Below, one piece after another: positions 1 to 24,000 of a stretch of 24,000 nt of DNA. The position numbers and the translations under genes were made by a program. The notes under the pieces were generated by a model. That model was not told where the DNA came from, ran no database searches, and was given only the letters and a program-made list of their open reading frames with translations. Numbering within the stretch: the first letter of the stretch is position 1; each line of letters opens with the position of its first letter. The stretch comes from an uncultured Alphaproteobacteria bacterium (GTDB lineage: Bacteria > Pseudomonadota > Alphaproteobacteria > Rhodospirillales > Casp-alpha2), in the NCBI GenBank assembly GCA_963976055.1, contig CAXBJB010000006.1, positions 1,784-25,783 on the forward strand, written 5' to 3'.

Positions 1-1
1 T

Positions 2-1447
2 GATGAAGTTGTGGATCTGCGCCGTGCGGGCGGCACCCTCGACCTCGGCCGGGCTGGCGCCGGGGCGACCGTAGGCGATGTTGTAGAACACCGTGTCGTT
101 GAACAGCACCGTGTCCTGGGGGACCATGCCGATGGCGGCGCGCAAGGACACCTGAGTCAGGTCGCGGACGTCCTGGCCGTCGATGGTGATGCGCCCGCCG
201 GACACGTCATAGAACCGGAACAACAGGCGCGAAATGGTCGACTTTCCCGAGCCCGAGGGTCCGACGATGGCGACGGTCTTACCCGCCGGCACGGTGAAGG
301 AAATGTCGTGCAGGACCTGGCGTCGGGCGTCGTAGGCGAAGGACACGTCTTCGAACCGCAATTCGCCGCCCTTGATCGCCAGCGGCACCGCGCCGGGGCT
401 GTCGGCAACCTCGGGATGTTCGTCCAGCAGGCGGAACATCTGCTCCATGTCGATCAGCGACTGCTTGATCTCGCGGTAAACGAAGCCCAGGAAGTTGAGC
501 GGCATGTACAACTGGATCAGGTAGGCGTTGACCATGGCGAAGTCGCCGATGGTCATGGTGCCGGCGACCACGCCGTCCGCCGCCATCCACATGATCACCG
601 TCAGGCCGACGGCGATGATCGCGCCCTGGCCGATGTTGAGCAGCGCCAGGGAGGTGTTGGACTTCACCGCCGCGTCCTCGTAGCGCGCCAGCGCCTTGTC
701 GAAGCGCCTGCCTTCGTGATCCTCGTTGCCGAAGTACTTCACCGTCTCGAAGTTCAGCAGGCTGTCGATGGCCTTGGTGTTGGCCTCGTTATCGGTGTCG
801 TTCATGGTGCGGCGGAACTGGATGCGCCATTCCGTGACGGCCAGCGTCCAGAAGATGTAGATGCCGATGGTCAGAAAGGCGACCAGCGCCATCCAGATGC
901 CGAACAGATACCACAGGATGCCGCAGGTCAGGACGACCTCGACCAGGGTCGGCACGACGTTGAACAGCATGAAGCGCAGCAGGAATTCGATGCCCTTGGT
1001 GCCGCGTTCCACGGCGCGGCTGACGCCGCCGGTCTTGCGGTCCAGGTGAAAGCGCAGGCTGAGCCGGTGCAGGTGGCGGAAGGTCTTGAGCCCGGCCTGG
1101 CGGATGGCGCGTTGGGCGACCTTGGCGAACACGGCGTCGCGCAGTTCGCCCAGCGCCTGGGACAGCACGCGGGCGATGCCGTAGGCGATCAGGATCGTGA
1201 CCGGCACGACGATCACCGCGCCGTCCTTCATGTCCAGGGCGTCGATCGCCTGTTTGTAGACATAAGGAACGGCGACGCTCGCCCCTTTCGCCGCGGCAAG
1301 GAAAATCATGGCGAGCACGACGCGCAGGCGCAGCGCCTGTTCCCCGGCGGGCCACAGGTAGGGCGCCAGGGTCTTGATGGTCTGCCAGTCGTTCCGGCGG
1401 GGACTGTTGGCGGGGTCAGCGTGATCGCGCCGCATGGGCCGTGTCAT
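2..1447 (-). CDS. ABCB-type (Atm1/HMT1-like) fused permease-ATPase ABC exporter. The C-terminal part is cut off by the left window edge.
   Basis: Manual minus-strand translation; this frame is absent from the ORF track because it runs off the window. It starts MTRPMRRDHADPANSPRRNDWQTIKTLAPYLWP, continues through an exporter-type TM domain, and ends ...FTVPAGKTVAIVGPSGSGKSTISRLLFRFYDVSGGRITIDGQDVRDLTQVSLRAAIGMVPQDTVLFNDTVFYNIAYG.. (Walker A and Q-loop). An alternative ATG is at 1435. The + ORF 11..1516 is its antisense shadow. Confidence 0.9.
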   Translation of the reverse strand, partial: MTRPMRRDHADPANSPRRNDWQTIKTLAPYLWPAGEQALRLRVVLAMIFLAAAKGASVAVPYVYKQAIDALDMKDGAVIVVPVTILIAYGIARVLSQALGELRDAVFAKVAQRAIRQAGLKTFRHLHRLSLRFHLDRKTGGVSRAVERGTKGIEFLLRFMLFNVVPTLVEVVLTCGILWYLFGIWMALVAFLTIGIYIFWTLAVTEWRIQFRRTMNDTDNEANTKAIDSLLNFETVKYFGNEDHEGRRFDKALARYEDAAVKSNTSLALLNIGQGAIIAVGLTVIMWMAADGVVAGTMTIGDFAMVNAYLIQLYMPLNFLGFVYREIKQSLIDMEQMFRLLDEHPEVADSPGAVPLAIKGGELRFEDVSFAYDARRQVLHDISFTVPAGKTVAIVGPSGSGKSTISRLLFRFYDVSGGRITIDGQDVRDLTQVSLRAAIGMVPQDTVLFNDTVFYNIAYGRPGASPAEVEGAARTAQIHNFI

Positions 1448-1668
1448 CCTGAAAAAGAAATCGGTTCATATAGTTGGGATTGCGAGGGCGGATCGCAAGC
1501 GGCGATGTCGACTTAAGTCATATAAGGGACATCGAACAATCCGTGTATAAGCCGGGTCAAATGCACCAACCATCAAATAACGCGCCCGAAATCGTGCTCC
1601 AGTGTTCAGGTTTTTGTCAGTTTAAGCTGTAGGATTGCCCTTGGGGTCAAAAGTTTGGATAGTGATCT

Positions 1669-2223
1669 ATGAGCCTTGAAACAAATTGGGGAGCCACCCC
1701 GGCATCCGCCGGTCACAAAGCATCGATGAGCGACGGATACGATTTCAGCGCATTGCGGATTTTGGTGGTGGACGACAGTTTCCACATGCGCGAGCTTGTA
1801 CGTACGTTCCTTGAGGGATTCGGGATCAAGGAAGTCACGGTGTCGTCCGACGCCGAGGAAGCCTATGACCTTGTGGTCAATCTGGATCCGGACCTGATCA
1901 TCACCGATTGGAACATGGCGCCCGTGTCGGGGCTGGAGTTCGTTGAACGTATCCGCAAGGGCGCCAACGTGCCCAACCGATTCGTGCCGATCATCATGCT
2001 GACCGGCTACACGGAAATGAAGCGGGTCGAGGAAGCGCGCGATGCCGGCATCAATTCCTTCCTGGCCAAGCCGATCTCGGCGGCGTCGCTGTACAAGCGT
2101 CTGGTTACCTCGGTGCAGGACAAGCGCCAGTACGTGGAATCCACGGGCGGCTATTTCGGCCCCGACCGCCGGTCATCCAAGCGGCGGGAATTCCGCGGCA
2201 AGGAACGGCGCGCCAGCGAATAA
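1669..2223 (+). CDS. Single-domain CheY-like response regulator (receiver domain only)
   Basis: All receiver landmarks are present: LRILVVDD (acidic pair), LIITDWNMAPVSG (phospho-acceptor Asp), IIMLTGY (Thr) and FLAKP (Lys). The basic C-terminal tail is short and there is no output domain. An alternative start M20 is at 1726. Confidence 0.9.
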   Translation: MSLETNWGATPASAGHKASMSDGYDFSALRILVVDDSFHMRELVRTFLEGFGIKEVTVSSDAEEAYDLVVNLDPDLIITDWNMAPVSGLEFVERIRKGANVPNRFVPIIMLTGYTEMKRVEEARDAGINSFLAKPISAASLYKRLVTSVQDKRQYVESTGGYFGPDRRSSKRREFRGKERRASE

Positions 2224-2232
2224 GATGTAGTC

Positions 2233-2718
2233 ATGGCAGAAACCCGCTTCCTGAAACCGCAGAAACACATCAGCCAGAAGGTTCGCCCCGGTGGGCCGTC
2301 CATGGAACAGGCCATCCTGCAGGCGGTGAATGCCGCCGACGACCTGATCGGGCAATATCAGGGCTGGGCGGTGGATGACCTGGAAAAACTCTGGCAGTCC
2401 TTCGTCGAGACCTCGCGGTCCGGGCGGGCCGACCCGTTGCGCCTCAAGCAGCTTTACGACATGACCCACGAGGCCCGCGGCCAGGGCGGCAGCTTCGGCT
2501 TTCCCCTGATTTCCGTGGTCGGTGATTCGATGTGCAAGTATCTGGAAGGGCGGCCACGCCTGAAGGCCCGTGACCTCGACGTCATTCGCGTGCACATCAT
2601 GGCCATGAAGGCCGTGTTCCGGCAGGGCCTGAAGGGCCATCAGGGCGCGCTGAGCAAGGAACTGCACGAGCTTCTCGGCATGTTCCGCGCCAAGGTCGCG
2701 CAACAGCAGGCCGGCTGA
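2233..2718 (+). CDS. Probable histidine phosphotransfer (Hpt) domain protein
   Basis: It begins 10 nt downstream of the response regulator on the same strand. The motif DMTHEARGQGGSFGFPLISVVGDSMCKYLE fits the Hpt signature H-x-x-K/R-G-x(3-5)-G...L...E. The protein looks helical in composition. The antisense ORF 2173..2703 is rejected. Confidence 0.6.
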   Translation: MAETRFLKPQKHISQKVRPGGPSMEQAILQAVNAADDLIGQYQGWAVDDLEKLWQSFVETSRSGRADPLRLKQLYDMTHEARGQGGSFGFPLISVVGDSMCKYLEGRPRLKARDLDVIRVHIMAMKAVFRQGLKGHQGALSKELHELLGMFRAKVAQQQAG

Positions 2719-2752
2719 CGCCGGCCCGCTGCCGCATCCTCAAGAGTATTTC

Positions 2753-3034
2753 TTAGAATTCAGCCCGTTCAAGGAACCCGGTCTGCGCCACATGGGCGTC
2801 GAAGATCAGGTAATCGCGCACCTTGTAGCGGCGCGCCAGTTCCCGTTCGGCGGCCTTGAAGGGGTTTTCGCCCCGCCGCGCGGCGAAGGTCCGTGTCATG
2901 CGGCGGCCGAGCGCGCGGTTCTTCAGCACGGGATAGTAGGTGACCTCGACCGTTTCCCGGTCGGGCTGGGTGGTGTCGGTGTCGAAGCCGGTATCCGGCT
3001 GCGGGAGGGCTTGGGCTTGGCGGTGGGCGTTCAT
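2753..3034 (-). CDS. Hypothetical small protein (93 aa)
   Basis: The composition is balanced (Y, F, K, E, D), unlike the overlapping R/P-rich 118-aa frame. The ATG at 3034 has a GGAG about 8 nt upstream (attGGAGtttgccATG). I recognise no family. Confidence 0.5.
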   Translation of the reverse strand: MNAHRQAQALPQPDTGFDTDTTQPDRETVEVTYYPVLKNRALGRRMTRTFAARRGENPFKAAERELARRYKVRDYLIFDAHVAQTGFLERAEF

Positions 3035-3323
3035 GGCAAACTCCAATCTGACCCTTAAGATGTTCTCTTTTTGTTCTTACGTCAAGGGCCTGTGGATAAC
3101 TACGCTTGCGGGGCTTCACATTCAATAGACCTTAAGTATGTATGCCCTTAGTACGGGGTATATATGGCTTAATTGTGACCATTTATGGCTATATATTGTG
3201 TTTATGCGCTGAAATGGCATATGGGCTGCCGAATTCGCATACCTCACAGCCGGCGCGCCGCGGCGGGCGGGCGTCGGCGCGGCCCGTTGCGGCCGTCGAA
3301 ACGGATGGATTCGTGGGGTTCCG

Positions 3324-3911
3324 TTAGCGCGGTGCGGTTCTGCGGGCCGCATGGGCCAGGCGGTCGACCGCTTCCGGATGGGGATCGTAAGCGCCGGTCC
3401 GGATGTAGTGCTCGATGGTCGGGCAGAGCCGCTTGACGAAGGCGTCCCGTGGCATGGCGTCATGGGCTTGGCGGGCGCTGTCCCGGCCGGGCGTCAGACG
3501 GTCGAGGATCCGTGCCGCGTCGGCGATGATGGCGGCATGGCGGGCCTGCCAACGCACGATGTCGCGACGCATGTCGGTGGCGCAATCGCGCTGGGCGCGG
3601 GTCAGCAGGCTGTCGTAGCTGTCGATCATCGCCGCATAGACGAAGGCCTTTTGCGTGTCGGTCAGGCGCATGGCGTCGGGCACGCGGCCGTCCGTCGTCA
3701 GGGTCAGCTTGGTCGGAATGCCGCGCCGGGTGAACGTGGCCGGGTTCCAGTCGTAGGCCCCGTCCAGGGCGGTATCCGGCTCACCCATGGCGGGCTCAAC
3801 CGCAACTTGGGGGCCGACGACGGCCGGATGGTCTGCGACGATGCCCAGGAGCACCCGCAGGACGCCGAGAAACAGGATGCCTAATATTAAAAATCGCTCA
3901 ATAGGTGTCAT
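3324..3911 (-). CDS. Hypothetical membrane-anchored protein (195 aa)
   Basis: It has an N-terminal hydrophobic helix (FLILGILFLGVLRVLLGIV), high GC3 in this frame, and an AT-rich initiation region. The + ORF 3351..3884 has typical G/V/A/R shadow composition. I recognise no family. Confidence 0.65.
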   Translation of the reverse strand: MTPIERFLILGILFLGVLRVLLGIVADHPAVVGPQVAVEPAMGEPDTALDGAYDWNPATFTRRGIPTKLTLTTDGRVPDAMRLTDTQKAFVYAAMIDSYDSLLTRAQRDCATDMRRDIVRWQARHAAIIADAARILDRLTPGRDSARQAHDAMPRDAFVKRLCPTIEHYIRTGAYDPHPEAVDRLAHAARRTAPR

Positions 3912-3971
3912 TGAACGACTTTAGGGAACTCGGTCGGAAATGGCGATGGTAGGGGGACGCGAAATTGCAGA

Positions 3972-5276
3972 TCATCGACGTATAGACCGGACGAGCATCA
4001 TGCCGATGCTGATGAGCGCGGCCAGGATGGTTGCCAGGCGCAGCCAATGGAATGTGTAGCCGCGTTGTAGCCCGATATACAGCGTCGGTTCAAACAGATA
4101 GCGCCGTAGGCGATACGTCAGTTTTGTCGCAAACGGCGGGTTTATTTGATGAGCGAACCGATCATGCGCACCCCAATATTGCAGGATTGCATTGCGTGTG
4201 AATACACCCGCCAAGCTATGGCGTATGTCGGCGGAAAGGGGGGCGCGGGGTTCTCCGGATGCGGCGAGACGGGTCGACCATTTCGCCGCCGTATCGGATA
4301 GGGCGCCGCTGGAAATCAGGAACAGCATGTCGGCGGCGTTCAGCACGCGGTCGTTAGGACCGGTCAGATAGTCGATATTATGGCTTAGATCCGAATAGGC
4401 CCAACGGCCTTGTTCGGCCACGAAGCTTTCCGTGAATGCATGACTGCTCATAAGGACACCGTCGATGGTTCGTCCGGACCAAACCAATCGTGTCGGCACC
4501 CCGGCAACGTTCAACAGAAAGGCTTTCATCAAGGCGCGTTGGCGGCAGAACAGGGGAACCCCTTTTTCCTTGGCCACGTTCAGAACCTGCATCGGCGACA
4601 TGGTGTCCAGATCGGCGGGAGGTTGACCTGATTTTATGCGCGCAATGAGGCCGACCGAGACGGCGGTGATTTTCTCGCGCGACGTCATGTCTGGCGTGAC
4701 ACCAATGCGGTTGAGAAACTGCCGAGCCTGTGCCGTATCGGCGGCGGGATAATCCTCAAGCGGCGGTATCCAGCGTGTGAAATCGGGGCCGGCCTGCGGA
4801 GCGACCTCCAAGGGCGCGCGATACAGATTGATCAAATCCGGGTGCGGCGCGTCTGTTGGTGCATCGGCCTGCGGTGTAAAGGCGATATCGAATTCCAGGG
4901 GGCGCGGAATGATCAAATCGCGGCAATCCAGGGGATCGACCTGATATATGTGACGGCCCGGCGCGAGGGTGATGATAGGGGTCGGGCTGTCGATGGTTTG
5001 CGTTGCGCCGTCGTCGCGGGCAACCCGCCAGCGCTCGCACGCGCCGACGTTGGTCAGGCGTACGGTCAGGCGGTTGCCGTTTTTGTCGAAACCGGAAATG
5101 CGGGCCCCTGCAGAGGGGGGCGGGGCGTAAATATCGCCGAGGGTCGCAGGTTGATATTCAAGCCATAAGAGGTCGCTGCGAAAGACGAAGACGGCAATTG
5201 CGGCGGCACCGCTTAGGCATGCGGCAAGAAACCAGAACGGTGCGGCGGCGTAGGCCATTTTAAGTGGCGTTGGCAA
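3972..5276 (-). CDS. Transglutaminase-like (Cys-His-Asp papain-fold) membrane protein
   Basis: PLFCRQRALMKAFLLNVAGVPTRLVWSG (Cys plus the G-x-P-x-R-x-V motif) is followed by SSHAFTESFVAEQGRWAYSDLSHN (His, then Asp). This matches the transglutaminase-core pattern. Hydrophobic helices sit at the N-terminus (FWFLAACLSGAAAIAVFVF) and the C-terminus (LATILAALISIGMMLV). The TTG at 5276 has a GGAG about 9 nt upstream; an alternative ATG is at 5258. Confidence 0.7.
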   Translation of the reverse strand: MPTPLKMAYAAAPFWFLAACLSGAAAIAVFVFRSDLLWLEYQPATLGDIYAPPPSAGARISGFDKNGNRLTVRLTNVGACERWRVARDDGATQTIDSPTPIITLAPGRHIYQVDPLDCRDLIIPRPLEFDIAFTPQADAPTDAPHPDLINLYRAPLEVAPQAGPDFTRWIPPLEDYPAADTAQARQFLNRIGVTPDMTSREKITAVSVGLIARIKSGQPPADLDTMSPMQVLNVAKEKGVPLFCRQRALMKAFLLNVAGVPTRLVWSGRTIDGVLMSSHAFTESFVAEQGRWAYSDLSHNIDYLTGPNDRVLNAADMLFLISSGALSDTAAKWSTRLAASGEPRAPLSADIRHSLAGVFTRNAILQYWGAHDRFAHQINPPFATKLTYRLRRYLFEPTLYIGLQRGYTFHWLRLATILAALISIGMMLVRSIRR

Positions 5277-5313
5277 GGCTGTTCGCTCCGGTTGGATGGC
5301 CGGCTGCGCTCGG

Positions 5314-6906
5314 TTATTCCCACTCGATGGTGCCGGGCGGCTTGGACGTCACGTCGTAGACGACGCGGTTGATGCCTTTGACCTCGTTGATGATGCGGTT
5401 GGCCGTGCGGCCGAGGAATTCGTGGTCGAAGGGGTAGTAGTCCGCGGTCATGCCGTCGGTCGAGGTCACGGCGCGCAGCGCGCAGACGAAATCGTAGGTC
5501 CGGGCGTCGCCCATCACGCCCACGGTCTGCACCGGCAGCAGCACGGCGAAGGCCTGCCAGATGGTATCGTACAGCCCGGCATTGCGGATTTCTTCCAGGT
5601 AGATCACGTCGGCCTTGCGCAGGATGTCGAGCTTGTCGCGCGAGATCGCACCCGGAATGCGGATCGCCAGGCCGGGGCCCGGGAAGGGGTGGCGGCCGAC
5701 GAAGGTTTCGGGCAGGCCGAGTTCGCGGCCGAGTGCGCGGACTTCGTCCTTGAACAGTTCGCGCAAGGGTTCGACCAAGGCCATGTCCATGCGTTCGGGC
5801 AGGCCGCCCACGTTGTGGTGCGACTTGATGGTGACCGAGGGTCCGCCGGTGAACGACACGCTTTCGATGACGTCCGGGTACAGTGTGCCCTGGGCCAGGA
5901 ACTTGGCACCGCCGACGTTTTTGGCCTCTTCCTCGAACACGTCGATGAACAGCTTGCCGATGGTTTTGCGCTTGACCTCGGGGTCGGTCACGCCGTCCAG
6001 TTCGCCCAGGAACAGGTCCGAGGCGTCGCGGTGGACGAGGGGGATGTTGTAGGTATCGCGGAATAGGGAGACGACCTGATCGGCCTCGCCTTCCCGCATC
6101 AGGCCGTGATCGACGAACACGCAGGTCAGCTGGTCGCCGATCGCCTCGTGCAGCAGCACGGCGACGACCGATGAATCGACGCCGCCGGACAGGCCGCAGA
6201 TCACCCGGCCCGTGCCGACCTGGTCGCGCACCTTCTGGATCGCTTCGTCCTTGAACGCAGCCATGGTCCAGTCGCCGGCGCAGCCCGCGATCTTATGCAC
6301 GAAGTTGGCCAGCAATTTGGCCCCGTCGGGGGTGTGCACGACCTCGGGGTGGAACTGCACGCCGAACATGCGCCCGCTTTCGTGGGCGATGGCGGCGAAG
6401 GGCGAACCGTCGGACACGGCCACGGGGCGGAAGCCCGCGGGCACGCGGATGATCTTGTCGCCGTGGCTCATCCACACCTGGTGCTTTTCGCCCTTGGCCC
6501 ACACACCCGCGAACAGGGGGCAGTCCTCGGTCACCTGGATGAAGGCGCGGCCGAATTCCCGGTGGTTGGAGGGCTCGACCTCGCCGCCGGTCTGGGCGAC
6601 CATGGTCTGCTCGCCGTAACAGATGCCGAGCACGGGCAGGTCGCCCACGGCCGAGGCCGCGTCGAACAGGGCCTGAGGGGCGCGGGGGGTCGTCTGTTCA
6701 TGGACGGAAGCCGGGCCGCCCGACAGAATCACGCCCTTGGGGCCGAAGGCCCGGATGAAGGCTTCGTCGACGGCATTGAAGGGGTGGATTTCGCAGTAAA
6801 CGCCCGATTCCCGGACCCGGCGCGCGATCAATTGCGTCACCTGAGAGCCGAAATCGACGATCAGGATTTTTTCCGCGTGAAGATCGGGGTGCGACGCCTG
6901 AGACAT
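5314..6906 (-). CDS. guaA: GMP synthase (glutamine-hydrolysing)
   Basis: This is a full-length 530-aa match to the GuaA architecture. It has the GATase domain ([27 protein letters not shown]), the ATP-PPase motif [10 protein letters not shown], and the canonical C-terminus KPPGTIEWE. Confidence 0.98.
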
Positions 6907-7005
6907 GGGGTGCTTCTATCGCGAACCACCCCCCGAGTCACGCTCCGAGATGTCCCGACACAAAGGAAAAATCCGTTGGGGAACCGGGGGCGGGCGGCGC
7001 CCCGC

Positions 7006-7482
7006 CTACATGCGCGCCAGGCGGGCGCAAGTGGTTGGCCGTTCGCCCACGCCCTGATCCCCGGCGGCCATGAACACGCGGTCGACCACATGGCGGCCGA
7101 GGGCGCTGTTGACGCGGTCGGCCAGTTGCTTGTCCAGGCCCGAGGCGGCGATGTTCGGCCAGGAGAACGGCCCCCGCACATTGGCCCGCATGAAGGATTT
7201 CACTTCCATCTGGACGCGCGCGAGGTCGCGGCAGAATTCCGCGCCCGCCTGCTTGTCGGTTACCCGGAAGGCGATGGAAATGGGCACCAGGGCCGACGAT
7301 CCGCCCTGGTAATCGACCCGCGCCAAATAGGGCGAAACCTGCATGTCATAGATCTGATCGACGCGCGCCGCGGATTGCGATCCCACGCCGTCGATCGAGC
7401 CGCCTGGACCGAGAATCCACACGGCGGCGACGGCCGCCGACACCGTGGTGCCAAGAGCGGCCCCTGCAACATAGAGGTTCAC
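7006..7482 (-). CDS. Hypothetical membrane-anchored protein, possibly FliL-like
   Basis: The GTG start is preceded by AAGGGGAG. An N-terminal TM helix (GTTVSAAVAAVWIL) is followed by the pattern YDMQVSPYLARVDYQGGSSALVPISIAFRV...LDKQLADRVNSALGRHVVDRVFM, which resembles the FliL layout. The functional call is weak. Confidence 0.5.
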   Translation of the reverse strand: MNLYVAGAALGTTVSAAVAAVWILGPGGSIDGVGSQSAARVDQIYDMQVSPYLARVDYQGGSSALVPISIAFRVTDKQAGAEFCRDLARVQMEVKSFMRANVRGPFSWPNIAASGLDKQLADRVNSALGRHVVDRVFMAAGDQGVGERPTTCARLARM

Positions 7483-7719
7483 CGTTGCTCCCCTTTATCT
7501 AACACCCTCCCCAGGCATCCAACGGAAGGGCATGGTTAATATTATCACTCAATGATGAACGTTGCCGCCCCTTTTTCAGAGACGCGCCGCTCAATAATGT
7601 AATTTGTTGAATTCACACCCATATATCTTGTGCCGGGCGGCGCGACAGGAGTGTCCGCCGTTAACGGAATCGACACGGGATCCGGGGAAAATGACTGCAA
7701 TCGGGTCAGGGACGGGCAT

Positions 7720-8673
7720 ATGGCCATCACGACATTGAGATTCGCATCCTGTTCGCCGACGGTCGCCGTGCTGGCCGCCGTCCTGTTGGCCGGTCCCGCC
7801 GCCGCGCAAACGCCGCAGACGACTGTTCCCGATGTCGCCCCGGCAGCCGAAGCGAAGACGACCGACGCCAAGGCGCGGATCACGAAACGGGACTGCCGCC
7901 GGCTGCTTCGCCATCAGCCCAGCGGCGACGTCGCCTACAAACCCGGCGTCGACGTGCGCGGCAAGGCCGTGGCCCCGGCGGACCTGTCGGGCGGGTTCAA
8001 GATGGTTCTGTCGGACGTCTTCGAATTCAACGTGACCAAGAACCTGTCGGCCTATCTGGGCGGGGCCGAGGAACAGCTGGCCGCCGACAAGGCCGCCGCC
8101 CTGGCCGCCGAGAAATCCGCCGCCGCGACCGACGCCGCCGTGTCCTCCGCCGCCCTGTCCGTGGCCGGGGCCCAGGATGCCCACGACACCGCCGCCGCCA
8201 ATGCCACGGCGGCCCAGGCCGCCGCCGATGCCGCCCCGAACGATGCCGCCCTGGCCGCCGCCGCCGCCACGGCGACCGCCGCCGCCACATCGGCGCAGAC
8301 AAATCTTGCGGCGACCCAGACCTATTACACCGCGACCCAGAACGCCGCCGCCGCCAATGACGTTTCCGCGGCGCTTTCCGGCGCCAACGCGGCGCAATCG
8401 GCGGCCGAGGCCGCAGGCTATACCCCCGACGCCACGGCCCAGTCGGCCCGCACGAAGGCCGCGACGGCGGCCTCGGCCGCTGCCGCCGCAGACACGGCGG
8501 CGCTCGCGGCGCGCGAGACCGTGGCGAAAAGCGAAGGCATGGAATTGAACGTCGGCACCGTGCGCTTCAACATCAACACCGGCGCCATGACTTTCAACGG
8601 CCAGCCGTTGAACGACGCCGCCATGGGCGAGATGGCGGTCATTTGTAAGGAAATCCTCGCGGGCGGGAAGTAG
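7720..8673 (+). CDS. Secreted alanine-rich low-complexity protein
   Basis: The ATG at 7720 gives a signal peptide, MAITTLRFASCSPTVAVLAAVLLAGPAAA/QTP. Non-repetitive N- and C-terminal segments flank an A/T/Q/N-rich core of about 200 aa encoded mostly by GCC codons. The upstream part of the track ORF (7630-7719) has no support. The Gly-rich antisense ORF 7591..8397 is rejected. Confidence 0.65.
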   Translation: MAITTLRFASCSPTVAVLAAVLLAGPAAAQTPQTTVPDVAPAAEAKTTDAKARITKRDCRRLLRHQPSGDVAYKPGVDVRGKAVAPADLSGGFKMVLSDVFEFNVTKNLSAYLGGAEEQLAADKAAALAAEKSAAATDAAVSSAALSVAGAQDAHDTAAANATAAQAAADAAPNDAALAAAAATATAAATSAQTNLAATQTYYTATQNAAAANDVSAALSGANAAQSAAEAAGYTPDATAQSARTKAATAASAAAAADTAALAARETVAKSEGMELNVGTVRFNINTGAMTFNGQPLNDAAMGEMAVICKEILAGGK

Positions 8674-8690
8674 CCGGCGCCGGTCTTAAT

Positions 8691-9023
8691 CTAATAGCAC
8701 TGCTTGCGCGCCTCGCGGCACTGGGTCTGGCAGGCCTTGTCCGTGCCGCAGGCCGTGCGGCATTGCTTGAACAGGGTGCCGCAGTCCTTCTGTCCCTGGC
8801 CCATCCCCTGGCCCTGGTTGCCCGCCACGCCGCATTGCAGGGCGCAGGACGCCTTGGCGTCCGCCCCGTTCTGTTCGATACAGTTGCGGAAACACAGATG
8901 GCCCGGGCTTTGGCCCAACTGCTCGCCGTGAAAGTGCAGTTTGCCCGTGTCATGGGCGCCGACGGCGGCGGGCAAGGCCAGGGCGAACACGAAGATGGCA
9001 AGGGTGCCGAAAAGGGCTTTCAT
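8691..9023 (-). CDS. Secreted Cys-rich / His-rich small protein (110 aa precursor)
   Basis: The ATG at 9023 is preceded by GGGAG with 8-nt spacing. The signal peptide is MKALFGTLAIFVFALALPAAVGA/HDTG. The mature part has 10 Cys, including four CX3C motifs, and an N-terminal His cluster (HDTGKLHFHGE). Confidence 0.6.
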   Translation of the reverse strand: MKALFGTLAIFVFALALPAAVGAHDTGKLHFHGEQLGQSPGHLCFRNCIEQNGADAKASCALQCGVAGNQGQGMGQGQKDCGTLFKQCRTACGTDKACQTQCREARKQCY

Positions 9024-9212
9024 GGGTGCGTCTCCCGTTCTCATTCGGAGGGCATGTTAGCGCGCCCCGGCGCGGGCGGAAACCGGGCAGGCGTTCCGCC
9101 GCACGAGGGGGGTTCCGCCCGGCCCGCCGGGATTGTATACAATGATGATGAAGGGCGGCCCAGACCGCCCACCACCGGTGTAACGCCGGACCATGGGAGG
9201 AAAGCAAACACG

Positions 9213-9734
9213 ATGTCCACGCATCCCCACGATGAATGGTCGCAGGTTCTGTTCCGTCAGTTCAAGGACGCGGGCGTGGACCTGTTCACCTATATCCCCG
9301 ACGCCGGCAACGCGCGCCTGGCCGAATTGGCCGAGGAAGACAACGAAACCCGCTTGGTCCTGCTGACCACCGAGGAAGAGGGCGTCGCCATGGCGGCGGG
9401 CGCCGATCTGGTCGGCAAGAAATCGGTGCTGATGATGCAGTCGTCGGGCGTCGGCAACTGCCCCAACTATCTCAGCTTTTCCAAGGGCGGAAACTTTCCC
9501 TGCCTGATGATGGTCTCCATGCGCGGCGACTATGGCGAACAGAACCCCTGGCAGTACCCCATGGGTCAGGCCGTCGACAAAATCCTCGAAGCCATGGGCG
9601 TCGCGGTGTTCCACGTCGACCGCCGCGACGAGCTTGAGGCCGCCGCCCAGGCCGCCATCAACGCCGCCTTCCGCAACTGTCAGGGCGCCGCCCTGATCCT
9701 GACCCAGAAGTTTCTGGGCGCGAAGGCTTTCTAG
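9213..9734 (+). CDS. comD: TPP-dependent decarboxylase, alpha subunit (sulfopyruvate decarboxylase ComD-like)
   Basis: This 173-aa protein matches the N-terminal (pyrimidine-binding) TPP domain: FTYIPDAGNARL, LLTTEEEGVAMAAGA, MMQSSGVGNCPN. GGGAGG lies upstream of the ATG. The split-subunit organisation is typical of ComDE. Phosphonopyruvate decarboxylase cannot be excluded. Confidence 0.8.
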   Translation: MSTHPHDEWSQVLFRQFKDAGVDLFTYIPDAGNARLAELAEEDNETRLVLLTTEEEGVAMAAGADLVGKKSVLMMQSSGVGNCPNYLSFSKGGNFPCLMMVSMRGDYGEQNPWQYPMGQAVDKILEAMGVAVFHVDRRDELEAAAQAAINAAFRNCQGAALILTQKFLGAKAF

Positions 9735-9740
9735 GTTCAC

Positions 9741-9825
9741 CACTGAGACGGTGAGGCGGTGAGATGGGCATTGAGAAGCCGATTTTTTTTCCCCTTCTCA
9801 TTGCCTCACTGCCTCTGTGGCTCAA
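9741..9825. repeat. Long imperfect palindrome (stem-loop element) in the comD-comE spacer
   Basis: Base-by-base pairing:
- 9767-9778 pairs with 9794-9805 (11 of 12).
- A 4-nt bulge follows.
- 9753-9762 pairs with 9806-9815 (10 pairs including one G-U).
- 9744-9750 pairs partially with 9818-9824.
- The 15-nt loop contains T8.
- A T-rich tract (aaactttttctctt) follows the element. Confidence 0.7.
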
Positions 9826-9854
9826 ACTTTTTCTCTTCGGCCGGAGGCCATGAC

Positions 9855-10436
9855 ATGACCAAGATTACCCTCGACCGCCGCGACCTTCTGGCTCCCCTGT
9901 TCCCGGACCAGGATAACTGGCTGTTCGTCTCGGGCCTCGCCGGCTCATCCAAGGATGCCGCCGGGCTGACCAACGACGGCCCCAACCTGTTCACCATGGC
10001 GGGCTGCATGGGCTCCGCCGTCGCCACCGGCCTGGGCATGGCGCTCTCGGCCCCGGAAAAACAGGTCGCCGTCATCACCGGCGACGGCGAATTGCAGATG
10101 GGCCTGGGCTCACTCAACACGGTCGCGACGCAGGGCCCGGCCAACCTCACCATCGTCTGCATCGACAACGGCACCCATGGCGAGACGGGCGGCCAGGAAG
10201 GCCACACGGCGCAGCGCACCAACCTCGCGATGATCGCCCAGGGCTCGGGCATCGCAAGCGTCAAGGAAATCACCTCGGCCGATCAGATCGCCGACGCCCA
10301 CGACTTCATCCGCACGGCCCCCGGCCCGCGCTTCCTGTGGTGCCGCGTGCTGCCCGGCGACCCCACGGCGTTCAAGCGCAACTTCAACCCGGCGGAATGC
10401 CGGATTGCGTTTCGGAACGCGTATCTGTCGGCCTGA
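9855..10436 (+). CDS. comE: TPP-dependent decarboxylase, beta subunit (sulfopyruvate decarboxylase ComE-like)
   Basis: The TPP-binding motif GDGELQMGLGSLNTVATQGPANLTIVCIDNG (GDG...N) is present, and GGAGG lies upstream of the ATG at 9855. The upstream part of the track ORF (9759-9854) overlaps the palindromic spacer and is not supported. Confidence 0.8.
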   Translation: MTKITLDRRDLLAPLFPDQDNWLFVSGLAGSSKDAAGLTNDGPNLFTMAGCMGSAVATGLGMALSAPEKQVAVITGDGELQMGLGSLNTVATQGPANLTIVCIDNGTHGETGGQEGHTAQRTNLAMIAQGSGIASVKEITSADQIADAHDFIRTAPGPRFLWCRVLPGDPTAFKRNFNPAECRIAFRNAYLSA

Positions 10437-10479
10437 ACCTTGGGCGCCGGATCAGGGCGGCGGAAACGGACCGGACAGG

Positions 10480-11364
10480 ATGATGTTCGAAAATTTCAAA
10501 AGCAGGCGCATCGCCGCCAACGGCACGGAAATCAACTTGAGATGGGCCGGTGACGGCCCGCCGCTTTTATTGATCCACGGGTATCCGCAGAGCCATGTCA
10601 TGTGGCACAAGGTCGCCCCCGCCCTGGCCGAGACGTTCACGGTCGTCTGTCCGGATGTGCGCGGCTACGGCGACAGCGGCAAACCGCCATCGGACGACGA
10701 CCACCGCCCCTATTGCAAAAGCGAGCAGGCGCGGGATCTGGTCGAGGTCATGGCGGCGCTGGGCCATGAGACATTCCATGTCGCCGGCCACGACCGCGGC
10801 GGGCGGGTGGCCTATCGGCTGACCCTGGATCATCCCGACCGTGTGACAAGGCTGGCGGTGTTGGACATCGTGCCGACGGTGGAACAGTACGAACGCATGA
10901 AGGTCGGCGGCGCCCAGGCGTCCTTCCACTGGTATTTCCTGGCTCAGCCCGCCCCCTTGCCGGAACGGCTCATCGGCAACGATCCCGAATTCTTCCTGCG
11001 CCATGTCGCCGATAGCTGGACCAAGATCGACGGCTGTTTCGACGATGCCGCCATGGCGGAATATATCCGCTGTTTCGATCCGGCGATGATTCACGCAACC
11101 TGCGAAGACTACCGGGCCGGTTATGCCATCGACCGCAAGCTGGACGCCGCAGACCGGGCGGCGGGGCGTAAGATCACCTGCCCCGTCCTGGTGCTATGGG
11201 GCGACCGGGGCCGGCCCGATAAGCCCGTCTCGGTGCTGGATATCTGGAAAACCTGGGCTGATGACGTAACGGGCCACGGCGTCCCCGGCGGGCATTTCCT
11301 GCCCGAGGAATCGCCGGGCGAGACCCTGACGGCGTTGCGGGCATTTTTTGCCGGCGGCGCCTAG
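10480..11364 (+). CDS. Alpha/beta hydrolase, haloacetate (fluoroacetate) dehalogenase / epoxide-hydrolase-like subfamily
   Basis: It has LLLIHGYPQSHVMWHKV, the nucleophile-elbow motif VAGHDRGGRVAYR (Asp nucleophile with Arg at +1 and +4), FHWYFLAQP, and C-terminal GGHFLPEE. Substrate is not determinable from sequence. Confidence 0.85.
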   Translation: MMFENFKSRRIAANGTEINLRWAGDGPPLLLIHGYPQSHVMWHKVAPALAETFTVVCPDVRGYGDSGKPPSDDDHRPYCKSEQARDLVEVMAALGHETFHVAGHDRGGRVAYRLTLDHPDRVTRLAVLDIVPTVEQYERMKVGGAQASFHWYFLAQPAPLPERLIGNDPEFFLRHVADSWTKIDGCFDDAAMAEYIRCFDPAMIHATCEDYRAGYAIDRKLDAADRAAGRKITCPVLVLWGDRGRPDKPVSVLDIWKTWADDVTGHGVPGGHFLPEESPGETLTALRAFFAGGA

Positions 11365-11393
11365 GGCGGCCACGGACAAGGGGGCCAACCGCC

Positions 11394-11978
11394 TCAGCCC
11401 CGCCCCAGGGTATAAAATTCGTCGTTGGGCCGCATGGCGGTGAAGTTGGCCATGCGGTTCGACAGCGCGAAGAACGCCGCGATGGCGGCGATGTCCCAGA
11501 CGTCCTCGGCGTCGAAGCCGTGGGCCTTCAGGGCCTCCAGGTCCGCGTCCTCGACGGCGCCGGCGTCGCGCGACACCTTCATGGCGAAGTCCAGCATGGC
11601 GCGCTGGCGGGGCGATATGTTGGCTTTGCGGTAGTTCACGGCGACCTGATCGGCGATCAAGGGATTCTTCGCCCGGATGCGCAGGATCGCACCATGCGCG
11701 ACCACGCAGTACAGGCAATCGTTCCTGGCCGAGGTCGCGACCACGATCATCTCGCGCTCGGCCTTGGAAAGGCCCCCGTCCTTTTCCATCAGCGCGTCGT
11801 GATAGGCCATGAAGGCGCGCAGCTCCTCCGGCCGATGGGCCAACACCAAAAACACGTTGGGCACGAAGCCGGCCTTTTCCTGCACGGCCAAGATCATGTC
11901 GCGCAGGTCGTCGGGCAGGTCCATGACGTCCGGGACGGGGTAGCGGCTGATTCTCTTCGTTTCCTGGGAGGCGGTCAT
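11394..11978 (-). CDS. Peroxidase-related enzyme, carboxymuconolactone decarboxylase (AhpD-like) family
   Basis: It has LSKAEREMIVVATSARNDCLYCVVAHG (CxxC-containing AhpD core motif) and a C-terminal ALSNRMAN. Confidence 0.85.
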   Translation of the reverse strand: MTASQETKRISRYPVPDVMDLPDDLRDMILAVQEKAGFVPNVFLVLAHRPEELRAFMAYHDALMEKDGGLSKAEREMIVVATSARNDCLYCVVAHGAILRIRAKNPLIADQVAVNYRKANISPRQRAMLDFAMKVSRDAGAVEDADLEALKAHGFDAEDVWDIAAIAAFFALSNRMANFTAMRPNDEFYTLGRG

Positions 11979-12075
11979 GAGGCTGGCCTTTCGCTTGGAT
12001 ACTTCATTACGGGCTTACTAAGCTTCCGAGGCGCGGCCGGCATTGATGAATGTCATGCCACCACGGGACGGGCGG

Positions 12076-12104
12076 AAAATAAAAAGGCCGGGCATTGCCC
12101 GGCC
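12076..12104 (-). terminator. Intrinsic-terminator-like hairpin oriented on the minus strand, with no minus-strand gene upstream of it
   Basis: A perfect 8-bp GC stem, ggccgggc (12086-12093) / gcccggcc (12097-12104), has a 3-nt loop. On the minus strand it is followed by TTTTTATTTTCC. Confidence 0.55.
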
Positions 12105-13714
12105 TGTCCGCATTTCGAGGAGGCAATATGAGCTCAGTTACTCGTAAAAGACAAATGGGGCGAGTATATTGAGATTTGCTAAAATTCAGGCGTTTGAGGG
12201 GGGCCATGTTTCTTAAAAAGCATGATGTATCCGAAATTGATCCCGCTAACGTTTGGCAGGGAGATAAATTAAAACGAAAGCAAATCGCTGACTATTTGAC
12301 CCCCATTATCGCCAGCATCGATCAACCATTCGTTATTAGCTTGAACGCTGAGTACGGCATGGGGAAGACGGATTTCGTTAAACGATGGCAGTGCGATCTA
12401 AACAATCACGGCTTTAAGACTGCATATTTTAATGCTTGGGAAACTGATTTTTCCGAAAACGCTCTCGCCGCATTTATGTCTTCGCTGAAGTCACAATTGG
12501 TCGAGCAAGCCAAGGGAGTATCAAAAACAAAAATCAAAAACAGAATCAGCGAATTGGTTTCAAAATCTGGAGGGTTCATTCGTCATAAAGCTGGTCCGAT
12601 GCTTGCTCGTGTGATTGCTAGAAAATTAATTGGAGACGAGGAAATCAAGGCGCTCAAAGAATTTGAACTAAATGAAGAAGATATCGAAAATTTAACCTCG
12701 GCGATGGCCGAAGAGGCACTTGCAGCTCAAGAGGCTGCGGAAGTCTCAATGTCAGCATTTAGGAACGAAGTTGAGAAGCTTGTCGAGGAATTGACTAAGA
12801 ATGAGAACGACAAACAAAAGCGCAAATTGATTATCTTTGTCGACGAACTTGATCGTTGTAGGCCGAATTACGCCTTGGAGGTCCTGGAATCGATAAAACA
12901 TTTGTTTTCAGTTCCTGGTGTAATTTTTATTTTGGCTGTCGATGAAACCCAACTTAGAGAAACTGTGAAGACAATATACGGGTCTGACATGAACGGACCT
13001 GGTTATTTTTCAAGGTTTTTCGACTGGCGTTTCCAATTGCCCTTGCCGGACTACTATGCATTCGCAACCTACCTACTGTCTCTATACGGCCTTGAAGGGT
13101 CTGCCGGTTTTGAAAAGCCAGCGGAAGAAAACGACTTCTCTAATCCCCTCCAACTTACGGCTTGGTTCGCTGAAGCAGCGGAGTTTTTTATGCTTTCGCC
13201 GCGACAACAAATCAGGTGCTTTACCGAGATAAATTTGGTCATTCGTTCCGCGCCCACGGGGCAGATCCCACATTGTCCCGTATTGGGGTTACTTGTTGTT
13301 TTGAAGGCGGTTTACCCGAAGCAATGTCAGGATTTTTGCCTGGGCACAGGTAATGTTGCGGAGTCACGAGAATTAATTATGAGTAAAATATCGCAAATGA
13401 GAACTCCGAGTATTTTCAATTCGTCATTAGAATATAAATATATTGTTGGTGTATGGGAAATAGGGCGTAATCGTCTCAATAGTGTAGAAGAAGAAATTGA
13501 TAATTTGGAGACACAAGCTGGACTCAAGATTCAGCAATTGCGCTCAAAGGAACGAGCAAGGATATTAAATCTCGTTCATGTAAGAGACCATCTGAGAACG
13601 TCGTTCAGCACCCCAGGCTCAGGCAGTTTGCTTGCGGAAGTATATTCCCGACTCGAACGAGCGTCCGTGATTCTGAGACAATGACAGGCGCTTATTTTAT
13701 CGCCCATGCCCACC
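12105..13714. other. Low-GC insert (genomic islet) carrying the KAP NTPase
   Basis: Composition drops abruptly: 39 G+C in the first 100 nt of the KAP ORF by direct count, against clearly >60% in flanking genes. A-, T- and K/N/I-rich codon usage is seen nowhere else in the window. Confidence 0.7.
12206..13684 (+). CDS. KAP-family P-loop NTPase (492 aa)
   Basis: It has Walker A (LNAEYGMGKTDF), YFNAWETDF, Walker B (KLIIFVDELDRCRPNYALEVLESIKHLF), IFILAVDETQL, FFDWRFQLPLP and LSPRQQIRCFTEINL, which are the hallmark KAP motifs. The ATG at 12206 is preceded by GAGGGGGG. The TTG at 12176 is less likely. Confidence 0.9.
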   Translation: MFLKKHDVSEIDPANVWQGDKLKRKQIADYLTPIIASIDQPFVISLNAEYGMGKTDFVKRWQCDLNNHGFKTAYFNAWETDFSENALAAFMSSLKSQLVEQAKGVSKTKIKNRISELVSKSGGFIRHKAGPMLARVIARKLIGDEEIKALKEFELNEEDIENLTSAMAEEALAAQEAAEVSMSAFRNEVEKLVEELTKNENDKQKRKLIIFVDELDRCRPNYALEVLESIKHLFSVPGVIFILAVDETQLRETVKTIYGSDMNGPGYFSRFFDWRFQLPLPDYYAFATYLLSLYGLEGSAGFEKPAEENDFSNPLQLTAWFAEAAEFFMLSPRQQIRCFTEINLVIRSAPTGQIPHCPVLGLLVVLKAVYPKQCQDFCLGTGNVAESRELIMSKISQMRTPSIFNSSLEYKYIVGVWEIGRNRLNSVEEEIDNLETQAGLKIQQLRSKERARILNLVHVRDHLRTSFSTPGSGSLLAEVYSRLERASVILRQ

Positions 13715-13744
13715 AAAAAGGCCGCGCATCGAAGATACGCGGCC
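13715..13744. terminator. Shared (bidirectional) intrinsic terminator between the KAP NTPase and thiC; stronger on the minus strand
   Basis: The stem is ggccgcg (13720-13726) / cgcggcc (13738-13744), with an inner atc/gat helix. The minus strand reads the hairpin followed by TTTTTGG; the plus strand reads it followed by TTTCG. A second small hairpin, cccggg-ctat-cccggg, is at 13751-13766. Confidence 0.65.
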
Positions 13745-13805
13745 TTTCGTCCCGGGCTATCCCGGGTGCTAACTTGATGGTGGACGCCAAGGCGTCGCGG
13801 GTGAC

Positions 13806-15877
<2,072 letters not shown>

Positions 15878-15978
15878 AAGGGGAATCTGGGGGTTAACGC
15901 GGACGAGGTCAAGGGATTCCAGACCGCGGACGGGGATGACCTTCGTCCATATCGCCGATTATTTCGGATTCTGGTAAT

Positions 15979-16473
15979 ATGTCCGCCATGAAAAATGCTT
16001 TGGCCGTAACGGGTTGCCTGTTGCTTCTGGTTGTCGCCTGTTCGCCCGACGGCGATGATGGGGGACTGAAGGGGCGCGCCTGCGTGATGGACGGCGACAC
16101 CCTGATGATCGGCGGCACGCGCCGCCACACCAAATGCATCGAGGGCCAGATCGTCGATCTCTGGGGCATCACCGCCTTCGGTCTGGATCAGTTGTGCCCG
16201 CACCCGTCGGGACGGATGGTCCGCTGCGGCCTGTATGCCGCCGCGCAACTGCAGGAAAAGGTCAAGACCGGCGAGGTCCGTTGCGAGAAAAAGGAAAGCA
16301 AGTTCGGCGGGGTGATCGCGGCGCAATGCTTCCTCGGCGACGAGGACATCGGCCAGTACATGGTCGCCGGCGGCTTTGCCAGGGCCGACGCCTCGGCGAC
16401 CGAACGCTATACCGGCCACGAGGCCCAGGCCAAGGCCCAGCGCCGCGGCCTGTGGGAGACGGGCGCCAAGTAA
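15979..16473 (+). CDS. Staphylococcal-nuclease-fold (thermonuclease family) lipoprotein, catalytic motif apparently degenerate
   Basis: The lipobox LLLVVAC is present. SNase landmarks are VMDGDTL, then IVDLWGITAFG in place of vRLxGIDAPE, then SKFGG in place of DxYGR, and a C-terminal EAQAKAQRRGLWE. An alternative start is at 15988. Confidence 0.75.
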   Translation: MSAMKNALAVTGCLLLLVVACSPDGDDGGLKGRACVMDGDTLMIGGTRRHTKCIEGQIVDLWGITAFGLDQLCPHPSGRMVRCGLYAAAQLQEKVKTGEVRCEKKESKFGGVIAAQCFLGDEDIGQYMVAGGFARADASATERYTGHEAQAKAQRRGLWETGAK

Positions 16474-16534
16474 ACCGCCCCGCCCTTGTTTTGCCCGCTG
16501 GCCACACCCCCGGCCGCCGCCTAATATCGCTTCC

Positions 16535-17122
16535 ATGCTGTCGATCCGAAACCTCCGCGCCCGCCTGGTGCAGGTTGACGACCTGGACCTGGAAGCGGGC
16601 GACTGCATCGCCGTCATGGGACCCTCGGGCTCGGGGAAAAGTCTCATGCTGCGGGCGTTGGCCGACCTCGACCCGGCGGAGGGCGAGGTCACCCTGGACG
16701 GCCATGAACGCATGTCCATGACCGGCCCCGAGTGGCGCCGACAAGTGATGTATGTCGGCCCGGAATCGGGCTGGTGGGAAGACCGCGTCGGCGATCATTT
16801 CGAAGACCGGGAAGCGGTTACCGGCGTGCTCCGGCGCTTGGGATTCAAGGCCGAGACCCTGACCTGGCCCGTGTCGCGCCTGTCGACGGGCGAGCGCCAA
16901 CGCCTGGCCATCGCCCGCGCCTTCGACCGCGGGCCGCGCGTGCTGCTGCTCGACGAACCCACGGGGGCGTTGGATCAGGCGGCGACGGCCCTGGTCGAAG
17001 GGGTCATCCACGACTTCCTGATGGACGGCGGCATCGTGATCCTTGCGACCCATGCCAAGGAACAGGCGGCGCGGCTCGGCAAGCGGCTGTTGACCATGAC
17101 CGATGGCAGGCTGTCCGCATGA
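16535..17122 (+). CDS. fetA: ABC transporter ATP-binding protein, YbbL/FetA-like
   Basis: It has Walker A (GPSGSGKS), the signature LSTGERQR and Walker B (VLLLDEPTGALD). It is short at 195 aa and is paired with a UPF0014 permease, as in fetAB. The upstream part of the track ORF is not supported. Confidence 0.8.
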   Translation: MLSIRNLRARLVQVDDLDLEAGDCIAVMGPSGSGKSLMLRALADLDPAEGEVTLDGHERMSMTGPEWRRQVMYVGPESGWWEDRVGDHFEDREAVTGVLRRLGFKAETLTWPVSRLSTGERQRLAIARAFDRGPRVLLLDEPTGALDQAATALVEGVIHDFLMDGGIVILATHAKEQAARLGKRLLTMTDGRLSA

Positions 17123-17928
17123 CCAGCCAGGCCATTCCCCTGACCGCGTTCGACCTGGCCCTGGCGGCCCTGCTGCTGGTCGTCAACGGCGGGATTTCCC
17201 TGTGGCTCGGCCTCGGCATTACCCGCTCGCTGGCCATCGCAGCACTCCGCATGACGGTGCAGCTGCTGCTGGTCGGCCTGGTGCTGAAGGCCCTGTTCGC
17301 GCAGCAGTCGCCCTGGCTGACGCTCGGCGTGGTGGCGATCATGGTCGGCTTCGCCGGCTACGAGATCATGAACCGCCAGGACCGCAAGCTGACCGGATGG
17401 TGGTCCTACGGGATCGGCGTCTCGACCATGACCTTCGCCGCCGTTTCCGTGACCTGCCTGGCCCTGACGACGCAGTTGAAGCCCGACCCGTGGTGGGACG
17501 CGCGCTATGCGGTGCCGATCTTGGGCATGATCCTGGGCAATGCGATGACCGGGATCAGCCTGGGCCTCAACACCTTGTTCAACACGGTCGTCCGCGAACG
17601 CTGGGCCGTCGAGGCGCAGATCGCCCTGGGATATCCGCGCGAGGTGGCGCTCCGGCCCTTCGTCCGCCGCGCCCTCAAAACCGCCCTGATGCCGACCATC
17701 AATTCCATGGCGGCGACCGGGGTGGTCGCCTTGCCGGGCATGATGACGGGCCAGATTTTGGCCGGCGCCGACCCGGTGGAGGCCGTGAAGTACCAACTGC
17801 TGGTCATGTTCCTGATCGGCGGGGCCACCGGGATCGGCGCCGTCCTGGCGATCTATGCCGCCGTCTGGCGCATCACCGATCCACGCCACCGCCTGCGCCT
17901 GGACAGAATTCAAGGGACCGACCAATGA
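17119..17928 (+). CDS. fetB: UPF0014-family ABC permease, YbbM/FetB-like
   Basis: It is a polytopic membrane protein with ILGMILGNAMTGISLGL and MPTINSMAATGVVALPGMMTGQILAG. Its ATG overlaps the fetA stop (ATGA at 17119-17122). Confidence 0.8.
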   Translation: MTSQAIPLTAFDLALAALLLVVNGGISLWLGLGITRSLAIAALRMTVQLLLVGLVLKALFAQQSPWLTLGVVAIMVGFAGYEIMNRQDRKLTGWWSYGIGVSTMTFAAVSVTCLALTTQLKPDPWWDARYAVPILGMILGNAMTGISLGLNTLFNTVVRERWAVEAQIALGYPREVALRPFVRRALKTALMPTINSMAATGVVALPGMMTGQILAGADPVEAVKYQLLVMFLIGGATGIGAVLAIYAAVWRITDPRHRLRLDRIQGTDQ

Positions 17929-19007
17929 CGGAAACCATCACCGCCCTCCGCGCCCGGCCCGTGGTCGTGCCCATGCGCCGGCCGTTGGCGACGGCCGGCG
18001 GCGCGGTATCCGAAGCCCCCCTGGTGCTGGTCGATGTGGAAACGGCATCGGGCATCTTCGGCCGGGCCTATTCCTTCGCCTATCACGCCTGGGCCTTGAA
18101 GCCGATCATGGCGATGTACGACGTGCTGGCGGATAAGGTGACGGGTAAGGCGCTCGACCCCCAGGCGGTTCAGGCGGAACTCTGGGCCGCCTTTCGCTTG
18201 CTGGGCGCCAAGGGCGTGGCGGGGCAGGCGATCTCCGGCCTTGACATGGCGCTGTGGGATGCGGCGGCCAAGGCTAAAGGGCAACCGCTCTACAAGGCCT
18301 TGGGGGCCGATGCAGCGGCCACGCCCGCCTACAACTCCAAGGGCCTCGGCATGATCGGCGCCGAGGCGGCGGGCAAGGAAGCCCGTGACCTGCTGGACGA
18401 AGGCTTCGGCGCCGTGAAGGTCCGCCTGGGTTATCCGACCCTGGAAGAGGACGTCGCGGTTGTTCACGCGGTCAAGGCGGCGATTGGCCCCGACGCCCGC
18501 CTGATGAGCGACTACAACTAAAGCCAGGAGGTCGAGGAGGTCATCCGCCGGGTCAAGGCGCTGGACGGCGAGGGGCTCTATTGGGTCGAGGAGCCGGTGC
18601 ATTACGACGACTTCTACGGCCATGCGGCGCTGCGCGCGGTGGTGAAGACTCCGGTGCAGACGGGCGAGAACTGCTGGTTCCCCGGCGAAATGGCGAAATG
18701 CATGGCGGCGGGCGCCTGCGATTATTTCATGCCCGACGCGGGCAAGATCGGCGGCGTCACCGGCTGGATGGGCGCGGCCAAGCTGGCGGCGGCGGCCAAC
18801 CTGCCGCTGTCGAGCCATCTCTATCCCGAGGTCAGCGTCCACCTTTTGGCCGCGACGCCGACCCGCCACTGGCTGGAATACGTGGACTGGGCCGAACCTG
18901 TCCTGGCCGAAGCGCTTCCCGTGATCGACGGCCATTGCCGTCCTGCGGAAAAACCCGGCATCGGCATTGAATGGAACGACCGGGCCGTCGATAAGTATGG
19001 GGTCTGA
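17925..19007 (+). pseudogene. Enolase-superfamily enzyme of the mandelate racemase subgroup, interrupted by one in-frame TAA (18519-18521)
   Basis: The two track ORFs (ending at 18521 and at 19007) are in the same frame. Reading through gives ...GFGAVKVRLGYPTLEEDVAVVHAVKAAIGPDARLMSDYN*SQEVEEVIRRVKALDGEGLYWVEEP...VQTGENCW...FMPDAGKIGGVTGW...LSSHLYPEVSVHLLAATPTRHWLEY, colinear with mandelate racemase as I recall it. The ATG at 17925 overlaps the fetB stop. Confidence 0.8.
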
Positions 19008-19031
19008 CACCCAGCCCGAAAGTTTCCCGCC

Positions 19032-19988
19032 ATGACCGACACCATCGTCTTCCTCGACCGCGCCTCCCTCGCCCCCGGCACGGACCTGCGCGCGCCCGAT
19101 TTCCCTCACCAATGGATCGATCATGACGAGACCCGGGCGGGCGACGTCGCGGCCCGCATCAAGGGCGCGACCATCGTGGTCACCAACAAGGTCAAGGTGG
19201 GGGCCGCCGACATGGATGCCGCGCCGGGGCTCAGGCTGATCGCCGTCTGCGCCACGGGCACGGACATCATCGATCTGGCGGCGGCCAAGGCGCGCGGCAT
19301 TACCGTGTGCAACGTGCGGGGCTATGCGGAACACTCGGTACCCGAACACGCCTTCGGCCTGATCCTCACCTTGCGGCGCCAGATCCTCGGCTACCTCGCC
19401 GACGTGAAGGCGGGCAGGTGGCAGCAGGCCGGGACCTTCACCTTCTTCACCCACGAGCTGCGCGACCTGTACGGCACGCGGCTGGCCGTGGTCGGGCGGG
19501 GGTCGCTCGGCCAGGGCGTCGCCACGATTGCAAAGGGCTTCGGAATGGAGGTCGTGTTCGTCGGCCGCAAGGGCGATGCCGCGCCCGACGCCCCCCTGAT
19601 CCCCTGGGACGAAGCGATTGAGACGGCGGATGTGCTGACCCTGCACTGTCCGCTGACGCCGGAAACGCGCGGCATGATCGGGCTCGACGAATTCAAGCGC
19701 ATGAAATCGTCGGCGCTGGTCATCAACACGGCCCGGGGCGGGCTGATCGACGAGGAGGCCTTGGTCCAAGCCCTGACCGAGGGTCTGATAGCGGGCGCGG
19801 GGATGGACGTCGTGTCGTCGGAGCCGCCGCCCGCCGATCACCCCTTCATGGCGCTGGTCGGGCGGCCCGACTTCATCCTGACGCCGCACACGGCCTGGGC
19901 CGGGCATACGGCGCGCGGCGCCATGGTCGAACAGCTGATCAGCAACATCGAGAATTTCCGGAAGGGCAGCCCGACCAACGTGGTTTAA
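19032..19988 (+). CDS. D-isomer-specific 2-hydroxyacid dehydrogenase (glycerate dehydrogenase / hydroxypyruvate reductase-like)
   Basis: It has the NAD-binding motif VVGRGSLGQGVA and the catalytic Arg/Glu/His context INTARGGLIDE, DVVSSEP and LTPHTAWAG. Confidence 0.92.
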   Translation: MTDTIVFLDRASLAPGTDLRAPDFPHQWIDHDETRAGDVAARIKGATIVVTNKVKVGAADMDAAPGLRLIAVCATGTDIIDLAAAKARGITVCNVRGYAEHSVPEHAFGLILTLRRQILGYLADVKAGRWQQAGTFTFFTHELRDLYGTRLAVVGRGSLGQGVATIAKGFGMEVVFVGRKGDAAPDAPLIPWDEAIETADVLTLHCPLTPETRGMIGLDEFKRMKSSALVINTARGGLIDEEALVQALTEGLIAGAGMDVVSSEPPPADHPFMALVGRPDFILTPHTAWAGHTARGAMVEQLISNIENFRKGSPTNVV

Positions 19989-20758
19989 GGCGTGGGGTCC
20001 GTCCCCGGACGTTTGGCGATGTCGGACGTCCCGGTGGTGGGCGCGTCCGTGCCGCTCTCCCCATTGCGGCCGCCCGGCGGGGACCAGTCGCCGGGACCGC
20101 CGGAAAATCCGGCCGATCCCATGCCCCAGGCAGCCCCCTCCTGCTCCGGGTGGCGCAGGGTTTCCGGGTCCTTGTAGCCGCCGAAGAACCGGGCGATGCC
20201 GCGCCAAATCTTGGGCACCAGCCAGATCACCAGCAGGGTAAACAGGCCGAGCCCGATCAGGAAGGCGACCGGGTTGAACACGGCCAGCGTCAGGCCGCCA
20301 AACACCAGGAAATCTTCGAATAAACTCATGCCCCAGTTGGTGAACGGCTCGGGCGAGGTGTTGATGACGGCGCGCGTTCCGGCCTTGGCGGCGTGGGTCC
20401 CGGCGGCGATCATGCCGCCGCCCAGAAGCGCCGCCACGGTCTGCAATTCGTCGTTCATGAAATCCAGCCCGCCCACGGCGCCGGCCGCCATGAGAGCCCC
20501 CGCCGGAATGCGGATGAAGGTGTGGATCAGGTCCCAGATGGAATCCAGGCCGGGGATCTTGTCGGCGAAGAATTCGATGAAATACAGCAGCGCCGCCGCC
20601 GCCAGCACCCAGGTCGAGGACAAGACGGCCATGCTGTCCGGCAGGGAGATCACGCCGAAGGCGTCGAGCCCGCCCAGCACCAGCACGGTGGCGTAGAGGT
20701 TCAGCCCGCTGCCCCAGGCGGAGCCCAGGGCGACGGCGAGGGCGGTCAACGGTTCCAC
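19985..20758 (-). CDS. DUF4126-family integral membrane protein with a Gly/Pro-rich C-terminal tail
   Basis: It has GSAWGSGLNLYATVLVLGG and the family-typical YFIEFFADKIPGLDSIWDLIHTFIRIPAGA, with several TM helices. Its stop overlaps the stop of the convergent dehydrogenase gene. Confidence 0.75.
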   Translation of the reverse strand: MEPLTALAVALGSAWGSGLNLYATVLVLGGLDAFGVISLPDSMAVLSSTWVLAAAALLYFIEFFADKIPGLDSIWDLIHTFIRIPAGALMAAGAVGGLDFMNDELQTVAALLGGGMIAAGTHAAKAGTRAVINTSPEPFTNWGMSLFEDFLVFGGLTLAVFNPVAFLIGLGLFTLLVIWLVPKIWRGIARFFGGYKDPETLRHPEQEGAAWGMGSAGFSGGPGDWSPPGGRNGESGTDAPTTGTSDIAKRPGTDPTP

Positions 20759-20779
20759 GTTATCGGTTCCATGGGCGGG

Positions 20780-21256
20780 TCATGCCTTTTCGTCCGGGAT
20801 GTGCGGCAGGTCGTCGACGTAGAGGCCCAGGTCCTTCGGCTCGATCCCCAGCCGCGAACACAGGCTGACGACCTCGATCTGTTCGGTCAGATTGTCTTCG
20901 CCCTCGACCTCCAGGATGCCCATGCAGACGCGCAGGATCAGTGACGCCGTCTCCGGATTGTCGGCCACGGGTTCGATGCGCCGGAACGCCGCCTCGCGCC
21001 CTGTTTTGGGATCGTTCTGGATTTCCGCGGTGTAGTCGTTGAACAGATCGACGGCCTCGTGCGGGTCGAACACCTGTAACTGCTTGATGGCCTCGACGAT
21101 CTGGTCCAGGCGCATGCGTTCGGGAAACGTCACCTGCCCGTCGGCGGCGCAGACCAGGGCGGCGGCCGACATCACGGCCTCCAGGAACGGGCGGTTCTGG
21201 TGCCGCGCCATCTGCTCCCGGTACAAATCCGTCAGGGTGTCGAGCACGCCCGCCAT
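20780..21256 (-). CDS. terB: TerB-family (tellurite-resistance TerB-like) protein
   Basis: It is colinear with E. coli TerB as I recall it: AAALVCAADGQVTFPERMRL..LQVFDPHEAVDLFN...NPETASLILRVCMGILEVEGEDNLTEQIEVVSLCSRLGIEPKDLGL. Confidence 0.85.
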   Translation of the reverse strand: MAGVLDTLTDLYREQMARHQNRPFLEAVMSAAALVCAADGQVTFPERMRLDQIVEAIKQLQVFDPHEAVDLFNDYTAEIQNDPKTGREAAFRRIEPVADNPETASLILRVCMGILEVEGEDNLTEQIEVVSLCSRLGIEPKDLGLYVDDLPHIPDEKA

Positions 21257-21333
21257 TGCCCAATGCCTCCGTTGCTTCCCTCGCCTCGATTATTGGCCGA
21301 GGACGGGGGCGACGCAACGGCTTAAGGGCGGGG

Positions 21334-22197
21334 TCAGTAGGGGGCGAGGGTCTTCAGGGTACCCGTCAGGGTGTCGGCGAATTCCTCCGCCGCTTCGTAC
21401 ATCACCCAATGGCCGGCGCCCTTGATGACGTGGAAGGGGGCGTCGGGCTGGAAGCTGTGGATGATTTCCCGGCGCTTGTCCAGGCCCTCCTGGCCCATCA
21501 CCGTGATGTCGTATTCACCCCAGATGCCGGCCATGGCGGCCTTGATGTCGGGCAGGGCGCGCAGCAGCCGGTCGGTCAGGGAGATCGGCCGCGAGCGGAT
21601 GCGGCCGCGTTCCAGGTTGCGGCGATGAATGTGCACGGCCAGGTCGTCGATGTTGGCCGGGTCGCGCATCATGAGGATTTGCAGGTTGCGGCGCTGCAAC
21701 TCGTCGATCTCGTCATCGGTCATGCCGTCCTCGGCCAGGGCCGTGCCCTGGGGCGGCGCGTGCAGCACGCCGAAGCCGCTGGCGCCGACCATGACGAAGC
21801 TGCGGCAGCGACCGGGGGTTTTAGACGCGACGACACTGCCGATCAGGCCGCCGAAGGAAAACCCGGCGAGGTGGAAGGTCTCGCCCGCGGGCACAAGCTG
21901 GTCCAGACCGGCGACCAGGATGTCGGCGATGTCGTCGGGCGAGGTCGGCTTGGGCGGGGCGCCGCTGTCGCCGAAGCCGGGGGTATCCGGGGCAAGCAGC
22001 GTGAAATGCGGCGTCAGCAGGGGAATGGCGCGATACCAATGGGTCCAGGATCCCCAGCCGCCGTGCAGCAGCACGAGGGTCGGGCCGCCGCCTTCCCAGC
22101 GGTGCCAGACCGCGGGGCCGTTGGGGCCGGGAGTTTCCAGGCGTTGGGCTTTGGCGGCGAGGGCCGCCACGTCTTGGGCGAGGGCTGCGTGGTCCAT
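21334..22197 (-). CDS. Alpha/beta-fold hydrolase
   Basis: It has LVLLHGGWGS, PDTPGFGDSG, the nucleophile elbow LAGFSFGG and a C-terminal GAGHWVMYE. The + ORF 21256..22674 is a shadow. Confidence 0.85.
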   Translation of the reverse strand: MDHAALAQDVAALAAKAQRLETPGPNGPAVWHRWEGGGPTLVLLHGGWGSWTHWYRAIPLLTPHFTLLAPDTPGFGDSGAPPKPTSPDDIADILVAGLDQLVPAGETFHLAGFSFGGLIGSVVASKTPGRCRSFVMVGASGFGVLHAPPQGTALAEDGMTDDEIDELQRRNLQILMMRDPANIDDLAVHIHRRNLERGRIRSRPISLTDRLLRALPDIKAAMAGIWGEYDITVMGQEGLDKRREIIHSFQPDAPFHVIKGAGHWVMYEAAEEFADTLTGTLKTLAPY

Positions 22198-22227
22198 GAT
22201 GAGAAAGTTCAGTCTTTCGGGCTGGTT

Positions 22228-22560
22228 TTATTCGGCGATGTGAATGTATCCGCGCTCGATGGCGTGGGTCAGTTCCTCATAAGCCTTCCGCGCTTCTTCG
22301 TAAATGTCGCGGTACTTGCGCAGGTTGGTGATCTCAGCGTCGGAGGGCGCTTCGCCCTCGGCGACGTTGGAGATGTTGAAGGCCGCCTGCAGGTAGCGGC
22401 CGCGCAGATGGGCCACGGCGCGGGCGAAGTTGATGACACGGGCCTCGGTGATTTCGGGAATCATCGGGCCGATGATTTCGCGGTTGGCCTGGGAAATCAG
22501 CAATTCGGCCTTGCGCAGGAACTGCTGCTGGCGGCGCAGGTCGTCTTCGTAGGAACTCAT
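22228..22560 (-). CDS. Hypothetical protein (110 aa), predicted helical
   Basis: The ATG at 22560 is preceded by GGGAG with 6-nt spacing. The composition is balanced and charged or helical. I recognise no family. Confidence 0.6.
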   Translation of the reverse strand: MSSYEDDLRRQQQFLRKAELLISQANREIIGPMIPEITEARVINFARAVAHLRGRYLQAAFNISNVAEGEAPSDAEITNLRKYRDIYEEARKAYEELTHAIERGYIHIAE

Positions 22561-22974
22561 GGCGTGCTCCCTGGGTGTTGGGCCTCGTTCGAGATTTTTA
22601 GCGGAAAGGTGGGGGAATGTCTTTACCGAGGCCGACCTGTCCGGTTGCCGGCCGCGACGGCGCGGCGAGAATGATCGGGGCGAGACGCGGACGCGGAACG
22701 TCCGGAAAGGACGGACCCGGCCTCAGTCGGTCGGATGCGGGCCTTCCAACGGATGATCGCTTTCGCGGGGGGCTTGCGTGTGCTGGGCCTGTTTCATCTG
22801 TCTTCTCCCGATGAACGAACAACCCGGGCCAAGGTTCCAAACCCTGGCGCCGATGCCTCGTCCGACGTTTCCGCCACACAAGGCGTTTCCACCTTCTGGT
22901 AGCGTAGCAACAATGCCATAACGAATCGTTAATTTCGATAATAAAATTCCGGTATTGTGTCAACGGAAGAAATT

Positions 22975-24000
22975 TTATATCGCGATACGGTGTGTTGTTT
23001 CGAACAGCGGGCCGAATTCCCGGGTTTCCGCAAAGGCCGGCGGCAACGCCAGGCCGTCCTCGATGCCAAGCCATAGGCGCAGCATGTGCCGCTTCTCGCC
23101 GGACGCCGGATCGGGGTCCGTGAAGGCGGTGCGGGCGTGCAGGGTGGTGAAGTTGTTGCCGACCACCAGGTCGCCCGGCGACATTTCGAACGACAGATGG
23201 AAGCCGGGGTCGTCGCAAAGCGCGTCCAAAAGGTCCATGGCCTCGATCTGGGCCTCGGTCAGGCGAGGGATTTCGTCTGACCGCTGGGCCAGTTCGATGT
23301 AGTGGCGCTTGTACATCACGAACCAGTGCCCGCCGTGGAACTGGAAGATCGGCAGGGCCTGATACCAGGGTCGGCCGGGCAGGGCCTGACCGCGGGCGTC
23401 GAAATAGAACGGCTCCGTCAGCACCTTGGCCAGATCGGGCCGGCGGCGGAGAATTTCGTTGAACACGGTATGGGCGCTGACGATCAGGGACTTACCGCCG
23501 CCCGTCGACTGCCGCCGGCACAGCAGGGCGAAGATGTCGCCGCCGTCGTTGTGGAAGGGCTGTGCCTCGTTGGTCTGATAGGTGCGCACGTCGGCCTGCT
23601 TTTGCAGGTTGGCGCCGGTGTCGCGAACATCGTGCAGCAGGGTGCGGCGGGCGTCCTGAATCTGCGGAATGCCCAGATACTGGCCCATGCCCCAGATCAT
23701 CCGCCGGGCCTGTTCCTCGTCCAAATTCCCTAGTCCCGTGCGCAACAGGAAGAATCCCGTGCCGAAGGCGGCCTCGCGGCGCAGGTCGGCCAGGTTCTCG
23801 GCAAATGCGCCGACGGGAAAATCGTCGGCGGTCATGGTCAGGGGATCGCAGCCGGCGCTGGCGTCAAGCGCGTCCATGATGGCGGCGCGGTCCGCGTCGG
23901 ACATTTCGACGATCCAGGAACGGGATCCGGCCAACTGCGGGCCGGTCCAACACGAGGCACCTTGGGCAGGTTGCAGGTTGTCGTTGGTTGTGGTGGGCAT
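22975..24000 (-). CDS. TauD/TfdA-family Fe(II)/2-oxoglutarate-dependent dioxygenase
   Basis: It has the H-x-D motif in QPFHNDGGD, the distal His in NNFTTLHARTAF, and RHMLRLWL. The ATG coincides with the last 3 nt of the window, so the true N-terminus may lie outside. Confidence 0.8.
   Translation of the reverse strand: MPTTTNDNLQPAQGASCWTGPQLAGSRSWIVEMSDADRAAIMDALDASAGCDPLTMTADDFPVGAFAENLADLRREAAFGTGFFLLRTGLGNLDEEQARRMIWGMGQYLGIPQIQDARRTLLHDVRDTGANLQKQADVRTYQTNEAQPFHNDGGDIFALLCRRQSTGGGKSLIVSAHTVFNEILRRRPDLAKVLTEPFYFDARGQALPGRPWYQALPIFQFHGGHWFVMYKRHYIELAQRSDEIPRLTEAQIEAMDLLDALCDDPGFHLSFEMSPGDLVVGNNFTTLHARTAFTDPDPASGEKRHMLRLWLGIEDGLALPPAFAETREFGPLFETTHRIAI

Follow-up and report, generated by a model that had tools for sequence, protein, structure and literature searches.

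A low-GC KAP NTPase gene as candidate anti-phage cargo of a small integrase-free hotspot beside thiC in a marine Rhodospirillales clade

Background

KAP NTPases typically, though not universally, have 2 or 4 transmembrane (TM) helices in or beside the P-loop domain. In a stretch of 24,000 nt from an uncultured marine member of the Rhodospirillales (the whole of which is called the window below), a first-pass annotation had pointed to a low-GC islet of 1.6 kb with a single gene for an apparently soluble protein of this family, and had proposed that it was a recently acquired module of an undescribed system, possibly a defence-type sensor. The question raised by this locus is how such a gene came to lie between core genes and what its product does there.

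Results and discussion

Low-GC islet and its single gene

At positions 12106-13714 the GC content was 43.9%, compared with 64.7% in the remaining window. This islet was the lowest in GC of the entire window (z = -8.3 relative to 94 other 1.6-kb stretches, with 59.3% for the runner-up), and its borders were marked by GC steps at approximately 12106 and 13710. The windowed GC profile agreed with the annotated islet and the fall in GC at its borders, and so did the single ORF of 492 aa and the exact count of 39 G or C among the first 100 nt of that ORF. The gene had 43.4% GC and a GC3 of 0.43, compared with GC3 values of 0.80-0.90 in the neighbouring genes. An alternative TTG start 30 nt upstream would extend the product to 502 aa. 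The islet and its borders comprised the following elements.

12085-12105, minus strand: hairpin A, terminator-like, the TPP_C/thiC terminator and left border of the KAP sub-slot
12106-12205, plus strand: KAP gene leader; its GAGG ribosome-binding site is conserved, and mean column identity across three alleles is 73%
12206-13684, plus strand: gene for a KAP-family P-loop NTPase of the PADLOC PDC-S20 type, 492 aa with an ATG start, cargo of the right sub-slot
13709-13800, minus strand: hairpin B module of approximately 100 nt with three hairpins, right border of the sub-slot (dG -57 kcal/mol, z = -4.9)

In the leader, RNA structure was not unusual (z = 0.12) and no sigma-70-like site was found on the plus strand. 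A micro-ORF of 14 codons (12128-12172) was rejected as a functional element, given the ordinary RNA structure and the absence of its ATG in both syntenic alleles, which belong to sister genomes (loci L011 and L014, see below). No Rfam family was matched in the islet, the sole match in the window being the TPP riboswitch of thiC. Integrase or transposase genes were not called anywhere in the 24,000 nt, and other mobile-element genes were found neither in the window nor in L011 and L014. Integration of the islet at a tRNA or att site was rejected, the window having no tRNA genes. Identical copies of the KAP protein were present on at least 22 contigs, mainly from TARA Oceans assemblies, and on each of the 22 contigs compared the gene was accompanied by the CMD gene, also identical.

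The protein matched Pfam KAP_NTPase (PF07693) over residues 24-293 with 135.4 bits (cut-off 20) and E = 3e-39. Every KAP landmark named in the first-pass annotation was located, and this score above the curated threshold, together with Walker A, the NAW..D signature and a Walker B block of the hhhhDELDR form, places the protein in the KAP family. Its motifs and domains are given below, with residues invariant among 60 homologues.

12356-12370, plus strand: Walker A motif GMGKT, residues 51-55; G51, G53 and K54 invariant
12431-12451, plus strand: KAP signature NAWETDF, residues 76-82; F75, W78 and D81 invariant
12518-12793, plus strand: antiparallel helical hairpin forming a coiled-coil arm that separates Walker A from Walker B, residues 105-196; AlphaFold helices 105-152 and 157-196
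12830-12865, plus strand: Walker B block IIFVDELDRCRP, residues 209-220; D213, D216, R217, C218 and P220 invariant
13196-13222, plus strand: SPRQQIRCF helix in the helical lid, residues 331-339, bearing the invariant R333
13256-13681, plus strand: fast-diverging all-helical C-terminal domain, residues 351-492, with low identity among alleles and a confident model

In the C-terminal half, R333 was the sole invariant residue of the 60 homologues; it is a putative sensor or arginine-finger residue.

A defence hotspot between two core genes

Two converging core genes, adjacent in at least 25 loci of Rhodospirillales MAGs, enclose the islet in their terminator region. These flanks, and the other genes found between them in the window, were as follows.

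9855-10436, plus strand: TPP_enzyme_C gene (TPP_C), conserved left flank, Pfam PF02775
10480-11364, plus strand: alpha/beta hydrolase gene, cargo of the left sub-slot, Pfam Abhydrolase_1
11394-11978, minus strand: CMD/AhpD-like gene, cargo of the left sub-slot, Pfam CMD
13806-15650, minus strand: thiC, conserved right flank, Pfam ThiC_Rad_SAM

KAP alleles, also low in GC, were found in the same TPP_C/thiC slot of sister genomes L011 and L014, whose flanking proteins were 94-99% identical to those of the window (98.5-98.9% for thiC). The GMP synthase of L011 showed 96% identity in tblastn. The segment by which the window differed from these genomes was the hydrolase and CMD pair (approximately 10427-12081) and not the KAP gene; the pair had native GC (64-65%), both of its genes were missing in L011 and L014, and homology between the window and L011 restarted at 12082. 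The hydrolase and CMD genes occurred singly in L019, L020, L023, L054 and L057.

Comparison of the junction in other relatives, as proposed with the first-pass annotation, revealed empty sites in L021, L037 and L044 (gaps of 77-95 bp), and a retron, restriction-modification (RM) systems or other single genes elsewhere. In L016 the slot was occupied by retron I-C (E = 3e-225), in L018 by Vsr, Dcm and Eco29kI, in L038 by an MTase with NsnA/GmrSD and HEPN, and in L049 by an N6/N4 MTase and its partner; L057 and L054 had DUF2971 and HNH-like genes there. The cargo included two type II RM systems. Cargo not resembling defence genes was also found, namely lipoprotein-like ORFs, the hydrolase and the CMD gene. 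Genomes bearing the retron or an RM system had flanking proteins 93-98% identical, yet were without the KAP gene. Conservation of the low-GC gene throughout the genus, which had been named beforehand as an argument against insertion, extended to the two sister genomes carrying an allele, whereas the majority of the clade was without it. Given the empty sites of three relatives, the different cargo of close relatives and the foreign composition, the data support the KAP gene as a horizontally acquired single-gene cargo.

Each genome had one cassette of 0.7-3.8 kb, and the slot consisted of two sub-slots with a terminator hairpin between them. This hairpin A, with a 9-bp stem including 8 GC pairs and a T-run (dG -24.6 kcal/mol, z = -3.9), was all that the empty site of L021 contained and was kept on the left of KAP, the retron and other cargo; it is the ancestral terminator of the TPP_C/thiC junction. 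The hairpin B module, the present terminator of thiC, was kept beside thiC with KAP, retron, lipoprotein-like, DUF2971 and HNH-like cargo and was missing from the empty sites. With one copy per locus, it was rejected as a dispersed repeat. A 15-nt repeat at 12081 and 13715 had been considered as a target-site duplication; each copy forms the 5' arm of a separate terminator hairpin, and one of these, hairpin B, also flanks cargo unrelated to KAP.

No integrase or transposase was found in the slots of the window, L011, L014, L016 and L018. With its fixed position between core genes, variable cargo including known defence systems, empty sites and lack of an integrase, the TPP_C/thiC slot is a small integrase-free defence hotspot of a marine Rhodospirillales clade. 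The cDHS of Pseudomonas aeruginosa (PMC10250203) and the defence-island hotspots of E. coli (PMC10121019) are likewise flanked by core genes, with variable defence cargo and empty sites. This slot differs from them in being very small, in lying in a convergent terminator region, in having two sub-slots and a hairpin module of approximately 100 nt on the thiC side, and in its host, an uncultured marine Rhodospirillales clade.

Allele history and exchange

The L011 and L014 alleles showed 71% and 63% identity, and the presence of such divergent alleles in the same slot of two sister genomes contradicts the single recent acquisition assumed at first. The alleles of the window and the sister genomes had a GC3 of 0.36-0.45, compared with 0.88 in the host, and pS values of 0.63-0.83, compared with a dS of 0.2-0.4 in the flanks; synonymous sites between the alleles were saturated. 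By these distances, the alleles are older than their hosts. Purifying selection acts on the gene in three chromosomal lineages, with a pN of 0.04-0.09 in the ATPase core although pS is saturated, and a dN/dS of 0.17 between L011 and L014. A 40-codon sliding analysis was used in place of the whole-gene dN/dS value, which alone is misleading because the alleles are mosaic; between L011 and L014, the C-terminal half was swapped past approximately codon 280.

Another mosaic was observed in comparison with a co-occurring strain (L002).

10058-14167, no strand: 4.1-kb tract at 100% identity, common to diverged co-occurring strains, matched to L002

Identity of the window to L002 was 100% over approximately 10105-14104, 80-96% in the adjoining part of thiC and approximately 90% farther away. 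Independent assemblies broke at 10057/10058 and 14166/14167, the ends of the tract. A tract of 100% identity in a background of approximately 90%, with coincident assembly ends, suggests that homologous recombination took place in the core genes on either side, and the tract may represent the unit last exchanged in this manner. This mosaic was seen in assembled metagenomes, where a chimera is conceivable in principle; the contig ends coincide in several samples, which argues against one. The observation that no integrase or transposase accounts for the mobility of the gene was correct for the window, but the tract removes the puzzle that had been seen in it, as it indicates recombination in the flanks.

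Solubility, C-terminal domain and fold

The absence of TM helices was judged from Kyte-Doolittle values in 19-residue windows and from the AlphaFold model. The insert between the Walker motifs had 36% charged residues and a peak value of 0.47, compared with approximately 1.6 required for a TM helix. The peak of the whole protein, 1.62, was located in a core beta-strand. Across the family, the insert reached 1.49 at most, and none of the 60 homologues had a TM-grade segment within it. Both methods therefore agreed with the annotated charged, coiled-coil-like insert without hydrophobic helices, also family-wide. No amphipathic or hydrophobic segment hinting at membrane contact was found in the protein by Kyte-Doolittle analysis and the family-wide check of the insert. 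The absence of TM helices does not bar the protein from the KAP family, since PifA, a namesake of the family, is described in the literature as likewise without them; solubility is thus less odd for a KAP protein than had been thought.

No Pfam domain was found beyond residue 293, consistent with the earlier description of a C-terminal region without recognisable domain or fused effector. When modelled separately, the C-terminal 210 residues (283-492) were all-helical with a pLDDT of 91, and no fold match was found among PDB structures (best E = 0.83) in the search that had been suggested for this region. An effector in these residues is unsupported, the model being confident and without a PDB match. 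The C-terminal domain had 40-50% identity among the three syntenic alleles, compared with 82-97% in the ATPase core, and a family mean of 16%; by profile search of 1.84 billion proteins, it was restricted to the architecture of approximately 480 aa. It may serve as a specificity or output module.

For the KAP model, pLDDT was 87-91. Whole-chain Foldseek searches of the PDB placed RdrA rings first (8hr8, E = 1e-5; 8fnu, TMq 0.38), followed by ORC/Cdc6. The RdrA matches were weak (E = 1e-5 to 1e-4, TMq 0.30-0.38), and comparison of the family profile with PDB sequences gave noise only (E >= 0.013).

The PDC-S20 family

The PADLOC search proposed earlier identified the protein as a PDC-S20 candidate. 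Model PDLC04959 matched residues 5-435 to positions 4-415 of 464 (E = 1.2e-104, 349.5 bits), leaving the last 55 or so residues beyond the best match, and all 60 homologues matched PDC-S20, with a best E of 5e-153. The locus is therefore not an undescribed system, its family having already been catalogued as a candidate. PDC (phage defence candidate; Payne et al. 2024 preprint) families are predictions made from genes lying inside loci of known defence systems, namely BREX, DISARM or type I RM (10.1101/2024.01.29.577857). The window protein had the near-complete profile match and single-gene layout of PDC-S20, with no structural difference; PDC-S20 is a predicted candidate family, and membership alone establishes no function.

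In line with this origin of the family, homologue P0022 of Kordiimonas sediminis (L051) lay inside a type I RM operon, with hsdS and an unknown gene on one side and hsdR on the other. Another homologue (L050) adjoined a small serine recombinase, and others were solitary; one homologue was on an integrase-bearing element. A survey of homologue neighbourhoods, also proposed at the outset, thus gave no conserved partner or operon, the neighbours differing in every context examined. KAP relatives were common on viral contigs, with matches to PHROG 8614; on sequenced plasmids and phages, only partial matches of at most 37% identity were found in place of close homologues. PDC-S20 was not mentioned in any paper found by literature search. 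In Rousset et al. 2022, "KAP" matched the name of an author and not the protein, and a text search of Hochhauser et al. 2023 found nothing.

Comparison with known systems

Validated anti-phage defence was reported in 2026 for EF_KAP and three KAPs from gut metagenomes, each consisting of a KAP NTPase and a region of unknown function (PMC13552941). Such KAP NTPases protect E. faecalis; EF_KAP requires both Walker B and the C-terminal region, and was modelled with two TM helices (PMC13552941). Compared by description, EF_KAP resembles the window protein in being a single-gene KAP ATPase followed by a C-terminal region without known domain or structural match, and in the link of a homologue (L050) to small serine recombinases. 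In place of the two TM helices, the window protein has a coiled-coil hairpin, and the EF_KAP results may not transfer to it.

PifA, which excludes phage T7 on behalf of the F plasmid by abortive membrane leakage, is the founding prokaryotic KAP and has no TM helices (literature). It shares with the window protein the KAP ATPase core (PADLOC PifA, E = 8e-17, 59 bits), the lack of TM helices and single-gene phage exclusion, for the window protein a candidate function. The match was limited to residues 19-289 against positions 16-264 of 720, the C-terminal regions were unrelated, and the membrane-leakage mechanism of PifA found no support for the window protein.

RdrA, the top PDB structure match, is the ring-forming sensor ATPase of the RADAR defence system. 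It differs in its length (approximately 800-850 aa), in the lack of similarity at the sequence level, in the low TM-scores, and in working with the deaminase RdrB, which is missing beside the window KAP, a gene flanked by the CMD gene and thiC. QatA has a KAP-type ATPase core as well (NCBIfam QatA, E = 5e-19; PADLOC QatA, E = 1e-15), but the score was 68.3 bits against a cut-off of 600, and QatB, QatC and QatD were not nearby.

Possible function

On these data, the islet is probably one cassette of an integrase-free defence hotspot, and its product, a KAP NTPase of the PDC-S20 branch, a self-contained candidate for anti-phage defence. A defence role is the best reading of the gene, in agreement with the sensor proposed initially, because the same slot hosts retron I-C and RM systems, the protein matches PDC-S20 and a homologue lies in a type I RM operon. 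The argument from slot context is one of guilt by association. The protein would idle as a nucleotide-bound monomer until its C-terminal domain, perhaps with the coiled-coil arm, senses a phage protein or nucleic-acid structure. Sensing would license ATP binding or hydrolysis and ring assembly, as in STAND/AAA+ sensors such as RdrA; assembly into a ring is suggested by the weak whole-chain structure matches (TM 0.30-0.38). The assembled ATPase itself may then stop infection with no separate enzymatic effector domain, for instance if it remodels or sequesters the trigger or consumes ATP. As to spread, which the allele comparisons show in part, homologous recombination in the flanks would move whole alleles and intragenic recombination C-terminal halves, with no mobility genes of its own. 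A bolder version seems unlikely at present, namely that PDC-S20 proteins are soluble immune ATPases that lack an effector and represent a new mechanistic class, in which the arm and a private C-terminal fold sense a phage component, the ATPase ring is the weapon, C-terminal swaps re-tune specificity, and cassettes are shuffled through the three-hairpin landing pad at the 3' end of thiC without an element-encoded recombinase.

Several other explanations were considered. The example of PifA, the classical prokaryotic KAP, which has no TM helices and acts by abortive leakage (literature), and the PADLOC PifA match to the N-terminal ATPase region suggest that a sensed phage protein could bring the ATPase to the membrane, with depolarisation, nucleotide leakage and death of the infected cell. 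We regard this as improbable; the match is confined to the ATPase core, with unrelated C-terminal regions, no segment suited to membrane contact was found, and one recently tested KAP was reported as not acting by abortive infection (PMC13552941). It is equally improbable that the gene works for mobile elements rather than for the host, for instance as a remnant exclusion or addiction function of a phage or plasmid, the hotspot being a tolerated site for foreign DNA. The frequency of relatives on viral contigs and plasmids, the homologue on an integrase-bearing element and the non-defence cargo of the slot are consistent with this; against it stand the lack of further mobile-element genes in the window and the sister loci, and an intact gene under purifying selection in three chromosomal lineages. 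Phage-borne defence genes usually protect the host too, so that this explanation overlaps with the preferred one.

A lineage-specific housekeeping or regulatory ATPase, native to the locus and merely odd in composition, might be suspected from the presence of KAP in the same slot of three sister genomes and its fixation with the identical CMD gene. It is very improbable, being largely refuted by the empty and otherwise filled sites: the clade majority, including genomes with nearly identical flanking proteins, has a retron, an RM system or nothing in place of KAP. The low GC3 of the alleles, a divergence among alleles far above that of the hosts and the absence of a conserved partner or operon also argue against it. 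That the gene is a non-functional piece of foreign DNA in decay, as the foreign composition and the lack of a recognisable promoter or known effector domain could suggest, is extremely unlikely, since many samples carry the same intact ORF, the catalytic residues are all conserved, purifying selection is strong and the structure is confidently predicted.

Conclusions

An anti-phage candidate in a defence hotspot remains the preferred reading of the islet. For PDC-S20, the locus adds independent context evidence, as KAP alternates with a retron and RM systems at one slot in near-identical backgrounds, and such alternation is stronger guilt by association than mere co-localisation. The current picture of bacterial immunity is unchanged, and the locus fills a known category. 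The three natural alleles, with a near-equal ATPase core, C-termini of 40-50% identity and one natural swap, are suited to a test of phage specificity of the C-terminal region. The compact integrase-free hotspot in this abundant uncultured marine lineage, with evidence for transfer of a 4.1-kb tract between strains by homologous recombination, indicates how defence genes can move without mobile-element machinery.

Composition and limits of the islet

The 492-aa KAP-family NTPase gene lies between the core genes TPP_C (9855-10436, +) and thiC (13806-15650, -) and is bordered by two hairpins, at the following window coordinates.

12206-13684, +: KAP ORF, 492 aa (502 aa from an upstream TTG start)
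12085-12105: hairpin A, left border, stability far above that of shuffled sequence (z = -3.9)
~13709-13800, -: hairpin B, right border, three hairpins in ~100 nt, dG -57 kcal/mol, z = -4.9 against shuffled sequence

The first-pass annotation had placed a low-GC islet at 12105-13714, limits that are the inner edges of hairpins A and B, between flanks of >60% GC. Windowed analysis confirmed the drop: the GC content of 12106-13714 was 43.9% versus 64.7% in the remaining window, making the islet the GC minimum (z = -8.3 when compared with 94 other stretches of 1.6 kb, the second-lowest having 59.3%), and exactly 39 of the ORF's first 100 nt were G or C, as annotated. GC3 was 0.43 in the KAP ORF versus 0.80-0.90 in neighbouring genes. 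The three KAP alleles, from the window and the sister genomes L011 and L014, were all low in GC (41-46%).

Features of the KAP protein

All four KAP motifs quoted in the annotation were found in the ORF, namely GMGKT (Walker A, residues 51-55), NAWETDF (76-82), the Walker B block IIFVDELDRCRP (209-220) and SPRQQIRCF (331-339). Pfam KAP_NTPase matched residues 24-293 with 135 bits (cut-off 20), and a search of 5.8 billion proteins gave 895 relatives among the candidates scored. Invariant in an alignment of 60 homologues were G51, G53 and K54 of Walker A, F75, W78 and D81, D213, D216, R217, C218 and P220 of the Walker B block, and E228, K231 and R333. The protein is an intact P-loop ATPase evolving under selection.

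The insert between NAWETDF and Walker B was 36% charged, with a top 19-residue hydropathy of 0.47, far under TM-helix level. An AlphaFold2 model built on the 60-homologue alignment (mean pLDDT 86.9, pTM 0.83, confident) showed it as a long antiparallel helical hairpin (residues 105-152 and 157-196). Hydropathy and model, on which the TM-less assignment rests, bear out the claim that the insert has no hydrophobic helices, and no TM-grade segment was found in the insert of any family member examined. The top Foldseek match in the PDB was the heptameric RdrA ATPase of RADAR (8hr8, E = 1e-5; 8fnu, TMq 0.38), followed by ORC/Cdc6 and FtsH-type AAA+ modules; a PDB sequence search with the family profile found nothing. 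Because whole-chain TM-scores were low, the model supports only a ring-forming STAND/AAA+-like ATPase core.

Residues beyond 283 were all helical in this model, and residues 283-492 modelled alone gave a confident, all-helical structure (pLDDT 91.2) with no PDB match (Foldseek best E = 0.83), in agreement with the claim of a C-terminal region without a known domain. From 1.84 billion representatives its profile retrieved 978 proteins at E ≤ 0.001, of which 285 reached E ≤ 1e-10. Among the 150 hits listed, full-length proteins were ~455-520 aa long and matched at ~270-490, and shorter ones resembled fragments; since the full-length hits listed share one layout, the C-terminal domain appears to be private to the ~480-aa KAP architecture rather than a portable effector.

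Catalogued family and distant homologues

The gene had been taken for an undescribed system and is already catalogued: residues 5-435 matched PADLOC PDLC04959 (464 positions; E = 1.2e-104), the profile of the single-gene phage defence candidate PDC-S20, which all 60 aligned homologues also matched (best E = 5e-153). The PDC set comprises 145 candidate systems predicted from genes embedded within BREX, DISARM or type I RM loci (bioRxiv 10.1101/2024.01.29.577857); no mention of PDC-S20 was found in the literature searched. PHROG 8614 (function unassigned, 489 positions) matched with E = 9e-63. The match to QatA (E = 1e-15) covered the ATPase core only, with an NCBIfam QatA score of 68 bits versus a cut-off of 600. 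In Enterococcus faecalis, KAP NTPases fused to uncharacterised C-terminal regions were reported in 2026 to guard against phages, protection requiring Walker B and the C-terminal region (PMC13552941). EF_KAP has two TM helices (PMC13552941), whereas the window protein has none.

No conserved partner gene was found across the contexts of KAP homologues examined. The Kordiimonas sediminis homologue P0022 lies within a type I RM operon, in an element that also encodes a tyrosine integrase and a large serine recombinase; P0012 adjoins a small serine recombinase, and P0026 and P0029 are solitary, with housekeeping genes on either side. Relatives of 26-37% identity were common on IMG/VR viral contigs (311 confirmed stretches), and more distant ones occurred on plasmids and phages. 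Between hsdS and the KAP homologue in the K. sediminis operon (locus L051), 6732-7796 encodes a 354-aa protein without a Pfam hit, a second embedded, uncharacterised gene.

A hotspot between TPP_C and thiC

The identical KAP protein was found on at least 22 contigs, mostly TARA Oceans assemblies, always with the AhpD-like gene CMD (11394-11978, -) on one side and thiC on the other. The two closest homologues, P0002 (71% identity, Rhodospirillales MAG) and P0003 (63% identity, 4-Mb JGI contig), occupy the same slot by thiC, in genomes that lack CMD and the adjacent hydrolase gene (10480-11364, +) and whose flanking proteins are 94-99% identical to those of the window, the SNase-like protein only 84-91%. 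At the nucleotide level, the window regained homology to L011 at precisely 12082, where the left hairpin starts; therefore, the segment differing between the window and its sisters is 10427-12081 (hydrolase and CMD), not the KAP gene. A one-off recent insertion, as initially proposed, is contradicted by these alleles in the same slot of two sister genomes.

With TPP_C as anchor and one genome per GTDB species, 34 loci were obtained, and TPP_C adjoined thiC in at least 25 of them.

Cargo of the slot between TPP_C and thiC in other loci
L021, L037, L044: empty, 77-95 bp
L016: single-gene retron type I-C RT-Toprim, E = 3e-225
L018: Vsr, C5 methyltransferase and Eco29kI endonuclease
L038, 11196-14119: C5 methyltransferase, NsnA/GmrSD-like protein and HEPN protein
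L049: N6/N4 methyltransferase and uncharacterised 572-aa protein
L017, L019, L022, L026, L045: lipoprotein-like ORFs
L019, L020, L023: CMD or hydrolase (L019 also with a lipoprotein-like ORF)
L030, L033, L034, L036, L045: native-GC membrane protein

Three further kinds of cargo came from probing metagenomes with the right-hand hairpin sequence: a DUF2971 protein, a protein with weak HNH similarity, and a third, encoded at low GC, that has hydrophobic segments. Because flanking proteins of the retron- or RM-bearing genomes were 93-98% identical to the window's, the faster-evolving SNase-like protein excepted, the KAP gene alternates with recognised defence systems while the genomic background stays nearly the same. 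The locus is a hotspot rather than the site of a single insertion. The description of the gene as foreign, single-gene cargo holds, given its low GC, the lack of a conserved partner and a junction that is empty or differently filled in relatives.

In L038, a more distant relative, the NsnA/GmrSD_N-like protein is also PD-T4-2_A-like and the HEPN protein is HEPN_MAE_28990; this three-gene combination may merit separate attention. L049 is a 3.7-kb contig (NZ_JBDVDW010000054.1) binned in a Reichenbachiella (Bacteroidota) MAG; since the TPP_C and thiC encoded at its ends share 94% and 98% identity with those of the window, the contig almost certainly comes from Rhodospirillales and was mis-binned, probably because its low-GC RM cargo misled the binner.

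Anatomy of the slot

In the empty site, the TPP_C and thiC stop codons are separated by a single terminator, hairpin A (AAAAGGCCGGGCA...TGCCCGGCCTTTTT). RM cargo lies to its left. On its right are KAP, the retron and several further single-gene cargoes, with hairpin B after them, immediately adjoining the stop codon of thiC. Every filled right sub-slot has hairpin B at this position irrespective of its cargo, and empty sites lack it; it is conserved also in L014, L016, L017, L022, L026, L028 and L054-L057 and may be a terminator only or a landing pad. The first 15 nt of the two hairpins, AAAAAGGCCG[G/C]GCAT (12081-12095 and 13715-13729; 14/15 identical), reflect either duplication at insertion or convergence of terminator sequences. 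In L016, the retron I-C and hairpin B lie between direct repeats of 13 bp, AGTCGTCGTCGCC, that correspond to the 3' end of thiC (~10650-10670 and ~12930-12945), which hints at site-specific integration into the thiC end for at least one cassette; no such repeat was found around the KAP gene.

In the window both sub-slots are occupied: the left holds the native-GC hydrolase and CMD genes, the right the KAP gene. Hydrolase and CMD (10480-11978) are native in GC yet variable, both being absent from L011 and L014, with CMD lacking its hydrolase neighbour in L019, L020, L054 and L057 and hydrolase alone in L023; the left sub-slot of the window thus carries metabolic, not defence, cargo.

Elsewhere in the window, thiC is preceded, as expected for this gene, by a TPP riboswitch (15740-15880, -; Rfam RF00059, 55.4 bits, gathering score 54.3). 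L011 and L014 also lack a second segment, ~3759-5296 next to GMP synthase, which may be another variable islet; its ORF (3972-5276, -; GC slightly low at 59.6%, GC3 0.66) encodes a predicted membrane protein of 428-434 aa with no Pfam hit on record. An MR_MLE (enolase-superfamily) gene is annotated as two pieces of 198 and 136 aa (~17925-18521 and ~18597-19007, +) and is a single 360-aa gene in L011 and L014; the split could be a frameshift, pseudogene or assembly error.

Allele evolution and probable transfer

Whole-gene pS between KAP alleles was saturated (0.63-0.83), versus a flank dS of 0.22-0.43 (thiC, TPP_C and the SNase-like gene). In a 40-codon sliding analysis of pS/pN, the window allele was saturated in pS end to end against L011 and L014, even at pN of only 0.04-0.09; the allele represents an old lineage on which purifying selection has been strong. 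Between L011 and L014, pS was flank-like (0.15-0.42) at codons 1-120 and climbed to saturation past ~codon 280, marking a recombination breakpoint with exchange of the C-terminal half. Identities among the three alleles agree with this analysis, being highest in the ATPase core (82-97%), lower in the coiled coil (63-83%) and lowest in residues 351-492 (40-50%).

Strain L002 was 100% identical to the window over ~10105-14104 and ~90% identical elsewhere. We infer that a ~4.1-kb unit (TPP_C 3' end, hydrolase, CMD, KAP, hairpin B and thiC 3' end) was exchanged between strains through homologous recombination within the core genes on either side, which would explain the lack of an integrase. The remaining alternative, a shared tract produced by chimeric assembly, retains a small probability. 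Independent assemblies of other samples stop at 10057/10058 and 14166/14167, as expected where co-occurring strains diverge, and the 492-aa KAP is present on every contig with the identical CMD protein.

Possible function

The earlier interpretation was half right: the foreign, single-gene and very probably defensive character stands, and the undescribed status, exceptional solubility and unique recent insertion do not. On balance we favour a role for the KAP gene, as a candidate, in defence against phages or other MGEs. The fast-diverging C-terminal domain, possibly with the helical arm, would bind a phage-derived trigger, and binding would govern ATP-dependent ring assembly as in STAND/RdrA-like sensors. 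The assembled ATPase would itself be the output, since no nuclease, protease, pore or nucleotide-modifying fold was detectable in the protein. As a whole, this mechanism is tentative and rather doubtful. Its main rival is a PifA-like abortive mechanism through membrane leakage. PifA matched the ATPase core only (E = 8e-17), and the action of EF_KAP is not abortive infection (PMC13552941). According to a 2026 preprint, PifA has a KAP fold without TM helices (PMC13001434), so a soluble KAP protein is not new. What this locus adds to the family is the hotspot context, the natural C-terminal swap and the putative recombination tract.
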